Shown in pieces: positions 1 through 64,000 of a stretch of 64,000 nt of DNA. The translations under genes were made by a program, and so were the position numbers. The notes below the pieces were generated by a model. That model worked only from the letters and a program-made list of their open reading frames with translations. It did not search any database and was not told where the DNA came from. Numbering within the stretch: position 1 is the stretch's first letter; each line of letters starts with the position of its first letter. The DNA is taken from the NCBI RefSeq assembly GCF_058153355.1, contig NZ_CM177019.1; one strand, given 5' to 3'.

Positions 1-630
1 CAACAGCTTGCATCTTCAGCCAAACGTTATGGCTTCGATGCCGTCTCCGCCGTCACGCCGTTCTACTACCCTTTCAGCTTTGAAGAACACTGCGATCACT
101 ATCGGGCAATTATTGATTCGGCGGATGGGTTGCCGATGGTGGTGTACAACATTCCGGCGTTAAGCGGCGTTAAACTGACCCTGGATCAGATTAACACTCT
201 GGTTACGTTGCCTGGTGTCGGCGCGCTGAAACAGACCTCTGGCGATCTCTATCAGATGGAGCAGATCCGTCGTGAACATCCGGATCTGGTGCTCTATAAC
301 GGTTACGACGAAATCTTTGCTTCTGGTTTGTTGGCGGGCGCTGATGGTGGTATCGGTAGTACTTACAACATTATGGGCTGGCGTTATCAGGGTATCGTGA
401 AGGCGCTGAAAGAAGGCGATATCCAGACCGCGCAGAAGCTGCAAACCGAATGTAATAAAGTCATTGATTTACTGATCAAAACGGGCGTATTCCGCGGCCT
501 GAAAACGGTCCTGCACTATATGGATGTCGTTTCTGTGCCGCTGTGCCGCAAACCGTTTGGTCCGGTCGATGAAAAATATCTGCCAGAACTGAAGGCGCTA
601 GCCCAGCAGTTGATGCAAGAGCGCGGGTGA
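1..630 (+). CDS. nanA: N-acetylneuraminate lyase, 3' portion (5' end lies outside the window)
   Basis: Frame-1 translation from position 1 is continuous to stop at 628-630 and matches the NanA C-terminal region (…[22 protein letters not shown]…); followed by nanT as in the nan operon. Confidence 0.9.
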
Positions 631-738
631 GTTGTTTCCCCTCGCTCGCCCCTACCGGGTGAGGGGAAATAAACGCATCTGTACCCTACAATTTTTATAC
701 CAAAGCGTGTGGGCATCGCCCACCGCGGGAGACTCACA

Positions 739-2229
739 ATGAGTACTACAACCCAGAATATCCCGTGGTATCGCCATCTCAACCGCGCACAATGGCGCGC
801 ATTTTCCGCTGCCTGGTTGGGATATCTGCTTGACGGTTTTGATTTCGTTTTAATCGCCCTGGTACTCACCGAAGTACAAGGTGAATTCGGGCTGACGACG
901 GTACAGGCGGCAAGTCTGATCTCCGCAGCCTTTATCTCTCGCTGGTTCGGCGGCCTGATGCTTGGCGCTATGGGCGACCGCTACGGGCGTCGTCTGGCAA
1001 TGGTTACCAGTATCGTTCTCTTCTCGGCCGGGACGCTGGCCTGCGGCTTTGCGCCAGGCTACATCACCATGTTTATTGCTCGTCTGGTCATCGGCATGGG
1101 GATGGCGGGAGAATACGGCTCCAGCGCCACCTATGTCATTGAACGCTGGCCAAAACATCTGCGTAACAAAGCCAGTGGCTTTCTGATTTCCGGCTTCTCG
1201 GTGGGTGCCGTCGTTGCCGCTCAGGTCTACAGCCTGGTGGTTCCGGTCTGGGGCTGGCGAGCGCTGTTCTTTATCGGCATTTTGCCAATCATCTTTGCTC
1301 TCTGGCTGCGTAAAAACATTCCGGAAGCGGAAGACTGGAAAGAGAAACACGCAGGTAAAGCACCAGTACGCACGATGGTAGACATTCTTTACCGTGGTGA
1401 ACATCGCATTGCCAATATCGTAATGACGCTGGCGGCGGCTACTGCGCTGTGGTTCTGCTTCGCTGGTAACCTGCAAAATGCCGCAATCGTCGCTGTTCTC
1501 GGGCTGTTATGTGCCGCAATCTTTATCAGCTTTATGGTTCAGAGTACGGGCAAACGCTGGCCAACGGGCGTAATGCTGATGGTGGTTGTGTTATTTGCTT
1601 TCCTCTACTCATGGCCGATTCAGGCACTGCTGCCAACGTATCTGAAAACCGATCTTGCTTATGACCCGCATACTGTTGCCAATGTGCTGTTCTTTAGTGG
1701 CTTTGGTGCGGCGGTGGGGTGCTGCGTCGGTGGCTTCCTCGGTGACTGGCTGGGAACCCGCAAAGCGTACGTTTGCAGTCTGCTGGCCTCACAGCTGCTG
1801 ATTATTCCGGTATTTGCGATTGGTGGCGCAAACGTCTGGGTGCTCGGTCTGTTACTGTTCTTCCAGCAAATGCTTGGACAAGGGATCGCCGGGATCTTAC
1901 CGAAACTGATTGGCGGTTATTTCGATACCGACCAGCGTGCAGCGGGCCTGGGCTTTACCTACAACGTTGGCGCATTGGGCGGCGCACTGGCCCCAATCAT
2001 CGGCGCGTTGATCGCTCAACGCCTGGATCTGGGTACTGCGCTGGCATCGCTTTCGTTTAGCCTGACGTTCGTGGTGATCCTGCTGATTGGGCTGGATATG
2101 CCTTCTCGCGTTCAGCGTTGGTTGCGCCCGGAAGCGTTGCGTACTCATGACGCTATCGACGGCAAACCATTTAGCGGTGCCGTGCCGTTTGGCAGCGCTA
2201 AAAACGATTTAGTCAAAACCAAAAGTTAA
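739..2229 (+). CDS. nanT: Sialic acid (N-acetylneuraminate) MFS transporter
   Basis: ORF 709..2229; conserved N-terminus [13 protein letters not shown] begins at ATG 739; 496 aa polytopic membrane protein; synteny nanA-nanT-nanE. Confidence 0.9.
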
Positions 2230-2275
2230 TCCTGTTGCCCGGTCTTCTACCGGGCCTTTCGCTAAGGGAAGATGT

Positions 2276-2961
2276 ATGTCGTTACTTGCACAACTGGATC
2301 AAAAAATCGCTGCTAACGGTGGCCTGATTGTCTCCTGCCAGCCGGTTCCGGACAGCCCACTCGATAAACCTGAAATCGTCGCCGCCATGGCATTAGCGGC
2401 AGAGCAGGCGGGAGCGGTTGCCATTCGTATTGAAGGTGTGACAAATCTGCAAGCCACGCGTGCGGTGGTGAGTGTGCCGATTATCGGGATTGTGAAACGC
2501 GATCTAGAGGATTCTCCGGTACGCATCACGGCATATATTGAAGATGTCGATGCGCTGGCGCAGGCAGGCGCGGATATCATCGCGATTGACGGCACCGACC
2601 GACCGCGTCCGGTGCCTGTTGAAACGCTACTGGCACGTATCCACCATCACGGTTTACTGGCGATGACCGACTGCTCAACGCCGGAAGACGGCCTGGCATG
2701 CCAAAAGCTGGGAGCCGAAATTATTGGCACTACGCTTTCTGGCTATACCACACCTGAAACGCCAGAAGAGCCGGATCTGGCGCTGGTGAAAACGTTGAGC
2801 GACGCCGGATGTCGGGTGATTGCCGAAGGGCGTTACAACTCGCCTGCTCAGGCGGCGGATGCGATGCGCCACGGTGCATGGGCGGTAACGGTCGGTTCTG
2901 CTATCACGCGTCTTGAACACATTTGTCAGTGGTACAACACAGCGATGAAAAAGGCGGTGCT

Positions 2962-2965
<4 letters not shown>
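2276..2965 (+). CDS. nanE: N-acetylmannosamine-6-phosphate 2-epimerase
   Basis: 229-aa ORF; stop overlaps nanK start (ATGA); nan operon synteny. Confidence 0.9.
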
Positions 2966-4298
<1,333 letters not shown>

Positions 4299-4317
4299 AA
4301 CTTAGTTCGTTTTAAAG

Positions 4318-4342
4318 ATTCTGCAGACACTGTCTGCAGAAT
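4318..4342. repeat. Perfect 25-bp palindrome ATTCTGCAGAC-ACT-GTCTGCAGAAT between yhcH and the yhcG-like gene
   Basis: Read directly; same GCAGAC-N3-GTCTGC core as the three palindromes at 4829-4932. Confidence 0.9.
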
Positions 4343-4367
4343 TCGAAACCGCTGAAATTAACGGCGT

Positions 4368-5234
4368 CTATAGCCTTCCTCTAGCACCGCCTGTGTTCGA
4401 ACGAGTTCGGCGGTGGAAAAACAGCAGATCGACACGAAACCAGTTGTCATCAATGCGTAACCTTCGCTGCCGACCAACAAAGGCAAAATCATCCCCAAGT
4501 TCCAGCATTAAATCCATCAGGTGATTGATCAGCGCCTCCTCAAAATCGGATTCTGAGTATTCATCTTTCAATTCCAGAAATTCGAGCACAAAGGGATCGC
4601 GTATCGCCTGTTGCGGAAGAATATGCGTCTCGGCAGGAGCGTGTTGTTGCAGCATGGCTGATTTGTCATGTGACAGTAGTGTTCGCTCATAAAATTGGGT
4701 CGCAATTTGCCGCTCTAGCTGGCGGACAGACCAACCACAGCGGAGCGCCTCTTTTTCATAAAAGCTGCGGGCGTCAGCGTTTTTAACGGAAAGTAGACGG
4801 ACGTAGGTGGACCAAGGCAGGGGGAACGATTTGGCAGACAGCGTCTGCCAAATCTTTGCCGATGGGAATTCTGCAGACGGTGTCTGCGGAATTCCCAATG
4901 GTGTTAATTCGCCAGACACTGTCTGGCGAATTTCAACATGTTGAAAAAAGAGGTAAAAAAGCCTCATTTGGCGTAAGTTTTTTGCAGAGAACCCACGCTT
5001 ATACCTTAGACTTAAATCCTTTGATAGTCGCTTGATTAGCTGCGCACCATACGCAGCTCTGGCCTCGCCACCTTGTTCAAATTCGACAATTCGTCGGCCA
5101 ATTTCCCAGTACGTCGCGGTCATCAGCGCGTTAACGCTACGTACCGTTTCCGTTCGGGCGCTATCGACCAGATGAATAATGCCGTCGTGGATTTGCTGGT
5201 AGCCTGCTGTGGTTCCTTCTGAGAGCGATTCCAT
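4368..5234 (-). pseudogene. yhcG: YhcG-like DUF1016 (PD-(D/E)XK nuclease family) gene, apparently 3'-truncated and carrying an in-frame palindrome expansion
   Basis: 288-aa ORF with DUF1016-like N-terminal region (…TYWEIGRRIVE…, …NLRQMRLFY…, IWQTLSAK motif). It stops shortly after VDLLFFH, before the expected catalytic E-x-K segment. Only 69 bp separate its stop from the yhcH stop. Confidence 0.55.
4829..4945. repeat. Cluster of near-perfect palindromes inside the yhcG-like coding sequence (4829-4853, 4864-4896, 4906-4932, plus CAACATGTTG at 4934-4943)
   Basis: Read directly: TTTGGCAGAC-AGC-GTCTGCCAAA; GGGAATTCTGCAGAC-GGT-GTCTGCGGAATTCCC; AATTCGCCAGAC-ACT-GTCTGGCGAATT. Each unit encodes a variant of the IWQTLSAK motif in frame. 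Confidence 0.85.
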
Positions 5235-5417
5235 TATCTTTCCCTTTATATGGCGCAGTGTTGAATAATGGAATCAGCTATACGCCGGGCATCTGCCGGT
5301 AACAATCCAGATGTGCGTATTACATTGGTTTTCTTCAGATTATGCGAGGCGCTTTCCAGAACGAAAGGAGAATTTCAGCGCCGACTCTTTTCTGAGGAGG
5401 CGGCGCTGGGACAGAGC

Positions 5418-6848
<1,431 letters not shown>

Positions 6849-9800
6849 TTACTGCGCCTGCACGCGCAACTCTGCTGCGCTACGACTACGGTGACCCAGC
6901 AGTGCTTTTACATCACTGGACTTCGGTTTAACCAGCGCGAATTTCGTGGCGAAGGTTGACCAGTTCGCCAGAATCTCTTCACCGCGCTGGGAACCGGTAT
7001 GCTGCACATGCTCGGTGATAAGACCACGCAGATGCTCTTCATGGATCGCCAAATCGTCAACGCTTAAGACCTCGACCAGTTCCGGGTTAACGCGTTTGCG
7101 GAAATCGCCGCTTTCATCGAGAACGTAAGCGAAGCCGCCGGTCATGCCCGCGCCGAAGTTAACGCCGGTTTTACCCAGAATACAGACAATACCGCCCGTC
7201 ATATATTCACAGCCGTTGTCGCCAATGCCTTCTACCACGGTGATAGCACCGGAGTTCCGCACGCCGAAACGTTCACCCGCGCGGCCTGCGGCATACAGAC
7301 GACCACCGGTCGCGCCATACAGGCAGGTGTTGCCGATAATGCTTGCTTCATGGCTGCGGAAGGCGGAACCAACCGGAGGACGAATGGCGATTAAGCCGCC
7401 CGCCATGCCTTTACCGACATAGTCGTTGGCATCACCGGTCAGGTACAGTTCCACGCCGCCCGCGTTCCACACACCGAAGCTCTGGCCTGCGGTGCCGTTG
7501 AAGTACGCTTTGATCGGATCGGCTGCCAGACCCTGATCGCCGTGCGTCTGAGCGATATAGCCTGAAAGCGACGCGCCGACAGAACGGTCGGTGTTGCGAA
7601 TATCGAACCAGAAGGTTTTGCTCTGACGCTCATCGACAAACGGTTTTGCCTGTTGCAGCAACTGCGCGTTCAGCAGGCCATTATCAAACGGCGGGTTGTT
7701 TTCGGTACAGTAGAGCGCCTTACCTGGATGCGGCTCGGCAGTCTCCAGCAGCTTCGACAGCGCCAGTTTCTGCTGTTTGGCGGTGAAACCGTCCAGCTCT
7801 TTGAGCAGGTCGGTACGGCCAATCAGATCCACCAGGCGCGTTACGCCCAGTTGCGCCATCAGCTCGCGGGTTTCACGGGCGATAAACTCAAAGTAATTGG
7901 TCACTTTGAACGGCAGGCCGTGATAGTGATTCTTACGCAGCTTGTCATCCTGAGTTGCTACACCGGTGGCGCAGTTGTTCAGATGGCAGATTCGCAGGTA
8001 TTTACAGCCGAGCGCCACCATCGGGCCAGTGCCGAAGCCGAAGCTTTCTGCGCCGAGAATCGCCGCTTTGATGATATCGACACCTGTTTTCAGGCCGCCA
8101 TCGACCTGCAAACGGATCTTATGACGCAAGCCGTTGGCAACCAGCGCCTGTTGTGTTTCAACAAGCCCCAGTTCCCACGGGCAGCCTGCGTATTTCACCG
8201 ATGAAAGCGGACTTGCGCCGGTGCCGCCGTCATAGCCTGCGATGGTGATCAAGTCCGCATAAGCTTTCGCCACGCCAGTCGCGATGGTGCCAACGCCCGG
8301 TTCAGAAACCAGCTTCACGGAGATCATCGCTTTCGGGTTAACCTGCTTGAGGTCGAAAATGAGCTGCGCTAAGTCCTCGATAGAGTAGATATCATGGTGC
8401 GGCGGCGGAGAGATCAGCGTCACTCCGGGCACCGAATAGCGCAGTTTGGCGATGTAAGGAGTGACTTTATCGCCCGGCAACTGACCGCCTTCGCCCGGTT
8501 TCGCGCCCTGGGCGACTTTAATCTGAATGACGTCAGCATTGACCAGGTACGCCGGAGTAACGCCGAAGCGACCAGAAGCCACCTGCTTGATGCGCGACAC
8601 TTTGTTAGTGCCGTAGCGCGCCGGATCTTCACCACCTTCACCGGAGTTCGAGTTACCGCCGATGCTATTCATCGCTTCCGCCAGCGCCTCGTGGGCTTCC
8701 GGGCTTAACGCGCCGATAGACATCGCAGCGGTATCGAAGCGTTTAAACAGTTCGCTTGCCGGTTCAACATCGGCAATGTTGACTGCGTTTTCACCCGGCG
8801 TAATTGCCAGCAGATCGCGCAGCGTGGTTGCCGGACGCTCATTAACCAGCTTCGCGTATTCCTGATAGTCGCTGTACTCGCCGCTTTGTACCGCCTGTTG
8901 CAGTGTGCGCACGACGTCCGGGTTGTAGGCGTGGTATTCGCCACCGTGCACGTATTTCAGCAAGCCGCCCTGGCTGATGGGCTTACGCGCCAGCCAGGCA
9001 CGTTTCGACAGATTCAGCAGATCCTGCTGGAAGTCTTCAAAGCTTGCCCCACCAATGCGGCTAACCGCGCCCTGGAAGCACAGGCCCACTACATCATCGT
9101 GCAGACCGACCGCTTCAAACAGTTTCGAGCCGCGGTAAGACGCGATGGTGGAGATGCCCATTTTGGACATGATTTTGTACAAGCCTTTGTTGATGCCGTT
9201 ACGGTAGTTGAGCATCACGGTACGATAATCTTTGGCAATCGCGTGGGTGTCTACCAGGCGGCCCAGCGTTTCATAGGCCAGGTACGGATAAATAGCCGTC
9301 GCGCCGAAGCCCAGCAACACGGCGAAGTGGTGCGGGTCGCGGGCGCTGGCGGTTTCGACGATGATATTGGCATCGCAACGCAGGCTTTGATCGACCAGAC
9401 GAGTCTGGATCGCGCCAACCGCCATCAGAGCCGGAACCGGCAGGCGATCTTTAGCGATATTCCGGTCAGAAAGCACCAGCAGCACGGTGCCGCTACGCAC
9501 CATCTGCTCTGCTTTGTCGCACAGCTCTTTGACCGTCGCTTCGAGCGTGGTTTTAGTGACGTCAAAGGTGATATCCAGCGTATTTGCGCGGTAGTGCTCC
9601 TCTTTCATCGTCGTGAGCTGTTTGAAATCGGAGTAGAGCAGAATCGGCGATTTAAAGCTTAAACGGTGCGCCTGGCCTTCTGCTTCACAGAAGACGTTCA
9701 TTTCACGCCCGATGCTGGTGGCGAGCGACATAACATGCGCTTCACGTAGCGGGTCGATTGGCGGGTTAGTGACCTGCGCAAACTGCTGGCGGAAGTAGTC

Positions 9801-11309
9801 GTAAATAATGCGCGGCTGGCTGGAGAGCACGGCGAATGGGGTATCATCGCCCATCGAACCGACGGCTTCCTGACCGTTTTCACCCAGTACGCGAATTACG
9901 GAGTCCAGCTCTTCCGCGCTGTAGTTAAACTGTTTCTGGTAGCTGGCAAGTGTGTCGTCGTCCAGTTCGCGGCTACCCACTTCTTCATCGGGCAGATCTT
10001 CAAACGGTACCAGACGGCGGACGTTTTTCTCCATCCACTCTTTATATGGATGGCGGCTTTTCAGATCGTCATCGGTTTCTGCCGAGTGCAGAATACGCCC
10101 ACTGCGGGTGTCGATAACCATTAGTTCGCCTGGCCCCACGCGGCCTTTTTCGACTACTTCGTCAGGCTGATAATCCCAGATACCGACTTCAGAGGCGCAG
10201 GTGATGAGCTTATCTTTGGTGATGACGTAGCGCGCCGGACGCAGACCGTTACGGTCGAGGTTACAGGCAGCAAAACGACCATCGGACATTACGATGCCCG
10301 CCGGGCCATCCCACGGCTCCATATGCATGGAGTTAAAGTCGAAGAACGCGCGCAGCTCCGGGTCCATATCCGGGTTGTTCTGCCAGGCGGGTGGCACTAA
10401 CAGACGCATGGCGCGGATGATATCCATCCCGCCCGCCAGCAGCAGTTCCAGCATGTTATCCATGGAACTGGAGTCAGAGCCGGTTTCGTTGACGAACGGC
10501 GCGGCGTCGTGCAGGTCAGGGATCAGCGGTGTCTGGAATTTATAGGTACGCGCTCGCGCCCATTGGCGGTTACCGGTGATGGTGTTGATTTCACCGTTAT
10601 GCGCCAGGTAGCGGAACGGCTGCGCCAGCGGCCAGCGCGGTACGGTATTAGTGGAGAAGCGCTGGTGGAACAGGCAGATGGCCGATTCCAGACGCAGGTC
10701 CGCGAGGTCCAGGTAGAAGCGCGGCAGATCCGCCGGCATACACAGACCTTTATAGATGTTCACCAGATTCGACAGGCTACAGACGTAGAAGTCTTTGTCA
10801 GCTTCGAGACGCTTTTCAATACGGCGGCGGGCGATAAACAGACGGCGCTCCATATCGCGCGGACGCCAACCTGCCGGGGCGTTCACAAAAATTTGCTCAA
10901 TGCGTGGCAGAGAGGAGAGGGCGATTTCACCCAGCACGCCTTCGTTAGTGGGGACATCACGCCAGCCGACAATCGACAACGTTTCGCGTTGCAGCTCTTC
11001 TTCAACGATGCGGCGTGCGGTCGCGGCGAGTTCAGGATCTTTATTCAGGAAAAGCATCCCGACGGCGTAGTTTTTCGCTAAACGCCAGCCTCGCTCCTGC
11101 GCAACAATGCGAAAAAAGCGATCCGGTTTTTGTAACAGCAAGCCGCAACCGTCACCGGTTTTACCATCGGCGAGAATCGCGCCACGGTGCTGCATGCGGG
11201 CCAGTGCGTGTATTGCAGTACGCACTACCTTGTGGCTAGGTTCGCCTTCTATGTGGGCGATCAGGCCGAAACCACAGTTATCCCTCTCAAGGGATTTATC
11301 GTACAACAT
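6849..11309 (-). CDS. gltB: Glutamate synthase large subunit
   Basis: ORF 6849..11417; conserved start [15 protein letters not shown] (propeptide followed by the amidotransferase Cys) at ATG 11309, giving 1486 aa. Confidence 0.9.
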
Positions 11310-11417
11310 ATCGTGAACCTCCCCCAGGCTCTGCGGGAACCCCACTTCCGAACCGCTGCGCACGGGCACAGAAAGAGCGTGGCGACGGGGTTTGCGTTTC
11401 ATACGCGCGCCTCGCAT

Positions 11418-11984
11418 TCGCCCCCTTGTTGTCCTTTTCGCATCGATTAATACGGTGAAGAGGGGATCTCAATTACTGCATAAATATGATGAGCAGGCTG
11501 CTCATCCAGAAAGCTTCCAGCGGATTTCCAACTTATCGGGAAAGCTGATACAGGTCAAATGGCAAGCTTATTGGTACAGAAATGTGCTTTAGCGCAAAAT
11601 TCTTTATTAATTTATTGAAATTAAAAAGGATTTGTTAATTAAGTTGAAAAGAGGCGTCGTTAGGGAAACAGTCAATTCCTGACTGTCATAAAGGCGTGTT
11701 AACCCTTATCCTGCCTTGAACTGACGAGAAAGGCAGTATTTTATACTGCATTAATTGGTAATGACGTTTCATGCTACTGTTTTTTGCCTAAAATCCATAA
11801 GGAGATAAAAAAATCTGACACAAGATAAGCAAAAGTGATTTATGTGATTATGCATGAAATTTCGGTAATTTTGATTGATTATGCAATTGATAAAAGCAGG
11901 CTGGGACGATTGATCCAGGTCATCGCCGAATTGAGCTAAAAATGGCAGGCTTTGGCCTCTTTTCAAGGCGCGGTCTATCAGATT
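11418..11984. promoter_or_regulatory. Long AT-rich divergent control region between gltB and yhcC (gltBD promoter and upstream regulatory region)
   Basis: About 570 bp non-coding, AT-rich with A/T tracts, upstream of gltB on the minus strand. Individual binding sites not resolved by eye. Confidence 0.5.
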
Positions 11985-12914
11985 ATGCAGTTACAGAAAT
12001 TAGTCAATATGTTTGGTGGTGATCTCACCCGTCGTTATGGGCAAAAGGTGCATAAGCTGACGCTGCACGGCGGTTTTAGCTGCCCTAACCGTGACGGTAC
12101 CATCGGGCGTGGTGGCTGCACATTCTGTAATGTTGCCTCGTTTGCCGATGAAGCGCAGCAGCATCATTCCATTGCCGAGCAACTGGCGCACCAGGCGAAT
12201 TTAGTTAACCGCGCTAAACGCTATCTGGCCTACTTTCAGGCGTATACCAGCACCTTTGCGGAAGTTCAGGTGCTGCGTTCTATGTATCAGCAGGCGGTGA
12301 GCCAGGCCAATATTGTCGGTTTGTGTGTTGGTACCCGCCCGGACTGCGTGCCGGATGCGGTGCTGGATCTGCTTTGCGAATATAAGGACCAGGGCTACGA
12401 AGTGTGGCTGGAGCTGGGGCTACAAACCGCCCACGACAAAACGCTGCATCGCATCAATCGCGGTCATGATTTTGCCTGCTATCAGCGCACGACGCAGCTG
12501 GCGCGTGAGCGCGGGCTGAAGGTGTGTTCTCACTTAATTGTCGGCCTGCCTGGCGAAGGGCAGGCTGAATGTTTGCAAACGCTGGAGCGAGTGGTTGAAA
12601 CCGGCGTGGACGGCATAAAGCTGCATCCGCTACATATAGTAAAAGGCAGCATTATGGCGAAAGCCTGGGAAGCGGGGCGTTTGAACGGTATTGAACTGGA
12701 CGATTACACGCTCACTGCCGGAGAAATGATTCGCCATACGCCACCGGAAGTGATCTACCACCGCATTTCCGCCAGCGCCCGTCGCCCGACGCTGCTTGCT
12801 CCGCTGTGGTGCGAAAATCGATGGACGGGAATGGTCGAGCTGGATCGCTATCTGAATGAACATGGCGTACAGGGATCGGCGCTGGGACGTCCGTGGCTAC
12901 CTCCAACGGCGTAG
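11985..12914 (+). CDS. yhcC: Radical-SAM family protein YhcC
   Basis: ORF 11952..12914 (TTG-extended in track); conserved start MQLQKLVNMFGG at ATG 11985; CxxxCxxC-type Cys cluster (CPNRDGTIGRGGCTFC). Confidence 0.8.
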   Translation: MQLQKLVNMFGGDLTRRYGQKVHKLTLHGGFSCPNRDGTIGRGGCTFCNVASFADEAQQHHSIAEQLAHQANLVNRAKRYLAYFQAYTSTFAEVQVLRSMYQQAVSQANIVGLCVGTRPDCVPDAVLDLLCEYKDQGYEVWLELGLQTAHDKTLHRINRGHDFACYQRTTQLARERGLKVCSHLIVGLPGEGQAECLQTLERVVETGVDGIKLHPLHIVKGSIMAKAWEAGRLNGIELDDYTLTAGEMIRHTPPEVIYHRISASARRPTLLAPLWCENRWTGMVELDRYLNEHGVQGSALGRPWLPPTA

Positions 12915-13009
12915 GCCATTGAGGGGAATTCCGCATTTCTCACACAATTTATAACGTAACTGTCAGAATTGGGTATTATTGGGGCAGGTTGTCGTGAAGG
13001 AATTCCCTA

Positions 13010-15346
13010 ATGAAGCAAATTCGTCTGCTGGCGCAGTATTATGTTGACCTGATGATGAAGTTAGGTCTGGTGCGCTTCTCAATGTTGCTGGCGCTGGCCC
13101 TCGTCGTTCTTGCCATTGTGGTACAAATGGCAGTGACCATGGTGCTGCATGGTCAGGTCGAAAGCATTGATGTTATTCGTTCTATCTTCTTTGGTTTGCT
13201 GATTACGCCGTGGGCGGTCTACTTTCTATCGGTGGTCGTTGAGCAATTGGAGGAGTCACGACAACGTCTGTCACGGCTGGTGCAAAAACTGGAGGAGATG
13301 CGCGAGCGCGATTTGAGCCTCAACGTTCAGTTAAAAGATAATATTGCCCAGCTAAATCAGGAAATTGCCGTTCGTGAAAAAGCGGAAGCAGAACTGCAGG
13401 AAACCTTCGGCCAACTGAAAATTGAAATTAAAGAGCGCGAAGAGACACAAATTCAGCTCGAGCAGCAATCCTCATTCTTACGTTCCTTCCTTGATGCTTC
13501 ACCCGACCTGGTTTTTTATCGTAACGAAGATAAAGAGTTTTCCGGCTGTAACCGCGCGATGGAGCTGCTGACCGGAAAAAGCGAAAAACAACTGGTTCAT
13601 TTAAAACCTGCTGATGTTTACTCGCCGGAAGCTGCCGCGAAAGTTATTGAAACCGATGAAAAAGTATTTCGTCATAATGTGTCTCTGACCTATGAACAGT
13701 GGTTGGATTATCCCGACGGACGCAAAGCCTGCTTTGAAATCCGTAAAGTGCCGTACTATGACCGCGTGGGTAAACGTCACGGTTTAATGGGTTTTGGTCG
13801 CGACATTACCGAGCGTAAGCGGTATCAGGATGCGCTTGAACGCGCCAGCCGCGACAAAACGACGTTTATCTCCACCATCAGTCACGAATTGCGTACACCG
13901 CTGAACGGTATCGTCGGCCTGAGCCGCATTTTGCTGGATACTGAACTTACCGCTGAGCAGGAAAAATATCTCAAAACAATCCATGTTTCGGCCGTCACGC
14001 TGGGGAATATCTTCAACGATATTATTGACATGGATAAGATGGAGCGGCGCAAGGTCCAGCTTGATAATCAGCCAGTTGATTTCACCAGCTTCCTTGCCGA
14101 TCTGGAAAATCTCTCCGCATTGCAGGCGCAACAGAAAGGGTTGCGCTTTAATCTGGAACCGACGCTGCCATTACCGCATCAGGTCATTACTGATGGGACG
14201 CGTTTACGGCAGATCCTGTGGAACCTCATCAGTAACGCCGTCAAATTTACCCAGCAGGGCCAGGTTACCGTGCGCGTGCGCTACGATGAAGGCGATATGC
14301 TGCATTTTGAAGTGGAAGACTCTGGTATCGGCATTCCGCAGGATGAGCTGGATAAAATCTTCGCCATGTATTACCAGGTGAAAGACAGTCATGGCGGTAA
14401 ACCTGCCACTGGCACCGGTATTGGTCTGGCCGTTTCTCGTCGTCTGGCGAAAAATATGGGCGGCGATATTACGGTTACCAGCGAACAGGGCAAAGGTTCA
14501 ACCTTTACGTTGACGATCCACGCACCGTCGGTAGCAGAAGAGGTTGATGATGCGTTTGATGAAGACGATATGCCTTTACCGGCGCTGAATGTGCTGCTGG
14601 TGGAAGACATTGAACTGAACGTGATTGTCGCACGCTCTGTGCTGGAAAAATTAGGTAACAGCGTTGATGTCGCCATGACCGGCAAGGCGGCGCTGGAGAT
14701 GTTTAAACCGGGCGAATACGACCTGGTGTTGCTGGATATTCAGTTGCCAGATATGACCGGGCTGGATATCTCTCGTGAACTGACGAAGCGTTATCCGCGC
14801 GAGGATTTACCGCCGCTGGTGGCCTTAACCGCTAACGTGCTGAAAGACAAACAAGAGTACCTCAATGCTGGAATGGATGATGTGCTGAGTAAGCCGCTTT
14901 CTGTTCCGGCGCTAACCGCGATGATCAAGAAATTCTGGGATACCCAGGATGATGAGGAGAGTACGGTGACGACAGAAGAGAACAGTAAATCAGAAGCATT
15001 GCTCGATATTCCCATGCTGGAACAGTATCTCGAACTTGTAGGACCGAAGCTGATCACCGATGGGTTAGCGGTGTTTGAGAAGATGATGCCGGGATATGTC
15101 AGCGTGCTGGAGTCGAATCTGACGGCGCAGGATAAAAAAGGCATTGTTGAGGAAGGACATAAAATTAAAGGTGCGGCGGGGTCAGTGGGGTTACGCCATC
15201 TGCAACAGCTGGGTCAGCAAATTCAGTCTCCTGACCTTCCAGCCTGGGAAGATAACGTCGGTGAATGGATTGAAGAGATGAAAGAAGAGTGGCGTCACGA
15301 CGTAGAAGTACTGAAAGCGTGGGTGGCAAAAGCTACTAAAAAATGA
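13010..15346 (+). CDS. arcB: Aerobic respiration control sensor histidine kinase (hybrid kinase with receiver and HPt domains)
   Basis: 778-aa ORF; N-terminal TM segments, H-box (SHELRTPLN), receiver domain and C-terminal HPt; adjacent to ArcZ. Confidence 0.95.
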   Translation: MKQIRLLAQYYVDLMMKLGLVRFSMLLALALVVLAIVVQMAVTMVLHGQVESIDVIRSIFFGLLITPWAVYFLSVVVEQLEESRQRLSRLVQKLEEMRERDLSLNVQLKDNIAQLNQEIAVREKAEAELQETFGQLKIEIKEREETQIQLEQQSSFLRSFLDASPDLVFYRNEDKEFSGCNRAMELLTGKSEKQLVHLKPADVYSPEAAAKVIETDEKVFRHNVSLTYEQWLDYPDGRKACFEIRKVPYYDRVGKRHGLMGFGRDITERKRYQDALERASRDKTTFISTISHELRTPLNGIVGLSRILLDTELTAEQEKYLKTIHVSAVTLGNIFNDIIDMDKMERRKVQLDNQPVDFTSFLADLENLSALQAQQKGLRFNLEPTLPLPHQVITDGTRLRQILWNLISNAVKFTQQGQVTVRVRYDEGDMLHFEVEDSGIGIPQDELDKIFAMYYQVKDSHGGKPATGTGIGLAVSRRLAKNMGGDITVTSEQGKGSTFTLTIHAPSVAEEVDDAFDEDDMPLPALNVLLVEDIELNVIVARSVLEKLGNSVDVAMTGKAALEMFKPGEYDLVLLDIQLPDMTGLDISRELTKRYPREDLPPLVALTANVLKDKQEYLNAGMDDVLSKPLSVPALTAMIKKFWDTQDDEESTVTTEENSKSEALLDIPMLEQYLELVGPKLITDGLAVFEKMMPGYVSVLESNLTAQDKKGIVEEGHKIKGAAGSVGLRHLQQLGQQIQSPDLPAWEDNVGEWIEEMKEEWRHDVEVLKAWVAKATKK

Positions 15347-15458
15347 CCCCGGCTAGACCGGGGTGCGCGAATACTGCGCCAACACCAGGGAAATCTTGGC
15401 TGCGCCGTAAATTATTATGATGAGTTACAAGGGCACAGCACTGTTTTTCAGGCCGCAC
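15338..15458 (-). ncRNA. arcZ: ArcZ small RNA (Hfq-dependent), antisense to the arcB 3' end
   Basis: The reverse complement of ~15338-15458 matches the ArcZ sequence as I recall it (GTGCGGCCTGAAAAACAGTGCTGTGCCCTTGTAACTCATCATAATAATTTACGGCGCAGCCAAGATTTCCCTGGTGTTGGCGCAGTATTCGCGCACCCCGGTCTAGCCGGGGTCATTTTTT), with terminator hairpin CCCCGG/CCGGGG and T-run overlapping the arcB stop. Confidence 0.75.
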
Positions 15459-15575
15459 GCAGTTAAGATAGCAAAACTTAAATGATTTGTTACATGAATC
15501 AGTTAAATGTGTGATGCGTAGCATTTTTATTAAAAAAATTAATGTGTTTCAGTCAATTGCGAAAGGATGATCACA

Positions 15576-16229
15576 ATGAAGAAAATTGGCGTAATTCTGA
15601 GCGGATGCGGCGTCTATGACGGTTCTGAAATTCATGAAGCGGTGTTGACGTTGTTAGCTATTTCACGCAGCGGTGCGCAGGCGGTCTGCTTTGCACCGGA
15701 TAAGCAGCAGGTTGATGTTATCAACCATTTAACTGGCGAAGCGATGACGGAAACGCGCAATGTGCTGATTGAAGCGGCACGAATAACGCGCGGTGAAATC
15801 CGTCCTCTGGCTCAGGCCGATGCCGCTGAACTGGATGCGTTGATTGTGCCGGGGGGGTTTGGCGCGGCGAAGAATTTAAGCAATTTTGCCAGTCTTGGTA
15901 GCGAATGCACCGTTGACCGTGAATTAAAGGCGCTGGCACAAGCGATGCATCAGGCCGGAAAACCGCTTGGTTTTATGTGTATTGCCCCGGCGATGCTGCC
16001 GAAAATTTTCGATTTCCCGCTGCGTTTGACCATCGGTACTGATATCGATACCGCAGAAGTGCTGGAAGAGATGGGCGCGGAGCATGTGCCGTGTCCTGTC
16101 GATGATATCGTGGTTGATGAAGACAATAAGATTGTCACCACCCCGGCATATATGCTTGCGCAGAACATTGCAGAAGCGGCGAGCGGCATTGATAAGCTGG
16201 TTTCCCGCGTGCTGGTTCTGACTGAATGA
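15576..16229 (+). CDS. elbB: DJ-1/PfpI-family glyoxalase-like protein ElbB
   Basis: ORF 15567..16229; conserved start [16 protein letters not shown] at ATG 15576; 217 aa. Confidence 0.85.
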
Positions 16230-16954
16230 GTAAAAGCCGCTTAACGGTGTTTAGTTTCGTTCGCCGTTTTCTTCTACGGTTAATGGTTGTCCTCGCCATT
16301 TTCTGGGGCGGGGGCATCGCGTTGTTTAGCGTTGCGCCTGTTCCTTTCTCAGCGGTAATGGCCGAGCGACAAGTCAGCGCCTGGCTGCATGGCAATTTTC
16401 GTTACGTGGCACATTCTGACTGGGTCAGTATGGATCAAATCTCGCCGTGGATGGGACTGGCGGTGATTGCCGCAGAAGATCAGAAGTTTCCTGAGCACTG
16501 GGGCTTTGATGTCGCTTCCATTGAGCAAGCCCTGGCGCACAACGAGCGCAATGAAAACCGTATTCGCGGCGCATCAACGATTTCTCAGCAAACAGCCAAA
16601 AATCTCTTTTTATGGGATGGACGTAGCTGGGTACGAAAAGGGTTGGAAGCCGGATTAACGCTGGGGATAGAAACAGTCTGGAGCAAAAAGCGTATCCTGA
16701 CGGTTTACCTGAATATCGCCGAATTTGGCGACGGTGTGTTTGGCGTCGAAGCTGCGGCACAACGTTATTTCCACAAACCCGCGAGCAAACTTACCCGGTC
16801 GGAAGCTGCGTTACTGGCTGCCGTATTACCTAATCCACTGCGTTTCAAAGTCTCCGCGCCATCGGGCTATGTGCGTAGCCGTCAGGCGTGGATTTTACGG
16901 CAGATGTATCAGTTAGGCGGTGAGTCGTTTATGCAACAACACCAGCTGAATTAA
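16226..16954 (+). CDS. mtgA: Monofunctional peptidoglycan glycosyltransferase
   Basis: 242-aa ORF with N-terminal TM anchor and transglycosylase motifs (…[12 protein letters not shown]…); ATGA overlap with elbB. Confidence 0.9.
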
Positions 16955-17583
16955 GCTTCGCGCGAAGTGAGGGCCAGCGTTTTGCTCTCACGTGGTTGCA
17001 GATCTTTCTGTAGGGCAATAGCCAGTGCCGGCTGGGCGATAAACCGTTTCCATAACCGCTCTTGCTTTCGCTGACAACACCACTTTGACCAGGTCGCCAG
17101 TGGAATCAACGTGCTTTCACCAATGTTGTCGCAGACGACGGGGATAACCTCTGACTCACTGATGCGGTGACAGAGGATATTCTGCGGCTTCAACGACATC
17201 GTCACGATATGGTTATCCTGCAAATAACGTTTCAGCTGTTTCAGTAACTGGCGCAGCTGTGCAACGTCTTCTTCGTAACGGCATTGTTCTGCAAATTCGG
17301 TCAGCGTAACGGAGGGCTTACCGTCGAAATCGGCAATCACATCGTAGACATAACCCGTTCCGCAATCCGTCTCCACGGTACCGTGATAGCGCGGTATTCC
17401 ACTCCAGTCTTTTAACCGGCGACCAAGATGCGCGTAATACTTTAACTCACGGCGGATCTCTTTATCACCACCATCACCACGGTGGTAGACAATCTTGATA
17501 CAGCGTTGGGCATCTTCCGGATGCGCATAACATTTCCGATGTCTTCCGGTGCCCAAGGGATTTTGTTCAGATAAGCGAATCAT
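16951..17583 (-). CDS. yrbL: PhoP-regulated protein YrbL
   Basis: ORF 16951..17640; conserved start [24 protein letters not shown] at the ATG on the minus strand ending at 17583; PhoP box lies just upstream. Confidence 0.75.
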
Positions 17584-17633
17584 ACCATCTCTTGGAAATA
17601 TTTTCTGACGATCTCCAGTATGGTCGAATAACT

Positions 17634-17650
17634 TAAACAAAACCTAAACA
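17634..17650 (-). promoter_or_regulatory. PhoP box (direct repeat TGTTTA-N5-TGTTTA) upstream of yrbL
   Basis: Minus-strand sequence TGTTTAGGTTTTGTTTA read directly, about 50 nt upstream of the yrbL start. Confidence 0.6.
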
Positions 17651-17795
17651 ATGCCTCTTAAGGTTTTCTTAAGGTTCTTCTGAAAGTGAAAAGCGCACAA
17701 AATGTACAATTTCCGTCATTAATAACGATTTCAGTACGCGCTTTTTTTATTGTCGGGGGGAGCTTGAAGGGATTTGTATGTCAAAGTGATGAAAA

Positions 17796-18068
17796 TTAAT
17801 CTTCATCAAAACCAGAGTTAAAGAGGGCGATAACGGCGGCCAGTGCTTCCTCTTCCTGTGGACCGGTCGCTTCGACTTCAATCTGCCGTCCTTTGGCAGA
17901 ATCCAGCATCAGCAGCGCAATAACGCTGTTGGCTTCAGCTTCAGTGCCTTCATCGTTACGTAACAGCACTTCAGCGTCAAAACCCTGCATTAATTCAAAC
18001 AGCTTCATTGCAGGCCGGGCATGCATGCCCAGCTTGTTTGTGATTTCAACAGTTTGCTTGACGGTCAT
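17796..18068 (-). CDS. ptsO: Nitrogen-PTS phosphocarrier protein NPr
   Basis: 90-aa HPr-like ORF (…GMHARPAM…); last gene of the rpoN operon. Confidence 0.9.
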
Positions 18069-18919
18069 GGTTTACGTTTTTCCAGCGTACGATGGCGTGA
18101 CTGGACGTTTTTACCGCGTGAACGGAAGTAGTCTGCCAACTGCTCTGCAATATACACCGAACGGTGCTTCCCGCCAGTACAACCAATGGCGACCGTCAGG
18201 TAGCTACGGTTGTTGGTTTCCAGCATAGGTAACCATAGCTCAAGATAGCTTCGCGTCTGGTAAATAAAATTGTGTACTTCTGTGTGGCGGTCGAGGAACG
18301 CGGCGACAGGCTTATCAAGACCTGTCATCGGACGCAGTTTTGGATCCCAGTGCGGGTTCGGCAAGAAGCGCACGTCAAAGACGTAATCTGCATCGATAGG
18401 GATACCGTGTTTGAAGCCGAAAGACTCAAAGACCATGGTCAGTTCGCGTTCACGTTTACCCAGTAAACGGGTACGCAACATTTCTGCCAGCTCGTGAACG
18501 GACATTTCTGAGGTATCGACAATCAGATCCGCTCGCGAACGCAGTGGTTCCAGTAGATCGCTTTCTTTGTCGATAGCACTTTCCAGCGACAGGTTTTTGC
18601 TGGAAAGGGGATGCAGGCGGCGCGTGTCACTGTAACGACGAATTAAGGTATTACGGTCGGCATCCAGGAACAGGAGTTGCGGTGAGAAAGCGTCAGGTAG
18701 GTTACTCATCGCCTGTTCGAATATTTCTGGTGACTCCGGCATATTACGAACATCAATGCTGACGGCGGCAGAAATCTCGCGATCGGCCAGAGTTCGAGCC
18801 AGATCGGGTAACAACACTACGGGGAGGTTATCCACGCAGTAAAAACCCATATCTTCCAGCGCACGAAGGGCGACAGATTTACCTGAACCTGAACGTCCGC
18901 TGACGATCATCAGTACCAT
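18065..18919 (-). CDS. rapZ: RNase adaptor protein RapZ (P-loop NTPase)
   Basis: 284-aa ORF with Walker A GRSGSGKS; between ptsN and npr. Confidence 0.9.
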
Positions 18920-18964
18920 GTACTGTTTCTCCTCACAACGTCTAAAAGAGACATTACCGAATAA

Positions 18965-19456
18965 CTACGCTTCATCCGGAGTACCTTCGGTATCCGTAAT
19001 GATTTGATACAGCTCTTCATCGCTCTGGGCTGCGCGTAAACGGCGGCAGATGGTTTTATCCGCCAGACGTTTCGCCACCAGCGACAGAGTATGCAGGTGC
19101 GTTTTGGTTTGGTCAGCCGGAACCAGCAACGCAAACAGTAAATCTACCGGTTGGTTGTCAATGGCATCGAAAGCTATGGGCGTTTCGAGCTGAACGAAAA
19201 CGCCAACGGCGCGCAGAGTATCTTCTTCCAGTTTGCCATGCGGAATGGCTATACCATTGCCGATACCGGTACTGCCCATTTTTTCCCGCGTCAGGATAGC
19301 TTCAAAAACCACCTGAGGCGGCAGGCTAAGTTGTTTCGCCGCCAGCTCGCTGATGATTTCCAGGGCGCGTTTTTTGCTCTGACAGTGGACGCGGCTTCGC
19401 GTACATTCCCTGTTAAGAACAGTGCTAAGCTGTAGAGTTGTATCATTATTTGTCAT
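18965..19456 (-). CDS. ptsN: Nitrogen-PTS EIIA(Ntr)
   Basis: ORF 18965..19480; conserved start MTNNDTTLQLS at the ATG ending 19456; 163 aa. Confidence 0.85.
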   Translation of the reverse strand: MTNNDTTLQLSTVLNRECTRSRVHCQSKKRALEIISELAAKQLSLPPQVVFEAILTREKMGSTGIGNGIAIPHGKLEEDTLRAVGVFVQLETPIAFDAIDNQPVDLLFALLVPADQTKTHLHTLSLVAKRLADKTICRRLRAAQSDEELYQIITDTEGTPDEA

Positions 19457-19573
19457 AATTTCACCTAAGAACCTGCTCACTCAAACGGTGGAACAGGTTC
19501 GGAGCATTAACTGTACAAATGGCCCGTTGTGCCGCACAACAGGCCGCCATGCACATGCTAATTGCCCGGACAA

Positions 19574-19861
19574 TTAGTGTTGTTTCAGTTTATCTTTATG
19601 TTTGGTCAACTGGCGTGCCAGCTTATCAATTAAGCCATCAATGGCAGCGTACATGTCCTGACCTTCCGCGCTGGCATGAATTTCACCACCGTTTACATGC
19701 AGTGTTGCATCTGAGGTATGGGTGACTTTCTCCACTTTCAGAACAACATAGACCTGGTTGATTCGGTCAAAATATTGCTCAAGTTTGGCAAATTTAGCAG
19801 TAACAAATTCGCGCAGTGCCTCGGTGATCTCGACGTTATTTCCGGTAATGTTGAGCTGCAT
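19574..19861 (-). CDS. hpf: Ribosome hibernation promoting factor
   Basis: ORF 19574..19945; conserved start MQLNITGNNVEITEALR at the ATG ending 19861; 95 aa; immediately downstream of rpoN. Confidence 0.85.
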   Translation of the reverse strand: MQLNITGNNVEITEALREFVTAKFAKLEQYFDRINQVYVVLKVEKVTHTSDATLHVNGGEIHASAEGQDMYAAIDGLIDKLARQLTKHKDKLKQH

Positions 19862-19883
19862 AGTGTCTTCCTTATCGGTTGGG

Positions 19884-21317
19884 TCAAACGAGCTGTTTAC
19901 GCTGGTTTGACGGCGGAATGGATAAAGACTCTCGGTACTTCGCAACAGTGCGGCGTGCCACCATGATACCTTGTTCCGACAGCAAAGAGGTTAACTTGCT
20001 GTCGCTCAACGGTTTCGCTGGGTTTTCCGCCGCGATTAATTTCTTCACCAGCGCACGAATTGCCGTTGAGGAAGCTTCGCCGCCGCCCTCGGTATTGACG
20101 TGACTGGAAAAGAAATACTTCAGTTCAAAAATGCCTCGTGGACTATGCAGGTATTTTTGCGTGGTCACGCGAGATATCGTCGATTCATGCATTTCGACAG
20201 CCTGGGCGATATCGGCCAGTACCATCGGTTTCATATATTCTTCGCCTTGCTCAAAGAAGGCTTGCTGCTGTTCAACGATACAGCGACTCACGCGTAGTAG
20301 CGTATCGTTACGGCTTTCCAGACTCTTGATCAACCATTTGGCATCCTGCAGATTGCTGCGGATAAACTGGCTGTCACCGTCGTTGCGCGCGTTATTGCAC
20401 ATCGAGGCGTAGTGCTGGTTGATTTGCAGACGCGGAATGCTGTCGCTATTGAGTTCTACCGTCCAGTGACCGTTATGCTTACGTACCAGTACATCTGGAA
20501 TGACATACTCCGGTTCGCCAGTCTGGATCGACTGTCCGGGGCGTGGATCGAGCGACTGGATCAGATTGACGGCTTCTTTCAGCACATCTTCTTTCAGTCG
20601 CGTGACGCGCATTAAGGTACGGAAGTCGTGATTGGCTAACAGATCGAGATGATCGCTAATGATCAGTCTCGCCTCTTCCAGCCACGGCGTAGTTTTATCG
20701 AATTGGGAGAGTTGGATCAGCAGGCAGTCACGCAGATCTTTCGCCGCTACGCCGACCGGATCAAACCGTTGGATCCGCTTCAGGACGGCTTCAACTTCAT
20801 CGATGTCGATTTCTTCATCGCCCATACTTTCGAGAATATCTTCCAGCGGAACAGTCAGATAACCGGTGTCATCAACGGCATCGACGATAGAGGTAGCAAT
20901 AGCGCGGTCAGTGTCGGAAAACGGTGTCAGCTCGACTTGCCACATCAGGTAATCTTGCAAGGTCTGCGTTGTTTCGCCCTGATAGACCGGCAGCTCGTCG
21001 TCAATGTAGTCACCGCTGGTGCCGGAGGGTGTACCAGCGGTGTAAATGGTGTCCCAACTGGCATCGAGCGGCAGCTCTTCCGGCATCTCTTTTTGTTCGA
21101 GTGCGTCGGCGGTGTCCAGTGTTTCACTGTCTTGCGTTTCGCGGGTGTCGATTTCTTCATGAGTGTCGATTTGCTCAAGCAGCGGATTACTCTCCAGCGC
21201 CTGCTGTAGCTCCTGCTGAAGTTCCAGCGTCGACAACTGCAACAGACGAATAGCCTGTTGGAGCTGTGGCGTCATCGCCAGTTGTTGGCTAAGCCTGAGT
21301 TGCAAACCTTGCTTCAT
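19884..21317 (-). CDS. rpoN: RNA polymerase sigma-54 factor
   Basis: 477-aa ORF; Gln/Leu-rich N-terminus ([33 protein letters not shown]) and C-terminal RpoN box ([10 protein letters not shown]). Confidence 0.95.
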
Positions 21318-21364
21318 GTTCAGAATCGTACTCTCCTGATAAAACGTCGCAAACTTCTACCCTA

Positions 21365-22090
21365 TCAGAGTCTGAAGTCTTCCCCAAGGTATACACGCTT
21401 AACATGTTCGTCTTGTAAGATTTCTGTAGGCGTGCCGTGGGCGATCAAATGCCCCTGACTGACGATATAAGCGCGTTCACAAACCGCCAGCGTTTCACGC
21501 ACGTTATGGTCGGTGATCAGCACGCCCAGGCCGCTGTCGCGCAAGTGCTCAATGATGCGTTTGATGTCGATAACCGAGATCGGGTCAACCCCGGCAAACG
21601 GTTCATCAAGCAGAATAAATTTCGGATTCGCAGCCAGTGCACGGGCAATTTCTACACGGCGACGTTCACCCCCGGAGAGTGACTGCCCCATGCTGTCACG
21701 CAGGTGTTCGATGTGAAACTCTTCCATCAGCTCGTTCGCGCGGTCTTCACGTTGTTCAGCAGACAAGTCGTCACGAATTTGCAGTACCGCCATCAGGTTA
21801 TCGTAAACGCTGAGGCGACGAAAAATGGAGGCTTCCTGCGGCAGATAGCCGATACCGCGGCGCGCGCGCGCATGCAGAGGCAGCAGACTGATATCGTCAT
21901 CATCAATAATGATATTGCCCGCATCGCGCGGCACAATGCCAACAACCATGTAGAAAGTGGTGGTCTTACCGGCACCGTTTGGCCCCAGCAGACCGACAAT
22001 TTCCCCGGAGTTGACGGTCAGGCTGACGTCTTCTACCACGCGGCGGCCTTTATAGGCTTTTGCAAGGTTCTTTGCAGTTAATGTTGCCAT
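21365..22090 (-). CDS. lptB: LPS export ABC transporter ATPase
   Basis: 241-aa ORF with Walker [10 protein letters not shown] and ABC signature LSGGERRR. Confidence 0.95.
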
Positions 22091-22096
22091 AACGAA

Positions 22097-22654
22097 TTAA
22101 TTACCCTTCTTCTGTGCCGGGGTCTGGCCTTTGTTGTTTTTGTCCTGCAGCTGCGACGGCACCAGAACGGTGGTTACGCGCTTGCCTTTGTCGCTGAACG
22201 CCTGCATTTTCTGCTCTTTCACCAGGTAAGTGATCTTATCACCCTTAATGTTGCTATCGACCTGCTGCAGATAAGCATTACCCGTCAGAACGACAAAATC
22301 TTTTGCCAGTTCGTAGTGCATCTGGGAAGCGTGACCTTCAACGGGTTTACCGTTGTCCTGCATCTGGTAGAACGTTGCCGGTTTACCGTAGCCGTCAATC
22401 ACTTCTTTACCTTGTTCGCCGCCCGGACGGGTAACGACCACTTTGTCGGCATTAATTTTGATGGTGCCCTGGGTGACGATGACATTACCGGTAAAGGTAA
22501 CCACGTTGCCTTGCATATCAAGAGATTGCTGGTCCGATTCAATGTGGATCGGCTGATCAGTGTCTCCGGTTACGGCAAATGCCGGAATGCTGGCGGCCAG
22601 AAGTGAGCTGGCAAGCACAAGATTAAGGCTGAGTTTGTTTGTTTTGAATTTCAT
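22097..22654 (-). CDS. lptA: Periplasmic LPS transport protein
   Basis: ORF 22097..22675; conserved start MKFKTNKLSLNLVLASSLLAASIPAFA (signal peptide) at the ATG ending 22654; overlaps lptC 3' end. Confidence 0.85.
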   Translation of the reverse strand: MKFKTNKLSLNLVLASSLLAASIPAFAVTGDTDQPIHIESDQQSLDMQGNVVTFTGNVIVTQGTIKINADKVVVTRPGGEQGKEVIDGYGKPATFYQMQDNGKPVEGHASQMHYELAKDFVVLTGNAYLQQVDSNIKGDKITYLVKEQKMQAFSDKGKRVTTVLVPSQLQDKNNKGQTPAQKKGN

Positions 22655-23198
22655 AGGATGTTCTAACCTTTTCAATCAGCTCGGCGTTCTTGCTGCGTAA
22701 GTTGCCGCGCATTTTCAGACCGCTGGAGTTAAATGTTGTTCCGTATAACGTGACAAGGTCTTCAGAGGTAACATCCTGCGTCACCAGATTGATCTGCGCG
22801 TTATCCGTCGTGATTCTGCGAAGTTGAGAGTCCGGCACGAGTGCGTTGACTTCAACGTGTCCATATAAATAGAGCATCCGGTCATTGGTCAGCTTGGCTT
22901 TATCTGCTTTTACGGACCATGTCGGGATTTTATCCTTATCAAACGTGGTAAGTACCGGCTGCGTAAACCACGAAACGGCCTGATCGGAATAATATTCAAC
23001 GTGTTGAGCAATCAATCGATAGCTTAGTGCCCCTTCTGGGTTATAGACGAGCGTGTCCGTATGCTCGCTTTTATAGGTGGGATCATTGTTGTTGACGACC
23101 ACCTGGGCGGTATCGTCTTTTTCGGCCATATTAATGCCGATCATCACCAGAACCGCCAGTGATAGCACAATGATAACCCAACGTCTGGCTTTACTCAT
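22623..23198 (-). CDS. lptC: LPS transport inner-membrane protein
   Basis: 191-aa ORF with N-terminal TM anchor; ATGA overlap with kdsC. Confidence 0.9.
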   Translation of the reverse strand: MSKARRWVIIVLSLAVLVMIGINMAEKDDTAQVVVNNNDPTYKSEHTDTLVYNPEGALSYRLIAQHVEYYSDQAVSWFTQPVLTTFDKDKIPTWSVKADKAKLTNDRMLYLYGHVEVNALVPDSQLRRITTDNAQINLVTQDVTSEDLVTLYGTTFNSSGLKMRGNLRSKNAELIEKVRTSYEIQNKQTQP

Positions 23199-23761
23199 AT
23201 CGATTGCCCTTTGGCTTCATCCAGTTTGCCCTGCGCCAGGAGTAATAAGTCGCAAACTTCTCGCACTGCGCCACGACCGCCAGCAATGCGCGTCACGTAA
23301 TCGGCGCGCGGGAGCAACAGTGGATGCGCATCGGCCACGGCGATGCTTAAACCCACTTTTTCCATTACCGGCCAGTCAATGAGATCATCGCCGACATAAG
23401 CCACATTTTCCGGGGCAATTGCCAGTTTTTCCAGCAGATCGCTAAAGGCGATCAGTTTGTTTGACTGCCCCTGATACAAGTGAGTGATCCCCAATGTGGC
23501 ACAACGATCTTCTACCAGTTTAGCCTTTCGCCCGGTAATGATAGCGACTTCAATATCAGAGGTGAGCGCACAACGAATGCCATAACCGTCACGAACATTG
23601 AACGCTTTCAGCTCTTCGCCATTATTGCCCATATAAATCAGGCCATCTGACAGTACGCCATCGACATCGAGGATCAGCAGACGAATGTTCTCTGCTTTTG
23701 CCATAACGTCGGCGCTGACAGGGCCGTAACAGGTCGCAAGCGACGCACCTGCTTTGCTCAT
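23195..23761 (-). CDS. kdsC: KDO-8-phosphate phosphatase (HAD family)
   Basis: 188-aa ORF with HAD motif LILDVDGVL. Confidence 0.9.
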   Translation of the reverse strand: MSKAGASLATCYGPVSADVMAKAENIRLLILDVDGVLSDGLIYMGNNGEELKAFNVRDGYGIRCALTSDIEVAIITGRKAKLVEDRCATLGITHLYQGQSNKLIAFSDLLEKLAIAPENVAYVGDDLIDWPVMEKVGLSIAVADAHPLLLPRADYVTRIAGGRGAVREVCDLLLLAQGKLDEAKGQSI

Positions 23762-23781
23762 TGTTGTTTATCCTTGAATCT

Positions 23782-24768
23782 TTACACTACGCCTGCACGC
23801 AGTAAATCATGCATATGTAACACACCGAGTAAATGGTCGCCATCGGCAACCATCACGGAGGTGATATGGCGGGACTGCATTAAGTTCAGTGCCTCAACGG
23901 CCAGAATGCCAGGGCGTACACGTATTCCCCCCGGCGTCATCACATCGGCAATACTTAACTGACGAACATCCACACCCATATCGAAGACACGGCGTAAATC
24001 ACCGTCGGTAAAGATGCCTTCAATCATCATATTGTCATCGCAAATGACCGTCATACCAAGATTTTTGCGGGTAACTTCCAGCAACGCGTCGCGCAGGCTG
24101 GCCGTTTTCTTAACATGCGGGATCTCATCGCCCGTATGCATAATATCGTTTACGCGCAGCAGAAGTTTACGACCCAGTGCGCCGCCGGGGTGTGAGAGCG
24201 CAAAATCTTCAGCAGTAAAGCCGCGTGCTTTTAACAGCGCGACAGCGAGCGCATCGCCCATAACCAGCGTGGCGGTCGTGCTGCTGGTCGGTGCCAGCCC
24301 TAACGGACAGGCTTCTTTCGCTACTTTAACACACAGATGCACATCTGCGGCGCGCGCCATGCTGCTCTCCGGGCGACCGGTGATGCAGATTAACGGCACG
24401 TGAAGACGCTTAAGCACTGGAATTAAGGCCGTGATTTCGCTGGATTCACCGGAGTTAGAGATAGCAATCACCACGTCCTGCGGGGTGACCATACCCAAAT
24501 CACCATGAGCAGCTTCACCTGGATGGACGAAAAATGAAGGTGTACCAGTGCTGGCAAACGTTGCCGCCATTTTGCGCCCAATATGCCCCGATTTCCCCAT
24601 CCCCATGACGACAACTTTCCCTTTACACCAGAACATCTTTTCACAGGCAAGCGTGAAATTCTGATTGATGTATTGATCAAGCTCCGCCAGGCATTCACGT
24701 TCAATCGCCAGGACTTCTTTACCTGCTTGCTGAAAGTCAAAACCCGGTTGTAACTCTACGTGCGACAT
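23782..24768 (-). CDS. kdsD: D-arabinose-5-phosphate isomerase (SIS + tandem CBS)
   Basis: ORF 23782..24789; conserved start MSHVELQPGFDFQQAG at the ATG ending 24768; 328 aa. Confidence 0.85.
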   Translation of the reverse strand: MSHVELQPGFDFQQAGKEVLAIERECLAELDQYINQNFTLACEKMFWCKGKVVVMGMGKSGHIGRKMAATFASTGTPSFFVHPGEAAHGDLGMVTPQDVVIAISNSGESSEITALIPVLKRLHVPLICITGRPESSMARAADVHLCVKVAKEACPLGLAPTSSTTATLVMGDALAVALLKARGFTAEDFALSHPGGALGRKLLLRVNDIMHTGDEIPHVKKTASLRDALLEVTRKNLGMTVICDDNMMIEGIFTDGDLRRVFDMGVDVRQLSIADVMTPGGIRVRPGILAVEALNLMQSRHITSVMVADGDHLLGVLHMHDLLRAGVV

Positions 24769-24781
24769 AATACGTTTCCAG

Positions 24782-25759
24782 TTATTCAACGAGTATTGGC
24801 GATAACCAGTACAACATCGCCAGCCATACGATAAATCCGCCAGTTAATAATACCCCTACACCACGGCCTGGTTGCGGGGAGCGCCGCCAGCACAGCAACG
24901 CAAAAATAATGCTCACCAGCAACATCACGCTGTAGTCACGACTGTACGCCAGTGGATCAATCTCTCCAGGCGTTATCAGCGCGGGTAAACCCAACACGAT
25001 GACAATATTAAAAATGTTTGCGCCAATGATATTCCCGACAGCAATGTCGTTTTCACCTTTGCGAACCCCCGCGATTGCGGTTGCCAGTTCTGGCAGACTG
25101 GTTCCGATAGCGATTGCCGTCAGACCCATCGTCAACTCGCTGATGGCAAAGTAATTCGCCAGCACCGTGGCGTTATCAACCACCATCCGCGTGGCCACTG
25201 GCATGATGATCAGCGCAATGCCGAGCCATAAAAACGCGACGGGCAATCCGCCTTCACGCGGCAGCTCTGCAAGCTGCTCTCTGGTCAGGCTGTCAGTCCC
25301 CTGACATTCAGCCAGACGTGCAAGTTTAACAATGAACAGCAGCCATAGCACAGCCAGAAAGAGGAGAAAGATACCATCGCTGCGACTAAGTTGTCCGTCA
25401 TAGAGTACGGAACCGGCCACTACACTGACCAACAACATTAAGGGTAATTCGCGGCGCAGAACATCGGAATGGACGGTAAAAGGACGTACCAGCGCAGCCA
25501 GACCGAGGATCAGCAAAATATTGATAATGTTTGATCCGAGGGCTACACCAACGGCTAAATCGCGTTGTTCGTGCAGTGATGCGGCAAGCGAAACGATGAT
25601 TTCTGGTAACGATGTGCCAATACTGACCACCGTCATGCCGATGATCAGTGGCGGTATGCCAAAGGATCGGCAAAGAATGGACGCGGCAAATACCAGGCGG
25701 TCGGCACTGTAAACGACCAAAAGTAAACCAACAATTAACAGTGCCGTAGCTAAAAGCAT
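24782..25759 (-). CDS. yrbG: Ca2+/Na+ antiporter family inner-membrane protein
   Basis: 325-aa hydrophobic ORF with duplicated GTSLPE motifs; divergent from mlaF. Confidence 0.85.
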   Translation of the reverse strand: MLLATALLIVGLLLVVYSADRLVFAASILCRSFGIPPLIIGMTVVSIGTSLPEIIVSLAASLHEQRDLAVGVALGSNIINILLILGLAALVRPFTVHSDVLRRELPLMLLVSVVAGSVLYDGQLSRSDGIFLLFLAVLWLLFIVKLARLAECQGTDSLTREQLAELPREGGLPVAFLWLGIALIIMPVATRMVVDNATVLANYFAISELTMGLTAIAIGTSLPELATAIAGVRKGENDIAVGNIIGANIFNIVIVLGLPALITPGEIDPLAYSRDYSVMLLVSIIFALLCWRRSPQPGRGVGVLLTGGFIVWLAMLYWLSPILVE

Positions 25760-25968
25760 CTAACGTCCTTTCTTCAGGTATACTCGCCGGTCCGCTGAAG
25801 ATTTTCAGAAAGCCGTAACGGATTCTTAATTTTGACTTTATGCGGCTAAAAAGTAAAACAAATGCCAGCTTTCGCTAACCACGGCGGGTAATATTCTGTA
25901 AATATGTTGGGTTCAAGGTTAAATTGAGCGCCATGCTTAGAAAATCAACGCAAGACGAAGGGTGAATT

Positions 25969-27568
<1,600 letters not shown>

Positions 27569-27572
27569 GTTC

Positions 27573-28124
27573 ATGCAAACGAAAAAAAATGAAATTTGGG
27601 TGGGTATCTTTTTATTAGCAGCACTGCTGGCGGCGCTGTTTGTTTGCCTGAAGGCGGCGAACGTGACGTCCATACGTACTGAACCGACCTATACGCTTTA
27701 TGCGACGTTCGATAACATTGGCGGCCTGAAAGCGCGCTCTCCGGTCAGCATTGGTGGCGTTGTTGTGGGCCGGGTGGCGGATATTACGCTGGACCCGAAA
27801 ACCTATCTGCCACGCGTAACGCTGGAAATTGAACAACGTTATAACCACATTCCTGATACCAGTTCGCTGAGCATCCGTACTTCCGGCCTGCTGGGGGAAC
27901 AATATCTGGCATTAAACGTCGGTTTTGAAGACCCGGAACTGGGGACTGCTATCCTGAAGGATGGCGATACAATCCAGGACACTAAGTCTGCGATGGTGCT
28001 GGAAGATCTCATTGGTCAGTTCCTTTACGGTAGTAAAGGCGATGACAATAAGAATAGTGGCGATGCGCCAGCTGCTGCGCCAGGTAATAATGAAACCACT
28101 GAACCTGTGGGTACAACGAAATAA
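27573..28124 (+). CDS. mlaD: Mla MCE-domain substrate-binding protein
   Basis: ORF 27558..28124; conserved start MQTKKNEIWVGIFLL at ATG 27573; 183 aa. Confidence 0.85.
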   Translation: MQTKKNEIWVGIFLLAALLAALFVCLKAANVTSIRTEPTYTLYATFDNIGGLKARSPVSIGGVVVGRVADITLDPKTYLPRVTLEIEQRYNHIPDTSSLSIRTSGLLGEQYLALNVGFEDPELGTAILKDGDTIQDTKSAMVLEDLIGQFLYGSKGDDNKNSGDAPAAAPGNNETTEPVGTTK

Positions 28125-28777
<653 letters not shown>

Positions 28778-28778
<1 letters not shown>

Positions 28779-29071
28779 TGAGCGAGTCACTGAGCTGGAT
28801 GCAGACGGGTGACACGCTGGCGTTATCCGGAGAGCTGGATCAGGACGTTCTGCTACCGCTTTGGGAAATGCGTGAGGAGGCGGTGAAGGGGATTACCTGC
28901 ATCGATCTTAGCCGTGTATCCCGCGTTGATACAGGTGGACTGGCGCTGCTGCTCCATCTTATCGATCTGGCGAAAAAGCAGGGCAACAATGTGACGCTTC
29001 AGGGGGTAAACGACAAAGTGTATACCCTGGCGAAATTGTATAATTTGCCTGCTGATGTTCTGCCTCGTTAA
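28778..29071 (+). CDS. mlaB: STAS-domain Mla accessory protein
   Basis: ORF 28682..29071; conserved start MSESLSWMQTGDTLAL at ATG 28778; 97 aa. Confidence 0.8.
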
Positions 29072-29081
29072 ATTTTTTCAG

Positions 29082-29111
29082 GCCGGATAAGGCGTTAACC
29101 GCCTGTCCGGC
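29082..29111. repeat. REP-like palindromic element downstream of mlaB
   Basis: GCCGGATAAGGCGTTAACCGCCTGTCCGGC read directly; resembles the REP family (GCCGGATG…CATCCGGC type). Confidence 0.5.
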
Positions 29112-29230
29112 AAACCTGCCTGCAAGTTGAGCCTTGTCTGATTTATCAGCGAGGCTTTTTGCTTATTTATGCCAGCGCAACTTTGCTCTAAGATGTTTCG
29201 CTGGTTTATTAACTGATGATTGAAGATCCC

Positions 29231-29485
29231 ATGGAAAATAATGAAATTCAGAGCGTGTTGATGAACGCTCTCTCCCTCCAGGAAGTCCACGTTTCCGGCG
29301 ATGGCAGCCACTTTCAGGTTATTGCCGTGGGTGAGTTGTTTGACGGCATGAGTCGGGTTAAAAAACAGCAGACGGTCTATGGTCCGCTGATGGAATATAT
29401 TGCGGATAACCGCATACATGCTGTGTCGATTAAAGCGTATACCCCTGCGGAGTGGGCGCGCGATCGCAAACTGAACGGCTTTTGA
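29231..29485 (+). CDS. ibaG: BolA-family acid-stress protein
   Basis: ORF 29216..29485; conserved start [14 protein letters not shown] at ATG 29231; 84 aa. Confidence 0.8.
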
Positions 29486-29539
29486 GCTATGGGCGATTCG
29501 CCGGTAGCGGATATGAATTGTTAACTGAGAACAAACTAA

Positions 29540-30799
<1,260 letters not shown>

Positions 30800-30846
30800 T
30801 CGTCCGAGAGCTGGCAGCCCCGTTCGCGGGGCTACCGCCAGACCAC

Positions 30847-31125
30847 TCATTTTTTCGGTTTAGTGTAGCTACGCATCAACTGCGTTCTGTCGATAAACTC
30901 ATGGGTCTGCGGATCATGGTAGCGTGATGGCCAGATAACCCAGGGGTCAGTTCCCAGGGCTTTCGCAATAATCATCTCTCCTTTCGGCCATGGGCGCGAT
31001 AATGCGTTCGCCAGCGTTGAGGAACTCAAACCATTTCTACGAGATTCCGCCGCCATTGACGTTCCTTTCTTGCGTAAACCCGCAATGATGTCAGCGGGAT
31101 GCCAGTCAATGAAATTACTTTCCAT
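30847..31125 (-). CDS. sfsB: Ner-like DNA-binding transcriptional regulator
   Basis: 92-aa ORF; small basic HTH protein in the expected position between murA and ispB. Confidence 0.8.
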   Translation of the reverse strand: MESNFIDWHPADIIAGLRKKGTSMAAESRRNGLSSSTLANALSRPWPKGEMIIAKALGTDPWVIWPSRYHDPQTHEFIDRTQLMRSYTKPKK

Positions 31126-31353
31126 CTTTCCTCACTCCTTAAGTTAGTCGCTTTCATTCAGAACACTTCTTCTGTCGAGCATCACTATACTCCTGATGGC
31201 CTATTGCTCTAAAAAGTTCCTGTAAAGAGTGTGAATATTCAGAATATATAAAGATACATACACTGGTTTTTCAGGCGTTATTACGCTGAATAAGTGTTTT
31301 TATGGAACTTATTGGAATCATCCCGCGCACTGCGCGGGATGAGGGGGAGGGGA

Positions 31354-32325
31354 TTAACGATCGCGTTGAACAGCGATGTGCGCGAGGCCGATGAGTGCTT
31401 CTCGCCACGGGGTGTCCGGGAGCACCTGTAACGCTGCGATGGCTTTGTCTGCTTCTTCCTCGGCACGCTGACGCGTCCATTCAAGAGAGCCACAAGCGTT
31501 CATTGCTTCCAGAACCGGTTCCAGAAGATGACGACCGTTACCCTGTTCGATGGCGGTACGAATCATCTGTGCCTGTTCTGGTGTGCCATGATGCATTGCA
31601 TGCAGCAGCGGCAGCGTCGGTTTACCTTCGTTCAGATCGTCGCCGACGTTTTTACCTAACTGTTCGCCATCGGCATTGTAATCGAGTAAATCGTCAATCA
31701 ACTGGAAAGCGGTGCCGAGATAACGCCCATAATCCTGCAGGCCTTTCTCCTCCTCCGGCGTACAGCCAGCCAGAATCCCGGAACACTGCGCGGCAGCCTC
31801 AAACAGACGCGCGGTTTTGCTATAGATAACGCGCATGTAGTTTTCTTCGGTGATGTCCGGATCGTTAACGTTCATCAGTTGCAGAACTTCACCTTCTGCG
31901 ATGACGTTTACGGCTTCTGACATGACTTCCAGCACTTTGAGCGAACCGAGGCTGGTCATCATCTGGAACGCGCGGGTATAAATAAAATCGCCTACCAGCA
32001 CGCTGGCGGCATTGCCAAATGCGGCGTTGGCGGTAGCTTTACCCCTGCGCATATCTGATTCATCCACAACGTCGTCGTGCAGCAGAGTCGCCGTGTGGAT
32101 AAACTCGATCAGGGCAGCAATGGTGACATGCGCATTTCCCTCATAGCCAACAGCTCGTGCAGCCAGTACAGCAATCATCGGACGAATACGTTTACCGCCG
32201 CCGCTGACGATGTAATAGCCTAACTGATTGATCAGTTGGACGTCGGAATTAAGCTGCTCAAGGATTGCCGCATTAACACCCGCCATATCTTGCGCGGTTA
32301 ACTCATTGATTTTTTCTAAATTCAT
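31354..32325 (-). CDS. ispB: Octaprenyl diphosphate synthase
   Basis: 323-aa ORF with polyprenyl synthase Asp-rich motifs (LLHDDVVDESD and DDLLDY). Confidence 0.9.
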   Translation of the reverse strand: MNLEKINELTAQDMAGVNAAILEQLNSDVQLINQLGYYIVSGGGKRIRPMIAVLAARAVGYEGNAHVTIAALIEFIHTATLLHDDVVDESDMRRGKATANAAFGNAASVLVGDFIYTRAFQMMTSLGSLKVLEVMSEAVNVIAEGEVLQLMNVNDPDITEENYMRVIYSKTARLFEAAAQCSGILAGCTPEEEKGLQDYGRYLGTAFQLIDDLLDYNADGEQLGKNVGDDLNEGKPTLPLLHAMHHGTPEQAQMIRTAIEQGNGRHLLEPVLEAMNACGSLEWTRQRAEEEADKAIAALQVLPDTPWREALIGLAHIAVQRDR

Positions 32326-32547
32326 CGCAAAAGCCGGGCTTTTCGCCCCGATTACCTTACTGTGAACAAAGGCAACTTAGGGTTTATGGTTAGGAATATA
32401 GGGTGATTGTACTGAAAAAATGGCACAGATAAACGTTACCGTACAAGTTGTGTTTTTTTTCTTCGTGTATTGACTGTAGCACTTGTCAAAGGCGTGCGTT
32501 TTGCGTAATATTCGCGCCCTATTGTGAATATTTATAGCGCACTCTGA

Positions 32548-33173
<626 letters not shown>

Positions 33174-33198
33174 GTTTTTCGCGTCCCGGTAACGGATG

Positions 33199-33228
33199 AA
33201 AGCCCCGCAACACGTTGCGGGGCTTTTT
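33199..33228 (+). terminator. Rho-independent terminator after rpmA
   Basis: AGCCCCGCAA-CACG-TTGCGGGGCT followed by TTTTT. Confidence 0.8.
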
Positions 33229-33299
33229 ACATTCGATAACCGGTAAAAATTCGCATCGTGCGGCGTTAACTCGCAAATGCGTTTTGTAGGGAATACGGT

Positions 33300-34265
33300 A
33301 TGAAGCAGCAGGCAGGCATTGGCATTCTTTTGGCGCTCACCACAGCAATTTGCTGGGGGGCGTTGCCAATTGCAATGAAGCAGGTGCTGGAGGTGATGGA
33401 ACCTCCGACAATCGTGTTTTACCGTTTCTTGATGGCGAGTATTGGCCTTGGTGCCATTCTTGCGGTGAAGAAGAGGTTGCCGCCATTACGCGTGTTTCGT
33501 AAGCCACGCTGGTTGATTTTGTTGGCAGTGGCGACCGCCGGGCTGTTTGGGAACTTCATCCTGTTCAGCTCATCCTTGCAATACCTGAGTCCGACCGCTT
33601 CGCAGGTGATTGGTCAACTCTCGCCAGTTGGCATGATGGTTGCCAGCGTATTTATCCTGAAAGAGAAAATGCGCAGCACCCAGGTAGTGGGGGCATTGAT
33701 GCTCCTGAGCGGCCTGGTGATGTTTTTTAACACCAGTCTGGTTGAGATATTTACAAAGCTCACCGATTACACCTGGGGAGTTATCTTTGGGGTCGGTGCG
33801 GCGACGGTTTGGGTGAGTTATGGCGTAGCGCAGAAGGTTTTATTGCGTCGGCTGGCCTCACCGCAGATCCTGTTTTTGCTGTACACTTTATGTACAATTG
33901 CGCTCTTCCCTCTGGCAAATCCTGGAGTGATAGCGCAGCTTAGCCACTGGCAGCTCGCATGTTTAATTTTTTGCGGACTGAATACATTGGTAGGATATGG
34001 CGCCCTGGCGGAAGCGATGGCTCGCTGGCAGGCAGCGCAGGTGAGCGCGATCATCACGCTCACCCCACTGTTTACGCTGTTTTTTTCAGATCTTTTATCA
34101 CTGGCCTGGCCCGATTTCTTCGCCAGACCGATGTTAAACCTTTTAGGTTATCTCGGTGCGTTTGTCGTGGTTGCGGGCGCGATGTATTCCGCCATTGGTC
34201 ATCGTATTTGGGGCGGATTACGTAAGCATACAACGGTGGTATCGCAACCCCGCGCAGGCGAATGA
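33300..34265 (+). CDS. yhbE: EamA/DMT-family inner-membrane transporter
   Basis: 321-aa polytopic ORF upstream of obgE. Confidence 0.8.
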   Translation: MKQQAGIGILLALTTAICWGALPIAMKQVLEVMEPPTIVFYRFLMASIGLGAILAVKKRLPPLRVFRKPRWLILLAVATAGLFGNFILFSSSLQYLSPTASQVIGQLSPVGMMVASVFILKEKMRSTQVVGALMLLSGLVMFFNTSLVEIFTKLTDYTWGVIFGVGAATVWVSYGVAQKVLLRRLASPQILFLLYTLCTIALFPLANPGVIAQLSHWQLACLIFCGLNTLVGYGALAEAMARWQAAQVSAIITLTPLFTLFFSDLLSLAWPDFFARPMLNLLGYLGAFVVVAGAMYSAIGHRIWGGLRKHTTVVSQPRAGE

Positions 34266-35453
<1,188 letters not shown>

Positions 35454-35460
35454 TCAGCTA

Positions 35461-35490
35461 AACCCCGGCCATGTGCCGGGGTTTCTCTTT
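35461..35490. terminator. Hairpin between convergent obgE and dacB (probable bidirectional terminator)
   Basis: CCCCGGC-CATGT-GCCGGGG followed by TTTCTCTTT. Confidence 0.6.
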
Positions 35491-35493
35491 AGA

Positions 35494-36927
35494 CTAATTA
35501 TTCTGATAAATATCTTTATACAAACGGCTTTCAAAACGCACTAACGGAATGCGGCGATTACGCTGATCCGCGGGTTCTACCGCATAGCCAGAAAGATATT
35601 GTACAAACGCCATTCGTTGCCCGCTCGCTGTGGTAATGAATCCCGCCAGGTTATATACCCCCTGCAAAGAGCCGGTTTTTGCTGAGACTTTTCCGTCCAC
35701 GCCAGCCTGATGCAGGCCCGCACGGTACTGCAAAGAGCCGTCATAGCCTGCCAGCGGCAGCATAGAGATAAAGTTAAGTTCATTGTCATGTTGGGCAATG
35801 TATTGCAGCACCTGCATCATGGTGGCAGGTGCAATCAGGTTATGCCGCGAAAGCCCTGAACCATCGGCAATAATCGTGTTACCAATATCGATACCAGCTT
35901 GCTGACGCAGGATCTGACGTACGGCGTCCGACCCGGCCCGCCATGTTCCGGGCACATTGAAGCGCGCATGGCCTATCATGCGGAAAACCGTATCGGCAAT
36001 CATGTTGTCTGACTTTTTCAGCATAATCTTAAGCAGATCGTGCAACGGGGCCGACTGTTTACTGGCAACTACCGTTCCGGGTTCATTAACCTGAGTCTGG
36101 CGCAGTAGTGTTCCGCTCCAGGTGATACCTGCCTGTTTTAACTCATCTTTCAGAATTGCACCGGCATAGCTGGCTCCATCCTGTATGGCAAAAGCCAACG
36201 GGAGCGGCTCAGAACGTTGTGGCAGGCATCCGGTCAGCGTAAAGCGGTTCAGGTCGCCTGGCACCACATCCAGCTCGCAATATTGCGCTTCGGCAGAACC
36301 ACGGGGGAGGGTGCGTACCTGGCTGAACATCGTAACGGGGTAATAAGATGCCACGCGTATAAAGGCCATATCACCGGGTTTTTGGGCACTGTAGAGCGAG
36401 ACGGAGAAACAGTTGCGGTCAACTATGGCGGCGGCAGGCGGAGCGCTAAAGCATTGTGTCATGTCATTCCACGGCCAGCCGGGGGCTTTATCGTGGCTGG
36501 CAAAAATGGAGGTGTCTATCAACACATTACCATCAATTTGGTTGACGCCAGATTTTTTCAAAGTCGTGACCATATTGCGAATATCCTGACGTTTTAACGT
36601 CGGATCGGCACCAAATCGCGCCACTAAGTCACCCCTGAGTACGCCGTTTTCCACATTGCCTTTGGTTTCAAGCGTAGTAGTAAAACGAAAATCGGGGCCG
36701 AGTTGAATCAACGCCACCAGCGCAGTAATCACTTTCTGCGTACTGGCGGGCAGCGCCATCTGCTGACTGTGGTAATCAATAGCGGGGGCCGATGCGCCGA
36801 CTTTTTGCACCATCAGGGCAAGGTTGGCACCAGCGGGAAGTTGAGTAATGTACTCATCAACATTTGCGGCCTGAACACTGAACGCTATACAGCTGGTCAA
36901 TCCGATGATAAATCTGGAAAATCGCAT
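35494..36927 (-). CDS. dacB: D-alanyl-D-alanine carboxypeptidase/endopeptidase PBP4
   Basis: 477-aa ORF with signal peptide and S-x-x-K motif (STQK). Confidence 0.9.
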   Translation of the reverse strand: MRFSRFIIGLTSCIAFSVQAANVDEYITQLPAGANLALMVQKVGASAPAIDYHSQQMALPASTQKVITALVALIQLGPDFRFTTTLETKGNVENGVLRGDLVARFGADPTLKRQDIRNMVTTLKKSGVNQIDGNVLIDTSIFASHDKAPGWPWNDMTQCFSAPPAAAIVDRNCFSVSLYSAQKPGDMAFIRVASYYPVTMFSQVRTLPRGSAEAQYCELDVVPGDLNRFTLTGCLPQRSEPLPLAFAIQDGASYAGAILKDELKQAGITWSGTLLRQTQVNEPGTVVASKQSAPLHDLLKIMLKKSDNMIADTVFRMIGHARFNVPGTWRAGSDAVRQILRQQAGIDIGNTIIADGSGLSRHNLIAPATMMQVLQYIAQHDNELNFISMLPLAGYDGSLQYRAGLHQAGVDGKVSAKTGSLQGVYNLAGFITTASGQRMAFVQYLSGYAVEPADQRNRRIPLVRFESRLYKDIYQNN

Positions 36928-37009
36928 AATCTCGCGCTAACAACCTGGAATCGAGCCGTCATACTACGGCGCAACGCCCTATAAAGTAAACGATGACCCT
37001 TCGGGAACT

Positions 37010-37080
37010 TCAGGGTAAAATGACTATCAAAATGTGAATTGTAGCTGACCTGGGACTTGTACCCGGGTCGGTATTTTTTT
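37010..37080 (+). ncRNA. graL: greA leader region with intrinsic attenuator (GraL-type leader RNA)
   Basis: Hairpin GACCTGGG…CCCGGGTC followed by TATTTTTTT about 100 nt upstream of the greA start; a leader-derived sRNA is described for greA. Exact ends not determinable from sequence. Confidence 0.4.
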
Positions 37081-37174
37081 GCTTCTGGTCCCGGTGAGGA
37101 GTTTTGCCGGGCAGGCCGAACAGCCGGGGTGGGTGAAGACTTGCCCCATCAGGAATATTCAAGAGGTATAACAA

Positions 37175-37651
<477 letters not shown>

Positions 37652-37693
37652 GAATTACCCAATACTCAAGATGTTGATGTATTGTAAAGAAAG

Positions 37694-37720
37694 GAAAAAG
37701 GCCGCTATGCGGCCTTTTAT
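37694..37720. terminator. Bidirectional rho-independent terminator between greA and yhbY
   Basis: AAAAAGGCCGC-TAT-GCGGCCTTTTAT. Confidence 0.75.
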
Positions 37721-37806
37721 CAACGAACAGAGCGTGGCATTTTGCTCTCCTGCCTGCGGAAAACCCCTCGTTTTACACAGCAAATGTGTGTAACTTTAGG
37801 ATAATC

Positions 37807-38100
37807 TTAGCGTGGCAACGAGATTTTACGTTCTTTAGTTGGGCGATAAAGCACCAGCGTTTTACCGATGACCTGTACATTACAGGCGCCGGTTTCGCGC
37901 ACGATAGCTTCCACGATCAAGGTTTTAGTTTCGCGATCTTCGGTGGCGATTTTCACCTTGATGAGTTCATGGTGCTCTAACGCTTGTTCAATCTCGGCCA
38001 GCACCCCTTCGGTCAAACCATTACTGCCAAGCAGAACAACTGGCTTGAGCGGATGTGCCAGACCTTTCAGGTGCTGTTTTTGTTTAGTACTCAGATTCAT
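37807..38100 (-). CDS. yhbY: CRS1/YhbY-family RNA-binding protein
   Basis: 97-aa ORF; divergent from rlmE. Confidence 0.85.
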   Translation of the reverse strand: MNLSTKQKQHLKGLAHPLKPVVLLGSNGLTEGVLAEIEQALEHHELIKVKIATEDRETKTLIVEAIVRETGACNVQVIGKTLVLYRPTKERKISLPR

Positions 38101-38225
38101 CGTATTTTTTGCTTACGTTGGGATTGAAAACGGGTCATTCTACCGCCATCTCCCATATATCACCAAATAGGCGCGTAAAAATTTACGCAATTGGTTACGA
38201 TGAGTTATCCCCATGGGAAAGTTAA

Positions 38226-38855
38226 ATGACAGGTAAGAAGCGTTCTGCCAGCTCCAGCCGCTGGCTTCAGGAACACTTTAGCGATAAATATGTTCAACAG
38301 GCACAGAAAAAGGGGTTACGTTCCCGTGCCTGGTTTAAACTTGATGAAATACAGCAAAGTGACAAACTCTTTAAACCGGGAATGACGGTTGTCGACCTTG
38401 GTGCTGCTCCGGGTGGTTGGTCACAATATGTGGTCACCCAAATTGGCGGCAAAGGCCGCATCATCGCTTGCGATCTTTTACCTATGGATCCTATCGTTGG
38501 TGTGGACTTTCTTCAGGGCGATTTTCGTGATGAACTGGTGATGAAAGCACTGCTGGAGCGCGTTGGCGACAGCAAAGTCCAGGTTGTCATGTCCGATATG
38601 GCACCAAACATGAGCGGAACACCGGCGGTGGATATCCCCCGTGCCATGTATCTGGTGGAACTGGCGTTAGAAATGTGTCGTGATGTATTAGCGCCAGGTG
38701 GCAGTTTTGTAGTGAAGGTGTTCCAGGGCGAAGGTTTCGATGAGTATCTAAGGGAAATTCGCTCCCTGTTTACGAAGGTCAAAGTTCGTAAGCCGGACTC
38801 TTCTCGTGCACGTTCGCGGGAAGTGTATATTGTAGCGACCGGGCGTAAACCCTAA
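38226..38855 (+). CDS. rlmE: 23S rRNA 2'-O-ribose U2552 methyltransferase
   Basis: 209-aa ORF with SAM-binding motif [12 protein letters not shown]; directly upstream of ftsH. Confidence 0.9.
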
Positions 38856-38954
38856 CCGGGAGATTTCAGACGAAAGTTTGAAAGATGCTGGATATAGAGT
38901 ATCCTGACGCTGTTTTTAACACAGTTGTAATAAGAGGTTAATCCCTTGAGTGAC

Positions 38955-40889
38955 ATGGCGAAAAACCTAATACTCTGGCTGGTCATTGCCGTTGTGCTGA
39001 TGTCAGTATTCCAGAGCTTTGGGCCCAGCGAGTCTAATGGCCGTAAGGTGGATTACTCTACCTTCCTACAAGAGGTCAATAACGACCAGGTTCGTGAAGC
39101 GCGTATCAACGGACGTGAAATCAACGTTACCAAGAAAGATAGTAACCGTTATACCACTTACATTCCGGTTCAGGATCCGAAATTACTGGATAACCTGTTG
39201 ACCAAGAACGTCAAGGTTGTCGGTGAACCGCCTGAAGAACCAAGCCTGCTGGCTTCTATCTTCATCTCCTGGTTCCCGATGCTGTTGCTGATTGGTGTCT
39301 GGATCTTCTTCATGCGTCAAATGCAGGGCGGCGGTGGCAAAGGTGCCATGTCGTTCGGTAAGAGCAAAGCGCGCATGCTGACGGAAGATCAGATCAAAAC
39401 GACCTTTGCTGACGTTGCGGGCTGCGACGAAGCAAAAGAAGAAGTTGCTGAACTGGTTGAGTATCTGCGCGAGCCGAGCCGCTTCCAGAAACTCGGCGGT
39501 AAGATCCCGAAAGGCGTCCTGATGGTCGGTCCTCCGGGTACCGGTAAAACGCTGCTGGCGAAAGCGATTGCAGGCGAAGCGAAAGTTCCGTTCTTTACTA
39601 TCTCCGGTTCTGACTTCGTAGAAATGTTCGTCGGTGTGGGTGCATCCCGTGTTCGTGACATGTTCGAACAGGCGAAGAAAGCGGCTCCGTGCATCATCTT
39701 TATCGATGAAATCGACGCCGTAGGCCGCCAGCGTGGCGCAGGTCTGGGCGGTGGTCACGATGAACGTGAACAGACTCTGAACCAGATGCTGGTTGAGATG
39801 GATGGCTTCGAAGGTAACGAAGGTATCATCGTTATCGCTGCGACTAACCGTCCGGACGTTCTCGACCCGGCGCTGCTGCGTCCTGGCCGTTTCGACCGTC
39901 AGGTTGTGGTTGGCTTGCCAGATGTTCGCGGTCGTGAGCAGATTCTGAAAGTTCACATGCGTCGCGTACCATTGGCACCCGATATCGACGCGGCAATCAT
40001 TGCCCGTGGTACTCCTGGTTTCTCCGGTGCTGACCTGGCGAACCTGGTGAACGAAGCGGCACTGTTCGCTGCTCGTGGCAACAAACGTGTTGTGTCGATG
40101 GTTGAGTTCGAGAAAGCGAAAGACAAAATCATGATGGGTGCGGAACGTCGCTCCATGGTGATGACGGAAGCGCAGAAAGAATCGACTGCTTACCACGAAG
40201 CAGGTCACGCGATTATCGGTCGCCTGGTGCCGGAACACGATCCGGTGCACAAAGTAACGATTATCCCGCGCGGTCGTGCGCTGGGTGTGACCTTCTTCTT
40301 GCCTGAGGGCGACGCAATCAGCGCCAGCCGTCAGAAACTGGAAAGCCAGATTTCTACGCTGTACGGCGGTCGTCTGGCTGAAGAGATCATCTACGGGCCG
40401 GAACATGTTTCTACCGGGGCGTCCAACGATATTAAAGTTGCGACCAACCTGGCGCGTAACATGGTTACCCAGTGGGGCTTCTCTGAGAAACTCGGTCCGC
40501 TGCTGTATGCGGAAGAAGAAGGTGAAGTGTTCCTCGGTCGTAGCGTAGCGAAAGCGAAACATATGTCCGATGAAACGGCACGCATCATCGACCAGGAAGT
40601 GAAAGCACTGATCGAGCGTAACTATAATCGTGCGCGTCAGCTTCTGACCGACAACATGGATATTCTGCATGCGATGAAAGATGCTCTCATGAAATATGAG
40701 ACTATCGACGCACCGCAGATTGATGACCTGATGGCACGTCGCGATGTACGTCCGCCAGCGGGCTGGGAAGAACCAGGCGCTTCTAACAATTCTGGCGACA
40801 ATGGTAGTCCAAAGGCTCCGCGTCCGGTTGATGAACCGCGTACGCCGAACCCGGGTAACACCATGTCAGAGCAGTTAGGCGACAAGTAA
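38955..40889 (+). CDS. ftsH: ATP-dependent zinc metalloprotease FtsH
   Basis: ORF 38946..40889 (TTG-extended in track); conserved start [13 protein letters not shown] at ATG 38955; Walker [14 protein letters not shown] zinc motif; 644 aa. Confidence 0.95.
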
Positions 40890-40920
40890 GTTCCCGCATT
40901 AGATGACTGTATTTGTACTG

Positions 40921-40952
40921 AAAACCCCGGGGCGTGCTCCGGGGTTTTTTCT
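40921..40952 (+). terminator. Hairpin with T-run after ftsH
   Basis: AAAACCCCGG-GGCGTGCT-CCGGGGTTTTTT. Confidence 0.7.
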
Positions 40953-40978
40953 TATCAATTCATACCAGGGATAACATC

Positions 40979-41827
40979 ATGAAACTCTTTGCCCAGGGCA
41001 CTTCACTGGACCTTAGCCATCCTCACGTAATGGGGATCCTCAACGTTACGCCTGATTCCTTTTCGGATGGCGGCACGCATAACTCGCTGATAGATGCGGT
41101 GAAACATGCGAATCTGATGATTAACGCTGGCGCGACGATCATTGACGTTGGTGGCGAGTCCACGCGCCCAGGGGCGGCGGAAGTTAGCGTTGAAGAAGAG
41201 TTGCAGCGTGTTATTCCTGTGGTTGAGGCAATTGCTCAACGCTTCGAAGTCTGGATCTCGGTAGATACTTCCAAACCAGAAGTCATCCGTGAGTCAGCGA
41301 AAGTTGGTGCTCACATTATTAACGATATTCGCTCCCTTTCCGAACCTGGCGCTCTGGAAGCTGCTGCAGAAACCGGTTTGCCAGTTTGCCTGATGCATAT
41401 GCAGGGAAATCCAAAAACCATGCAGGAAGCCCCGAAGTATGACGATGTCTTTGCGGAAGTGAATCGCTACTTTATTGAGCAGATAGCTCGTTGTGAGCAG
41501 GCGGGTATCGCAAAAGAGAAATTGTTGCTCGACCCCGGATTCGGTTTCGGTAAAAATCTCTCCCATAACTATTCATTACTGGCGTGCCTGGCTGAATTTC
41601 ACCATTTCAACCTGCCGCTGTTGGTGGGTATGTCACGAAAATCGATGATTGGGCAATTGCTGAACGTGGGGCCGTCCGAGCGCCTGAGCGGTAGTTTGGC
41701 CTGTGCGGTCATTGCCGCAATGCAAGGCGCGCACATCATTCGTGTTCATGACGTCAAAGAAACCGTAGAAGCGATGCGGGTGGTGGAAGCCACTCTGTCT
41801 GCAAAGGAAAACAAACGCTATGAGTAA
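40979..41827 (+). CDS. folP: Dihydropteroate synthase
   Basis: ORF 40934..41827; conserved start [32 protein letters not shown] at ATG 40979; 282 aa. Confidence 0.9.
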
Positions 41828-43157
41828 TCGTAAATATTTCGGTACCGATGGGATTCGTGGTCGTGTAGGGGATGCGCCGATCACCCCTGATTTTGTACTT
41901 AAGTTGGGTTGGGCCGCCGGTAAAGTGCTGGCGCGCCACGGCTCCCGTAAGATCATTATTGGTAAAGACACGCGTATTTCTGGCTATATGCTGGAGTCAG
42001 CACTGGAAGCGGGTCTGGCGGCTGCGGGCCTTTCCGCACTCTTTACAGGCCCGATGCCTACACCTGCCGTGGCTTATCTGACGCGTACCTTCCGCGCAGA
42101 GGCCGGGATTGTAATTTCTGCATCGCATAACCCATTCTACGATAACGGCATTAAATTCTTTTCTATTGACGGTACTAAGCTGCCGGATGCAGTTGAAGAA
42201 GCCATCGAAGCGGAAATGGAAAAAGAGATCAGCTGTGTTGATTCGGCAGAACTGGGTAAAGCCAGCCGTATCGTTGATGCTGCGGGTCGCTATATCGAGT
42301 TTTGCAAAGCCACGTTCCCGAACGAACTTAGCCTCAGTGAACTGAAGATTGTGGTGGATTGCGCAAATGGCGCGACTTATCACATCGCGCCGAACGTGCT
42401 GCGTGAACTGGGGGCGAACGTTATCGCTATCGGTTGTGAGCCGAACGGCGTAAACATCAATGCCGAAGTGGGGGCAACTGATGTTCGTGCGTTACAGGCG
42501 CGCGTACTGGCTGAAAAAGCAGATCTTGGTATCGCCTTTGACGGTGACGGCGACCGCGTGATTATGGTTGACCATGAAGGCAATAAAGTCGATGGCGACC
42601 AGATTATGTATATCATCGCGCGCGAAGGTCTGCGTCAGGGCCAACTGCGTGGTGGCGCGGTGGGTACATTGATGAGCAACATGGGGCTGGAACTCGCCCT
42701 GAAACAGCTAGGAATTCCGTTTGCTCGTGCGAAAGTGGGCGATCGCTACGTACTGGAAAAAATGCAGGAGAAAGGCTGGCGTATCGGTGCAGAGAATTCT
42801 GGTCATGTGATCCTGCTGGACAAAACCACAACCGGTGACGGCATCGTTGCTGGTTTGCAGGTGCTGGCGGCGATGGCGCGTAACCATATGAGCCTGCACG
42901 ACCTTTGCAGTGGTATGAAAATGTTCCCGCAGATTCTGGTTAACGTGCGTTACACCGCAGGTAGTGGCGATCCGCTGGAGCATGAATCAGTCAAAGCTGT
43001 AACCGCAGAAGTTGAAGCGGCGCTGGGTAGCCGTGGACGTGTGCTGTTGCGTAAATCCGGCACCGAACCGTTAATTCGCGTGATGGTGGAAGGCGAAGAC
43101 GAAGCGCAGGTGACTGAATTTGCACACCGCATCGCCGATGCAGTAAAAGCCGTTTAA
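41820..43157 (+). CDS. glmM: Phosphoglucosamine mutase
   Basis: 445-aa ORF; active-site serine motif ISASHNP; overlaps folP 3' end. Confidence 0.95.
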
Positions 43158-43384
43158 CGCGTTATATAACTGTCTAAAAAGGCGGCGATTGTCGCCTTTT
43201 TTCTCGGTGAACATATCGGTTTTGCTGTTTTTTTCCGCAGTTGATACAATGCGATAAAATTGCCCTTGCGAAGGCCATTCGCTTTGGTTAGTATTCACAC
43301 CCGCTTCAGTGGGAAAGATTAGAAATTCCCGCTTTATTGGTTGAAGCATTGGTACGCGGCAACTCCGCAAGGAACAGGTTGATT

Positions 43385-43717
43385 ATGTACGAAGCTCTTT
43401 TAGTAGTTTTCCTTATTGTGGCAATTGGCCTTGTTGGTCTGATCATGCTGCAGCAAGGTAAAGGCGCTGATATGGGAGCCTCCTTCGGAGCAGGCGCTTC
43501 CGCTACGCTGTTTGGTTCAAGTGGTTCTGGTAACTTCATGACCCGCATGACGGCGCTGCTGGCAACGTTATTCTTCATCATCAGTCTGGTGCTGGGTAAC
43601 ATCAATAGCAACAAAACCAATAAAGGTAGTGAATGGGAAAACCTGAGTGCACCGGCCAAAACCGAACAAACTCAGCCAGCTGCTCCGGCCAAGCCGACCA
43701 GCGATATCCCGAACTAA
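43385..43717 (+). CDS. secG: Protein-export membrane protein SecG
   Basis: ORF 43337..43717; conserved start MYEALLVVFLIVAIGLVGLIMLQQGKG at ATG 43385; 110 aa. Confidence 0.9.
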   Translation: MYEALLVVFLIVAIGLVGLIMLQQGKGADMGASFGAGASATLFGSSGSGNFMTRMTALLATLFFIISLVLGNINSNKTNKGSEWENLSAPAKTEQTQPAAPAKPTSDIPN

Positions 43718-43730
43718 AAAGTAGTATCCG

Positions 43731-43817
43731 TGCCGAGGTGGTGGAATTGGTAGACACGCTACCTTGAGGTGGTAGTGCCCAATAGGGCTTACGGGTTCAA
43801 GTCCCGTCCTCGGTACC
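43731..43817 (+). tRNA. leuU: tRNA-Leu (anticodon GAG)
   Basis: GCCGAGGTGGTGGAATTGGTAGACACGCTACCTTGAGGTGGTAGTGCCCAATAGGGCTTACGGGTTCAAGTCCCGTCCTCGGTACCA; cloverleaf with long variable arm, anticodon loop UUGAGGU, encoded CCA end. Confidence 0.9.
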
Positions 43818-43826
43818 AAATTCCAG

Positions 43827-43853
43827 AAAAGAGACGCTGAAAAGCGTCTTTTT
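43827..43853 (+). terminator. Rho-independent terminator after leuU
   Basis: AGACGCT-GAAA-AGCGTCT followed by TTTTTT. Confidence 0.8.
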
Positions 43854-44274
43854 TCGTTTTGGTTCTGGTCTGAGGAATGGTTGTCAGGTATCTGTATCTC
43901 GTCCAGTTGCTTTACTCGTAGCTGGTACTTTGAAACGATGGTGCCGGTACGCCTTAGTTATAAACTTTTCCCTACTGCTGACATAATTGGCACTTTATTG
44001 TGTCAACTCCAGTTCCGGTACGAATACGGATATGTTTACTTCTCGATAAACCATCCTGCTCCTGTCAGTATAACTACTGATGGCTACGTTCTGCGTAATG
44101 TTTAGAGACGCATTGATAATGTTATTTAATTACTGAGAACAATGGCCGCATCATTTAAAAAGAAAAAACTAACAGTGTTTCGGTCTGATATGGATCAGCG
44201 TTGAAAAACATGTCTGATATAAAATTGAACATTGTTGATAATTGTTTATATTGGTTGTGAACTTGGATTTCTGG

Positions 44275-45900
44275 ATGACAGTATTCAACAAATTTGTTAG
44301 AAGTTTTAAATCTCATTGGTTGTTGTATCTTTGTGTTATTGTTTTTGGTATTACGAACTTAGTCGCCTCTTCCGGAGCGCATATGGTTCAGCGATTGCTG
44401 TTCTTCGTTCTGACCATCCTAGTTGTTAAACGTATATCATCCCTTCCGCTTCGCCTGCTTGTTGCCGCACCATTTGTGTTACTGACAGCGGCAGACATGA
44501 GTATTAGCCTCTATTCATGGTGTACCTTTGGTACAACTTTCAATGATGGATTTGCGATTAGTGTGCTGCAGAGTGATCCGGATGAAGTTGTCAAAATGCT
44601 GGGGATGTATATCCCTTATCTATGTGCTTTTGCCTTTTTATCCCTTCTTTTTTTGGCAGTAATAATAAAATATGATGTTTCCTTGCCGACGAAAAAAGTG
44701 ACAGGAATATTATTGCTGATTGTCATTTCGGGCAGTTTATTTTCCGCTTGTCAATTTGCTTATAAAGATGCAAAAAATAAAAAAGCGTTCAGTCCATATA
44801 TACTAGCGTCGCGATTTGCTACCTATACACCGTTTTTCAATCTCAATTATTTTGCTTTAGCAGCGAAAGAGCATCAAAGATTACTCTCAATTGCAAACAC
44901 GGTGCCGAATTTTCAATTATCAGTCAGGGATACAGGTATTGATACCTACGTGTTGATTGTGGGGGAGTCTGTACGTGTCGACAATATGTCTTTGTATGGA
45001 TATACACGCTCTACGACACCGCAAGTCGAAGCACAAAGAAAACAGATCAAACTGTTTAATCAAGCAATAAGCGGTGCACCTTACACTGCGCTGTCGGTTC
45101 CCCTTTCTTTAACTGCTGATTCTGTTTTGAGTCATGACATTCATAATTACCCGGACAACATTATTAATATGGCTAATCAAGCAGGATTTCAGACTTTCTG
45201 GCTAAGCTCGCAATCCGCTTTTCGGCAGAATGGTACAGCAGTTACCAGTATCGCCATGCGCGCCATGGAAACAGTCTATGTCAGAGGATTTGATGAATTG
45301 TTGTTGCCGCATTTATCGCAAGCGTTACAGCAAAAGACGCAGCAAAAGAAACTGATTGTTCTTCATTTAAATGGAAGCCATGAACCGGCTTGTAGCGCCT
45401 ATCTGCAATCCAGCGCCGTGTTTCAACCACAGGACGATCAGGATGCCTGCTATGACAACTCCATTCATTACACAGATAGTTTGCTAGGTCAGGTTTTTGA
45501 ATTATTAAAAGATCGCCGAGCCTCGGTCATGTATTTTGCCGACCATGGCCTGGAACGCGACCCGACGAAGAAGAACATTTATTTTCATGGAGGCAGGGAG
45601 GCCAGCCAGCAGGCATATCATGTTCCGATGTTTATCTGGTATAGCCCCGTTCTTGGGGATGGCGTGGATCGCACAACGGAAAACGATATCTTTTCCACTG
45701 CTTACAATAATTACCTTATTAATGCGTGGATGGGGGTAACAAAGCCGGAACAGCCGCAAACGCTGGAGGAAGTGATTGCACACTATAAAGGAGACTCACG
45801 GGTTGTAGATGCAAACCATGATGTTTTCGATTTTGTGATGCTAAGAAAGGAGTTTACTGAGGATAAGCAAGGTAACCCCACCCCTGAAGGGCAGGGTTGA
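44275..45900 (+). CDS. yhbX: Inner-membrane sulfatase-domain protein, phosphoethanolamine-transferase (EptA/EptB/OpgE) family
   Basis: ORF 44242..45900; conserved start MTVFNKFVRSFKSHWLL at ATG 44275; N-terminal TM helices then sulfatase-like domain; strongly AT-rich relative to neighbours. Confidence 0.75.
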   Translation: MTVFNKFVRSFKSHWLLYLCVIVFGITNLVASSGAHMVQRLLFFVLTILVVKRISSLPLRLLVAAPFVLLTAADMSISLYSWCTFGTTFNDGFAISVLQSDPDEVVKMLGMYIPYLCAFAFLSLLFLAVIIKYDVSLPTKKVTGILLLIVISGSLFSACQFAYKDAKNKKAFSPYILASRFATYTPFFNLNYFALAAKEHQRLLSIANTVPNFQLSVRDTGIDTYVLIVGESVRVDNMSLYGYTRSTTPQVEAQRKQIKLFNQAISGAPYTALSVPLSLTADSVLSHDIHNYPDNIINMANQAGFQTFWLSSQSAFRQNGTAVTSIAMRAMETVYVRGFDELLLPHLSQALQQKTQQKKLIVLHLNGSHEPACSAYLQSSAVFQPQDDQDACYDNSIHYTDSLLGQVFELLKDRRASVMYFADHGLERDPTKKNIYFHGGREASQQAYHVPMFIWYSPVLGDGVDRTTENDIFSTAYNNYLINAWMGVTKPEQPQTLEEVIAHYKGDSRVVDANHDVFDFVMLRKEFTEDKQGNPTPEGQG

Positions 45901-45907
45901 TGTCGAA

Positions 45908-47266
<1,359 letters not shown>

Positions 47267-47299
47267 TTAATTAACTGATGATGAGCCTGGATTTCCGCT

Positions 47300-47350
47300 C
47301 TAACTGAATTTTTATGCAAAATAAATGAGTTTTCATTTAATCATCTTTTA
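47300..47350. promoter_or_regulatory. Putative ArgR operator (ARG boxes) in the argG promoter region
   Basis: AT-rich TGAATTTTTATGCA … ATGAGTTTTCATTTA resembling paired ARG boxes upstream of argG; assignment by pattern only. Confidence 0.4.
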
Positions 47351-47476
47351 TCGGTGACAGGAAGAGTTTAGTGTGTTTTTTGTAAAATAATGCGCTTAAG
47401 GAGGAGCAGTAGAGGGCAAAAGTATTCGACAAACGAAAGTGAACTGGATATTCATTCACGCGATTAGCAATAAATG

Positions 47477-47506
47477 TTGACAAAATGTGGCGTGGATCAC
47501 TATAAT
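47477..47506 (+). promoter_or_regulatory. Sigma-70 promoter (upstream metY promoter): TTGACA-18 bp-TATAAT
   Basis: Consensus hexamers TTGACA (47477-47482) and TATAAT (47501-47506) read directly. Confidence 0.6.
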
Positions 47507-47554
47507 GACTGCAGATTTTACGTCCCGTCTCGGTACACCAAATCCCAGCAGTAT

Positions 47555-47583
47555 TTGCATTTTTTACCCAAAACGAGTAGAAT
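47555..47583 (+). promoter_or_regulatory. Sigma-70 promoter immediately upstream of metY: TTGCAT-17 bp-TAGAAT
   Basis: Hexamers at 47555-47560 and 47578-47583; -10 is ~15 nt before the tRNA 5' end. Confidence 0.65.
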
Positions 47584-47598
47584 TTGCCACGTTTCAGG

Positions 47599-47675
<77 letters not shown>

Positions 47676-47797
47676 CTTTCCCTTAGAGTCCTTTTTCAAA
47701 TATACTGTGAAGACTTCGGCCTTCGTAGTGGGATTTGAAAAAATCCTTCTGGAAAGTGCTCCAGACCGCAGTTGCGGTTATAGGGTTCAGTTATATA

Positions 47798-47822
47798 AAG
47801 CCCCGATTTATCGGGGTTTTTT
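47798..47822 (+). terminator. Intrinsic terminator/attenuator between metY and rimP
   Basis: AAAGCCCCGA-TTTA-TCGGGG followed by TTTTTT. Confidence 0.65.
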
Positions 47823-47881
47823 GTTATCTGACTACAGAATAACTGGGCTTTAGGCCCTTTTTTTATGTCTTGGGGGTGGGC

Positions 47882-48334
47882 TTGTCCACATTAGAGCAAA
47901 AATTAACAGAGATGATTACTGCGCCAGTTGAGGCCCTGGGTTTTGAACTGGTTGGCATCGAGTTTATTCGCGGTCGCACATCCACACTGCGCATCTATAT
48001 TGATAGTGAAGATGGCATCAATGTTGATGATTGTGCTGATGTGAGCCACCAGGTAAGTGCTGTGCTGGATGTCGAAGATCCCATCACCGTGGCTTATAAC
48101 CTGGAAGTCTCCTCACCGGGTCTCGATCGCCCACTGTTCACGGCTGAACACTACGCCCGTTTCGTCGGAGAAGAGGTGACTCTGGTTCTCCGTATGGCGG
48201 TACAAAACCGTCGTAAATGGCAGGGCGTTATCAAAGCGGTAGACGGTGAAATGATCACAGTTACCGTCGAAGGTAAAGATGAAGTGTTCGCGCTGAGTAA
48301 TATCCAGAAGGCGAACCTGGTTCCCCACTTTTAA
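47882..48334 (+). CDS. rimP: Ribosome maturation factor RimP
   Basis: ORF 47870..48334; conserved N-terminus (M)[22 protein letters not shown] begins at TTG 47882; 150 aa. Confidence 0.8.
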
Positions 48335-48361
48335 TAGTCTGGATGAGGTGAAAAGCCCGCG

Positions 48362-49849
<1,488 letters not shown>

Positions 49850-49873
49850 TAAACTGTAGCAGGAAGGAACAGC

Positions 49874-52546
49874 ATGACAGATGTAACGATTAAAACGCTG
49901 GCCGCAGAGCGACAGACCTCCGTGGAACGCCTGGTACAGCAATTTGCTGATGCAGGTATCCGGAAGTCTGCTGACGACTCTGTGTCCGCACAAGAGAAAC
50001 AGACTTTAATTGACCACCTGAATCAGAAAAATTCAGGCCCGGACAAATTAACGCTGCAACGTAAAACCCGCAGCACCCTTAACATTCCTGGTACCGGTGG
50101 AAAAAGCAAATCGGTACAAATCGAAGTCCGCAAGAAACGCACCTTTGTGAAACGCGATCCGCAAGAGGCTGAACGCCTTGCTGCGGAAGAGCAGGCGCAG
50201 CGTGAAGCGGAAGAGCAAGCCCGTCGTGAGGCAGAAGAATCGGCCAAACGCGAGGCGCAACAAAAAGCTGAACGTGAGGCCGCAGAACAAGCTAAGCGTG
50301 AAGCCGCTGAACAAGCGAAACGTGAAGCTGCGGAAAAAGACAAAGTGAGCAATCAACAAGACGATATGACTAAAAACGCCCAGGCTGAAAAAGCCCGCCG
50401 TGAGCAGGAAGCTGCAGAGCTCAAGCGTAAAGCTGAAGAAGAAGCGCGTCGTAAACTCGAAGAAGAAGCACGTCGCGTTGCTGAAGAAGCACGTCGTATG
50501 GCGGAAGAAAACAAATGGACTGATAACGCGGAACCGACTGAAGATTCCAGCGATTATCACGTTACTACTTCTCAACATGCTCGCCAGGCAGAAGACGAAA
50601 GCGATCGTGAAGTCGAAGGCGGCCGTGGCCGTGGTCGTAACGCGAAAGCAGCGCGTCCGAAGAAAGGCAACAAACACTCTGAATCAAAAGCTGATCGTGA
50701 AGAAGCACGCGCAGCAGTACGTGGCGGTAAAGGCGGGAAACGTAAAGGTTCTTCGCTGCAGCAAGGCTTCCAGAAGCCAGCTCAGGCCGTTAACCGTGAC
50801 GTTGTGATTGGCGAAACCATCACCGTTGGCGAACTGGCGAACAAGATGGCGGTTAAAGGTTCTCAGGTCATCAAAGCGATGATGAAACTGGGCGCAATGG
50901 CAACCATCAACCAGGTTATCGATCAGGAAACCGCACAGCTGGTTGCTGAAGAGATGGGCCACAAAGTTATCCTGCGTCGTGAAAACGAGCTGGAAGAAGC
51001 GGTAATGAGCGACCGTGACACGGGTGCTGCGGCTGAACCGCGCGCGCCGGTTGTGACCATCATGGGTCACGTTGACCACGGTAAAACCTCTTTGCTGGAC
51101 TACATTCGTTCAACGAAAGTGGCCTCTGGCGAAGCGGGCGGCATTACCCAGCACATTGGTGCATACCACGTTGAAACTGAAAACGGCATGATCACCTTCC
51201 TGGACACCCCGGGGCACGCCGCGTTTACTTCAATGCGTGCACGTGGTGCGCAGGCAACGGACATCGTAGTCCTGGTTGTTGCTGCCGACGACGGCGTAAT
51301 GCCGCAGACCATCGAAGCAATTCAGCACGCGAAAGCGGCAGGCGTGCCGGTTGTGGTTGCAGTGAACAAGATCGACAAACCAGAAGCCGATCCAGATCGC
51401 GTTAAGAACGAACTCTCTCAGTACGGCATCCTGCCGGAAGAGTGGGGCGGTGAAAGCCAGTTCGTACACGTGTCTGCGAAAGCAGGTACCGGTATCGATG
51501 AACTGCTGGACGCTATCCTGTTGCAGGCAGAAGTTCTGGAACTGAAAGCGGTACGTAAAGGTATGGCGAGCGGTGCGGTTATCGAATCCTTCCTCGATAA
51601 AGGTCGTGGTCCGGTTGCTACTGTTCTGGTACGTGAAGGTACTCTGCACAAGGGCGACATCGTTCTGTGTGGTTTCGAATACGGTCGTGTTCGCGCAATG
51701 CGTAACGAAATGGGTCAGGAAGTGCTGGAAGCAGGTCCGTCCATTCCAGTTGAAATCCTTGGCTTGTCCGGTGTTCCGGCAGCGGGTGACGAAGTTACCG
51801 TAGTGCGTGACGAGAAGAAAGCACGTGAAGTTGCACTGTATCGTCAGGGCAAATTCCGTGAAGTTAAACTGGCACGTCAGCAGAAATCGAAACTCGAGAA
51901 CATGTTCGCCAACATGACCGAAGGCGAAGTTCACGAAGTGAACATCGTTCTGAAGGCAGACGTTCAGGGTTCCGTGGAAGCGATCTCCGACTCCTTGCTG
52001 AAACTGTCTACTGACGAAGTTAAAGTGAAGATCATCGGTTCTGGCGTAGGTGGTATCACCGAAACCGACGCTACCCTGGCTGCGGCGTCCAACGCCATCC
52101 TGGTTGGCTTCAACGTACGTGCTGATGCCTCTGCACGTAAAGTGATTGAAGCGGAAAGCCTGGATCTGCGTTACTACTCCGTCATCTATAACCTGATCGA
52201 CGAAGTGAAAGCGGCGATGAGCGGTATGCTGTCTCCGGAACTGAAACAGCAGATTATCGGTCTGGCGGAAGTTCGTGATGTGTTCAAATCACCGAAATTT
52301 GGTGCCATCGCAGGTTGTATGGTTACTGAAGGTGTGGTTAAACGTCACAACCCGATCCGCGTTCTGCGCGACAACGTGGTTATCTACGAAGGCGAGCTGG
52401 AGTCCCTGCGCCGCTTCAAAGATGACGTTAACGAAGTCCGTAACGGTATGGAATGTGGTATCGGCGTTAAGAACTACAACGACGTCCGCACTGGCGATGT
52501 GATCGAAGTATTCGAAATCATCGAGATCCAACGTACCATCGCTTAA
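49874..52546 (+). CDS. infB: Translation initiation factor IF-2
   Basis: 890-aa ORF; repetitive charged N-terminal region, GTPase domain ([18 protein letters not shown]). Confidence 0.95.
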
Positions 52547-52562
52547 GGTTTTTAGGGTTCTA

Positions 52563-52636
52563 TGCGGGATAAGGCGTTTACGCTGCATCCGGCATGGATT
52601 GCCTGATGCGACGCTGGCGCGTCTTATCAGGCCTAC
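52563..52636. repeat. Pair of inverted REP elements (BIME-like) between infB and rbfA
   Basis: TGCGGGATAAGGCGTTTACGCTGCATCCGGCA and GCCTGATGCGACGCTGGCGCGTCTTATCAGGCCTAC read directly. Confidence 0.75.
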
Positions 52637-52668
52637 GTGAACAGCCCTTCCACCTGAAATTAATTTTA

Positions 52669-52693
52669 AAAAGGGGCTAACAGCCCCTTTTTT
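52669..52693 (+). terminator. Hairpin with T-run just upstream of rbfA
   Basis: AAAAAGGGGCT-AAC-AGCCCC followed by TTTTTT. Confidence 0.6.
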
Positions 52694-52709
52694 GTCAGGA
52701 GAATTTATT

Positions 52710-53111
52710 ATGGCGAAAGAATTTGGTCGCCCGCAGCGCGTAGCGCAGGAAATGCAAAAAGAGATCGCTCTCATCCTGCAACGCGAAATTAAAGATCCTC
52801 GTCTGGGCATGATGACCACCGTTTCCGGTGTCGAAATGTCTCGTGACCTGGCGTATGCAAAAGTATATGTGACGTTCCTTAACGACAAAGATGAAGACGC
52901 GGTTAAAGCGGGTATCAAAGCATTACAAGAAGCCTCTGGTTTCATCCGCAGCCTGTTGGGGAAAGCGATGCGACTGCGCATCGTGCCGGAACTGACCTTC
53001 TTCTACGACAACTCACTGGTTGAAGGGATGCGTATGTCAAACCTGGTGACCAGCGTGGTCAAACATGACGAAGAACGTCGTGTTAACCCGGACGACAGCA
53101 AGGAGGACTAA
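52710..53111 (+). CDS. rbfA: Ribosome-binding factor A
   Basis: ORF 52692..53111; conserved start [20 protein letters not shown] at ATG 52710; 133 aa. Confidence 0.9.
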
Positions 53112-54055
53112 TGAGTCGTCCTCGTCGTCGCGGTCGCGACATTAACGGCGTTTTGTTGCTGGATAAACCACAGGGTATGTCCAGCAACGATGCGCTGCAA
53201 AAAGTGAAACGGATTTATAACGCCAACCGTGCCGGACACACTGGCGCGCTGGATCCGCTGGCGACCGGCATGCTGCCGATTTGCCTCGGGGAAGCCACCA
53301 AGTTTTCCCAGTATCTGCTGGACTCTGACAAACGCTATCGGGTGATTGCGCGTCTTGGACAGCGTACCGATACTTCTGATGCCGACGGACAAATCGTTGA
53401 AGAACGTCCGGTAACCTTTAGTGCAGAGCAACTGGCGGCGGCACTGGATACTTTCCGTGGTGATATCGAACAGATCCCATCGATGTATTCAGCACTGAAA
53501 TACCAGGGCAAAAAACTGTACGAATATGCGCGTCAGGGAATTGAAGTCCCGCGTGAAGCACGCCCGATTACCGTTTATGAATTGCTGTTTATTCGCCACG
53601 AAGGCAATGAACTGGAGCTGGAAATTCACTGCTCAAAAGGCACCTATATCCGCACTATCATTGACGATCTCGGCGAAAAACTCGGCTGTGGCGCGCATGT
53701 TATTTACCTGCGTCGCCTGGCTGTAAGTAAATATCCGGTTGAACGGATGGTGACTCTGGAACATCTGCGTGAACTGGTTGAGCAAGCCGAGCAGCAGGAT
53801 ATTCCGGCAGCGAAGTTACTTGATCCATTACTGATGCCAATGGACAGTCCAGCTTCGGACTATCCGGTGGTGAACCTTCCGTTAACGTCTTCTGTTTACT
53901 TCAAAAATGGTAACCCGGTTCGTACATCTGGCGCGCCGCTGGAAGGACTGGTTCGCGTTACAGAAGGTGAGAACGCCAAGTTTATCGGTATGGGTGAAAT
54001 TGACGATGAAGGCCGCGTTGCGCCTCGTCGCCTGGTGGTTGAATACCCGGCGTAA
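53111..54055 (+). CDS. truB: tRNA pseudouridine-55 synthase
   Basis: 314-aa ORF; catalytic Asp motif GHTGALDP; TAATG overlap with rbfA. Confidence 0.95.
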
Positions 54056-54107
54056 TGTTAACCGTCTTGCGATAACAAGTCGCTACGAGTAGAATACTGC
54101 CGCTTAA

Positions 54108-54473
<366 letters not shown>

Positions 54474-54490
54474 TTCTTGCGAGTTTCAGA

Positions 54491-54516
54491 AAAGGGGCCT
54501 GAGTGGCCCCTTTTTT
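54491..54516 (+). terminator. rpsO rho-independent terminator
   Basis: AAAAGGGGCC-TGAGT-GGCCCC followed by TTTTTT. Confidence 0.85.
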
Positions 54517-54519
54517 CAA

Positions 54520-54718
54520 ACTGACGGCAGCAATTCACTGGAAACTAATGTATTGTTGCTATGAATGATCTTCCGTTGCAGAGGTTCGCGCGGCTAATGA
54601 GAGGCTTTACCCACATTGGGCTGGGTTAGGGTTGTCATTAGTCGCGAGGATGCGCAGAAGATCGGGTATTAACACCAGTGCCGTAAGGTGCTGTCTAAGA
54701 AAGAGAAAGGATATTACA
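54520..54718 (+). promoter_or_regulatory. pnp promoter/leader with long stem-loop (autoregulatory RNase III-processed leader in E. coli)
   Basis: ~200-nt untranslated region ending at a UUG start; extended pairing potential across 54590-54680; function assigned from what is known of pnp regulation. Confidence 0.55.
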
Positions 54719-56854
54719 TTGCTTAATCCGATCGTTCGTAAATTCCAGTACGGCCAACACACCGTGACTCTGGAAACCGGCATGATGGCGCGTCAAGCCA
54801 CTGCCGCTGTTATGGTTAGCATGGATGACACCGCGGTATTCGTTACCGTTGTCGGCCAGAAAAAAGCCAAACCAGGTCAGGACTTCTTCCCGCTGACCGT
54901 TAACTATCAGGAGCGTACCTACGCTGCTGGTCGTATCCCGGGTAGCTTCTTCCGTCGTGAAGGCCGCCCAAGCGAAGGCGAAACGCTGATCGCGCGTCTG
55001 ATTGACCGCCCGATTCGCCCGCTGTTCCCGGAAGGTTTCGTCAACGAAGTTCAGGTTATCGCCACCGTGGTTTCTGTTAACCCGCAGGTTAACCCGGATA
55101 TCGTCGCGATGATTGGTGCTTCTGCGGCGCTGTCTCTGTCTGGTATTCCGTTCAATGGTCCGATTGGTGCTGCCCGCGTAGGTTACATCAATGACCAGTA
55201 CGTACTGAACCCGACTCAGGACGAGCTGAAAGAGAGCAAACTGGACCTGGTTGTTGCCGGTACAGAAGCTGCCGTGCTGATGGTTGAATCTGAAGCTGAA
55301 CTGCTGAGCGAAGACCAGATGCTGGGCGCAGTGGTGTTCGGTCATGAACAACAGCAGGTTGTTATTCAGAACATCAATGAACTGGTGAAAGAAGCCGGTA
55401 AACCGCGTTGGGATTGGCAGCCGGAGCCGGTAAACGAAGCGCTGAACGCGCGCGTTGCTGCGCTGGCTGAAGCTCGTCTGAGCGATGCTTATCGCATCAC
55501 CGACAAACAAGAGCGTTATGCGCAGGTTGATGTCATCAAATCTGAAACCATCGCGACGCTGCTTGCTGAAGACGAAACCCTGGACGAAAACGAACTGGGT
55601 GAAATTCTGCACGCTATCGAGAAAAATGTTGTTCGTAGCCGCGTACTGGCAGGCGAACCGCGTATCGACGGTCGTGAAAAAGATATGATCCGTGGTCTGG
55701 ATGTGCGTACTGGCGTGCTGCCGCGTACTCACGGTTCTGCGTTGTTCACCCGTGGTGAAACGCAGGCACTGGTTACCGCAACGCTGGGTACTGCACGTGA
55801 CGCACAGGTTCTTGATGAACTGATGGGCGAACGTACTGACACCTTCCTGTTCCACTACAACTTCCCTCCGTACTCCGTAGGCGAAACCGGCATGGTCGGT
55901 TCTCCGAAACGTCGTGAAATTGGTCACGGTCGTCTGGCGAAGCGCGGTGTGCTGGCAGTCATGCCGGATATGGACAAATTCCCGTACACCGTACGTGTTG
56001 TGTCTGAAATCACCGAATCCAACGGTTCCTCTTCTATGGCTTCCGTGTGCGGCGCGTCTCTGGCGCTGATGGACGCAGGTGTGCCAATCAAAGCTGCTGT
56101 TGCGGGTATCGCAATGGGTCTGGTGAAAGAAGGCGACAACTACGTTGTACTGTCTGACATTTTGGGCGACGAAGATCACCTGGGCGATATGGACTTCAAA
56201 GTTGCGGGTTCCCGCGACGGTATCTCTGCATTGCAGATGGATATCAAAATTGAAGGTATCACCAAAGAGATCATGCAGGTTGCGCTGAACCAGGCTAAAG
56301 GTGCGCGTCTGCATATCCTGGGCGTAATGGAACAGGCGATCAACGCGCCGCGTGGCGATATCTCTGAGTTCGCACCGCGTATCCATACCATCAAGATCAA
56401 CCCGGACAAGATCAAAGACGTTATCGGTAAAGGCGGTTCTGTTATCCGTGCTCTGACCGAAGAAACTGGCACCACCATCGAAATCGAAGATGACGGTACT
56501 GTGAAAATCGCAGCGACCGACGGCGAGAAAGCGAAACATGCTATTCGTCGTATCGAAGAAATCACCGCAGAAATCGAAGTAGGCCGCGTCTACAATGGTA
56601 AAGTGACTCGTATCGTTGACTTTGGCGCATTTGTTGCCATCGGCGGCGGTAAAGAAGGTCTGGTGCACATCTCTCAAATCGCTGACAAACGTGTTGAGAA
56701 AGTGACCGACTACCTGCAGATGGGTCAGGAAGTACCGGTGAAAGTTCTGGAAGTTGATCGCCAGGGCCGTATCCGTCTGAGCATTAAAGAAGCGACTGAG
56801 CAGTCTCAACCTGCTGCAGCACCGGAAGCTCCGGCTGCAGAACAGGGCGAGTAA
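54719..56854 (+). CDS. pnp: Polynucleotide phosphorylase
   Basis: ORF 54632..56854; conserved N-terminus (M)[20 protein letters not shown] starts at TTG 54719, preceded by GAAAGG Shine-Dalgarno; two RNase PH domains, KH and S1; 711 aa. Confidence 0.9.
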
Positions 56855-56962
56855 GGTTGCCATTTGCCCTCCGCTGCGGCGGGGGGCTTTTAACCGGGCA
56901 GGACGCCTTGTTAGCAACCGGGAACAGGACGTTCATTCAACCGTGGTCTTCGGGAGTGGGAA

Positions 56963-57847
56963 ATGAAGCCTTTTTTGCGCTGGTGTTTCGTTGCGACAGC
57001 ACTTACGCTTGCAGGATGCAGTAATACTTCCTGGCGTAAAAGTGAAGTCCTCGCGGTACCATTGCAACCGACTTTACAGCAGGAAGTGATTCTGGCACGT
57101 ATGGAACAAATCCTTGCCAGTCGGGCTTTAACCGATGACGAACGCGCACAGCTTTTATATGAGCGCGGAGTGTTGTATGATAGTCTCGGTCTGAGGGCAT
57201 TAGCGCGTAACGATTTTTCGCAAGCGCTGGCAATCCGACCGGATATGCCGGAAGTATTCAATTACTTAGGCATATATTTAACGCAGGCAGGCAATTTTGA
57301 TGCTGCCTATGAAGCGTTTGATTCTGTACTTGAGCTTGATCCAACTTACAACTACGCGCACTTGAATCGCGGGATCGCATTATATTACGGCGGTCGTGAC
57401 AAGTTAGCGCAAGATGATCTGCTGGCGTTTTATCAAGACGATCCCAATGATCCTTTCCGTAGTCTGTGGCTTTATCTCGCCGAGCAGAAGCTCGATGAGA
57501 AGCAGGCTAAAGAAGTGTTAAAACAGCACTTCGAAAAATCGGATAAGGAACAGTGGGGATGGAACATTGTCGAGTTCTACCTGGGCAACATTAGCGAACA
57601 AACGTTAATGGAAAGGCTCAAGGCGGACGCAACGGATAACACCTCGCTCGCTGAGCATCTCAGTGAAACCAACTTCTATTTAGGTAAGTACTACCTAAGT
57701 CTGGGGGATTTGGACAGCGCCACGGCACTGTTCAAACTGGCGGTTGCCAACAACGTTCATAACTTTGTTGAGCACCGATACGCATTGTTGGAATTATCGC
57801 TCCTGGGCCAGGACCAAGATGACCTGGCAGAATCGGACCAGCAATAG
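56963..57847 (+). CDS. nlpI: TPR-repeat outer-membrane lipoprotein NlpI
   Basis: 294-aa ORF with lipoprotein signal (…LTLAGCSN…) and TPR repeats. Confidence 0.9.
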
Positions 57848-57953
57848 CTGACGTACACATCAGCCCGTAATCTTTTTTGATTGCCATCACCTTAACGGGT
57901 GAGGGCGTTGTTGTTCGTTAATACACCTACTTTGAGCCGGTTCACACTTTTCA

Positions 57954-58034
57954 ATGAAAATTGCTGATCAATTTCATGATGAGTTATGTAGACTGGCCGC
58001 CATTAATTTTGAGGCACACGTACTACATGGCTGA
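57954..58034 (+). CDS. yrbN: Small ORF (26 aa) in the deaD leader, overlapping the deaD start codon
   Basis: ATG 57954 … TGA 58032-58034 encodes [26 protein letters not shown], consistent with the small protein YrbN as I recall it; below the ORF-track size cutoff. Confidence 0.5.
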
Positions 58035-59916
58035 ATTCGAAACCACTTTTGCAGATCTGGGCCTGAAGGCTCCTATCCTTGAAGCCCTTAACGATCTGGG
58101 TTACGAAAAACCATCTCCAATTCAGGCAGAGTGTATTCCACATCTGCTGAATGGCCGCGACGTTCTGGGTATGGCCCAGACGGGGAGCGGAAAAACTGCA
58201 GCATTCTCTTTACCTCTGCTGCAAAATCTTGATCCTGAGCTGAAAGCACCACAGATTCTGGTGCTGGCACCGACCCGCGAACTGGCGGTACAGGTTGCTG
58301 AGGCAATGACGGATTTCTCTAAACACATGCGCGGCGTAAACGTGGTTGCCCTGTACGGCGGCCAGCGTTATGACGTGCAATTACGCGCCCTGCGTCAGGG
58401 GCCGCAGATCGTTGTCGGTACTCCAGGCCGTCTGCTGGACCACCTGAAACGTGGCACTCTGGACCTCTCTAAACTGAGCGGTCTGGTTCTGGATGAAGCT
58501 GACGAAATGCTGCGCATGGGCTTCATCGAAGACGTTGAAACCATTATGGCGCAGATCCCGGAAGGTCATCAGACCGCTCTGTTCTCTGCAACTATGCCGG
58601 AAGCGATTCGTCGTATTACCCGCCGCTTTATGAAAGAGCCGCAGGAAGTGCGCATTCAGTCCAGCGTGACTACCCGTCCTGACATCAGCCAGAGCTACTG
58701 GACTGTGTGGGGGATGCGTAAAAACGAAGCACTGGTACGTTTCCTGGAAGCGGAAGATTTTGATGCGGCGATTATCTTCGTTCGTACCAAAAACGCGACT
58801 TTGGAAGTGGCAGAAGCTCTTGAGCGTAACGGCTACAACAGCGCTGCACTGAACGGTGACATGAACCAGGCGCTGCGTGAGCAGACGCTGGAACGCCTGA
58901 AAGATGGTCGTCTGGATATCCTGATTGCGACCGACGTTGCGGCCCGTGGCCTGGACGTTGAGCGTATCAGCCTGGTAGTTAACTACGATATCCCGATGGA
59001 TTCTGAGTCTTACGTTCACCGTATTGGTCGTACCGGCCGTGCGGGGCGTGCTGGTCGTGCGCTGCTGTTCGTTGAGAACCGCGAGCGTCGTCTGCTGCGC
59101 AACATTGAACGCACTATGAAGCTGACCATTCCGGAAGTAGAACTGCCGAACGCAGAGCTGCTGGGCAAACGCCGTCTGGAAAAATTCGCCGCTAAAGTAC
59201 AGCAGCAGCTGGAAAGCAGCGATCTGGATCAATACCGTGCACTGCTGAGCAAAATTCAGCCGACTGCAGAAGGTGAAGAGCTGGATCTCGAAACTCTGGC
59301 AGCCGCACTGCTGAAAATGGCACAGGGTGAACGTACTCTGATCGTGCCGCCAGATGCGCCGATGCGTCCGAAACGTGAATTCCGCGACCGTGACGACCGT
59401 GGTCCGCGCGATCGTAACGACCGTGGCCCGCGTGGCGACCGTGAAGATCGTCCGCGTCGTGAACGTCGTGATGTTGGCGATATGCAGCTGTACCGTATTG
59501 AAGTGGGCCGCGATGATGGTGTTGAAGTTCGTCATATCGTTGGCGCGATTGCTAACGAAGGCGACATCAGCAGCCGTTACATCGGTAATATCAAGCTGTT
59601 TGCTTCTCACTCCACCATCGAACTGCCGAAAGGTATGCCGGGTGAAGTGCTGCAACACTTTACGCGTACTCGCATTCTTAACAAGCCGATGAACATGCAG
59701 TTGCTGGGCGATGCACAGCCGCATACTGGTGGTGAGCGTCGTGGCGGTGGTCGTGGTTTCGGTGGCGAACGTCGTGAAGGCGGTCGTAACTTCAGCGGTG
59801 AACGCCGTGAAGGTGGTCGTGGTGATGGTCGTCGTTTTAGCGGCGAACGTCGTGAAGGCCGCGCACCGCGCCGTGATGACTCTACCGGTCGTCGTCGTTT
59901 CGGTGGTGATGCGTAA
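58027..59916 (+). CDS. deaD: Cold-shock DEAD-box RNA helicase
   Basis: ORF 57961..59916; conserved start [21 protein letters not shown] at ATG 58027; motifs [25 protein letters not shown]; Arg/Gly-rich C-terminal tail; 629 aa. Confidence 0.9.
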
Positions 59917-59941
59917 TCATCGCTGATTAGCGAACACAATC

Positions 59942-59959
59942 TGTAAAATAATATATACA
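59942..59959. promoter_or_regulatory. TyrR box (TGTAAA-N6-TATACA) upstream of mtr
   Basis: TGTAAAATAATATATACA read directly; mtr is a TyrR-regulated gene. Confidence 0.55.
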
Positions 59960-59990
59960 GCCCCGATTTTAACCATCGGGGCTTTTTTTC
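59958..59990 (+). terminator. deaD rho-independent terminator
   Basis: AGCCCCGAT-TTTAACC-ATCGGGGCT followed by TTTTTTT. Confidence 0.8.
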
Positions 59991-59998
59991 TGTCTTTT

Positions 59999-60018
59999 GT
60001 ACTCGTGTACTGGTACAG
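59999..60018. promoter_or_regulatory. TrpR operator-like palindrome in the mtr promoter
   Basis: GTACTCGTGTACTGGTACAG (trp operator-like GTACT…GTAC half-sites) about 50 bp upstream of the mtr ATG. Confidence 0.6.
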
Positions 60019-60069
60019 TGCAATACATAACAACGTAGTCGCACTATTTTTCACTGGAGAGAAGCCCAC

Positions 60070-61314
60070 ATGGCAACACTAACCACCACCCAAACGTCAC
60101 CGTCGCTGCTTGGCGGCGTGGTGATTATCGGCGGCACCATTATTGGCGCAGGGATGTTTTCTCTGCCAGTGGTCATGTCCGGTGCGTGGTTCTTCTGGTC
60201 AATGGCGGCGCTGATCTTTACCTGGTTTTGTATGCTGCATTCCGGCTTGATGATTCTGGAAGCTAACCTGAATTACCGAATCGGCTCGAGCTTTGACACC
60301 ATCACCAAAGACTTGCTGGGCAAAGGCTGGAACGTGGTCAACGGCATATCCATTGCCTTTGTGCTCTATATCCTGACCTATGCCTATATTTCTGCCAGTG
60401 GTTCGATTCTGCATCACACCTTTGCAGAGATGTCGCTGAATGTCCCGGCACGGGCGGCGGGATTTGGTTTTGCACTGTTGGTGGCGTTCGTGGTGTGGTT
60501 GAGCACTAAAGCCGTCAGCCGGATGACGGCGATTGTACTTGGGGCGAAAGTTATTACCTTCTTCCTCACTTTCGGCAGTTTGCTGGGGCATGTGCAGCCT
60601 GCGACATTGTTTAACGTCGCGGAAAGCAATGCGTCTTATGCACCGTATCTGTTGATGACCCTGCCGTTCTGTCTGGCCTCATTTGGTTATCACGGTAACG
60701 TGCCGAGCCTGATGAAGTATTACGGCAAAGATCCGAAAACTATCGTGAAATGTCTGGTCTACGGTACGCTGATGGCGCTGGCGCTGTATACCATCTGGTT
60801 GCTGGCGACGATGGGCAACATCCCTCGTCCGGAGTTTATCGGCATCGCCGAGAAGGGCGGTAATATTGATGTGCTGGTACAGGCGTTAAGCGGCGTGCTG
60901 AACAGTCGTAGTCTGGATCTGCTGCTGGTCGTGTTCTCAAACTTTGCGGTAGCGAGTTCGTTCCTCGGTGTTACGCTGGGTTTGTTTGACTATCTGGCAG
61001 ATCTGTTTGGTTTCGATGACTCAGCTGTGGGACGCTTGAAAACGGCACTGTTGACCTTCGCACCGCCTGTTGTGGGTGGTTTGCTGTTCCCGAACGGATT
61101 CCTGTACGCCATTGGTTATGCTGGCTTAGCGGCTACCATCTGGGCGGCAATCGTTCCGGCGCTGCTGGCCCGCGCATCGCGTAAACGCTTTGGCAGCCCG
61201 AAATTCCGTGTCTGGGGCGGCAAGCCGATGATTGCACTGATTCTGGTGTTTGGCGTTGGCAACGCACTGGTGCATATTTTATCGAGCTTTAATTTGCTGC
61301 CGGTGTATCAGTAA
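60070..61314 (+). CDS. mtr: Tryptophan-specific permease
   Basis: 414-aa polytopic [36 protein letters not shown]…. Confidence 0.9.
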
Positions 61315-61322
61315 TTGAACGA

Positions 61323-61347
61323 GCCGGATGAGCAGTTTTCATCCGGC
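61323..61347. terminator. Hairpin between mtr and the convergent 176-aa ORF
   Basis: GCCGGATGA-GCAGTTT-TCATCCGGC; no strong T-run, possibly bidirectional. Confidence 0.5.
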
Positions 61348-61373
61348 AATATTCCATAGTGCGCGCGAGGTAA

Positions 61374-61904
61374 TCAAATATATCCTTGTTTATTATAAAG
61401 TTCTTCGGCAAGTGCTTCCCCATGTTCATCGAAAAATGCATTGGCGATCTTTAAATTATTCTCCTCAGGATTTGCCGTTATCCTGCTACCATTGGAATCA
61501 AATTCGAGCGCGATGGCGATCTCCGACCCCCACCAGTAATCATAAATTAGCGCAAAATTATTTTCCCCTGGCGTAATAAATTTCTCGATGCCTCGCACAC
61601 AGGCCATGAGTGGTATGAAGATTTCATAGCTCTCTGAGAGAAATATATGATCCATCGTGACTATCTGTGTTTCTTTATTAAAGTTGATATGTTCGGCATA
61701 AATATTCTTTTCACTTTCACCAGAATTACAAGCTGCAAGATTGTTAAGCATTTTTGCAGGATCGCCGTACAACCGCTGCTTCTCGATAAACCATGGCAAC
61801 CAGTCGTCATGGTCTTTGATATTTGTTGCTGGTGAATGGAAAAACTTCTCGAGGTTACTCTCGGTAATATGTGTATGAAGAAAAAAGGAAGCCGGTTCAC
61901 TCAT
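61374..61904 (-). CDS. Hypothetical protein (176 aa), no recognisable domain; first gene of the AT-rich islet between mtr and yhbW
   Basis: Uninterrupted ORF in AT-rich DNA with a plausible start context; no signal peptide seen; Trp/Tyr-rich (IYDYWWGSEIAIALEFD). Confidence 0.55.
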   Translation of the reverse strand: MSEPASFFLHTHITESNLEKFFHSPATNIKDHDDWLPWFIEKQRLYGDPAKMLNNLAACNSGESEKNIYAEHINFNKETQIVTMDHIFLSESYEIFIPLMACVRGIEKFITPGENNFALIYDYWWGSEIAIALEFDSNGSRITANPEENNLKIANAFFDEHGEALAEELYNKQGYI

Positions 61905-62062
61905 AATGATTTTCTCTGGTAATAAGTCGATTTGTTCATTTCTCTGTTTGGCGATGATAAAACGATGACTATTTTATAAAAGTACAGAACTGGACCTTTC
62001 ATCTATTTCCTATCATAGGAAAATATATACTTGAACTGGATCAGAATAAGCGGAATACGAAA

Positions 62063-62782
62063 ATGGGGTGTAAAGGATTACTCGCTATTGTATTGTTGAG
62101 CCTGTTTATCGCTTTTATTTTAAAAATTTTCTGGCCCACCCCGCACGATGAACATCTTTTCCTGCCCGTTGAAAAACCTTTCGTATCGTCTTTAAAAATC
62201 ATTCGCCCCGGCGACCAGTTATTTATCCGCATTCTGAAAGCGGAAGATAAGCTGGAACTGTGGGCAAGCATCAACAACAAGCCTTACGAACTCTATAAAA
62301 CCTGGACTATATGCGCGTGGTCTGGTGGCTTAGGGCCAAAACACAAACAGGGGGATGGTAAAAGCCCGGAAGGTTTTTATGCCACCAACAAAGGGTTGCT
62401 TAACCCAAACAGCCGCTATCATCTGGCATTTAATATTGGTTACCCGAATGCTTACGATCGGGCAAACGGCTACACCGGTGATTTCATTATGGTTCACGGA
62501 AACTGCGTTTCGGCGGGCTGCTATGCCATGACCGATGCTGGTATTGAAGAGATTTATCAACTGGTGGCGCAGGCGCTGAATAGCGGACAGAAGAGCGTGC
62601 CGGTGCATATCTTCCCGTTTGCGATGAACGACGAAAATATGCGCCAGGCGCAGGCATGGCCGGAATATAATTTCTGGCGTATGTTGAAGCCCGGCTATGA
62701 TTACTTTGAAAAAAATCGCCGATTGCCAACCATCAACGTTGAAAACCGGCGTTATAAAATCAGCCCAACAACTCTTCCTTAA
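62063..62782 (+). CDS. YafK/DpaA-like L,D-transpeptidase-fold (YkuD) protein with N-terminal membrane anchor or signal
   Basis: 239-aa ORF; hydrophobic N-terminus ([18 protein letters not shown]); YkuD catalytic signature [14 protein letters not shown] (His … Ser-x-Gly-Cys) and YafK-like motifs [32 protein letters not shown]. Confidence 0.65.
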
Positions 62783-63767
62783 CATCCATCGCCAGTTCAA
62801 ACGAATGCAGGCGCGCCTGGTGGTCGAAAATCTGCCCGTTAACCATAATCTCATCCGCGTCGGTTTCGCGCAGGATCGACTGCAAACCATGACGCACTTT
62901 CGCTTTATCACCCACCAGCGACATACTCAGCGCCTGCTGCACGCCATACTGCTCAGACGGTGACCAGAACTGATCCATATTTTGAATCGGTGGCGGCAGT
63001 TGCCCGGTTTCACCGCGGCGCAGCTTCACAAAGGCTTGCTGCATTGAGGTAAACAGAAATTCAGCGTCGCGGTTGCTGTCGGCGGCGATAATATTGATGC
63101 ACACCATCGCGTACGGTTTCTCCAGCCGCGCTGACGGTTTGAAGTTACTGCGATAAAGATGCAGCGCCTGGAATAGCATATCCGGTGCGAAGTGTGAGGC
63201 AAACGCGAACGGCAGACCAAGCTGCGCCGCCAGTTGTGCACTGTAAAGACTGGAGCCTAATAACCACACGGGGATTTTCTCGCCATAGCCCGGTACAGGG
63301 CGCACATGCGGATTGGGATCACGGGCGTCAAACCAGTCCACCAGCTCCGCGACATCGCGGGGGAAATTATCAATATCGCCGCTCATATGGCGACGTAGTG
63401 CCATCATTGTCCGTTGGTCACTACCTGGCGCACGACCCAGCCCCAAATCGATTCGCCCCGGATAGAGCGTATTGAGCGTACCGAACTGTTCGGCAATCAC
63501 CAACGGTGAGTGGTTTGGTAACATCACGCCGCCAGACCCCAGATGCAGCGTGGTGGTATTTGCCGCCAGATAGCCAATCAATACTGATGTTGCAGCACTG
63601 GCAATGCCAGTCATATTGTGGTGTTCCGCCAGCCAGTAGCGATGATAGCCGCGCTTTTCAGCCAGACGGGCGAGGTCGAGAGAGTGGGAGAACGCTTCTC
63701 GCGCTGAAGAACCTTCGGGGATGGGGGCCAGATCGAGTAGCGAAAACGCAATGGTTTTATCAGTCAT
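62760..63767 (-). CDS. yhbW: Luciferase-like (LLM class) flavin-dependent monooxygenase
   Basis: 335-aa [29 protein letters not shown]…; its 3' end overlaps the convergent YafK-like ORF by 23 bp. Confidence 0.85.
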
Positions 63768-64000
63768 AACAGCTCACTTTGTTACCGATTAATCTTTAAT
63801 ACTGCATTAAAGGGTAGTTAAAGTTGTTAACAAAGTGAGCTATTTGCTTAGGCTTGCAGTTCCAGCCCAGCCAGCCGTCTCCAGTAGCCATTACAGTCGC
63901 TGTTTGCCGTCAACGGGAGTGGTGCAGCGCCATTTTCATTAGCGCGGAAGGCGTCGAGCATCGCGAAAGTGTCAGTACCCTGCGGTGACAGGCGGACCAC

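Follow-up and report, generated by a model that had tools for sequence, protein, structure and literature searches.

From a single ORF, the bacterial genes clpB, mrcB, clpA and infB each give a protein of full length and a shorter one that begins at an in-frame internal start, and the shorter forms are without the N-terminal interaction module. infB is unlike the other three in that its internal start lies inside a tandem repeat, in the final unit, and in that it has two close starts, a GUG and an AUG seven codons later. According to the E. coli literature, translation begins independently at AUG-1, GUG-158 and AUG-165 to produce IF2-alpha, IF2-beta and IF2-gamma, and the large and small forms are found in roughly equal amounts; for these tandemly translated proteins (IF2-1, IF2-2 and IF2-3), later papers cite Plumbridge et al. 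1985, Nyengaard et al. 1991 and Sacerdot et al. 1992. Madison et al. 2012 reported that IF2-2 and IF2-3 are abolished by g474c and t494c, and that the del1 allele, with only 32 nt left upstream of the IF2-2 start, still expresses IF2-2/3. In a 2026 N-terminomics paper the infB sites appear as "internal GUG158 and AUG165", and bioRxiv 10.1101/520783 reports peaks of Ribo-RET signal at the internal site of infB. Domain I of IF2, which contains the N1 subdomain, binds NusA (PMC12297416), and genome-integrity phenotypes are tied to Domain I (Madison et al. 2012). In-frame deletions and a duplication found with lamotrigine resistance map to domain II, for example, the deletion of residues 176-192.

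The eukaryotic IF2 orthologue eIF5B (PMC10680144; "Type 7" in PMC12919033) has, as in IF2, a lineage-specific charged low-complexity N-terminal extension and a conserved GTPase core. The two extensions are alike in being dispensable for core initiation and in being linked to stress or granule formation, a likeness that carries no claim of sequence homology. Tandem isoforms from internal starts are not known for eIF5B. A further point of comparison is provided by the ER/K single alpha-helix domains, such as the CAF-1 KER helix (PMC10335832) and those of DBHS proteins (PMC4647456), which have a very high content of E, K, R, A and Q, like that of the IF2 region.

The window analyzed here is one whole 64-kb stretch of DNA. 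Imperfect tandem repeats encoding the charged N-terminal region of IF2 had been proposed at 50150-50520, a span that corresponds to codons 93-216 of an 890-codon plus-strand ORF. Judged by its sequence, the gene is infB and the span belongs to the extension of enterobacterial type at the N-terminus of E. coli IF2, a feature that is already known. The gene and its surroundings are as follows.

47599-47675: tRNA-Met, from operon context.
48362-49849: nusA ORF, from the ORF list; the rimP leader was also found in the operon context.
49874-52546, plus strand: infB coding sequence (IF2-alpha/IF2-1), 890 codons plus stop, from the ORF list, translation and Pfam.
49877-50023, plus strand: compact N1 (IF2N) subdomain (residues 2-50), which IF2-alpha alone contains, from a match to PDB 1ND9 (residues 2-50, E=2.4e-23).

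Every Pfam domain of the product scored above the curated cut-offs: IF2_assoc (56-94), IF2_N (two stretches, best 314-364) and GTP_EFTU (393-549), followed in the C-terminal part by EF-G_D2 (565-644), IF-2 (665-779) and GTP_EFTU_D2 (810-877). The sequence is 100% identical to the annotated infB in NZ_CM148325.1, whose product RefSeq names translation initiation factor IF-2. The RefSeq annotation of the identical locus gives the operon order metY-rimP-nusA-infB-rbfA-truB-rpsO-pnp, so that infB occupies its conserved position in metY-rimP-nusA-infB-rbfA-truB. Using infB as query, matches were found in 5,425 of 5,426 E. coli genomes, and full-length E. coli IF2 chains in the PDB were matched at E=2e-177. 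This allele and K-12 infB have in common the gene, its length, its operon and the codon positions of GTG-158 and ATG-165, and they share 97.2% nucleotide identity, the 2.8% divergence (74 nucleotide differences) being concentrated at gene nucleotides 1351-2100. The protein is identical to that of K-12 at 887 of 890 residues, which bears out the assignment of the repeats to IF2; the three substitutions (A269S, Q490G and L613M) all lie outside the repeat region, and at the protein level the repeat units are those of K-12, with no differences in the flagged feature.

We give a probability of roughly 0.9 to the reading of the locus as a whole, namely the E. coli infB extension with octad arrays, internal starts and a presumed helical spacer. 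It is a classic case of one bacterial gene giving several protein forms through internal starts, and its re-identification changes nothing. The side results are incremental: synonymous conservation over GUG-158, a weak Shine-Dalgarno (SD) sequence in an open A-rich context, and rare unit alleles that would alter IF2-alpha only. They bear on current work in which Domain I of IF2-alpha is tied to NusA and to condensates formed in the cold.

The repeats fall into two blocks.

50183-50350, plus strand: block A (codons 104-159), in which a 24-nt unit encoding eight residues (AEEQAxRE type) recurs seven times in tandem, the seventh copy being degenerate, from Tandem Repeats Finder (TRF), register, statistics and repeat-family search.
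50426-50509, plus strand: block B, codons 185-212, looser, with period 24 then 21, from TRF, repeat-family search and a 14-nt exact repeat.

Block B sits in domain II and is kept in all isoforms. TRF detected period-24 arrays at 50183-50238, 50265-50339 and 50426-50489, and a period-21 array at 50462-50509; at a score of at least 60, the infB repeat locus and the deaD 3' end were the only hits in the 64-kb window. The repeat-family search placed eight copies in one family at 24-nt spacing (block A as family D1, block B as D2). For block A, nucleotide identity at lag 24 is 0.688, compared with 0.370±0.042 in codon-order shuffles (z=7.6, 0/5000); the corresponding values are 0.545 and 0.345±0.026 for the whole span (z=7.6), and 0.556 and 0.334±0.060 for block B (z=3.7, 3/5000). 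The ten strongest lag-24 windows of the entire gene are all at 50201-50228. The imperfect repeats of the original prediction are therefore real, and the peptide quoted for them is present; self-similarity, the lack of which had been named as grounds for abandoning it, is evident both in the TRF arrays and in the lag-24 statistics. Of the unit length of approximately 24-27 nt, the 24 nt stands (24 and 21 in block B), and no 27-nt period was found in the infB repeat region. The two 24-mers originally quoted are located at 50285-50308 and 50309-50332, match at 21 of 24 bases, and each encode AAEQAKRE in a shifted register.

The repeat of codons 104-159 is an old protein-level repeat, rather than a recent duplication, because resampling of synonymous codons reproduces the DNA periodicity: the predicted lag-24 identity in block A is 0.668±0.023, against 0.688 observed. 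The protein repeat accounts in full for the periodicity of the DNA. Identical codons are used between units at 40 of 100 positions, where 49.9 were expected, and units with identical amino acids differ at three of eight codons. Synonymous sites between units have been randomized, and the nucleotide repeat is a shadow of the protein repeat. Recent DNA duplication is ruled out by the synonymous resampling together with the lack of excess codon sharing between units.

What the repeats encode was assessed with a structural model and with charge statistics.

50159-50521, plus strand: one predicted continuous charged alpha-helix, residues 96-216, from an AlphaFold2 single-sequence model.

Blocks A and B and the two internal starts all fall within the predicted helix, whose pLDDT is 84-94 over the blocks; published models and disorder predictors give low confidence or disorder, and the repeat region is described in those terms in bioRxiv 10.1101/2025.02.02.631968 and PMC12919033. 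Residues 96-216 are 53% charged, with only 8 of 121 hydrophobic. E/D(i)->K/R(i+4) pairs number 18, compared with 8.2±2.1 in shuffles, none of which (0/5000) reached 18; this is the charge pattern of an ER/K-type single alpha-helix, with enriched i->i+4 pairs and no hydrophobic heptad seam. The resemblance to ER/K helices thus covers dense i->i+4 opposite charges, the lack of a hydrophobic seam and what is predicted to be a long inter-domain spacer helix. The difference is that the IF2 helix is predicted only, and that published accounts describe a flexible, partly helical or disordered linker. Laursen and colleagues are said to have found, in 2004, substantial helical content in domains I-III, melting above 35 C. 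Among PDB sequence matches, no solved structure resolving residues 96-216 was found, and a literature search for IF2N linker structure, or for IF2 as a charged single helix, returned nothing specific. If the model is correct, what the repeats encode at residues 96-216 is a long single alpha-helix of the ER/K type, or else a flexible linker rich in helix, and this may space the NusA-binding N1 subdomain from the rest of IF2. Initiation at codon 158 would then halve the helix and remove N1 and, since N1 is dropped, the cell would make one form able to reach the transcription machinery and one unable to do so.

It is rather unlikely, in our estimation, that the charged repeats are mainly a disordered, RNA-dependent phase-separation module important in the cold, with a periodicity incidental to composition. 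IF2-alpha forms condensates with RNA that are strongly reduced without the first 158 residues, as in IF2-beta, and puncta appear on cold shock (bioRxiv 10.1101/2025.02.02.631968); disorder-promoting residues are also enriched in IF2 extensions (PMC12919033). Against such a module stand the strict 8-residue register and charge pairs at more than twice the level given by composition, and the confident prediction of a 121-residue helix points to a constraint on sequence order and not on composition alone. The condensate module and the helical spacer are not mutually exclusive.

The internal starts lie within the flagged span at the published positions; the overlap originally suggested with the region of the shorter E. 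coli isoform is thereby upheld.

50345-50347, plus strand: GTG codon 158, start of IF2-beta (IF2-2), from sequence, start-codon scan and published positions.
50366-50368, plus strand: ATG codon 165, start of IF2-gamma (IF2-3), 21 nt downstream of GTG-158, from sequence, start-codon scan and published positions.
50325-50385, plus strand: mRNA stretch with 46% A and little structure, in which both internal starts lie, from composition and RNAplfold-type accessibility.

GTG-158 is carried by the last, degenerate unit of block A. The mutated bases g474 and t494 are the third base of codon 158 (window position 50347) and the second base of codon 165 (50367), respectively. Production of the short isoforms by independent initiation is taken from the literature on E. 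coli K-12/BW25113 and is predicted for this allele. An internal promoter for a separate IF2-beta transcript was rejected, as no sigma-70-like site was found in 49700-50700. The in-frame start codons that the original prediction had proposed to look for, preceded by SD sequences, near codon 158 are present, but their SD sequences are weak: no canonical SD-led site, with strong anti-SD complementarity 5-10 nt upstream, was found before GTG-158 or ATG-165, and the pairing energies of -3.5 and -2.3 kcal/mol are within the gene-wide background of -2.5±1.9, compared with -6.5 at the main start ATG-1.

The stretch 50325-50385 is unpaired in the minimum free energy fold. When accessibility was ranked in 25-nt windows (n=889), codons 161-169 provided 9 of the 15 most open windows and the ATG-165 window ranked 16th; the GTG-158 window was unremarkable (129th), and only the stretch just downstream of it is exceptional. 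These data are consistent with a last repeat unit that doubles as a ribosome-loading region for the short IF2 forms, in which a purine- and A-rich, unstructured character, rather than a strong SD, may open the internal start.

Conservation was compared across seven enterobacterial genera, some represented by metagenome bins, over the first 375 codons. Alignment within the repeats is ambiguous, and an ungapped comparison anchored on the GTG sidesteps this ambiguity for the last 16 codons.

50327-50348, plus strand: conserved IF2-beta initiation region over the last repeat unit, GCTGCGGAAAAAGACAAAGTGA, from the GTG-anchored codon alignment.
50198-50214, plus strand: second patch that is nucleotide-invariant in the seven genera, CAGCGTGAAGCGGAAGA, codons 109-114, from the seven-genus comparison.

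In this alignment, the strongest synonymous-site conservation falls exactly over GTG-158. Synonymous-codon identity peaks at 0.91-0.99 over residues 150-162, compared with a mean of 0.59±0.12 (362 windows), and is only 0.48-0.50 in the units that precede the final unit. Within 50327-50348, GCGGAA and AAAGTGA are invariant in all seven genera and the Val-158 codon is always GTG; Met-165 is kept in only three (E. coli, Citrobacter and Pantoea). Speculatively, the patch at codons 109-114 could be a second mRNA-level signal inside infB, one not previously described. Conserved mRNA structure or pairing was rejected as its basis, as no complementary partner for 50198-50214 was found and the local mRNA fold is not unusual (z=-1.6).

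Both conserved patches bear on the proposal that the repeat is kept chiefly at the mRNA level, as a purine-rich, weakly structured standby or landing platform for the 30S subunit, with the protein secondary. We consider this improbable. The composition of block A (7% T, 70% purine), internal starts without a strong SD, and the nucleotide-level conservation at the initiation region and at 50198-50214 are all as such a platform would have them. However, the low synonymous identity of the units before the last one indicates that there is no mRNA-level constraint there, expression of IF2-2/3 survives in del1 with its 32 nt of upstream sequence, and the z of the local fold is only -1.6.

Unit copy number varies little within E. 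coli and more between genera. At most about 58 of 5,425 E. coli genomes (1.1%; by identity band) have 6, 8 or 9 units instead of seven; 11 of these copy-number variants were confirmed by span or sequence, and a deletion of unit 1 is present in only four genomes. Other genera carry 7-10 units. All observed gains and losses lie upstream of GTG-158. The pattern would suggest that, with units 24 nt long and in frame, occasional slippage upstream of codon 158 inserts or deletes helical units as wholes, and the position of the changes means that only IF2-alpha would be affected. A speculative extension, which we regard as a long shot, is that the octad array is a slowly adjustable IF2-alpha "ruler" and that, separately, the codon 109-114 patch is an mRNA signal. 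Were this true, unit number would change the length of the helix between N1 and the core without touching IF2-beta or IF2-gamma, and array length could tune the bridging of RNA polymerase and ribosome by IF2-alpha.

The same variants, whole 24-nt units in E. coli and differing unit numbers between genera, might also be expected of a recently duplicated hypervariable minisatellite of the contingency type, with frequent switching of copy number. This is very improbable: identity between the units of block A is only 62-88%, no exact direct repeat exceeds 14 nt (copies at 50462 and 50483, in block B), codon sharing is at or below expectation, variants are rare, and a unit length that is a multiple of three makes on/off switching impossible. 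The locus lacks the near-identical units and the frequent copy-number variants within E. coli of a hypervariable locus; what is present is a genuine repeat, driven by the protein, and not a mobile or hypervariable element.

We attach almost no credence to synthesis of IF2-beta by termination-reinitiation, in which a +1-frame ORF would end at a UGA overlapping GUG-158 (GUGA). GTGA is present in all seven genera, and in five of them the +1 frame stays open over 63-73 codons, several GTGs among them, but in Proteus it stays open over just 10, none of them a start, and in the P0029 taxon over only 38. The +1 ORF is thus not conserved, and good start contexts generally have an A at +4. The del1 allele removes most of the +1 ORF and keeps IF2-2/3 expression, which largely refutes coupling, and the available text of the Ribo-RET paper (bioRxiv 10.1101/520783) does not mention out-of-frame infB initiation. 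A two-stranded coiled coil dimerizing IF2, for which the long predicted helix might speak, is just as improbable, given the lack of a hydrophobic a/d heptad seam (8 of 121 residues hydrophobic) and a periodicity of 8, not 7.

Between 50100 and 50560 there are only four differences from K-12, all of them synonymous in the infB frame, and the local sequence 50306-50560 is identical. Two minus-strand ORFs (50023-50352 and 50048-50677) were set aside as mechanical by-products of the GAA/GCN-rich sense strand of a confirmed gene.

The repeats at 50150-50520 lie within a single ORF of 890 codons on the plus strand (49874-52546). By megablast, 5,425 of the 5,426 complete E. coli genomes carry this ORF, in each case under the annotation infB, translation initiation factor IF-2, and the infB gene of NZ_CM148325.1 is 100% identical to it. 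There the annotated neighbors are tRNA-Met (metY), rimP, nusA, infB, rbfA, truB, rpsO, pnp, nlpI, and deaD; the window contains a tRNA-Met matching metY, and its rimP leader, S15 leader, and SraG are in keeping with that order. The product has the complete IF2 domain architecture (Pfam). It differs from the K-12 gene at 74 nucleotides (97.2% identity) and three amino acids (A269S, Q490G, and L613M). Only four differences, all synonymous, fall within 50100-50560, and the protein sequence of the repeat feature is identical to that of K-12 IF2. Because genome matches, neighbors, domain architecture, and K-12 identity agree, the assignment to infB is secure. The RNA features of the window, from Rfam except the tRNA, are:

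15351-15458, minus strand, ArcZ
36958-37079, greA leader
47599-47675, tRNA-Met
47764-47864, rimP leader
52563-52633, infB-rbfA intergenic region, naRNA4 (RF02564), REP-derived nucleoid-associated RNA family
54146-54260, S15 leader
54489-54660, minus strand, SraG

The feature is thus E. coli infB itself and is already known. Sacerdot et al. are said to have remarked upon the unusual repetitive region in 1984. The charged N-terminal region, its repeats, and the internal starts figure in a literature reaching back to the 1980s, which includes Plumbridge 1985 and Sacerdot 1992.

Tandem Repeats Finder (TRF) and inspection in codon register resolved the following repeats:

50183-50238, 50265-50339, and 50426-50489, infB, period-24 tandem arrays
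50462-50509, infB, period-21 tandem array
50183-50350 (codons 104-159), plus strand, block A, seven consecutive 24-nt units in codon register
59383-59432 and 59728-59823, tandem repeats in the 3' part of deaD (ORF 57961-59916; TRF score at least 60)

The imperfect tandem repeats proposed for the charged N-terminal region of infB are therefore real. Of the unit length of about 24 to 27 nt in the original prediction, 24 nt stands, with 24 and 21 nt in block B (50426-50509, codons 185-212), and a 27-nt unit was never found. A repeat search joining copies placed blocks A and B in one family. Lag-24 identity, the match of bases 24 nt apart, was 0.688 in block A versus 0.370±0.042 in codon-order shuffles (z=7.6; 0/5000) and 0.556 versus 0.334±0.060 in block B (z=3.7); across the whole span it was 0.545 versus 0.345±0.026, a clear self-similarity. 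With the best lag anywhere between 6 and 60 allowed, still none of 3000 shuffles reached the observed periodicity. The ten strongest lag-24 windows of infB are all at 50201-50228. In the 64-kb window a TRF score of 60 was reached solely by the infB array and the 3' end of deaD, where units of period 24 (RDRNDRGP-type) and period 33 encode the C-terminal tail, rich in arginine and glycine, of the DEAD-box helicase DeaD. Downstream, a third small tandem repeat of infB is found in domain II (50591-50627; period 18, 2.1 copies, TRF score 46). In published work, domain II (158-290) is the target of lamotrigine; block B falls inside it, and resistance comes from in-frame deletions or a short duplication in this domain.

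For residues 1-382, a single-sequence AlphaFold2 model predicts the helices of N1 (the IF2N subdomain, residues 2-50), a beta hairpin over IF2_assoc, and one unbroken helix at residues 96-216 (block pLDDT 84-94), followed by a low-confidence region. The predicted helix is nearly coextensive with the repeat span (codons 93-216). Residues 96-216 are 53% charged (E 26%, A 24%, R 14%, K 10%, Q 10%) and contain 18 E/D(i) to K/R(i+4) pairs versus 8.2±2.1 in shuffled sequences (0/5000). Their charge, i to i+4 pairs, and lack of a heptad seam are hallmarks of an ER/K-type single alpha-helix. Since residues 96-216 are resolved in no solved structure (PDB sequence matches and literature), and two preprints (PMC12919033; bioRxiv 10.1101/2025.02.02.631968) report the IF2 region to be mainly disordered or of low confidence, helical in part, we infer a helix-rich spacer from the model rather than state it as a structure. 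A disorder or condensate function of the charged region, to which those preprints would lend themselves, is compatible with this reading. A coiled coil, the other helical form considered, is contradicted by the presence of only eight hydrophobic residues, the segment's periodicity of 8, and the missing heptad seam.

The periodicity could reside in the DNA or in the protein. With the protein sequence fixed and each codon redrawn from infB's own usage, the expected lag-24 identity in block A was 0.668±0.023, and the observed value was reached by 24% of resamples. Same-amino-acid codon pairs between units use the same codon in 40 of 100 cases (49.9 expected), the two units with the same protein sequence (AAEQAKRE) use different codons at three of eight positions, and the longest exact direct repeat within the span is 14 nt. 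Because resampling reproduces the lag-24 identity and codon sharing is not raised, the nucleotide periodicity is wholly a by-product of an old repeat in the protein. Recent duplication or gene conversion of units was considered and rejected, there being no sign of it in codon sharing or exact repeat length. A hypervariable minisatellite, which a tandem array might suggest, is contradicted by the same codon sharing and by the divergence of the block A units (62-88% identity to one another).

Because one E. coli protein representative was a unit short, deletion and insertion alleles were searched against the collection of E. coli genomes. Six units, with unit 1 lost, are present in N18-04097, ETEC4077, ETEC4079, and Z1323PEC0008, the only four genomes with the deletion junction. 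Eight units arise by duplication of unit 1 in BS74R-D, IAL7250, AST198, and XJ5.2, and of AQQKAERE in NR301. There are nine in M15 (unit 1 duplicated, AAEQAKRE in triplicate) and in CM185152.1, the latter count inferred from its 509-nt span alone. All variants involve whole 24-nt units upstream of GTG-158, with the last unit and start context unchanged. From identity bands, at most about 58 of 5,425 genomes (1.1%) have a non-standard length in 50100-50560, and none of 40 records sampled evenly along the identity ranking has a 24-nt indel. With so few whole-unit variants among 5,425 genomes, the alleles indicate that slippage occurs but is rare, and a contingency locus was rejected at this frequency. 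The Nissle 1917 assembly NZ_CP007799.1 matches the infB fragment at four places, one being a partial pseudogene whose six-unit array is divergent (5112295-5113331); this extra copy probably reflects misassembly or foreign DNA, not a true paralogue. One plasmid record of the collection also carries an infB match.

A start-codon scan located two in-frame internal starts:

50345-50347, plus strand, GTG codon 158, IF2-beta (IF2-2) start
50366-50368, plus strand, ATG codon 165, IF2-gamma (IF2-3) start

The span does coincide, as anticipated, with the E. coli internal start of shorter IF2, since both codons are the published sites. The mutations g474c and t494c abolish IF2-2 and IF2-3 (Madison et al. 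2012), further papers, including a 2026 N-terminomics study, give positions 158 and 165, and a retapamulin ribosome profiling study (bioRxiv 10.1101/520783) reports the infB internal site. The three independent starts yield IF2-alpha, IF2-beta, and IF2-gamma, with large and small forms about equimolar and both required for optimal growth (Madison et al. 2012; PMC12297416; 2026 N-terminomics). The expected Shine-Dalgarno (SD) sequences are weak: anti-SD pairing reaches at best -3.5 kcal/mol before GTG-158 (through the GGA of GCGGAAAAAG, which lies 11-13 nt upstream) and -2.3 kcal/mol before ATG-165, against -2.5±1.9 kcal/mol over all infB codons and -6.5 for ATG-1. The stretch 50325-50385 is 46% A and unpaired in the MFE fold. 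Among 889 mRNA windows of 25 nt, codons 161-169 supply nine of the 15 most accessible; ATG-165 ranks 16th and GTG-158 only 129th. The distinctive feature of the internal starts is this A-rich accessible context, not an SD. No promoter-like site was found in 49700-50700, consistent with short forms arising from translation, not transcription.

A protein search with residues 1-382 returned IF2 N-terminal regions from many Enterobacterales, of which 22 were examined, and DNA of six genera besides E. coli was taken for codon comparison. The octad array is present throughout, with 7 to about 10 units (Atlantibacter 8, Proteus about 10, Pantoea 7, Citrobacter 7). The Val closing it is GTG in all seven genera, and GCGGAA (codons -5/-4) and AAAGTGA are nucleotide-invariant. 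Identical codons make up 0.85 of same-amino-acid pairs in the last unit plus GTG versus 0.48-0.50 in the units upstream. When the first 375 codons were aligned by codon, the 9-column windows covering residues 151-162 had the highest synonymous identity of 362 (0.91-0.99 versus a mean of 0.59±0.12). Because the last unit and GTG-158 top synonymous-codon conservation, the comparison gives direct evidence from sequence that the mRNA, not the protein alone, is constrained at the IF2-beta start. Reportedly, Laursen et al. analyzed the mRNA requirements of the intracistronic site in enterobacteria (Genes to Cells, 2002), and the conservation described here was therefore probably known already. The constraint agrees with the del1 allele, which keeps 32 nt upstream of the IF2-2 start and still makes IF2-2/3 (Madison et al. 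2012). A purely mRNA-level function over the whole array would fit the constraint at its end, but is contradicted by the low identical-codon fraction of the upstream units and by del1. Termination-reinitiation via the +1 frame, which ends at a UGA overlapping GUG-158, is contradicted by comparison of that frame across genera and by del1 expression of IF2-2/3. Among the seven genera compared, a Met-165 equivalent is retained by E. coli, Citrobacter, and Pantoea alone; in this sample IF2-gamma is therefore a narrower feature than IF2-beta.

Inside the array, a second synonymous-conservation peak (0.85-0.88 versus a mean of 0.59) falls at codons 109-114, where CAGCGTGAAGCGGAAGA (50198-50214) is nucleotide-invariant in the seven genera. 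The elements CGTGAAGC.GCGGAA are common to this patch and the IF2-beta start region. A search for a sequence complementary to the patch found none, its local fold was not significant, and the invariance may be no more than the use of preferred codons among few taxa. One IF2 N-terminal fragment, recorded as Vibrio parahaemolyticus, almost matches the sequence from Proteus mirabilis, and the record is likely mislabelled or contaminated.

In the mechanism we propose, the octad array would encode a charged helical spacer keeping N1, present only in IF2-alpha, apart from the IF2 core. Starting at codon 158 would halve the helix and remove N1. The degenerate last unit would also act as a loading site for ribosomes, open, A-rich, and poor in SD pairing, and rare in-register slippage would lengthen or shorten only the IF2-alpha-specific half.

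Upstream of the operon, 43860-44503, downstream of tRNA-Leu, has no alignable counterpart in NZ_CM148325.1 and takes in the 5' end of ORF 44242-45900, annotated there as phosphoethanolamine transferase. The following 5.4 kb (44503-49873; argG, rimP, nusA) are only 91.6% identical, with 57 gap positions. By this alignment 43860-49873 is a locally divergent segment adjoining the conserved operon. At about 4408, between nanQ and yhcG (by comparison), NZ_CM148325.1 has about 250 bp absent from the window. Within infB, 46 of the 74 differences from K-12 cluster at 51224-51973 (gene nt 1351-2100), including Q490G and L613M, and whole-gene identity to the window infB is at least 99% in only 18 of 5,425 genomes; the clustering points to recombination or a mosaic allele over the G-domain/domain-2 part.

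Follow-up and report, generated by a model that had tools for sequence, protein, structure and literature searches.

A conserved terminator hairpin and a lineage-specific REP pair in the infB-rbfA spacer of the Escherichia coli nusA-infB operon

Elements of the infB-rbfA spacer

The window is the whole stretch of 64,000 nucleotides that was analyzed, and the segment described here is a part of the E. coli chromosome in which metY, rimP, nusA, infB, rbfA, truB, rpsO, and pnp follow one another on the + strand, based on the ORF list and on RefSeq relatives. A 451-nt query around the spacer between infB and rbfA was matched over at least 80% of its length in 5422 of 5426 complete E. coli genomes, where the matched positions carry infB and rbfA annotations. 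The spacer spans positions 52547-52709 and is 163 nt long, which is also its length in K-12. Over the 211 bases that were compared (52520-52730), the window strain differs from K-12 by 5 substitutions, none of which is within the terminator. The whole spacer has a minimum free energy (MFE) of −69.3 kcal/mol (z −6.1), and 0 of 200 shuffled sequences are equally good. The spacer and its borders feature the following elements, together with the evidence used to place them:

49874..52546, + strand: infB ORF (ORF list; annotated infB in RefSeq relatives)
52544..52546, + strand: infB stop codon TAA (ORF list, RefSeq relatives)
52554..52558, + strand: 5' arm AGGGU of a 5-bp outer helix that encloses the REP pair in the spacer MFE structure, with its partner GCCCU at 52644-52648
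52559..52598, + strand: REP-1, y-type, GTAG-end first, with the y REP proper at 52559-94 (fold, y pattern, y consensus, Rfam alignment, alleles)
52595..52599, + strand: linker TGGAT, ~5 nt (folds, alleles, Rfam alignment)
52600..52636, + strand: REP-2, z2-type, in inverse orientation (REP consensus, z2 consensus, fold, copy number)
52637..52667, + strand: right flank GUGAACAGCCCUUCCACCUGAAAUUAAUUUU, which includes GCCCU (52644-48), CCUGA (52653-57), and an A/U-rich stretch (single copy in 5424 of 5426 genomes)
52668..52693, + strand: intrinsic terminator t3, hairpin AAAAAGGGGCU-AAC-AGCCCCUUUUU(U) (repeat search, fold, terminator scan, northern literature)
52697..52712, + strand: rbfA Shine-Dalgarno sequence AGGAG (52697-52701) and start codon ATG (52710-12) (direct reading, ORFs, comparison)

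A BIME consists of two inversely oriented REPs with a short linker (PMC8266576). The infB-rbfA spacer features this arrangement, in that a y REP and an inverted z2 REP are separated by a short linker. Both REPs are imperfect palindromes of 20-50 nt that form a stem-loop with an AA-GC bulge, and both are multicopy and extragenic. REP-2 is a 38-nt repeat; for the REP part of the query the median is 10-12 matches per E. coli genome, and the flanks occur once. REP-1 folds with −21.8 kcal/mol (z −4.6), its core matches the y-type pattern with 0 mismatches (0.00 such matches are expected in shuffles), and its local score against the y consensus is 28/35. The GTAG position of REP-1 (52560-63) is mutated and reads CTAT in the window and CCAT in K-12. 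The lower stem of REP-1 is lengthened (UCUAUGC/GCAUGGA) and takes up the first four bases of the TGGAT linker; the hairpin also features a G-G mismatch, a UUUA loop, and an AA/GC bulge in which AA at 52571-72 faces GC at 52585-86. REP-2 folds with −21.4 kcal/mol (z −5.2), matches the degenerate REP consensus with 0 mismatches (0.00 expected in shuffles), and scores 37/37 against the z2 consensus. The CTAC of REP-2 at 52633-36, which is GTAG on the − strand, is intact in the window, and its bulge, formed on the + strand by UU at 52624-25 and G/C at 52608-09, is AA/GC on the REP strand. Repeat types in the spacers were assigned by local alignment to consensus sequences; for the y, z1, z2, and ERIC consensus sequences, the only validation comes from the near-perfect or perfect matches and from the Rfam model.

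The Rfam model naRNA4 (RF02564), the consensus of which joins a y REP to a z2 REP by a 13-nt linker, matches positions 52563-52633 on the + strand with 73.5 bits, compared to a gathering threshold of 59.5, and with an E-value of 4e-11 for the whole window. The match is full-length (model positions 1-77), its main departure is a linker that is 6 nt shorter, and it is the only REP/BIME match in the 64 kb. An initial annotation of this DNA had marked the interval 52563-52693, which extends from the start of the Rfam match to the last T of the T-run, and had described two inverted, BIME-like REP palindromes in it that a REP consensus search should recover. The y plus z2 composition, the naRNA4 score, and the mismatch-free matches of REP-2 and of the REP-1 core all bear this description out. 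BIME-2 elements are y-z2 units that are often found in tandem and are bound and cleaved by DNA gyrase. The infB-rbfA BIME has the y-z2 composition of BIME-2 and comprises one unit only. The RefSeq annotation of K-12 features no REP at infB-rbfA, and none at REP325 either, so the annotation is uninformative.

The AGGGU arm of the outer helix is invariant across seven E. coli alleles of class 1 (see below) and is therefore uninformative. There is also no variation in the right flank among the class-1 alleles. The A/U-rich stretch of this flank (52657-52672) is a candidate RNase E site. A 230-amino acid ORF on the − strand (52289..52981) runs antisense across the spacer; it has no RefSeq annotation and was taken as mechanical.

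The terminator t3 is composed of an A-run (52668-72), the stem strand GGGGCU (52673-78), the loop AAC (52679-81), the stem strand AGCCCC (52682-87), and a U-run (52688-93). In the hairpin, AAAAAGGGGCT and AGCCCCTTTTT form a perfect inverted repeat of 11 bp around the 3-nt loop AAC, and the hairpin folds with −14.8 kcal/mol as a whole and −9.5 kcal/mol for the GC core. A 6-bp stem with 5 GC pairs and a 3-nt loop followed by UUUUUUGU is the form of an intrinsic terminator. A standard consensus terminator scan of the window missed t3, since the T tail is taken up by the A/T extension of the stem; once A-T pairs are trimmed, t3 is found with a stem of 6, 5 GC pairs, a loop of 3, and the tail TTTTTTGT. 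The GC core is short at 6 bp, which is consistent with partial and not complete termination. The hairpin ends 3-4 nt before the rbfA Shine-Dalgarno sequence, which is left uncovered. The sequence UCAGGAG in front of rbfA is Escherichia-specific; all other species feature UCUGGAG or the variants UAUGG, ACUGG, and GUGGAG.

Conservation and variation of the spacer

The rbfA loci were fetched from the genomes of 80 other Enterobacteriaceae species, and 79 infB-rbfA spacers of 62-289 nt were extracted. All 79 spacers feature a G-rich/C-rich hairpin, followed by a T-rich tract, that is located 21-30 nt upstream of the rbfA ATG. The G-run and the C-run are equal in length in 80 of 81 sequences, with arms of 4:4 (n = 63), 5:5 (n = 5), and 6:6 (n = 12), and the remaining sequence is 6:5 (n = 1). 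The GGGGC/GCCCC core is never flipped or turned to A-U in the 80 other Enterobacteriaceae sequences, and the loops vary freely across species. Arm lengths were compared in place of pair counts from a MAFFT alignment of the hairpins, which was dropped since it placed the 6-G hairpins out of register with the 4-G hairpins. E. coli and most genera carry UUUUUUGU directly after the hairpin, as is canonical for an intrinsic terminator. Fourteen spacers of 62-75 nt, from Cedecea, Buttiauxella, Atlantibacter, Shimwellia, Franconibacter, Entomohabitans, and relatives, hold essentially the hairpin alone, mostly with six G-C pairs (five in Entomohabitans) and with a poor U-tract. The U-tracts of the 6-G lineages read GUUUUGU, GAUUUGU, and UGUUAGU, which suggests that the hairpin may not terminate well in these lineages.

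Upstream of the hairpin, the stretch that follows the infB stop codon is a repeat hot spot and contains nothing, one REP, a REP pair, or an ERIC. Most genera feature a single GTAGGCCGGG-type REP upstream of the hairpin. The y-z2 pair is found only in Escherichia and Pseudocitrobacter among the spacers compared, and a y-z1 pair is located at the same site and between the same flanks in some Citrobacter and in Kluyvera georgiana. ERIC-like elements, some of them with an extra insert, are found in Salmonella diarizonae, Raoultella, Citrobacter youngae/braakii, Phytobacter, and Intestinirhabdus. Since the hairpin is present in every spacer and the upstream content is replaceable, the terminator is the conserved core of the spacer, and the REP pair is a passenger that is specific to certain lineages.

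Within E. coli, the terminator and the right flank are present in single copy in 5424 of 5426 genomes, and in 4385 they reach an identity of at least 99% with the window. An IS4-family element is inserted inside the hairpin in one E. coli strain, 22AH104, where the hairpin is duplicated as a 12-bp target site.

The REP pair is kept in 5422 of the 5426 E. coli genomes, and the spacer occurs in two allele classes. Class 1 comprises ~4700 genomes, including the window and K-12. Class 2 features an intact GTAGGCCGGAT y REP and a GGGGC-(U)UAU-GGCCCC hairpin that are common to E. albertii and Pseudocitrobacter, and because of this sharing class 2 is probably ancestral. In class 1, seven clustered substitutions abolish the REP-1 GTAG and yield the longer lower stem UCUAUGC/GCAUGGA, and the terminator has U-A as its sixth pair. 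Class-2 E. coli, E. albertii, and Pseudocitrobacter keep the REP-1 GTAG that is lost in the window, which identifies REP-1 as a decayed REP member. REP-2 features CAAC, not CTAC, in 7 of 7 other class-1 alleles (K-12, H10407, AVS0787, SRCC1675, O26, ECamp52, and UPEC_U013). The E. coli REP transposase TnpA(REP) was reported by Corneloup et al. to tolerate no GTAG mutation (PMC8266576), and with the GTAG lost the class-1 REP copies are therefore probably immobile.

Among seven distinct class-1 alleles, 10 SNPs are located in the 77-nt REP pair versus 0 in the other 92 columns, and this concentration is consistent with weak constraint or gene conversion. Stem positions hold 7 of the SNPs, each of which turns G-C or G-G into G-U on the sense strand, and 98.7% of cells are paired. 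Double-sided compensatory changes were absent among the E. coli alleles, which feature one-sided wobble changes only. The wobble-only pattern is consistent with the hairpins being retained in the mRNA; a C-to-T bias on the non-template strand, together with gene conversion between REPs, could also account for part of it.

These data bear on the question of whether the REP pair has a function. It is possible, but on balance doubtful, that the pair is a decayed selfish element without function that sits in a permissive gap between stop codon and terminator, a reading that is compatible with the account of t3 given below. It is favored by the content of the site, which differs by genus (nothing, one REP, y-z1, y-z2, or ERIC with or without an insert), by the loss of GTAG from REP-1 in the window and K-12 and from REP-2 in most E. 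coli, to which TnpA(REP) is intolerant (PMC8266576), by the peak of SNP density in the REPs, and by the presence of an IS in the spacer of one strain. However, 5422 of 5426 genomes still have the pair, all stem polymorphisms preserve pairing on the sense strand, the seven clustered substitutions of the derived class lengthened the REP-1 stem, and REPs elsewhere have measurable effects.

The lengthened stem also raises the possibility that REP-1 acts on translation and lowers IF2 synthesis, in that a hairpin less than 15 nt past the infB stop codon would stall terminating ribosomes and lead to tmRNA-dependent events, an effect known from other REPs. In the window and in K-12-like alleles the lengthened REP-1 stem begins 12 nt after the TAA, which would fall under the "fewer than 16 nt" rule of Liang, Rudd, and Deutscher 2015 as quoted in PMC12306157. 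The distance is borderline, however, and varies with the definition and the allele: it is 13 nt when counted to the GTAG position, 16 nt when counted to the start of the Rfam match, and 17 nt for the stem of the ancestral class-2 alleles. No data for infB were found, and this role of REP-1 is very unlikely.

Termination between infB and rbfA

The hairpin upstream of rbfA is designated terminator t3 in the map of the nusA-infB operon by Brandi et al. 2019 (PMC6511841), and t3 is attributed to Plumbridge and Springer 1983, as cited. Northern blots in the same study revealed a read-through RNA of ~6.7 kb that is detected by rimP, nusA, infB, and rbfA probes, and a rimP-nusA-infB RNA of ~4.8 kb that is undetected by the rbfA probe (PMC6511841). 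RNAs of ~4.8, ~4.3, ~3.6, and ~2.7 kb carry infB, and it is for the first two that the lack of signal with the rbfA probe is explicit (PMC6511841). This northern evidence for t3 is size-based and does not have nucleotide resolution. The amount of rbfA mRNA was about half that of infB mRNA, and cold shock resulted in no new read-through species (PMC6511841), a result that speaks against Csp antitermination in this operon as modeled by Bae et al. 2000. The initial annotation had placed a GGGGCT/AGCCCC hairpin with a T-run immediately before rbfA, inside the infB-rbfA spacer of a cotranscribed operon, and had suggested that partial termination or mRNA-stability control sets the levels of rbfA/truB relative to infB. 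The hairpin and T-run are located as described, the ~6.7 kb RNA confirms read-through across the spacer, and both the ratio of the two mRNAs and the t3 northern blots agree with partial termination. Uniform transcript coverage across the spacer, the finding that would have spoken against the suggestion, does not agree with the infB RNAs that escape the rbfA probe on these blots (PMC6511841).

Among the Term-seq 3' ends curated by Adams et al. 2021, none is listed at 3311708-3318213 on the minus strand in three conditions, and the supplements have no entry for infB, rbfA, or 3312-3313 kb. The lowest read counts in the parts of the tables that were compared are ~23,000 for the minus strand versus ~850 for the plus strand. 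Such high minimum counts for the minus strand indicate poor sensitivity, and the missing 3' end is therefore weak evidence. The TERMITe and SMRT-Cappable-seq supplements list nothing for the infB-rbfA site.

A different role for the t3 hairpin, in which it is mainly an RNA-stability element that caps the 3' end of infB RNA and the 5' end of a processed rbfA-truB RNA, is improbable. The hairpin is conserved even where the U-tract is poor, as in the 6-G lineages, it adjoins the rbfA Shine-Dalgarno sequence without covering it and has an A/U-rich stretch just upstream, and the tables of Adams et al. 2021 list no Term-seq peak for it; these observations would suit such an element. The canonical terminator form, with UUUUUUGU after the hairpin in E. 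coli and most genera, argues against it, and the literature both names the hairpin a terminator and reports infB RNAs that do not include rbfA (PMC6511841).

It has also been suggested that the BIME is responsible for attenuation at this site. The element before rbfA was listed by Naville and Gautheret 2010, together with elements upstream of gatY and cvpA, as "a possible attenuator based on BIMEs" (PMC2965389). In this explanation the BIME itself would be the main attenuator, by pausing, by Rho- or hairpin-dependent termination, or possibly by an anti-terminator switch, and t3 would be secondary. The proposal for rbfA, gatY, and cvpA includes possible anti-terminators and cites BIME-dependent attenuation of a reporter (PMC2965389), and REP325 attenuates yjdN ~8-fold in a partly bicyclomycin-sensitive manner (bioRxiv 10.64898/2026.03.23.713779). 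In the spacer, AGCCCUU at 52643-49 resembles the 3' arm of t3 and could pair with its 5' arm. However, this candidate anti-terminator (52643-52680) folds with only −8.7 kcal/mol (z −0.65), 46 of 200 shuffled sequences fold as well, and it is absent from species that do not have the BIME. The pairing of AGCCCUU with the t3 5' arm is thus unsupported, its fold being no better than that of shuffles, and no support was found in the spacer for the competing structure of an attenuator. Additionally, the hairpin and U-run are retained in taxa that have no REP or have other inserts, the 2-hairpin naRNA4 unit alone does not feature bicyclomycin sensitivity (bioRxiv 10.64898/2026.03.23.713779), and supplement 2 of Adams et al. 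2021 lists no Rho-termination region at 3311-3313 kb. A BIME that acts as the main attenuator is, on this evidence, rather unlikely.

Proposed mechanism and related systems

The account that joins these observations, and that is considered highly probable, is that t3 is a leaky Rho-independent terminator and that the y-z2 BIME is a later arrival that likely protects infB mRNA. In this mechanism part of the transcripts are released at t3 after infB, a step that is shown in the literature, and the remainder continue into rbfA-truB and on to rpsO-pnp. A leaky t3 thus results in less mRNA for rbfA and truB than for infB. One y-z2 BIME unit would have been inserted between the infB stop codon and the pre-existing t3 in the lineage leading to Escherichia, and in most E. 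coli the REP pair has lost the GTAG for mobilization and kept both hairpins. The REP pair may serve as a barrier to 3'-to-5' exonucleases that shields infB mRNA once the t3 hairpin has been removed, and it may act as the same barrier after an RNase E cut in the A/U-rich stretch (52657-52672) of the read-through RNA. The REP hairpins would in this way probably protect the 3' ends of infB RNA, by analogy with REPs at other loci. They possibly add slight pausing or attenuation. The comparison of spacers indicates that the REP pair is not needed for termination, because the hairpin is conserved in taxa that do not have any REP.

Both t3 and the BIME at rbfA are already published, and the feature noted in the window is a rediscovery. 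What is new here is the conservation of the hairpin in 79 of 79 spacers with covarying arm lengths and the insertion hot spot upstream of it. This comparative result is a clarification that leaves the current understanding unchanged; the site upstream of t3 hosts REP, ERIC, and IS insertions. The spacer is a clear case of a REP settling between a stop codon and a pre-existing terminator, and t3 explains part of the unequal expression of IF2 versus RbfA and TruB within a core operon for translation and ribosome assembly.

A variant of this account, in which t3 is a valve tuned by NusA (or Csp) rather than a fixed leak and the REP hairpins are kept by selection on the sense RNA, is unlikely. Naville and Gautheret deemed the combination of GGGC...GCCC and a U-run specific to the rimP-leader terminator, which is a proposed target of NusA autoregulation (PMC2965389). 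The 64-kb window has three such signatures, one each in the rimP leader, t3, and the rpsO/sraG terminator. If NusA does act on the t3 stem, the NusA level would set the rbfA-truB output per infB, and 30S maturation factors would be coupled to the supply of a transcription factor.

The published t3 (PMC6511841) is the same element at the same locus, and the infB-rbfA hairpin described here is functionally no different. The BIME attenuator drawn before gatY, rbfA, and cvpA (PMC2965389, Fig. 8) is likewise the same rbfA-proximal element, flagged computationally; that study credits the BIME and possible anti-terminators, whereas the present comparison credits the conserved function to the downstream hairpin. 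Within the same operon, the rimP-leader terminator (RF01770) features a similar short G-rich/C-rich hairpin, GGGCUUUAGGCCC-U7 at 47845, to which GGGGCUAACAGCCCC-U6 at 52673 is the t3 counterpart, located in an intergenic region and not in a 5' leader. The RF01770 model matches only 47764-47864 in the window and has no match in 52450-52800 at E-values up to 10, so that t3 resembles the rimP-leader terminator and is not a member of its family.

The closest relative of the REP pair is REP325/naRNA4 (RF02564; PMC4550694), which likewise consists of a y REP and an inverted z2 REP with AA/GC bulges and is located between co-directional genes of an operon. REP325 is a tandem array of six units, whereas the infB-rbfA BIME is a single unit with a linker that is 6 nt shorter than in naRNA4. 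Additionally, and unlike in the REP325/naRNA4 unit, REP-1 of the infB-rbfA spacer does not have GTAG and its lower stem is lengthened. REP325 stabilizes the upstream yjdM RNA and attenuates yjdN, and its Rho dependence is a property of the full 12-hairpin array and not of the 2-hairpin unit (bioRxiv 10.64898/2026.03.23.713779). The HU/nucleoid role of the founding naRNA4 member is disputed and was unsupported in the same 2026 preprint (bioRxiv 10.64898/2026.03.23.713779). The infB-rbfA BIME features a canonical intrinsic terminator 31 nt downstream, whereas most REPs do not have an adjacent U-tract. An intercistronic REP stabilizer between malE and malF was reportedly described by Newbury et al. 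in 1987, a study cited in PMC12306157. In stabilizers of the malE-malF type, REP hairpins are located between genes of the same operon and are expected to protect the RNA of the upstream gene against 3' exonucleases and thereby to skew expression to that gene. The infB-rbfA spacer differs from malE-malF in that a true terminator, which alone is able to explain the skew, is located downstream of the REPs.

The BIME site and its REP content

The BIME between infB and rbfA, made up of REP-1 (y type) and REP-2 (z2 type), has on its two sides the arms of an imperfect inverted repeat, GGTTnnnnGGGT ... AGCCCTTCCACC, located at 52547-52558 and 52637-52655 of the window. The same flanks are present in five compared rbfA loci (L004, L019, L022, L023 and L026), and the bracketing repeat is common to the y-z2 and y-z1 versions found in different genera, in which the second REP differs. 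The BIME site is therefore orthologous between genera, and its REP content has been swapped.

The E. coli spacer features two allele classes, as determined by comparing REP-1 at 52559-52598 with the class-2 (probably ancestral) alleles of loci L083, L084 and L003. The common derived class differs by 7 substitutions that are clustered and fall in both REP-1 arms, removing the GTAG and giving REP-1 a new 7-bp lower stem. The derived REP-1 appears to have arisen by replacement, conversion or template switching and not by independent point mutations. The exact window allele is rare: over 141 nt, 8 records reach at least 99% identity to it. The derived allele also creates a new ATG at 52562, with an AGGG ending 4 nt upstream, which opens the following reading frame.

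Small ORF through the REPs
52562-52606, 14-codon ORF MRDKAFTLHPAWIA, from the derived-allele ATG across REP-1 to a TGA stop within REP-2

In the spacer comparison this ORF was found neither in the class-2 alleles nor in other species.

In several genera the infB-rbfA spacer is occupied by ERIC/IRU-like elements with the core CACCCCGGTCACATAGTTATCTATGCTCCCGGGGATT, which score 20-30/44 against the ERIC core on the minus strand. These spacers are 212-289 nt long, lie upstream of rbfA (L007, L016, L018, L048, L051, L057, L039, L040, L021 and L013), and two of them carry an extra insert of ~70 nt. In the shorter spacers, of 139-154 nt, the sequence resembles ERIC ends that lack the core.

The t3 terminator and the rbfA Shine-Dalgarno

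The sequence UCAGGAG before rbfA (52695-52701) is confined to Escherichia; elsewhere it reads UCUGGAG or UAUGG, ACUGG, GUGGAG. The Escherichia change lengthens the Shine-Dalgarno match and, in the predicted MFE fold, completes a 5-bp helix, CCUGA (52653-52657) with UCAGG, around the t3 terminator hairpin, in which the first three Shine-Dalgarno bases are paired.

In E. coli 22AH104 (L094, 2530-2560 and 3830-3870) the t3 hairpin is interrupted by an IS4-family insertion sequence whose transposase gene is 1188 nt. The insertion point is equivalent to window 52673-52687, and the 12 bp duplicated at the target, GGGCTATGGCCC, are the t3 hairpin itself. Upstream of the element the hairpin copy has lost its U-run; downstream of it, hairpin and T6 are both retained shortly before rbfA. 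This insertion is a natural break in infB-rbfA co-transcription in a viable strain.

Other features and related terminators

Rfam matches above threshold, and an antisense ORF
15351-15458, minus strand, ArcZ
36958-37079, plus strand, greA leader
43732-43815, plus strand, tRNA
47599-47672, plus strand, tRNA metY
47764-47864, plus strand, rimP leader
54146-54260, plus strand, S15 leader
54489-54660, minus strand, SraG
52289-52981, minus strand, 230-aa ATG ORF antisense to the end of infB, the entire spacer and the beginning of rbfA

The Rfam features are all expected in this E. coli region. The antisense ORF, which RefSeq relatives leave unannotated, is in all likelihood mechanical.

The GGGC...GCCC(C)-U-run pattern has 6 matches in the 64-kb window versus 0.27 expected. 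Just three terminators in the window carry such a stem, all inside the metY-to-pnp cluster.

GGGC...GCCC(C)-U-run terminators
47845-47863, rimP leader terminator
52673-52693, t3
54490-54515, rpsO/sraG terminator

The weak Rfam matches on t3, to SraG and other sRNA terminators, are due to this same GGGC...GCCC-type resemblance.

Follow-up and report, generated by a model that had tools for sequence, protein, structure and literature searches.

Does the short open reading frame (ORF) that runs into the start of deaD in Escherichia coli take part in the expression of the downstream gene and, if so, through its peptide, its RNA or the act of its translation? DeaD (CsdA) is the main cold-shock RNA helicase of this species, and its regulation is partly understood, with contributions from an 838-nt leader, from Rho and from autoregulation. 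If the upstream ORF (uORF) gated the access of ribosomes to a masked deaD start, a translational step would be added to this circuit, and a function would be found for a small gene that, like many others in E. coli, is an orphan. The question was addressed in a window of 64,000 nt (the whole stretch of DNA analysed; RefSeq assembly GCF_058153355.1, contig NZ_CM177019.1) that represents the E. coli pnp-nlpI-deaD-mtr region. All positions are those of the window. The features at the junction of the two genes are as follows:

57954..58034, + strand: yrbN coding sequence, 26 codons, with an ATG start and a TGA stop at 58032-58034 (RefSeq WP_010723222.1)
58027..59916, + strand: deaD (csdA) coding sequence, 629 codons, product starting MAEFETTF (ORF and RefSeq table)
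58027..58034, + strand: overlap of yrbN and deaD, 8 nt (ATGGCTGA), which holds the ATG of deaD as well as the TGA of yrbN
58011..58014, + strand: core of the deaD Shine-Dalgarno (SD) sequence, GAGG, within an invariant GAGGCAC (alignment columns G170-C176, first row; anti-SD duplex of -5.6 kcal/mol)

A 26-codon frame alone is not beyond chance at this site, because 64 ORFs of at least 20 amino acids are listed within the surrounding 4 kb and the TGA is made by codons 2-3 of deaD (GCT GAA), the yrbN frame being -1 relative to deaD, whose ATG occupies 58027-58029. The identity of the ORF was established from annotation and family membership. RefSeq lists "protein YrbN" (yrbN, WP_010723222.1) at exactly 57954..58034, with deaD beginning 8 nt ahead of the yrbN end. 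The translated peptide matched the NCBIfam equivalog NF033440 ("small_YrbN") with 76.3 bits (cutoff 33, E = 9.4e-22), residues 1-26 covering profile positions 1-26, and is thereby placed in the family. Its location agrees with this assignment, since a gene between nlpI and deaD that overlaps or abuts the deaD start was seen both in RefSeq and in 30/30 free-living Enterobacterales. E. coli K-12 yrbN (b4685; UniProt C1P618; NF033440) is the same gene, with an identical 26-aa product, nlpI-deaD location and 8-nt overlap, and differs in nothing. When the segment 57800-58200 was searched with megablast, it was found in 5425 of 5426 complete E. coli genomes, with an identity of at least 99% in all but one, and the genes annotated beneath the match were nlpI, yrbN and deaD. 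It is essentially certain that the ORF at 57954-58034 is yrbN, a known and annotated gene of 26 codons at the 3' end of the 838-nt deaD leader. The initial annotation, which had reported a 26-codon ORF whose TGA overlaps the deaD ATG and had interpreted it as a short uORF within an extended deaD leader, was right on both counts, and its coordinates (+ strand, 8 nt in common) were exact to the base.

The ORF, its overlap with deaD and the idea of a leader peptide were all on record before. As cited in a 2021 preprint on the csdA/deaD leader, yrbN was first reported by Hemm et al. (2008) and was accepted after detection of an epitope-tagged product; the preprint itself describes yrbN as a possible leader peptide within the 838-nt deaD leader and leaves its role in deaD translation open. 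A supposed paralogue was rejected: what a figure legend in VanOrsdel (2018) labels "yrbN_PAIR_0" is YnfR, which is encoded beside cspI and whose sequence (MKAPSGAFLLGVYSMDTHILR) is unrelated.

Conservation was assessed in 80 deaD loci from species-representative genomes, namely the 80 best matches, and 31 Enterobacterales sequences (the window and loci L002-L031) were compared in detail. Each of the 30 free-living Enterobacterales, which range from Escherichia to Proteus, Photorhabdus, Budvicia and Erwinia, has a yrbN homologue immediately ahead of deaD (tblastn E-values of 1e-14 to 8e-5). The order of nlpI, a spacer of 171-187 nt and deaD is kept in each of them, and every uORF contains the core motif L-C-R-L-A-A. 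In the 50 other deaD loci among the 80 best matches (Pasteurellaceae, Orbaceae, Alteromonadales and others), no homologue was found by tblastn, and three reduced insect symbionts have lost yrbN. The range given as "gammaproteobacteria" in the 2021 preprint is wider than the Enterobacterales range obtained here from the 80 best matches.

Lack of conservation of the frame across Enterobacteria had been named at the outset as an outcome that would speak against a regulatory uORF. The check was run, and the frame proved to be kept throughout: an ATG is found 67-73 nt ahead of the deaD ATG in 31/31 sequences, followed by at least 18 open codons. Between the two ATGs, the 31 sequences contain 6 stops in the yrbN frame (all at codon 19 or later), compared with 56 in the frame that would extend deaD and 101 in the third frame, so that yrbN is the only open frame. 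The distance between the ATGs is 73, 70 or 67 nt, with indels in multiples of three; the exception is Acerihabitans (71 nt), which has an early uORF stop. The stop/start overlap fared less well. The two genes share 8 or 11 nt in 25 of the 31 species, and in the remaining six, 1-16 nt lie between the uORF stop and the deaD ATG. The 8-nt form occurs in most genera and is absent in 10/31 species, while 11 nt are shared in four species (Serratia, Yersinia, Photorhabdus and Morganella). The stop lies 16 nt ahead of the deaD ATG in Erwinia, Tatumella and Rosenbergiella gaditana, 11 nt ahead in Acerihabitans and 1 nt ahead in Proteus. Judged from the alignment, the exact yrbN/deaD overlap is not the conserved feature. 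The encoded peptide varies at both ends: its C-terminal third differs in length and sequence (the whole product has 18 aa in Erwiniaceae), and its N-terminal half is replaced in Proteus and Morganella, where the divergent nucleotide sequence is still open.

Two of the loci showed peculiarities of their own. In an Enterobacterales metagenome-assembled genome (MAG; L032:1430-1499), a uORF of 22 codons (MKIVSCFLDNKYQRIDVNCGGM) begins 71 nt ahead of deaD and stops 2 nt short of the deaD ATG; the N-terminus of its product resembles that of Hafnia YrbN, whereas the LCRLAA core is absent, the frame being kept and the core sequence replaced. In Escherichia sp. ESNIH1 (L009:1316-1432), an ORF in the nlpI frame runs through the spacer to a TGA that overlaps the yrbN ATG; either nlpI is truly extended at its 3' end or frameshifted in this genome, or the assembly is in error.

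The type of selection acting on the frame was examined by pooled pairwise comparison and by parsimony. The yrbN frame gave a pN/pS of 0.65 (0.49 in its variable N-terminal part), compared with 0.87-1.08 in the off-frames and 0.13 in deaD, and the changes were distributed over the three codon positions as 39/55/64. In codons 10-16, pS was 0.077 as against 0.63 in deaD, which means that synonymous sites are about 8-fold more conserved and, consequently, under constraint. The peptide, by comparison, is weakly constrained, as indicated by the pS of 0.55 and the pN/pS of its N-terminal part and by the distribution of changes over codon positions. When neutral evolution was simulated at the per-site rates observed, 9.4% of the runs left codons 1-16 without a stop in every species, so that the open frame alone is not decisive (p ~0.09). 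A real frame is nevertheless supported by a pN/pS below that of the off-frames, by the multiple-of-three indels and by the independent annotation. Constraint also extends upstream of the start codon, where one more feature was defined:

57928..57956, + strand: nearly invariant block UUUGAGCCGGUUCACACUUUUCAAUG ending in the yrbN ATG (alignment columns 119-147, with 0-1 parsimony changes per column across the order)

This block of ~29 nt is as invariant as the yrbN core, although it lies nearly entirely outside the ORF. As far as the alignment can be read, the pattern points to constraint at the RNA level combined with maintenance of an open frame, rather than to a conserved protein.

The signals for initiation differ between the two genes. 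The deaD SD core and the ATG are 12 nt apart in E. coli, a distance that shrinks to 9 nt in species in which the TAC triplet is missing; the 12-nt spacing is long and favours a reliance on coupling. yrbN has no usable SD sequence, its best anti-SD duplex (-3.9 kcal/mol) lying ~20 nt upstream, and its start context is AU-rich and relatively open. When the start codons of 54 genes in the window were ranked by predicted accessibility, that of deaD came last, and only two initiation regions scored lower than that of deaD. Partition-function calculations gave an unpaired probability of at most 0.16 for the deaD AUG in 30/30 species, compared with 0.16-0.97 for the yrbN AUG. Two predicted structures involve these sites:

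57982..58032, + strand: hairpin B, predicted by folding, in which AGUUAUGUAGACUGGCC (57982-57998, yrbN codons 10-16) pairs with GGCAC..CUACAUGGCU (58013-58032)
57936..57997, + strand: helix A, an alternative long-range helix predicted from the RNAalifold consensus, in which GCCGGUUCACA (57936-57946, upstream of the yrbN ATG) pairs with UGUAGACUGGC (57987-57997)

Hairpin B is predicted to bury both the SD sequence and the AUG of deaD. In E. coli, it has a folding energy of -19.5 kcal/mol (z = -3.97; none of 200 shuffled sequences was as stable), and it was the minimum-energy fold in all 12 species that were folded; in the 11 of these other than E. coli, sampled across the order, values ranged from -15.7 to -24.7 kcal/mol and z from -0.16 to -5.0. 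The spacer between SD and AUG is variable and is predicted to pair with the invariant arm in lineage-specific ways, for instance through CAGU with ACUG in Proteus. Helix A uses the same core, so that the two structures are mutually exclusive, and it dominates over hairpin B in 7/30 species. Covariation is thin for both, because the arms barely vary: hairpin B is paired in 97.5% of the cells with only two double changes, and helix A in 99.2% with one-sided changes and 0 compensatory ones. Both are regarded as well-motivated predictions. In 31/31 species, including those whose uORF does not overlap deaD, the whole 5' arm of hairpin B is read before the uORF stops. Covariance models from Rfam, run on 56800-58300, gave matches at chance level only (E of at least 1.1, far under the gathering scores). 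The masking hairpin and the constraint pattern are additions of this analysis, no earlier description having been found in the literature searched. A simple RNA thermometer was considered and rejected on the basis of in-silico thermodynamics: the predicted probability of hairpin B in E. coli rises from 0.75 at 37°C to 0.93 at 15°C, and across 30 species the balance between A and B shows an inconsistent trend between these temperatures.

The reading that we favour, with a probability of roughly 0.55, is that yrbN serves as a coupling (leader) ORF that unmasks the deaD start and acts through its translation rather than through its peptide. In the free mRNA, hairpin B would lock the SD and AUG of deaD against yrbN codons 10-16. 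A ribosome that starts at the accessible, SD-less and AU-rich yrbN AUG would read through the 5' arm and melt the hairpin, and upon its termination on or just before the deaD AUG, either the same ribosome could re-initiate or a new 30S subunit could bind the exposed site. The upstream invariant segment, which as part of helix A pairs with the same core, may set the frequency of hairpin B. Strict termination-reinitiation cannot be universal, because in Erwiniaceae 16 nt separate the uORF stop from the deaD ATG, which places the stop immediately 5' of the SD sequence. The suggestion of translational coupling or a regulatory uORF, made when the ORF was first noted, thus gains a concrete form from a hairpin that is predicted to hide the deaD SD and AUG and from a uORF that always traverses one of its arms; that deaD translation depends on yrbN is what we infer from this arrangement. 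Several points count against coupling, namely the wide range of z for hairpin B in the other species (-0.16 to -5.0), the thin covariation, the missing SD sequence of yrbN, the simulated p of ~0.09 for the open frame and the published explanation of deaD autoregulation at the mRNA level. Together, the constraint pattern and the masking hairpin turn the vague notion of a "regulatory uORF" into a specific and testable model. A more elaborate version, in which helix A and hairpin B form a three-segment RNA switch with the SD-less uORF as its moving part, is put forward tentatively and would need to be regarded as doubtful. In such a switch, deaD translation would report the capacity of the cell to initiate on and unwind structured mRNA (for instance in the cold, or at low activity of DeaD or CspA), adding a translational layer atop the published autoregulation through Rho and mRNA stability.

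The arrangement was compared with known systems. In secM-secA and ermCL-ermC, a ribosome on the leader ORF opens a helix that sequesters the downstream SD sequence, stalling being brought about by a specific nascent peptide together with secretion status or a drug; in secM-secA, the ribosome on the uORF keeps this helix open. yrbN shares with them a three-segment logic, in which the leader ORF overlaps one arm of a helix hiding the downstream SD and start. It differs in that stalling is programmed in these systems, whereas the conserved codons of yrbN are explained by RNA pairing. The 28-codon uORF uof of E. coli is reportedly coupled translationally to fur and controlled by the sRNA RyhB. Like yrbN, which is of similar size, uof directly precedes and overlaps a regulator gene; translation of uof is required for that of fur. 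To our knowledge, no sRNA acts on yrbN and no regulator of its initiation has been described. The 5' UTR of cspA, a cold-shock RNA thermosensor, resembles the deaD leader in that a cold-shock gene is preceded by a long structured leader and access to its SD sequence is proposed to hinge on alternative folds. In contrast to the cspA thermosensor, hairpin B is predicted to gain stability at 15°C in E. coli, and the deaD leader matched no Rfam family. In idlP-iraD of E. coli, both coupling and control by CsrA at the uORF start have been demonstrated (Park et al. 2017, PMC5574718). Here, too, a short uORF has a stop that overlaps the downstream start, and the SD sequence is sequestered (for deaD, by prediction); the sequences are unrelated, and coupling is demonstrated for iraD, whereas we infer it for deaD. 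With respect to coupled leader uORFs as a class, the window shows a stop that overlaps the downstream start (ATGGCTGA) and, as predicted for hairpin B, a sequestered downstream SD and start. Attenuation of the trpL/hisL type was rejected, as yrbN lacks the run of regulatory codons typical of such leaders and the scan for terminator-like sites came back empty; a terminator between yrbN and deaD is not possible, because the two ORFs overlap.

The leader upstream of yrbN was inspected for signals of transcription, which yielded two features:

57154..57181, + strand: promoter-like hexamers TTTATA and TATGAT with a 16-nt spacer, inside nlpI (the only such site in a scan of 56800-58200)
57887..57902, + strand: hairpin TCACC/GGTGA between nlpI and yrbN, with compensatory changes and a G/T-rich tail up to 57919

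The transcription start of deaD was mapped 838 nt upstream of the ATG by Ojha & Jain (2020). This position corresponds to 57189 in the window, 8 nt past the promoter-like site, and since it lies inside nlpI, most of the deaD 5' UTR consists of the 3' two-thirds of the nlpI coding sequence. The same study described Rho- and DeaD-dependent control through the deaD leader, in which yrbN is unmentioned, and accounted for autoregulation at the mRNA level without the need of translational control. In the deletion series of the 2021 preprint, an effect of yrbN was not separated from that of the rest of the leader. In Erwinia, yrbN and the helicase gene were seen to rise together by RNA-seq. The TCACC/GGTGA hairpin shows compensatory changes in 3/5 pairs across 30 species, and its covariation score was reached by 0/500 shuffles. 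Its likely role, from this pattern, is that of a conserved terminator, an attenuator or a stability element; in E. coli, it went undetected in a simple scan for terminators.

Other readings of the locus were weighed against coupling. YrbN might work in trans as a small protein, with DeaD, the ribosome or the cold-shock machinery among its possible targets, and the overlap would then only secure co-expression with deaD. A pN/pS below 1 in the yrbN frame only (0.49-0.65, compared with 0.87-1.08), the preservation of Asp9 and His8 through synonymous T/C changes, the conservation of the motif DELCRLAA across an order and the curation of the YrbN family as an equivalog by NCBI are all in keeping with a selected peptide. 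The conserved residues coincide, however, with the RNA pairing segments, where synonymous sites are ~8-fold more conserved than in deaD. Moreover, the C-terminal third is variable (the product is cut to 18 aa in Erwiniaceae), Proteus and Morganella have a different N-terminal half, the divergent Enterobacterales MAG keeps a uORF in place without the motif, and YrbN has neither a Pfam domain nor a hydrophobic segment; a role in trans is thus held to be unlikely. If YrbN were an arrest peptide with a sensory role, as SecM and TnaC are, nascent DELCRLAA would stall the ribosome under some condition and hold hairpin B open, a notion invited by a conserved central motif in an otherwise variable ORF and by a geometry that recalls secM-secA. 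It is very improbable nonetheless: LCRLAA is conserved, but anything between 2 and 10 codons separates it from the stop, a ribosome held at the stop would sit on the deaD start instead of exposing it, and the conservation of the motif is explained by RNA pairing because its synonymous sites are frozen.

That yrbN translation mainly shields the distal leader and the deaD start from Rho termination or RNase, as an antitermination or stabilisation device, is unlikely, even though uORF-controlled access of Rho is known for tnaC and mgtA. In vitro, Rho terminates transcription 400-900 nt from the transcription start, a range that spans yrbN (+765 to +846), and deaD is among the listed targets of cold-induced Rho antitermination, with no assigned mechanism. 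Deletion of -820 to -101, on the other hand, abolishes regulation by Rho and DeaD although yrbN and the conserved block stay in place, so that the yrbN region is insufficient and the main Rho loading region lies upstream; shielding also leaves the pairing of the deaD SD and AUG with the uORF core unexplained. Alternatively, selection could act on an RNA element formed by helices A and B, and the frame would then be a by-product that is fortuitously open and has no meaningful translation. The invariant blocks do reach outside the ORF, the first 16 codons were open in 9.4% of the rate-matched runs, yrbN is without an SD sequence and its codon periodicity is weak. Since the ATG is kept in 31/31 species, indels are multiples of three wherever the uORF reads into deaD, pN/pS is lower in the yrbN frame than in the off-frames, the divergent N-terminal halves of Proteus and Morganella stay open and an epitope-tagged product was detected (Hemm et al. 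2008, as cited in the 2021 preprint), such a by-product is considered quite improbable. The older annotation of the region as an N-terminal extension of DeaD (646-651 aa, from ATG 57976 or TTG 57961) can practically be dismissed: the deaD frame is open back to 57961 in E. coli, but it is broken by stops in other species (within 8 codons of the deaD ATG in 8/31, and further upstream in many others), the 56 stops in this frame showing that the long start is not conserved. Its codon-position pattern of 55/64/39 is contrary to coding, and RefSeq sets the deaD start at 58027. The coupling ORF therefore remains the preferred reading of yrbN.

Several minor observations were made in the course of the analysis. 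The segment 57848-57863 (CTGACGTACACATCAG) directly follows the nlpI stop (TAG, 57845-57847), and GCTGACGAACA is conserved across Enterobacterales. In cspA-type leaders, the "cold box" has the sequence UGACGUACAGA, and TGACGTACA within 57848-57863 resembles it. Further downstream, at 57899-57967, a 22-codon frame with a GTG start ends at a TGA that overlaps the yrbN ATG (AATGA), and this TGA is invariant. Between mtr and yhbW, at 61374-62782, two ORFs are found, one of 176 aa (- strand) without a Pfam match and one of 239 aa (+ strand) with a YkuD L,D-transpeptidase domain (PF03734); they represent a strain-variable insertion of ~1.3 kb, as they are absent from this position in E. coli SK1144. 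In the Pasteurellaceae loci L038 and L041-L047, which have no yrbN, a conserved hairpin GAAAGC...GCUUUCC precedes ATGACTGA ~30-60 nt upstream of deaD and, judged by its sequence, may be an unrelated leader element for this gene.

Follow-up and report, generated by a model that had tools for sequence, protein, structure and literature searches.

What are the arginine- and glycine-rich repeats at the 3′ end of the deaD gene, how did they come to be periodic, and do they change in length as repeats often do? The question arises from a window of 64,000 nucleotides, the whole stretch of DNA analysed here, in which an earlier note had marked positions 59350-59885 as a single repetitive C-terminal tail that probably binds RNA or forms condensates. 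We find that the observation is real and that its borders were misplaced; the earlier interpretation is broadly right and partly supported, and we infer the tail-specific part of the function.

The gene that carries the repeats is the E. coli cold-shock RNA helicase deaD/csdA. Its coding sequence occupies 58027..59916 on the + strand in the open reading frame listing and specifies 629 amino acids plus a stop, the product starting with MAEFETTF. Over residues 1-629 this product scores 1397.5 bits against the NCBIfam model NF008642 (PRK11634 equivalog), for which the cut-off is 989, and it thus belongs to DeaD/CsdA. All five Pfam models matched, in the order DEAD, Helicase_C, DeaD_dimer, DbpA, DeaD_C, exceed their gathering cut-offs (5/5). 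Among the open reading frames of the window, nlpI lies upstream and mtr downstream of deaD, and the order nlpI-yrbN-deaD-mtr, which is the known context of DeaD, is that of the RefSeq annotation at nine matching E. coli loci. Domain order and synteny are the same as for E. coli K-12 DeaD/CsdA (UniProt P0A9P6; PF12343, PF03880, PF25399; 5GI4, 5GJU, 5B88). In K-12, the identical protein is induced by cold shock and takes part, when the temperature is low, in 50S ribosome assembly and mRNA decay (PMC1616957, PMC3590231).

Around this gene, a consensus scan places a terminator-like hairpin plus T-run 3′ of deaD at 59959..59990 (+), with a 9-bp stem that includes 6 GC pairs and is followed by TTTTTTTCTGT; an Rfam search at the gathering threshold over 56500-61500 returned no match. 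Two further open reading frames over the repeats were considered as separate features, one antisense (59607-60044) and one in the +1 frame (59711-59926); we rejected both as mirror or frameshift images of the deaD repeats.

To delimit the low-complexity sequence, we combined profile matches, solved structures and structure prediction. The DEAD-box helicase core, consisting of two RecA-like domains (amino acids 1-373), is encoded at 58027..59145 (+), with Pfam DEAD at amino acids 30-196 and Helicase_C at 232-340. The dimerization domain follows (amino acids 374-443; 59146..59355, +), matched by Pfam PF25399 DeaD_dimer at 64.7 bits and covered by PDB 5GI4, which reaches amino acid 445. Next comes an Arg/Asp-rich disordered linker (amino acids 445-485; 59359..59481, +) that is 37% arginine and 22% aspartate with a net charge of +4. 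A folded, RRM-like RNA-binding domain (amino acids 481-564; 59467..59718, +) is situated between this linker and the tail and is supported by Pfam DbpA PF03880 (amino acids 489-558, 73.6 bits) and by PDB 5B88. Finally, an Arg/Gly/Glu-rich disordered C-terminal tail (amino acids 563-629; 59713..59913, +) contains about 30% each of arginine and glycine, carries a net charge of +8 and includes four phenylalanines. R, G, E and D together account for about 76% of the tail's residues, and D plus E for 17%.

The low-complexity sequence is therefore not one tail, as the earlier note had it: about 230 nt in the middle of its span (59482-59712) encode the folded DbpA-type RNA-binding domain (PF03880, 5B88). 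Both of the peptides that it quoted are present exactly in the +1 translation of the deaD reading frame; the first, which it placed in the C-terminal tail, actually belongs to the interdomain linker.

Several lines of evidence agree on the disorder of the two segments. The tail has its own Pfam family, PF12343 (DeaD_C), which is named "DeaD helicase C-terminal disordered region"; amino acids 568-629 align to profile positions 1-62 of 62 at 45.6 bits, compared to a cut-off of 23.3, which makes the tail a member. AlphaFold2, run on amino acids 374-629 with a 31-sequence alignment, predicts a beta-alpha-beta-beta-alpha-beta fold for the RNA-binding domain (amino acids ~484-562, pLDDT 79-92), a stretch without secondary structure at amino acids ~434-483 (pLDDT <50), and nothing but coil throughout the tail (amino acids 563-629, pLDDT 36-41). 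The intrinsic disorder that defines PF12343 is thus predicted for this tail, and the prediction agrees with the name of the family and with the gaps between solved structures. The latter cover amino acids 6-210 (5GJU), 218-445 (5GI4) and 481-564 (5B88); they end at the borders of both segments, and linker and tail are absent from all solved DeaD structures.

Each segment has its own repeat. In the linker, Tandem Repeats Finder reports a 24-nt tandem repeat at 59383..59432 (+), encoding the eight-residue unit DRxDRGPR in 2.1 copies (88% matches, score 79), and autocorrelation of the linker protein sequence is significant at lags 3 and 8. The tail contains imperfect tandem repeats of 33 nt, or 11 residues (GGERRxGGRxF), with a third unit of 45 nt, which span 59728..59859 (+) according to Tandem Repeats Finder and a repeat alignment. 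For 59728-59823, the program gives a period of 33 nt with 2.9 copies (74% matches, score 115); a repeat family of three 44-nt copies at 59738, 59771 and 59816 has spacings of 33 and 45 nt. The ~30-nt periodicity described earlier is indeed detectable, although its period is 33 nt with one unit of 45 nt. Likewise, where three GERREGGR-type units had been counted there are four GERR units, at amino acids 569, 580, 591 and 606, with cores at nt 59731, 59764, 59797 and 59842. Embedded in the array are an 18-nt exact direct repeat, GGCGAACGTCGTGAAGGC, with copies at 59764..59781 and 59842..59859 (+; spacing 78 nt), and a 12-nt direct repeat, GGTGGTCGTGGT, with copies at 59746..59757 and 59812..59823 (+; spacing 66 nt). 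The first copy of each forms one breakpoint of a natural deletion described below, of 78 nt and of 66 nt (two units), respectively.

To separate the contributions of protein and DNA to this pattern, we compared it with two kinds of randomization. The protein repeats are genuine and go beyond the effect of composition, because lag-11 identity over amino acids 568-629 is 0.39, compared to 0.21 in composition-preserving residue shuffles (z 3.5). At the nucleotide level, lag-33 identity is 0.51 observed and 0.52 when synonymous codons are resampled according to codon usage in deaD (Arg 58 CGT/20 CGC; Gly 31 GGT/24 GGC; Glu 41 GAA/13 GAG), and 17% of synonymous recodings contain an exact repeat at least as long as the longest one here (18 nt). 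Once the protein repeat and codon bias are taken into account, the nucleotide periodicity holds no further information. We reject recent duplication or gene conversion as its source, since lag-33 identity is at the resampling level and an 18-nt repeat appears in that many recodings. These results carry a lesson of method: the nucleotide periodicity here reflects the protein repeat and codon bias, and should not be taken as a sign of recent duplication.

Comparison with a K-12-like allele points to the same level of constraint. Over the whole gene there are 48 differing sites (2.5%), all of them synonymous; synonymous and nonsynonymous differences number 6 and 0 in the tail, 3 and 0 in the linker, and in a comparison of the C-terminal 229 residues the protein is identical. 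Because 48 synonymous differences stand against 0 nonsynonymous ones, strong purifying selection must act, within the species, on the DeaD amino-acid sequence, low-complexity segments included.

To learn whether the length of these segments varies, we surveyed 5,426 complete E. coli genomes, with allele counts inferred from identity and coverage bands together with allele-specific queries, a procedure that is blind to frameshifts and to indels of less than about 9 nt. One common length is found in about 96% of the genomes, and about 3.6% deviate. Four length alleles affect the tail. The most frequent is an insertion of 12 nt, a tandem duplication of GAAGGxGGTCGT that duplicates EGGR and yields 633 amino acids; it is carried by about 166 genomes, including strains 042 and PCN033, and it looks like one inherited event because its sequence is near-identical across carriers. 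A deletion of 78 nt, between the 18-nt exact repeats GGCGAACGTCGTGAAGGC at 59764 and 59842, removes 26 residues (603 amino acids; 21 genomes). A deletion of 66 nt, between the 12-nt repeats GGTGGTCGTGGT at 59746 and 59812, removes exactly two units (607 amino acids; 3 genomes); the carriers are two O145:H28 strains and 14EC047, and the presence of the allele on two distinct SNP backgrounds points to recurrence. The largest deletion, of 132 nt at 8-nt repeats (GCGTCGTG in the K-12-like background), removes 44 residues (585 amino acids) and occurs in a single genome, that of a urinary isolate. In the linker, an insertion of 18 nt inside the 24-nt repeat duplicates DRGPRG (635 amino acids; 3 genomes).

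All five alleles are in frame and all five keep the terminal RRRFGGDA. Breakpoints fall at short direct repeats (8-18 nt) in four of the five, the fifth being the tandem duplication of 12 nt. Throughout the ~5,425 genomes, deaD length variation of about 9 nt or more is confined to the two low-complexity segments: of two matched control stretches of 165 nt, one from the helicase core (58400-58564) and the other from the RNA-binding domain (59520-59684), neither yielded a genome with <95% identity or <80% coverage. There were also 542 linker matches at 90-95% identity, of which two were sampled and both had normal length. Indels are therefore concentrated in the repeats yet rare, which is ordinary for such sequences. 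The earlier note would have given up its reading had length been uniform across strains and no nucleotide periodicity been detectable; both length variation and periodicity were found, and the predicted expansion and contraction is borne out by five in-frame alleles in the repeats only. The word 'prone' holds in a relative sense, given the single length that prevails.

Beyond the species, the same segments continue to vary. Across Enterobacterales, 62 intact orthologous tails range from 48 to 90 amino acids with 0-5 GERR(E)GG units, and the linker, rich in indels, ranges from 38 to 58 amino acids. Both segments are flanked by conserved motifs (REFRDRDDR...(D/E)M for the linker; RFSGERRE...PRRDD...RRRFG(G)DA for the tail), and their interiors are rich in indels and differ in unit number. 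Klebsiella has three 11-residue units and a 78-residue tail, the length seen in all named K. pneumoniae members examined. Klebsiella tails shorter by exactly 11 and 22 amino acids occur only in Logan/ENA assemblies; these may be assembly collapses and we do not count them as proven natural variants. In more distant orthologues (45-55% identical) the tail is rich in Lys/Arg and lacks the 11-residue unit.

How might linker and tail work? Published work on DeaD provides the frame. DeaD is described there as a stable dimer with the Hera/CshA architecture. Full-length DeaD is reported to bind RNA with a dissociation constant of 0.07 uM, compared to 28 uM for the dimeric core and ~1 uM for the RNA-binding domain on its own, and it is mainly the C-terminal region that anchors RNA (Xu et al. 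2017, in the summary given by PMC11850223). It has been proposed that ATP-independent annealing takes place at the basic C-terminal domain (PMC3590231) and that this domain is a secondary, non-specific RNA-binding site (PMC1616957). Purified DeaD undergoes salt- and concentration-dependent phase separation into liquid-like droplets, and DeaD marks condensates in E. coli cells (PMC12758526). A construct without the C-terminal tail retains enhanced ATPase and unwinding activities, again as summarised in PMC11850223; as far as that summary goes, the tail is therefore not required for catalysis in vitro.

With these data in mind, the explanation that we favor, and consider probable, is that the disordered linker and tail flank the RNA-binding domain and provide a tether plus auxiliary RNA contacts, with the repeats kept at the protein level. 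The Arg/Asp-rich linker, a polyampholyte, would tether the dimerization domain to the RRM-like RNA-binding domain; being nearly neutral (net +4), it could lend that domain both reach and flexibility with respect to the dimeric core of the helicase. The tail, with its net charge of +8, would add non-specific, multivalent electrostatic contacts and Arg/Phe contacts with RNA. Such contacts may raise local RNA affinity, favor strand annealing and supply weak multivalency for DeaD-RNA condensation. RNA binding, annealing and condensation by the repeats themselves are our inference, and they fit what has been published for full-length DeaD.

The same explanation would account for the repeats and their alleles. 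The repeat architecture presumably goes back to ancient internal duplications, of a unit of 11 residues in the tail and of 8 in the linker, and would since have been maintained at the protein level. Written in a narrow codon set (CGT, GGT, GAA), a protein repeat would give nucleotide periodicity as a passive outcome, and the resulting short exact direct repeats would occasionally mediate slippage or deletion, producing the rare in-frame length alleles. We propose that a segment both disordered and modular can tolerate them, and that repeat number is loosely constrained because each unit would contribute additively. Natural alleles without 22-44 of the 67 tail residues occur in otherwise normal clinical isolates. 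Because such isolates exist, DeaD can do without much of its tail in at least some conditions, which makes the tail auxiliary and not essential.

Three other readings of the repeats can be weighed against this explanation. The most serious makes the tail mainly a condensate scaffold, in which the saturation concentration and material state of DeaD-RNA condensates depend on how many GERREGGR units there are, and alleles tune these properties between lineages. Phase separation of purified DeaD and its presence in cellular condensates (PMC12758526) agree with this, as does a tail that is disordered, multivalent, rich in Arg, Gly and Phe and positively charged (net +8); unit number also differs between genera and, in rare cases, within E. 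coli. However, there is no sign of lineage-by-lineage tuning among the E. coli genomes, because about 96% share one length, and the allele of +12 nt has the appearance of a single inherited event. Multivalency is moreover already available without the tail, from dimerization and the RNA-binding domain. We regard this reading as possible and on the whole doubtful; it overlaps with the tether-and-contact explanation and does not exclude it.

The two remaining readings fare much worse. Were the repeats a hypermutable contingency locus, frequent slippage would generate adaptive length or on/off variation of DeaD; in-frame indels confined to the repeats, breakpoints at direct repeats and the occurrence of the -66 nt allele on two SNP backgrounds could all be taken in that sense. 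Yet units as long as 33 nt with no more than 74% matches contrast with the short perfect units of contingency loci, and most of the deviating 3.6% of genomes carry one inherited allele. Such a reading would also sit badly with variants that are all in frame with RRRFGGDA kept, with exact repeats no longer than codon bias predicts and with a strictly conserved amino-acid sequence. Unit length, unit identity and allele frequencies have thus already largely refuted membership in this class, and we consider it highly improbable. Slightly less credible still is the view that extreme amino-acid composition gives rise to the periodicity by chance, with no true repeat behind it. The dominance of four residue types in the tail is the kind of composition that could produce it, and the nucleotide period is indeed fully explained by protein sequence and codon usage. 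But a lag-11 identity of 0.39 is reached at any lag by only 2.3% of the residue shuffles, the 11-residue unit recurs in orthologues with differing copy number, and a dedicated Pfam model matches the tail region.

It seems unlikely to us that the natural length alleles of the tail are other than neutral, that is, that they shift RNA affinity or the condensation threshold and hence cold growth, ribosome assembly or the dormancy and persistence linked to DeaD condensates (reported 2026). The alleles that such a reading would concern are those of the +EGGR clade that includes 042, the loss of 26 residues, the loss of 22 residues that includes O145:H28 outbreak strains, and the loss of 44 residues in the urinary isolate.

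Little of this weighs as discovery, as the parts are already documented: the gene, its domain map, a disordered C-terminal region with its own Pfam family, and the RNA binding and condensates of DeaD are all known. The natural tail-length series is a mildly useful by-product. Its added value, though modest, is that of an allelic series in which the tail changes by +4, -22, -26 and -44 residues and the linker by +6 in an otherwise identical protein. These alleles could serve as ready-made constructs for studying how disordered Arg-rich tails set the RNA affinity and phase behaviour of bacterial DEAD-box helicases.

Set beside known systems, DeaD is closest in architecture to Hera of Thermus thermophilus and CshA of Bacillus, Geobacillus and Staphylococcus, with which it shares the core, the dimerization domain, a flexible linker and an RRM-like RNA-binding domain; in helicases of this type the RNA-binding domain is the main RNA anchor, according to PMC11850223. 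The enterobacterial DeaD lineage, by contrast, is characterised by its Arg/Asp linker repeats and GERREGGR tail. The tails of RhlE1 and RhlE2 of Pseudomonas aeruginosa resemble that of DeaD in being basic, disordered C-terminal extensions, and those of RhlE control RNA binding, unwinding and phase separation and define helicase specificity, as stated in the abstract of PMC11260450. However, RhlE belongs to another helicase subfamily, its sequence is unrelated, and it has neither the dimerization domain nor the RRM-like RNA-binding domain.

A functional analogy can also be drawn to eukaryotic RGG/RG regions such as those of Ded1/DDX3, LAF-1, FUS and nucleolin, which the DeaD tail resembles in being Arg/Gly-rich and disordered with Phe spacers, and in its association with RNA binding and condensation. 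It differs from them by its interleaved acidic residues (17% D+E). By the eukaryotic definition of an RGG/RG motif (tri- or di-RGG, or tri-RG, with spacers of 0-4 residues) the tail falls outside: it has one RGG, three GGR and nine RG/GR dipeptides, with no tri-RGG or tri-RG, and the dipeptides are mostly split by ERRE/NFSGE spacers, leaving at best a single di-RG (RGGGRG). Because it holds only one RGG and three GGR triplets, the tail is not a canonical RGG box. E. coli is not known to have protein arginine methyltransferases of the PRMT type. By analogy, then, the DeaD tail may work like an RGG region without being a member of that class.

Length variation in the DeaD tail occurs within a single serotype, O145:H28. 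The 66-nt in-frame deletion, an allele that lacks two 11-aa repeat units, occurs in two O145:H28 strains, RM12761 (locus L007) and RM13516, but other O145:H28 genomes, for example RM8988-C1 and 12E115 (genome matches H94 and H95), carry the full-length tail; the deletion is therefore recent within the O145:H28 lineage. Among Klebsiella-type DeaD sequences there are three tail lengths, 78, 67 and 56 aa (fragments P0002, P0012 and P0082), with the two shorter forms equal to the 78-aa tail minus exactly one or two 11-aa units. The 78-aa tail is found in all named K. pneumoniae members examined and the 67- and 56-aa tails come from Logan/ENA assemblies; these shorter forms could be assembly collapses.

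The repeats of the window’s deaD can also be read in other frames. An ORF on the plus strand (59711-59926) reads the GERREGGR units in the +1 frame, and this frame supplies the Val-rich tails that terminate many database ‘proteins’ matching the DeaD RNA-binding domain (P0005, P0018, P0027, P0028, P0066, P0067 and others). Public assemblies, some complete genomes among them, often contain frameshifted gene calls at this GC-rich repeat; these may be sequencing errors or real pseudogenes. On the minus strand, opposite the 3′ end of deaD, a Pro/Arg/Ser-rich ORF of 145 aa (59607-60044) was considered as a gene and rejected; it is a reverse-complement reading of the repeats and the intergenic region, with no sign of a gene.

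A scan 3′ of deaD identified a GC-rich hairpin with a 9-bp stem followed by a T-run (59959-59990, plus strand). The hairpin also scored on the minus strand, with a clear T-run after the plus-strand copy only, and it is likely the deaD terminator, lying upstream of mtr (60070-61314). At the other end of the gene, the deaD leader contains the 26-aa small ORF yrbN (57954-58034, plus strand), annotated in every RefSeq E. coli locus retrieved. This ORF overlaps the region of the deaD start codon by 8 nt, an arrangement that suggests that deaD is controlled by translational coupling or by a leader peptide.

The window’s deaD (58027-59916) differs from a K-12-like allele at 48 sites (2.5%), every one of them synonymous. 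With a 661-nt query from the 3′ part of the gene, a match at ≥99% was obtained for just one of the 5,426 complete genomes; the window therefore comes from an uncommon E. coli lineage. That single match is the goat strain R32_14_1F, whose entire deaD differs from the window’s at three positions, all synonymous.

Follow-up and report, generated by a model that had tools for sequence, protein, structure and literature searches.

The DNA between deaD and mtr raises the question of whether mtr is preceded here by both a TyrR box and a TrpR operator, and thus whether it would be under dual control by aromatic amino acids, as an earlier note on this sequence had proposed. In the window (the whole stretch of 64,000 nucleotides that was analysed), the gene order deaD-mtr is that of K-12 and both genes are co-directional, with a spacer of 153 bp between them that holds the two motifs. 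The two coding sequences are the following:

58027 to 59916, plus strand: deaD (ATP-dependent RNA helicase), stop codon TAA at 59914-59916, identified from RefSeq deaD in the K-12 and R32_14_1F matches.
60070 to 61314, plus strand: mtr (tryptophan:H+ symporter, 414 aa), identified from the open reading frame and the RefSeq annotation under the matches.

The Mtr protein of the window was identical to that of K-12 at 414 of 414 residues. The deaD start at 58027 was deduced from the length annotated in RefSeq (1890 nt). The reading frame called by the program opens at TTG 57961, 66 nt 5' of this position, which is probably not the true start of deaD; in K-12, the stretch matching 57961-58026 overlaps the small annotated gene yrbN. 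The genes tyrR and trpR fall outside the 64-kb window.

A 601-bp query spanning the spacer found a match in 5,425 of the 5,426 complete E. coli genomes, in every case located at deaD and mtr, with an identity of about 97% for nearly all of them and of 99.7% for the goat isolate R32_14_1F alone. The window was around 97-98% identical to almost all complete E. coli genomes, and a 4-kb part of it (30000-34000) reached at least 99% identity in only 18 of the 5,426. Over the 8 kb around mtr, identity was 96.9% to K-12 and 94.5% to Escherichia whittamii. The identities over the spacer, together with the 18 genomes at 30000-34000, place the source in a rare, divergent lineage of E. coli. In addition, two genes absent from K-12 were found between mtr and yhbW (61330-62800), the first encoding a 176-aa "cytoplasmic protein" on the minus strand and the second a 239-aa L,D-transpeptidase family protein on the plus strand; the pair was present at full length in just 183 of the 5,426 complete E. 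coli genomes.

Both motifs announced for the spacer turned out to be real:

59942 to 59959, plus strand: strong (promoter-proximal) TyrR box, TGTAAAATAATATATACA, identified by consensus match, matrix score and identity to K-12.
59999 to 60016, plus strand: TrpR operator, GTACTCGTGTACTGGTAC, identified by matrix score, identity to K-12 and conservation.

The TyrR box, described in the earlier note as TGTAAA-N6-TATACA, reads TGTAAA-ATAATA-TATACA and begins where it had been placed. It showed a single mismatch to TGTAAA-N6-TTTACA (11 of 12 arm positions agree), keeping G59943 and C59958, and was the sole site in the 64-kb window with two or fewer mismatches to the TyrR consensus. Sites with at most one mismatch are expected 0.10 times per 64 kb and appeared in 9 of 100 shuffles. 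The trp-operator-like palindrome ends at 60016, two bases short of the end that had been given for it (60018). It is an imperfect palindrome, symmetric at 12 of its 18 positions, and agrees with the idealised palindrome GTACTAGTTAACTAGTAC at 14 of 18 positions; because of these four mismatches, a search of the window for the idealised trp operator with up to three mismatches found nothing.

Matrices were then built from the regulatory regions of K-12 tyrP, aroF, aroL, aroP, tyrR, tyrB, aroG, trpL, aroH, and trpR, from which consensus seeding recovered 11 TyrR boxes (tyrP, aroF, aroL, aroP, tyrR, and aroG; tyrB was dropped, as the extracted region held no convincing box) and 4 TrpR operators (trpEDCBA, aroH, trpR, and aroL). 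Both matrices were symmetric, mtr was left out of the training, and 200 first-order random sequences of 64 kb served as controls. In these scans, which the earlier note had named as the way to check its claim, both motifs ranked first in the window. The TyrR box scored 20.36 bits, against 12.27 for the runner-up and 8.8-21.4 for the training boxes, and no random sequence out of 200 equalled it. With the matrix of only four sites, the TrpR operator scored 18.92 bits, against 10.37 for the runner-up, and 1 of the 200 random sequences equalled it. The two top sites share one 153-bp spacer directly 5' of mtr, the expected target of both regulators, and the probability that two independent top sites would both fall there by chance is about (153/64000)^2, roughly 6e-6. 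Their distance from the gene had been misjudged: the motifs extend over 75 bp, from 54 to 128 bp 5' of the ATG at 60070, and so reach beyond the 80 bp that had been stated.

Alignment of the spacer with that of K-12 MG1655 revealed no difference in either motif, in the stems of the hairpin, in the T-run, or in the ribosome-binding site. Thus, with respect to the described K-12 mtr region (Sarsero, Wookey and Pittard 1991; Heatwole and Somerville 1991; summarised in PMC4374768), the strong box, the terminator stems and T-run, the operator, the -10 element, and the Shine-Dalgarno sequence are the same, whereas the window has AC changed to TT at 59928-59929, which removes the conserved C of the weak TyrR box, and four more single-base differences, located in the hairpin loop and at 60026, 60037, and 60067. 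In K-12, mtr is activated by TyrR with aromatic amino acids and repressed by TrpR (PMC4374768, PMC5343134, PMC13361465). Activation by TyrR depends on the C-terminal domain of the RNA polymerase alpha subunit (PMC4374768, PMC7142922), and mtr is named as one of five TrpR operators (PMC5343134; PMC12566513 citing Jeeves 1999). The K-12 gene has a strong, promoter-proximal TyrR box and a weak, distal one, 8 bp apart, with the centre of the strong box 42 bp 5' of the -35 element (PMC4374768). The coordinates found here reproduce both the 42-bp and the 8-bp distances, the -35 element itself having been placed by means of the 42 bp.

The region between and behind the two motifs comprises the following elements:

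59959 to 59989, plus strand: intrinsic terminator of deaD from a terminator scan, with a 9-bp stem (59959-59967/59975-59983), a 7-nt loop and a run of seven T (59983-59989).
59990 to 59995, plus strand: putative weak -35 element, CTGTCT, separated by 18 bp from the -10.
60011 to 60019, plus strand: putative extended -10 element, TGgTACAGT (hexamer TACAGT at 60014-60019), overlapping the right arm of the operator.
60026 to 60069, plus strand: putative 5' UTR of mtr, deduced from the -10 position, with the start at about 60025-60027.
60056 to 60059, plus strand: Shine-Dalgarno sequence GGAG, in a conserved CTGGAGA block.

The deaD terminator, which the earlier note had omitted, sits between the TyrR box and the TrpR operator. 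Six of its nine stem pairs are G-C, and the RNA fold reached -15.5 kcal/mol (z = -4.3). With the terminator placed 3' of the activator site and 5' of the putative promoter, the TyrR positions belong to the 3' end and the 3' UTR of deaD. A simple sigma-70 scan of 59850-60150 called no promoter, as expected for a promoter that would be weak, activator-dependent and of the extended -10 type. We therefore relied on the published 42-bp geometry and on the conserved TGgTACAGT: CTGTCT lies 42 bp 3' of the strong-box centre and 18 bp from a TG-preceded TACAGT, from which we infer a promoter of the extended -10 type, starting near 60026, as well as the exact positions of the -35, the -10, and the start site. 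On these positions, the strong box would be at about -75 and the operator would span about -27 to -10 relative to the start. Among 64 unique enterobacterial sequences aligned, the extended -10 appeared as TGGTACAGT in 51, TGGTACAAT in 8, TGGTACATT in 4, and TGGTACAGC in 1; the first two bases of the hexamer were the same in every one of the 64, and the closing T in 63 of them. An alternative promoter, TTGTAC (59997)-N16-TGCAAT (60019), was rejected, given that TGCAAT is not kept as a -10 element, other genera having TGCAGC or TGCGAC. As for the mtr 5' UTR, the published effect of GcvB on it was modest (68% of the vector control in a reporter), and the mRNA was not significantly changed.

To see how widely this arrangement is found, species-representative genomes were scanned with a DNA pattern anchored in the Mtr N-terminal coding sequence and not in the motifs. 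This search returned 120 Mtr loci, 111 of them with enough upstream sequence for analysis, in which sites were called at thresholds of at least 11 bits (TyrR box) and at least 12 bits (TrpR operator). Both sites were found in 66 of the 111 enterobacterial loci, and in 58 of these 66 the distance from box start to operator start was exactly 57 bp, the offset of the window. The genera with both sites include Escherichia, Salmonella, Citrobacter, Enterobacter, Klebsiella, Raoultella, Kluyvera, Leclercia, Kosakonia, Pluralibacter, Yokenella, and Siccibacter. One of the 66, Ewingella americana, had a spurious TyrR match (spacing -88) and was left out of the alignment. The TrpR operator was present alone in 26 loci (Buttiauxella, Cedecea, Dryocola, Rahnella, Ewingella, and Hafnia), neither site was present in 19 (Photorhabdus, Morganella, Phytobacter, Pantoea, and second mtr copies in Klebsiella and Raoultella), and the TyrR box alone was present in none of the 111. 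This distribution agrees with a published comparative reconstruction, in which 17 genomes have mtr assigned to TrpR and 5 have it assigned to TyrR.

Two groups of loci had a different upstream organisation. Klebsiella oxytoca, K. spallanzanii, and Raoultella ornithinolytica carry a second Mtr-like copy at another locus, without TyrR box or TrpR operator upstream, the deaD-linked copy having both. In Hafnia, Ewingella, and Rahnella, mtr is preceded by a more canonical TrpR operator (GTACTAGCGAACTAGTCA and similar), located, in loci with a well-called start, about 135-158 bp 5' of the ATG, with no TyrR box, which argues that TrpR control of mtr is broader than TyrR control.

Mean column identities over the 64 unique sequences were 0.47 in the 20 bp just upstream of the TyrR box, 0.97 and 0.90 in the two TyrR arms, 0.86 in the six-base spacer between them, 0.94 and 0.93 in the hairpin stems, 0.54 in the hairpin loop, 0.998 in the T-run, 1.00 and 0.998 in the operator arms, 0.78 in operator positions 6-8, to which the variation of the operator is confined, and 0.61 in the mtr 5' UTR. 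The stems keep their pairing through compensatory changes, among them C-G to U-A in four sequences and A-U to G-C in three. What is conserved in the motifs is their sequence and, in the hairpin, its structure, a pattern expected where sites for protein binding flank a terminator.

These data bear on the possibility that TGTAAA...TATACA is not a TyrR site at all but an AT-rich sequence of the deaD 3' UTR that matches by chance, or a sequence kept for the formation or stability of the deaD mRNA 3' end. Such a reading would find some support in the location of the box, which directly adjoins the terminator stem to the point that A59959 is both its final base and the first base of the stem, in the 2.4 sites per 64 kb expected with up to two mismatches to the TyrR consensus, and in the spacer between the arms, which is also fairly conserved. 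However, the score lies in the range of proven strong boxes and was matched by none of the random sequences, the arms with their G and C positions are conserved above the spacer, and conservation falls off in the 20 bp just upstream. In addition, Buttiauxella and Dryocola keep the terminator and the operator in the absence of the box, so the terminator evidently works without it, and the identical K-12 sequence has been described as a strong TyrR box. The box was also unaltered in eight purposely diverse E. coli strains, and YGTAAA-N6-TATACA was kept at the same position in about 65 species of Enterobacteriaceae. We consider the chance or deaD-related origin of the motif very improbable.

A comparable objection can be raised for the operator, in that the block GTACT-N3-GTACTGGTAC might be conserved solely as the core promoter of mtr, with its extended -10, and not for binding of TrpR. 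Indeed, the right arm coincides with the conserved TGgTACAGT, and the block departs at four positions from the ideal trp operator palindrome. A promoter alone makes no sequence demand in the stretch between -35 and -10, and yet the left arm, GTACT (59999-60003), which lies precisely there, was invariant over the 64 sequences. The matrix derived from trp, aroH, trpR, and aroL placed the block 8.5 bits above any other site of the window, and in Yersiniaceae and Hafniaceae a differently placed and more canonical operator, GTACTAGCGAACTAG, was found 5' of mtr, which indicates that control by TrpR persists even where the promoter context is different. As the literature also counts mtr among the five TrpR operators, conservation for the promoter alone can hardly be the explanation.

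Therefore, the reading of both motifs as regulator sites is preferred, and we are highly confident that the region is the classical E. coli mtr regulatory region, contained in the 153-bp spacer, with activation by TyrR and repression by TrpR. The motifs, their identity to K-12, the scores, the conservation and spacing, the terminator, and the identity of Mtr were computed here, whereas binding and the direction of regulation come from the K-12 literature. The dual aromatic amino-acid control that had been proposed is thus supported by a spacer equal to that of K-12 over both motifs, by the K-12 literature, by the matrices, and by conservation across genera, and the motifs serve, as had been anticipated, as an internal check that confirms the mtr call. 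What the earlier regulatory reading lacked, in addition to the deaD terminator, was a second, degraded TyrR box.

In the mechanism that we propose, a TyrR dimer would sit on 59942-59959, and, when bound to an aromatic amino acid, would contact the C-terminal domain of the RNA polymerase alpha subunit and so activate the weak mtr promoter in the class I manner. Tryptophan-loaded TrpR on 59999-60016 would cover the promoter spacer and the extended -10, and, as the operator covers these putative elements, TrpR would exclude RNA polymerase and mtr would be repressed when tryptophan is plentiful. Judging by the promoter anatomy, repression would thus take place by occlusion of the -10 and the spacer.

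Comparison with other systems showed both likenesses and differences. The activation mode of tyrP, aroP P3, and ipdC of Enterobacter cloacae also relies on a strong TyrR box 5' of the -35, on the activating face, with class I alpha-CTD contact (PMC4374768, PMC7142922); unlike in these cases, the activator site of the window lies in the 3' UTR of a co-directional upstream gene, with the terminator of that gene before the promoter. With the operators of trpEDCBA, aroH, trpR, and aroL, the mtr operator has in common that it is an imperfect palindrome of 18 bp ending in GTAC on both sides; like them, it would overlap core promoter elements, which are putative here, and its 18.9 bits fall inside the range of these four training operators (17.4-24.9). 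It differs from them in its CTAG cores, which are degenerate (CTCG and CTGG), and in the variation of centre positions 6-8.

The second TyrR site is found further upstream:

59912 to 59929, plus strand: position of the K-12 weak (distal) TyrR box, degraded here (CGTAATCATCGCTGATTA) with respect to K-12 (CGTAATCATCGCTGAACA), overlapping the deaD stop codon.

In K-12, CGTAATCATCGCTGAACA is the only other site of the spacer that keeps the G-N14-C arrangement, and it lies 30 bp from the strong box, centre to centre, which corresponds to the 8 bp between 22-bp boxes; for these two reasons it was taken as the weak box. The change at 59928-59929 converts its right arm from TGAACA to TGATTA, and the score drops from 6.15 bits in K-12 to -4.73 bits here. 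Consequently, the window lacks at this position the second, weak box that K-12 mtr has on the helical face of the strong one, a change that concerns the two-box architecture and leaves the strong box itself untouched. The TT allele was found in just one of the 5,426 complete E. coli genomes (R32_14_1F) and also in Escherichia whittamii. Among the 66 loci carrying both sites, mainstream E. coli was the only group with a weak box above 1 bit, and none of the genera sampled outside Escherichia had a scoring box at that position. From this distribution, the weak box looks like an innovation of mainstream E. coli that is absent from this lineage.

What the degraded box would mean for the strain is a matter of inference from the sequence. 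One possibility is that this lineage differs from K-12 in using the strong box alone, the activation through two boxes being lost or reduced and the repression by TrpR unchanged. The loss of the conserved C, the rarity of the variant, and the report that occupancy of both TyrR boxes raises mtr transcription further in K-12 (PMC4374768) speak in its favour. On the other hand, weak boxes bind cooperatively and tolerate poor sequence, and the sampled genera outside Escherichia keep the strong box in all cases with no scoring weak box, which suggests that the latter is dispensable for the core function. We regard this loss of two-box activation as possible, at somewhat less than an even chance. 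In any case, the quantitative regulation of mtr may differ from that of K-12.

A broader proposal would be that the two-box TyrR architecture is a recent addition specific to mainstream E. coli, lacking in this lineage and in E. whittamii. The ancestral module, common to the Enterobacteriaceae, would then have had one TyrR box, followed by the deaD terminator and, at the fixed 57-bp offset, by the TrpR operator. The invariant T-tract of the terminator would occupy the stretch before the -35 on which the alpha-CTD docks. Taken as a whole, this proposal is rather unlikely. If it were true, one and the same sequence would act as the tail of the deaD terminator and as part of the activation surface of mtr, and the response of the strain to phenylalanine and tyrosine would differ from that of K-12.

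Overall, the finding is mainly a consistency check, by which the mtr call is confirmed and the region is recognised as a standard part of the E. coli core genome, with the textbook dual control of the high-affinity tryptophan permease by TyrR activation and TrpR repression. This control region is already known, and nothing in it challenges current understanding. The gain is modest and comparative: strong box, terminator, and operator form a module of fixed spacing across Enterobacteriaceae, and the weak box of K-12 is lineage-specific and not found in this window. Three minor points are new: the degraded weak box, the enclosure of the deaD terminator in the fixed-spacing module, and a polymorphic operator centre.

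This last feature was observed within E. coli itself (four loci of the survey), where the centre of the operator (60004-60006, positions 6-8) is GTACTCGTG in the window and K-12, commonly GTACTCATG, and GTACTCGCG in an O157 strain; these positions are also the ones that differ from genus to genus. About 30% of the complete E. coli genomes had no 28-mer in common with a 38-mer centred on the operator. In addition, E. coli FEA3 showed a 25-bp expansion of GCAAT/GCATT pentamer repeats where the right arm of the operator meets the putative -10 (matching the window at about 60016-60025), by which the -10 sequence is displaced and the ATG of mtr lies 25 bp further off; this expansion might disturb the promoter. 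The natural variants of the weak box and of the operator centre could serve to test how these two elements tune mtr expression.

Finally, the deaD-mtr spacer matched no Rfam family at gathering thresholds. Elsewhere in the window, the following Rfam matches reached the gathering score:

15351 to 15458, minus strand: ArcZ.
36958 to 37079, plus strand: greA leader.
43732 to 43815 and 47599 to 47672, plus strand: two tRNAs.
47764 to 47864, plus strand: rimP leader.
52563 to 52633, plus strand: naRNA4.
54146 to 54260, plus strand: S15 leader.
54489 to 54660, minus strand: SraG.

All of these matches are expected for the E. coli region concerned.

Follow-up and report, generated by a model that had tools for sequence, protein, structure and literature searches.

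A minority of Escherichia coli genomes carry, between mtr and yhbW, a short segment (hereafter the islet) with two divergently transcribed genes, one encoding a 239-amino acid (aa) YkuD-fold enzyme and the other a 176-aa protein (p176). We put at roughly 60% the probability that the islet is an old, non-mobile accessory segment holding an extra DpaA-type amidase and an unrelated cytoplasmic protein, and that the two do not form a toxin–immunity pair. Under this reading, the segment would already have stood between mtr and yhbW in the ancestor of several Enterobacteriaceae genera. It would later have been lost by deletion from most E. coli, have decayed in much of Salmonella and have passed again between species, most probably by homologous recombination in the conserved genes on either side. 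The 239-aa enzyme would hydrolyse, in the periplasm, the amide bond between a protein and meso-diaminopimelate (the Lpp–peptidoglycan type of linkage), and would either supplement the core soluble DpaA or give its activity a local specialisation. For its part, p176 would be a cytoplasmic protein of ~20 kDa with a ferredoxin-like core. The link between the two genes is one of neighbourhood only. Table 1 lists the features of the locus in the window (i.e. the whole stretch of 64,000 nucleotides that was analysed).

Table 1. Features of the mtr–yhbW interval; positions are those of the window.
Feature	Position	Strand	Remarks
mtr	60070-61314	+	Left flank
Accessory segment (islet)	61317..62763	.	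1447 bp, 43% GC; most E. coli have a REP-bearing spacer of 117-119 bp here instead
GC-rich hairpin	61323..61347	.	Lies where mtr and the p176 gene converge, between their stop codons
176-aa protein p176	61374..61904	-	Predicted cytoplasmic; unnamed family of ~180-aa proteins
Divergent intergenic region	61905..62062	.	158 bp, AT-rich; both promoters presumed here
Near-palindrome GTACAGAACTGGAC	61982..61995	.	Candidate operator or promoter element
239-aa YkuD-fold protein	62063..62782	+	Carries HGNCVSAGC; extra paralog of the Lpp-peptidoglycan amidase DpaA/YafK
yhbW	62760-63767	-	Right flank

The earlier note on this DNA had described mtr and yhbW as adjacent and convergent in K-12 with a short spacer, and this is indeed their arrangement in MG1655, where 117 bp and no gene lie in between. 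Junctions of the islet were set by blastn against an empty site (L002). Homology to islet-free E. coli ends at 61316/61317 and restarts at 62763/62764, and thus 1447 bp stand in place of a 119-bp spacer. This agrees with the AT-rich insert of ~1.45 kb described before: GC content is 0.36-0.44 over 61200-62250, compared to 0.50-0.58 in the flanks. The start proposed at the time (61348) was about right, the true left junction being ~30 bp further out, a trivial difference, and the coordinates given for the two divergent open reading frames (ORFs) and their AT-rich spacer stand. The last 23 bp of the 239-aa gene overlap the 3' end of yhbW; the wider neighbours are mtr, yhbW, deaD and ubiUV. The hairpin near the left junction has a fold energy of -17 kcal/mol on the plus strand (z-score -1.8) and of -18 kcal/mol on the minus strand (z-score -2.8). 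It is a possible bidirectional terminator, albeit one lacking a clear T-tract, and a consensus terminator scan made no call there.

As the earlier note had supposed, the islet is accessory. It is absent from K-12, and 183 of the 5426 complete E. coli genomes carry it (3.4%); it is always chromosomal, full-length, in single copy and at the identical site, and its two genes are either jointly present or jointly absent in this species. Mobility was considered and rejected (a mobile island, an insertion sequence (IS) or a prophage remnant). The islet contains only its two ORFs, with no integrase and no IS element; its ends show no target duplication, nor direct or inverted repeats in excess of chance; an Rfam search returned no match, and there is no tRNA. 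Moreover, no copy was found in the plasmid and phage collections searched.

The earlier identification of the 239-aa product as a YafK/DpaA-like YkuD-fold protein with the motif HGNCVSAGC is confirmed by several comparisons. Its sole Pfam match is YkuD (PF03734, E=3.9e-6), it matches the DpaA structure PDB 8IKR over residues 48-235 (E=3.8e-65), and in BLASTP it is 51% identical to K-12 DpaA over 200 residues. Against the NCBIfam profile NF040599 (LdtF_DpaA_YafK) it scores 252.1 bits (E=3.9e-75, profile positions 40-224 of 242). The equivalog cut-off of this profile is 365 bits, so the protein is a paralog inside the family and not a DpaA equivalog. It falls in a group with proteins of K. oxytoca, Leminorella and Budvicia, to which it is 55-67% identical, compared to 43-49% for DpaA. 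Since core dpaA was found in 5423 of the 5426 E. coli genomes, the islet copy is an addition. The gene is under purifying selection (dN/dS = 0.10-0.46).

Residues K93, S117, H145 and C153 align with K83, S107, H135 and C143 of DpaA in BLASTP, and the key Cys, His, Lys and Ser are kept in every ortholog examined; Cys143 and the DpaA-specific Lys83 are reported to be essential in DpaA (PMC10653827, PMC13400389). Because the catalytic residues are conserved, we infer that the protein is probably an amidase. It shares with DpaA the YkuD-derived fold, the subfamily and the catalytic loop HG-x-CVS-x-GCYAM, and would likewise carry an N-terminal export signal. On the other hand, DpaA is core and soluble, while the islet protein is accessory and possibly anchored; it lacks the C-terminal tail of ~20 residues found in DpaA, and it starts with a long hydrophobic segment. 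This segment, in line with the membrane-anchored or secreted protein of the earlier note, spans residues ~5-24. Inspection by eye shows in all orthologs an N-terminus containing K/R, then a hydrophobic stretch of ~19 residues and no lipobox; in the E. coli sequence, no signal-peptidase site is apparent. A hydrophobic N-terminus and no evident signal-peptidase site mean that the protein may be membrane-anchored, and we take it to be either exported or anchored in the inner membrane.

A more distant homolog, Lpg1514 of Legionella pneumophila, also has the YafK scaffold with conserved Cys, Lys and Ser. Weak serine-dependent beta-lactam turnover has been argued to be common to YafK homologs (PMC13400389), and the counterpart of this serine, S117, is present in the islet protein. 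The alignment in the same paper includes a second S. Typhimurium homolog, Q8ZLT7, a possible but unconfirmed match to this locus. Likewise a possible, unconfirmed match is STM3278, with one mention in the literature as a computational T3SS-effector candidate. A literature search returned no paper naming both yafK and yhbW.

For p176, the earlier note recognised no domain, and searches of Pfam, NCBIfam, PADLOC and PDB also returned no match. The protein begins MSEPASFF without a hydrophobic leader, and an in-frame upstream start is impossible. It belongs to a family of 132 clusters from Proteobacteria and Bacteroidota which is undescribed, having neither a Pfam or NCBIfam model nor a solved structure. 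Identity to p176 is 91% in Salmonella, 72% in Chania, 58% in K. oxytoca and 17-29% in distant members (alignment A2, AFDB), the latter having the same predicted fold (TM about 0.8). Members of this 'MSEPSSLY...' family carry the annotation 'cytoplasmic protein' or 'hypothetical protein' in, among others, Salmonella, Chania and Klebsiella oxytoca. The structure of p176 is predicted with confidence and has a ferredoxin-like (ACT/RAM-like) core, but this fold points to no particular function. An N-terminal Met-Ser-Glu (invariant), two tryptophans and a Glu-Asn pair are conserved throughout the family; Ser2, Glu3, Trp35, Trp38 and Glu91 are invariant. These residues are for the most part aromatic and not catalytic; the pattern looks more like that of a binding or regulatory protein than that of an enzyme. 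SUKH (SMI1-KNR4) and other Pfam immunity families were considered for p176 and set aside, with no support from sequence or fold.

Where p176 homologs occur away from this locus, they have other company. Chania, Leminorella and seven more distant genomes (two of them on short contigs) have a homolog without a YkuD neighbour. The five longer distant contexts are heterogeneous, with neighbours that include patatin-Omp85/Skp, cupin/AsnC, a lipase with an integrase fragment, SymE/Sel1 and unannotated genes; an NCBIfam search of the neighbours of the distant homologs returned no match. Scans with the close family found no more than 2 loci in genomes and 6 in metagenomes.

The order mtr-p176-YkuD-yhbW is shared by several E. 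coli alleles, Salmonella, a metagenome-assembled genome (MAG) of Enterobacteriaceae, Superficieibacter and the K. oxytoca-type locus L032; a further locus, L031, has no mtr match within 6 kb beyond p176. In K. oxytoca, the adjacency of the two genes is shown by consecutive GenBank accessions. Adjacency of p176 and YkuD is thus seen in several Enterobacteriaceae genera and is confined to this one syntenic site. To judge from divergence, the islet has evidently been exchanged between Escherichia and Salmonella: its nucleotide identity between E. coli and Salmonella is 93-94%, compared to 84-85% for mtr and yhbW, and dS is 0.21-0.26 in the islet and 0.84-1.05 in the flanks.

The two genes also decay independently of each other. 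A p176 allele with a nonsense mutation at codon 149 adjoins an intact YkuD gene, and N-terminally disrupted p176 (159 or 133 aa) occurs on dozens of K. oxytoca contigs. Conversely, K. oxytoca 10-5245 has a truncated YkuD protein (194 aa) next to an intact p176, and 5'-truncated YkuD remnants lie on >800 Salmonella contigs. The metagenomic copy L032 has two frameshifts, both in homopolymer runs. These may be assembly errors, and the evidence for disruption therefore rests on the truncated proteins in RefSeq and GenBank.

The divergent spacer is 157-166 bp long in E. coli, Salmonella, the MAG and Superficieibacter, while the K. oxytoca type has 219-237 bp; the E. coli and Salmonella versions share 94% identity. 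A promoter scan called no consensus sigma-70 site within it. The near-palindrome GTACAGAACTGGAC in this spacer is unique within the window (0.1 matches expected by chance) and is kept in 6 of 9 orthologous spacers; its counterpart in two other genera is a perfect palindrome, GTCCAGAAATGGAC.

How should a peptidoglycan enzyme next to a small protein be interpreted? The earlier note had raised a toxin/immunity-type pair, i.e. that the YkuD enzyme and p176 are effector and immunity protein, or toxin and antitoxin. The idea draws on an enzyme that adjoins a small protein in AT-rich accessory DNA, and on a Salmonella precedent, namely T6SS effectors of L,D-transpeptidase fold whose immunity genes lie next to them (10.1101/2020.02.18.954545). 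[quoted passage not shown] The Tae5/Tlde1-Tai5 pair of Salmonella SPI-6 illustrates both the likeness and the differences. It too encodes a peptidoglycan enzyme of distantly related fold beside a small protein, but the enzyme is a DUF2778 protein without a signal peptide and delivered by a T6SS, whereas the islet enzyme belongs to the YafK branch, not to DUF2778 (PF10908), and has its own N-terminal hydrophobic segment. The Tae5/Tlde1-Tai5 immunity protein is periplasmic or membrane-bound and co-transcribed, while p176 has no export signal, is predicted to reside in a different compartment from the exported or anchored enzyme, and is encoded divergently, not in a bicistron. In addition, there are no T6SS or secretion-system genes nearby, disrupted 'immunity' alleles sit beside an intact 'toxin' gene, and the p176 family is widespread without YkuD neighbours; PADLOC matched neither islet protein. 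On compartment, orientation, family, context and the naturally disrupted p176 alleles, we reject such a pair, which found no support and is extremely unlikely. The cell-wall remodelling pair proposed alongside it is plausible for the YkuD gene, not for the p176 gene. A separate possibility, unrelated to the enzyme, is that p176 is an orphan immunity protein against a polymorphic toxin acting in the cytoplasm, or a stand-alone protective factor. Patchy single small genes in variable contexts in Bacteroidota, Pseudomonas, Burkholderia and Enterobacterales would fit, as would two Saezia paralogs with neighbouring UniProt accessions, a family member that is a tandem-domain fusion, two AFDB relatives with an automatic 'SMI1/KNR4' label, some metagenomic copies within tightly packed runs of small unannotated genes, and conserved residues that are chiefly aromatic. 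We hold this to be rather improbable.

Several observations run counter to treating the two genes as unrelated. The divergent arrangement is kept wherever the genes adjoin, with synonymous sites saturated; the near-palindrome of the shared spacer is conserved in four lineages; both genes occur together in 183 of 183 E. coli carriers; and Leminorella retains both families, though unlinked (its YkuD relative is ~770 locus tags from the p176 homolog). A functional link is compatible with all four. Specifically, the locus could be one co-regulated envelope module in which cytoplasmic p176 acts with the anchored amidase and selection holds both together, for instance with p176 controlling the promoter region common to both genes, or dealing with a product or signal that arises from the reaction in the periplasm. 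Yet every adjacency lies at one syntenic site, so linkage alone accounts for the pairing of p176 and YkuD, and a single 1.4-kb deletion takes out both genes. Selection for joint retention is also hard to square with p176 standing alone in Chania, Leminorella and distant genomes, or with either gene decaying beside an intact other. As to the proposed roles, no DNA-binding domain was detected in p176, and the enzyme's predicted cytoplasmic tail has only ~4 residues and therefore offers no binding surface for a cytoplasmic partner. A p176–YkuD linker-fusion model built on 8 paired orthologs was of low confidence (pLDDT 48.7, pTM 0.41, YkuD half <50) and weighs on neither side. We regard a co-regulated module as unlikely. 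A stronger version, in which p176 has stood beside an anchored DpaA-type amidase since before the Klebsiella-Escherichia-Salmonella split and the two form a two-compartment module with a shared operator region, is very unlikely; were it true, the amidase would free a peptidoglycan-tethered protein other than, or besides, Lpp, and p176 would sense or regulate this.

An old accessory segment with two unrelated genes, the reading we prefer, is a modest finding: an extra member of a known enzyme family next to p176. Present understanding would change only with the demonstration of a new substrate or of a functional connection between p176 and YkuD. [quoted passage not shown] A second, possibly anchored, DpaA paralog exists in K. 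oxytoca and in a minority of E. coli and Salmonella; it could account for strain differences in envelope stiffness, vesiculation or beta-lactam tolerance, and lends itself readily to biochemistry. In turn, p176 provides a handle on a family that has no Pfam or NCBIfam model or solved structure, yet has a confident predicted fold. Finally, the locus would offer a clean case of an ancestral segment under loss that is still exchanged across species via conserved flanks.

The genes mtr and yhbW frame two open reading frames (ORFs), one for a 176-aa protein (p176) and one for a 239-aa YkuD-domain protein, separated by a 158-bp spacer. GC content across the interval is 0.36-0.44, versus 0.50-0.58 in the flanks. 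In the alignment, homology to islet-free E. coli ends at 61316 and restarts at 62764, so that a 1447-bp segment stands in place of a 119-bp spacer bearing REP-like palindromes. As the earlier note stated, mtr and yhbW are convergent neighbours in K-12 MG1655, with an empty spacer of 117 bp; its description of about 1.45 kb of AT-rich accessory DNA with a shared control region between divergent ORFs is likewise confirmed. Of 5426 complete E. coli genomes, 5424 match the flanks of the islet but only 183 (3.4%) have the segment itself, always as a single, full-length chromosomal copy; in this species the segment is accessory.

Features of the mtr-yhbW interval (window coordinates)
Feature	Position	Strand	Remark
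mtr	60070-61314	+	left flank of islet
Hairpin	61323-61347		between convergent ends of mtr and p176 gene
p176 ORF, 176 aa	61374-61904	-	between mtr and yhbW
Near-palindrome GTACAGAACTGGAC	61982-61995		in p176-YkuD spacer
YkuD ORF, 239 aa	62063-62782	+	between mtr and yhbW
yhbW	62760-63767	-	right flank of islet

The 3' end of the YkuD ORF overlaps that of the convergent yhbW by 23 bp (62760-62782). Islet-bearing and islet-free strains use different synonymous codons for the yhbW C-terminus (…KEELLG), which means that the exchanged tract takes in the end of this gene. At the other edge, the hairpin has a folding energy of -17/-18 kcal/mol. In two islet-free E. coli (NZ_CP053731.1 and NZ_CP195958.1; hits H18 and H21), the IS110-family element IS621 occupies the spacer at a position equivalent to ~61316/62764; together with the REP-like palindromes of the empty spacer, this marks the site as a recurrent target for change.

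A search of the islet for an integrase, IS element, terminal repeats or target duplication found none; it has no match in Rfam and no copies in plasmid and phage collections. Compared with Salmonella, the islet of the window is 92.7-94.3% identical at the nucleotide level (including the non-coding spacer) versus 85.1% for mtr and 83.7% for yhbW, and synonymous divergence (dS) is 0.21-0.26 in the islet versus 0.84-1.05 in these flanks. The two islets thus diverged far more recently than the two species, which points to exchange between E. coli and Salmonella; the simplest route would be homologous recombination by way of the conserved flanks. In comparison with an Enterobacteriaceae metagenome-assembled genome (MAG) and Superficieibacter, identity is lower in the islet (69-79%) than in its flanks (81-84%), as would fit a segment that is long resident and evolves faster. 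Within E. coli, islet alleles are up to 8% different. Moreover, identities to the closest E. coli relative of the window (L001) are mosaic over 58027-63767 (deaD 99.8%, islet 99.7%, mtr only 96.4%, yhbW 98.3%), suggesting separate recombination tracts around the islet. The best reading is of an ancestral, eroding, occasionally exchanged two-gene segment.

The 239-aa protein is, as the earlier note proposed, a YkuD-fold relative of the Lpp-peptidoglycan amidase DpaA (YafK/LdtF). It scores 252 bits against NCBIfam LdtF_DpaA_YafK (under the equivalog cut-off of 365), matches Pfam YkuD (E=3.9e-6) and the DpaA crystal structure 8IKR (E=3.8e-65), and in BLASTP is 51% identical to K-12 DpaA over 200 residues. 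In particular, K93, S117, H145 and C153 align with DpaA K83, S107, H135 and C143, among which Cys143 and Lys83 have been reported essential (PMC13400389, PMC10653827). At the N-terminus a short basic start leads into a long hydrophobic stretch, a design shared by orthologs, and no lipobox was found there; the protein is best read as exported or anchored, secreted and signal-anchored forms being alike compatible with this sequence. Since 5423 of the 5426 complete E. coli genomes have core dpaA, the islet gene is an additional copy. Its product groups with proteins of K. oxytoca, Leminorella and Budvicia (55-67% identity) and is 43-49% identical to DpaA, from which homologs of other phyla are equally distant. 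This distance indicates an old paralogous lineage and no recent duplicate. Judging from the conserved catalytic residues, the protein is probably an extra DpaA-family amidase. It also matches PHROGs phrog_17304 (unknown function, E=2e-66), so the YafK-like type has entries in a catalogue of phage or prophage proteins. A literature search found no study of the mtr-yhbW islet locus; PMC13400389 lists, without assay, another YafK homolog of S. Typhimurium (Q8ZLT7), and a computational list of T3SS effectors includes STM3278 ('putative cytoplasmic protein'), each of which might correspond to this locus.

The partner p176, in which the earlier note had recognized no domain, has no match in Pfam, NCBIfam, PADLOC or PDB sequences, nothing meaningful in PHROGs and nothing in phage genomes by tblastn; hhalign found no similarity to a SUKH protein. 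The protein lacks a hydrophobic leader, and there is no room to extend its ORF upstream. Only a handful of close homologs exist, in Salmonella (91%), Chania (72%), the MAG (69%), Superficieibacter (67%), and K. oxytoca, Leminorella and Providencia (57-58%). Searched with a profile, 1.84 billion representatives yielded 132 clusters (E<=1e-3), which are almost without exception ~180 aa long and align from residue 1, with M1, S2, E3, F21, W35, W38, E91 and N92 invariant or near-invariant; none of 50 members had a Pfam match. The AlphaFold model is confident (pLDDT 88.8, pTM 0.86) and retrieves from AFDB50 full-length uncharacterised relatives (TM ~0.8) in Bacteroidota, Pseudomonas, Burkholderia and others. 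A dN/dS of 0.13-0.22 indicates a real gene under constraint. One metagenomic protein (P0033, 399 aa) contains the whole domain twice in tandem, and the family showed no further fusion partner. We take p176 to be cytoplasmic and to represent an undescribed family; a binding or regulatory role without enzymatic activity is our best guess.

Whether the two genes work together can be judged from their spacer, neighbourhoods and decay. Spacer length is kept at 157-166 bp in five lineages, and six of nine orthologous spacers carry the near-palindrome GT[AC]CAG[AG]A[CA]TGGAC ~72-89 bp upstream of the p176 start codon. The motif occurs once in the 64 kb of the window (0.1 matches expected by chance); in two genera it takes the form of a perfect palindrome, GTCCAGAAATGGAC, whereas one E. 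coli allele and the K. oxytoca type have lost it. This candidate operator or promoter element is the only sequence-level hint that the genes may be co-regulated. The divergent order mtr-p176-YkuD-yhbW is found in E. coli alleles at 99.7%, 95.2%, 94.6% and 91.7% nucleotide identity to the window, and in Salmonella, the MAG, Superficieibacter and a K. oxytoca-type metagenome locus (L032). In a second such locus (L031, 6556-12552) the pair adjoins yhbW, with no mtr match within 6 kb past p176, so the far flank differs in some K. oxytoca-type genomes; GenBank accessions of the two proteins are consecutive in five K. oxytoca assemblies. The pair thus recurs in several genera, but only at this one site, where ancestry and tight linkage suffice to explain the association. 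Outside Enterobacteriaceae the p176 gene stands alone: in Chania it lies between Smr and DoxX genes, in Leminorella the YkuD protein of closest kinship is encoded ~770 locus tags off, and seven distant contexts (two on short contigs) have no YkuD gene, toxin gene or common neighbour. The genes also decay independently. A Salmonella-type contig has a nonsense change at p176 codon 149 (GAA to TAA) beside an intact 239-aa YkuD gene; dozens of K. oxytoca contigs carry N-terminally truncated p176 (159 or 133 aa), the 236-aa YkuD protein being common in this species, and K. oxytoca 10-5245 has a truncated YkuD protein (194 aa) with full-length p176. Much of Salmonella has the locus as a pseudogene: on more than 800 contigs the YkuD paralog is cut down to its C-terminal ~143 aa and annotated 'partial', and at least one genome has p176 reduced to a scrambled 96-aa remnant (protein clusters P0316-P0329 and P0021). 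Functional coupling is unlikely; nothing besides linkage and the one conserved spacer motif demands it.

Far less probable still is the toxin/immunity pair that the earlier note had raised beside cell-wall remodelling. Described T6SS effectors with an L,D-transpeptidase fold belong to DUF2778 and lack a signal peptide; each forms a bicistron with its immunity gene, whose product bears a Sec signal or transmembrane segments and sits where the toxin acts (10.1101/2020.02.18.954545). In contrast, the islet enzyme is of the YafK branch with its own putative export segment, its partner is cytoplasmic, and the genes are divergent, among housekeeping neighbours. Disrupted 'immunity' alleles beside an intact enzyme gene also argue against such a pair. 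Altogether, the novelty of the islet is limited: it adds a member to a known enzyme family, next to a functionally uncharacterised protein.

Follow-up and report, generated by a model that had tools for sequence, protein, structure and literature searches.

The 64,000-nucleotide stretch of E. coli chromosome analyzed here (the window) carries, in this order, nlpI-deaD-mtr, ORF176, a YkuD-like gene, and yhbW-ubiV-ubiU. ORF176 occupies positions 61374 to 61904 on the minus strand, a coding assignment based on the open-reading-frame listing, the RefSeq CDS annotation of carrier genomes, dN/dS, and an AlphaFold2 (AF2) model. According to the listing it starts with ATG and runs uninterrupted to give a product of 176 aa. 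Its GC content is 40.1% (GC3, 41%), compared to 51.6% for the window as a whole and to 53% and 55% for the GC-richer flanking genes mtr and yhbW. The product is an acidic 20-kDa protein (pI 4.66, net charge about −16, 28 Asp+Glu versus 12 Lys+Arg) with a Trp/Tyr-rich stretch, IYDYWWGSEIAIALEFD, at residues 120 to 136. Its N terminus is nonhydrophobic, residues 5 to 12 being modeled as a core beta-strand, and the sequence identifies it as a small, predicted cytoplasmic protein without a signal peptide. These properties agree with the original prediction, which had described an uninterrupted 176-aa ORF in low-GC DNA, with a Trp/Tyr-rich segment and no signal peptide, transcribed away from a YafK-like gene. 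An Rfam scan of positions 61000 to 63000 found no RNA family.

The YafK-like gene in question lies on the plus strand at positions 62063 to 62782 and encodes a 239-aa YkuD-fold, YafK/DpaA-like protein (Pfam YkuD, 2e-06). It scores 252 bits against the NCBIfam model LdtF_DpaA_YafK, below the 365-bit cutoff, and is thus a YafK paralogue rather than YafK itself. The catalytic motif HG...SAGC is retained, the N terminus forms a hydrophobic anchor, and the protein also matches the phage protein family PHROG 17304 at 2e-66. The 3′ end of the gene overlaps that of yhbW by 23 nt (positions 62760 to 62782). Between the divergent starts of ORF176 and the YkuD-like gene is a 158-bp spacer (positions 61905 to 62062; about 36 to 38% GC in the composition profile) that should hold the promoters of both genes; a promoter scan of the spacer called no consensus sigma-70 site. 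An alignment of five orthologous spacers (A3) revealed a partly conserved palindrome, GTACAGAACTGGAC, at positions 61982 to 61995, which is perfect, GTCCAGAAATGGAC, in Superficieibacter (L012) and in the metagenomic locus L004. The palindrome may serve both genes as an operator, in overlap with the promoter region of ORF176. On the other side, mtr and ORF176 converge, and in the 59 bp that separate their 3′ ends a hairpin, GCCGGATGA-N7-TCATCCGGC (positions 61323 to 61347), can be read directly from the sequence. The hairpin was not listed by the terminator scan because it has no T-run, and it may represent a terminator shared by mtr and ORF176.

In K-12 MG1655, the gap between mtr and yhbW consists of 117 bp of REP-like sequence (L019, positions 4457 to 4573). 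Homology between the window and K-12 ends at the mtr stop codon (position 61315) and restarts at about position 62764, at the yhbW stop, i.e., the breakpoints coincide with the stop codons of the two flanking genes. ORF176 and the YkuD-like gene therefore form a two-gene accessory islet of 1.45 kb (positions 61315 to 62763, as delimited by the K-12 annotation and BLASTN of the junctions). In Salmonella, yhbW (STM3276) has been reported to be RamA dependent (PMC3139621) and to be a bistable locus controlled by Dam methylation (PMC7708049), so that the islet adjoins a heterogeneously expressed gene (yhbW, positions 62760 to 63767 in the window).

ORF176 was found in 183 of 5,426 complete E. coli genomes (3.4%), in every case full length, intact, single copy, and chromosomal. 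All 183 carriers have it as a CDS in RefSeq, named “hypothetical protein” or “cytoplasmic protein.” In 182 of them, including E. coli 042, the ORF176 DNA is a common allele 93 to 95% identical to that of the window; the goat strain R32_14_1F is the sole carrier of the window-type allele (99.8% DNA identity). The two E. coli alleles (window positions 61374 to 61904 versus L002 positions 4076 to 4606) have diverged by about 5% at the DNA level, with a dS of 0.18, well above typical E. coli core gene divergence, the window allele being the rarer one. The window protein is identical to an existing NCBI entry, the E. coli “cytoplasmic protein” EGO8351156.1, and its 90% identity cluster comprises 953 members, mostly Salmonella enterica “cytoplasmic protein” entries, the commonest variant being present on at least 1,000 contigs.

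ORF176 is 91% identical to P0001, a member of the STM3278-like family (E value, 5e-105), and more generally Salmonella STM3278 and its RefSeq orthologues (e.g., WP_001294022.1 of E. coli 042) are 91 to 93% identical to ORF176 over the full length. They share with ORF176 both the 90% cluster and the slot between mtr and yhbW, a position that ORF maps and RefSeq annotation place in the window and in E. coli R32_14_1F and 042. No functional difference separates them from ORF176. A published table identifies STM3276 as yhbW and a published list gives STM3278 as a “putative cytoplasmic protein,” from which it follows that STM3278 is the Salmonella orthologue of ORF176; on sequence grounds ORF176 is, conversely, the E. 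coli orthologue of STM3278. By the numbering, STM3277 would be the YkuD-like gene of Salmonella. The term “orphan” used in the original prediction is accordingly inappropriate, as the protein has, in addition to this orthologue, distant relatives in about 134 family clusters (see below).

No copy of ORF176 was found on any plasmid in a search of the plasmid collection PLSDB, nor in a phage search and a scan of viral contigs. The lone PLSDB match, NZ_CP141089.1, is a 4.94-Mb E. coli chromosome misfiled as a plasmid, so that this sole “plasmid” match is also chromosomal.

A codon alignment was built from 12 orthologous CDS, comprising two E. coli alleles, sequences from Chania, Superficieibacter, Leminorella, and Providencia, three metagenomic enterobacterial lineages, and two Firmicute-type contigs. 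The reading frame is kept in all 12, at 37 to 99% amino acid identity. Where dS is unsaturated, dN/dS ranges from 0.07 to 0.18; between genera, synonymous sites are saturated while nonsynonymous divergence is 0.03 to 0.6. By these sequence measures ORF176 is a genuine gene under purifying selection. The original prediction had left room for a spurious ORF or for a member of a known housekeeping family; what was found is a frame maintained under constraint across the 12 orthologues and no match to any known housekeeping family.

Also as stated in the original prediction, the protein has no recognizable motif from which a function could be assigned. No family in Pfam, NCBIfam, or PADLOC matched the window protein, PHROGs gave a match at chance level only (E value, 0.29), and PDB sequence profiles returned nothing credible, all matches being at chance level. 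Pfam likewise gave zero matches for 67 diverse family members plus 10 longer ones. A word-indexed search of 5.8 billion proteins with ORF176 as query recovered close relatives only; its profile version added Leminorella and Providencia, plus relatives 43% identical on a Firmicute-like contig and 37% identical in an Oscillospiraceae metagenome-assembled genome (MAG). Orthologues are thus on record from Salmonella, Chania, Superficieibacter, Leminorella, and Providencia. The sensitive profile searching suggested with the original prediction was taken further with an exhaustive HMMER search of 1.84 billion cluster representatives, which returned 134 proteins at an E value of ≤1e-3, 51 of them at ≤1e-10. 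Nearly all are 172 to 198 aa long and align from residue 1; one, P0051, contains the whole domain twice in tandem. Named members, e.g., those of Burkholderia ubonensis and Saezia sanguinis, are all “hypothetical protein,” and the majority of the family consists of tiny metagenomic clusters. On the sequences collected, ORF176 belongs to a rare, uncurated family of single-domain proteins of about 180 aa that is scattered over Proteobacteria and Firmicute-type genomes.

The family is recognizable by the motifs M-S-E-P-x-S-L-Y, DW..W, YD, [FL]SENY, and an Arg, and the window protein carries the hallmarks MSEPxS, DW..W, S-E-x-Y, R104, and YWW (alignments A2 and A4 and the conservation table). Among 119 full-length members, in window numbering, conserved positions are found at the N terminus (M1, 95%; S2, 86%, with Ala in 8 and Thr in 3 members; E3, 90%; P4, 70%; S6, 82%) and at the DW..W motif (D34, 74%; W35 and W38, 92% each). 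The other conserved positions are Y75 (81%) and D76 (75%), which are Phe and Asn in the window protein, S90 (73%), E91 (84%), N92 (79%; Ser in the window protein), R104 (72%), W125 (79%), and A154 (82%). Two further residues, His72 and Asp85, show no variation in a 14-sequence alignment (A2) of the enterobacterial group with its closest relatives, but they are not conserved over the family as a whole, a point against the functional proposal made below.

Structure prediction, also suggested at the outset, gave an AF2 model with a pLDDT of 88.7 and a pTM of 0.86 from an 11-sequence alignment, and of 96.3 and 0.91, respectively, from a 67-sequence family alignment. The two models have essentially equal secondary structure, the 67-sequence version adding a 4-residue helix at residues 64 to 67, and their agreement supports the homology of the distant family members. 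Both comprise a first strand (residues 5 to 12), three helices (15 to 23, 35 to 42, and 49 to 55), two strands (72 to 76 and 81 to 89), a helix (93 to 108), three further strands (117 to 121, 129 to 136, and 139 to 143), and a long C-terminal helix (148 to 173). The fold is thereby predicted with high confidence to consist of six antiparallel strands in one sheet, with helices packed on it, arranged as b1-a-a-a-b2-b3-a-b4-b5-b6-long a. The modeled core appears to be ferredoxin-like (b-a-b-b-a-b), of the general kind seen in ACT/RAM and dimeric alpha/beta-barrel domains. Foldseek found nothing in the PDB below an E value of 0.1, and among viral models it gave marginal matches (TM of ≤0.39), which include three “YubB ferredoxin-like” proteins and, as the best, an uncharacterized Erwinia phage protein (E value, 9e-4; TM, 0.39). 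On the Foldseek results, elaborations specific to the family would surround a ferredoxin-like core for which the PDB offers no close relative.

The N-terminal motif acquires particular significance from six family members with signal peptides (P0054, P0066, P0085, P0111, P0160, and P0166). In all six, the predicted A-x-A cut falls exactly before the S/T-E-P/L motif, the cleavage junctions being SVSA|SEPASLY, LWA|SEPSSLY, LAA|SEPSAVY, LHA|SEPPGLL, SSA|TELSSVY, and AEA|TELDSIY. In the family as aligned, position 2 is Ser, Ala, or Thr in 109 of the 119 members, and almost always so in the cytoplasmic forms; these three residues at position 2 permit removal of the initiator Met by methionine aminopeptidase. 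Among the 119 aligned members, Ser or Thr occupies the position in 105 and Ala in 8. Met excision and signal peptide cleavage would hence yield an equal S/T-E-P start, i.e., the mature N terminus itself is conserved. The chain in this family apparently must start exactly at S/T-E-P. This would mean either that the free amine or hydroxyl takes a functional part, as in N-terminal-nucleophile (Ntn) hydrolases or Pro-1 tautomerases, or that the N terminus is buried and nonextendable. The conserved N terminus could be purely structural, e.g., a buried amine, and the presence of Ala at position 2 in 8 of the 119 members counts against a strict Ser/Thr nucleophile.

The genomic surroundings of family members were drawn from 12 look-ups of encoding contigs, a genome scan that yielded 2 loci (known carriers were missed), and a metagenome scan that yielded 6. 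A divergent YkuD-like neighbor accompanies the gene in E. coli and Superficieibacter and also in two enterobacterial lineages known from metagenomes. By count, a YkuD gene is present in five enterobacterial lineages and absent beside relatives in at least seven others. At L011, the relative lies alone between yhbW and mtr with no YkuD gene; in Chania it follows an Smr gene, again without YkuD. In Leminorella it is flanked by genes for a predicted transporter and a SymE toxin, and in Providencia by a fimbrial operon and ccdAB. On the Firmicute-type contig a CDGSH protein precedes it and ABC exporters follow, in the Oscillospiraceae MAG it adjoins a GNAT gene, in Burkholderia it follows two unknown genes, and at a further locus it follows glnE. 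At L021, a large LRR protein and then small ORFs are found near the relative, and other unrelated genes flank those on metagenomic contigs. Over about 20 family loci there was no recurrent neighbor, no toxin domain neighbor, and no secretion gene. With no conserved gene neighbor, the link between ORF176 and the YkuD-like gene is positional, and its tie to that gene and to mtr would be an accident of the AT-rich accessory islet rather than the mark of an operon. The co-occurrence with YkuD-family neighbors that the original prediction had proposed to examine consequently does not extend to Chania, Leminorella, Providencia, Burkholderia, the Firmicute-type contig, or L011.

Taken as a whole, we tentatively favor the view that ORF176 works without a partner, as a self-contained module that binds a small ligand or catalyzes a reaction. 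The mature N terminus, left free as Ser2-Glu3 once the initiator Met is removed, would then make up the functional site together with D34, W35, W38, Y/F75, D/N76, S90, E91, R104, and W125. These putative site residues, acidic, aromatic, and others, are conserved family-wide, and they are predicted to cluster around the N terminus. A more specific and unlikely version of this proposal would have the family form a new class of enzymes or ligand sensors in which the amine or hydroxyl of the mature N-terminal Ser/Thr works with Glu3, Glu91, and Arg104 on a ferredoxin-like scaffold. In that class, Met excision would expose the N terminus of the cytoplasmic members and signal peptidase cleavage that of the exported ones. 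If true, the family would use an N-terminal nucleophile or N-terminal base in a fold in which such a mechanism has not been seen before.

The best surviving alternative, which we regard as possible though rather doubtful, is that ORF176 is an orphan immunity or inhibitor protein, a stand-alone acidic binder that neutralizes an interbacterial toxin or another enzyme through protein-protein contact. The small size and acidity of the product (pI 4.66) would suit such a role, as would its location in AT-rich accessory DNA, its patchy occurrence in 3.4% of E. coli genomes and in metagenomic clusters that are rare, the existence of both cytoplasmic and signal peptide versions together with one tandem duplication (P0051), and the variable-region contexts of some relatives, with ccdAB in Providencia, SymE in Leminorella, and the LRR protein plus small ORFs at L021. 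However, none of the approximately 20 contexts has an adjoining toxin domain, none of the 67 members searched matches a Pfam Imm or SUKH family, and the plasmid and phage searches found no copies. Moreover, purifying selection is strong and the polar residues are kept down to about 20% identity, which is more like a fixed ligand-binding or catalytic site than an immunity interface that evolves rapidly.

A partnership with the divergent YkuD/YafK-like enzyme, in which ORF176 would, e.g., sense or process peptidoglycan or Lpp-derived fragments in the cytoplasm and be coregulated through the spacer, seems improbable. The two genes are kept as one islet in E. coli, in Superficieibacter, and in the two metagenomic lineages of enterobacteria, the numbering STM3276 to STM3278 implies a like arrangement in Salmonella, the palindrome in the shared spacer is partly conserved, and Trp, Tyr, and acidic residues abound at the conserved site, as they often do where sugars or peptides are bound. 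Yet the compartments differ, the YkuD protein having an N-terminal membrane or signal segment that ORF176 lacks, and the YkuD gene is missing from the six settings named above in which relatives of ORF176 occur without it.

Still harder to credit is a role as a type III secretion effector of Salmonella and pathogenic E. coli. The suggestion stems from an in silico list of putative Salmonella effectors, in which STM3278 ranks 44th and is tagged with the reference of a virulence (colonization) screen (PMID 15522082); this list was all that was found in the literature on STM3277/3278, the E. coli 042 tags, and YubB/DUF1281. The ranking is a prediction only, and the first 12 residues, which in an effector should form a disordered signal, are here the most conserved and belong to a core strand with a pLDDT of >90. 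Homologues furthermore occur outside T3SS-bearing hosts, namely in the Oscillospiraceae MAG, on a Firmicute-type contig, and on contigs from soil metagenomes, and Sec signal peptides are used by some of them. As for a spurious ORF in AT-rich DNA, which the low GC content, the lack of a family match, and the lack of a strong consensus promoter might have suggested, the conservation data effectively refute it, given a dN/dS of 0.07 to 0.18 with synonymous sites saturated between genera, 134 family clusters, an AF2 pLDDT of 96, and intact copies in 183 of 183 E. coli carriers.

ORF176 is, then, a conserved hypothetical gene of an ordinary kind, one that public databases already annotate; it has carried the name STM3278 since the LT2 genome, so finding it is not news. 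The gene is certainly real, and modeling predicts that its product is made and folds. The family that it anchors comprises at least 134 sequence clusters and is missing from Pfam, the window protein being missing from NCBIfam also; no solved structure was found for it by sequence, and its confidently predicted fold has no close structural relatives in the PDB or among viral models. The identical mature N terminus, whether cytoplasmic or exported, offers a concrete handle on the function of the family. The occurrence across Salmonella enterica and in a minority of E. coli, among them the enteroaggregative strain 042, together with the colonization screen tag, suggests that its real function could matter for enteric biology.

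Regarding known systems, a kinship with Api92/YubB (DUF1281) was considered and rejected on the basis of sequence profiles. The hhalign comparison with F-plasmid YubB gave a probability of 0.1, and the DUF1281 models PF06924 and PF18406 had no match at an E value of ≤10 in the 14 closest sequences or of ≤1 in the 67 members. Api92/YubB proteins are found in plasmid leading regions and phages, whereas no plasmid or phage copies of ORF176 were detected. The F-plasmid YubB gene (DUF1281 plus DUF1281_C) is itself split by a frameshift into two overlapping ORFs (L020, positions 12811 to 13781) and is missing from the PLSDB gene table.

The ACT, RAM, ABM, and Dabb domains, whose general kind of core the model may share, have no sequence similarity to ORF176 (no Pfam match and no credible match to PDB profiles). 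Compared to ACT/RAM/Dabb, the ORF176 model has three helices in place of the first helix and an additional b-b-a unit that includes the 26-residue C-terminal helix, and the N-terminal motif that is the hallmark of the ORF176 family is absent from these families. In Ntn hydrolases and Pro-1 tautomerases, the catalytic residue is the first of the mature chain, reached via Met excision or cleavage. The predicted fold of ORF176 differs from both the alpha-beta-beta-alpha sandwich of the Ntn hydrolases, the model lacking that four-layer architecture, and the beta-alpha-beta fold of the tautomerases. The likeness is by analogy only, and it lies in the mature S/T-E-P N terminus, which the ORF176 family conserves by both routes.
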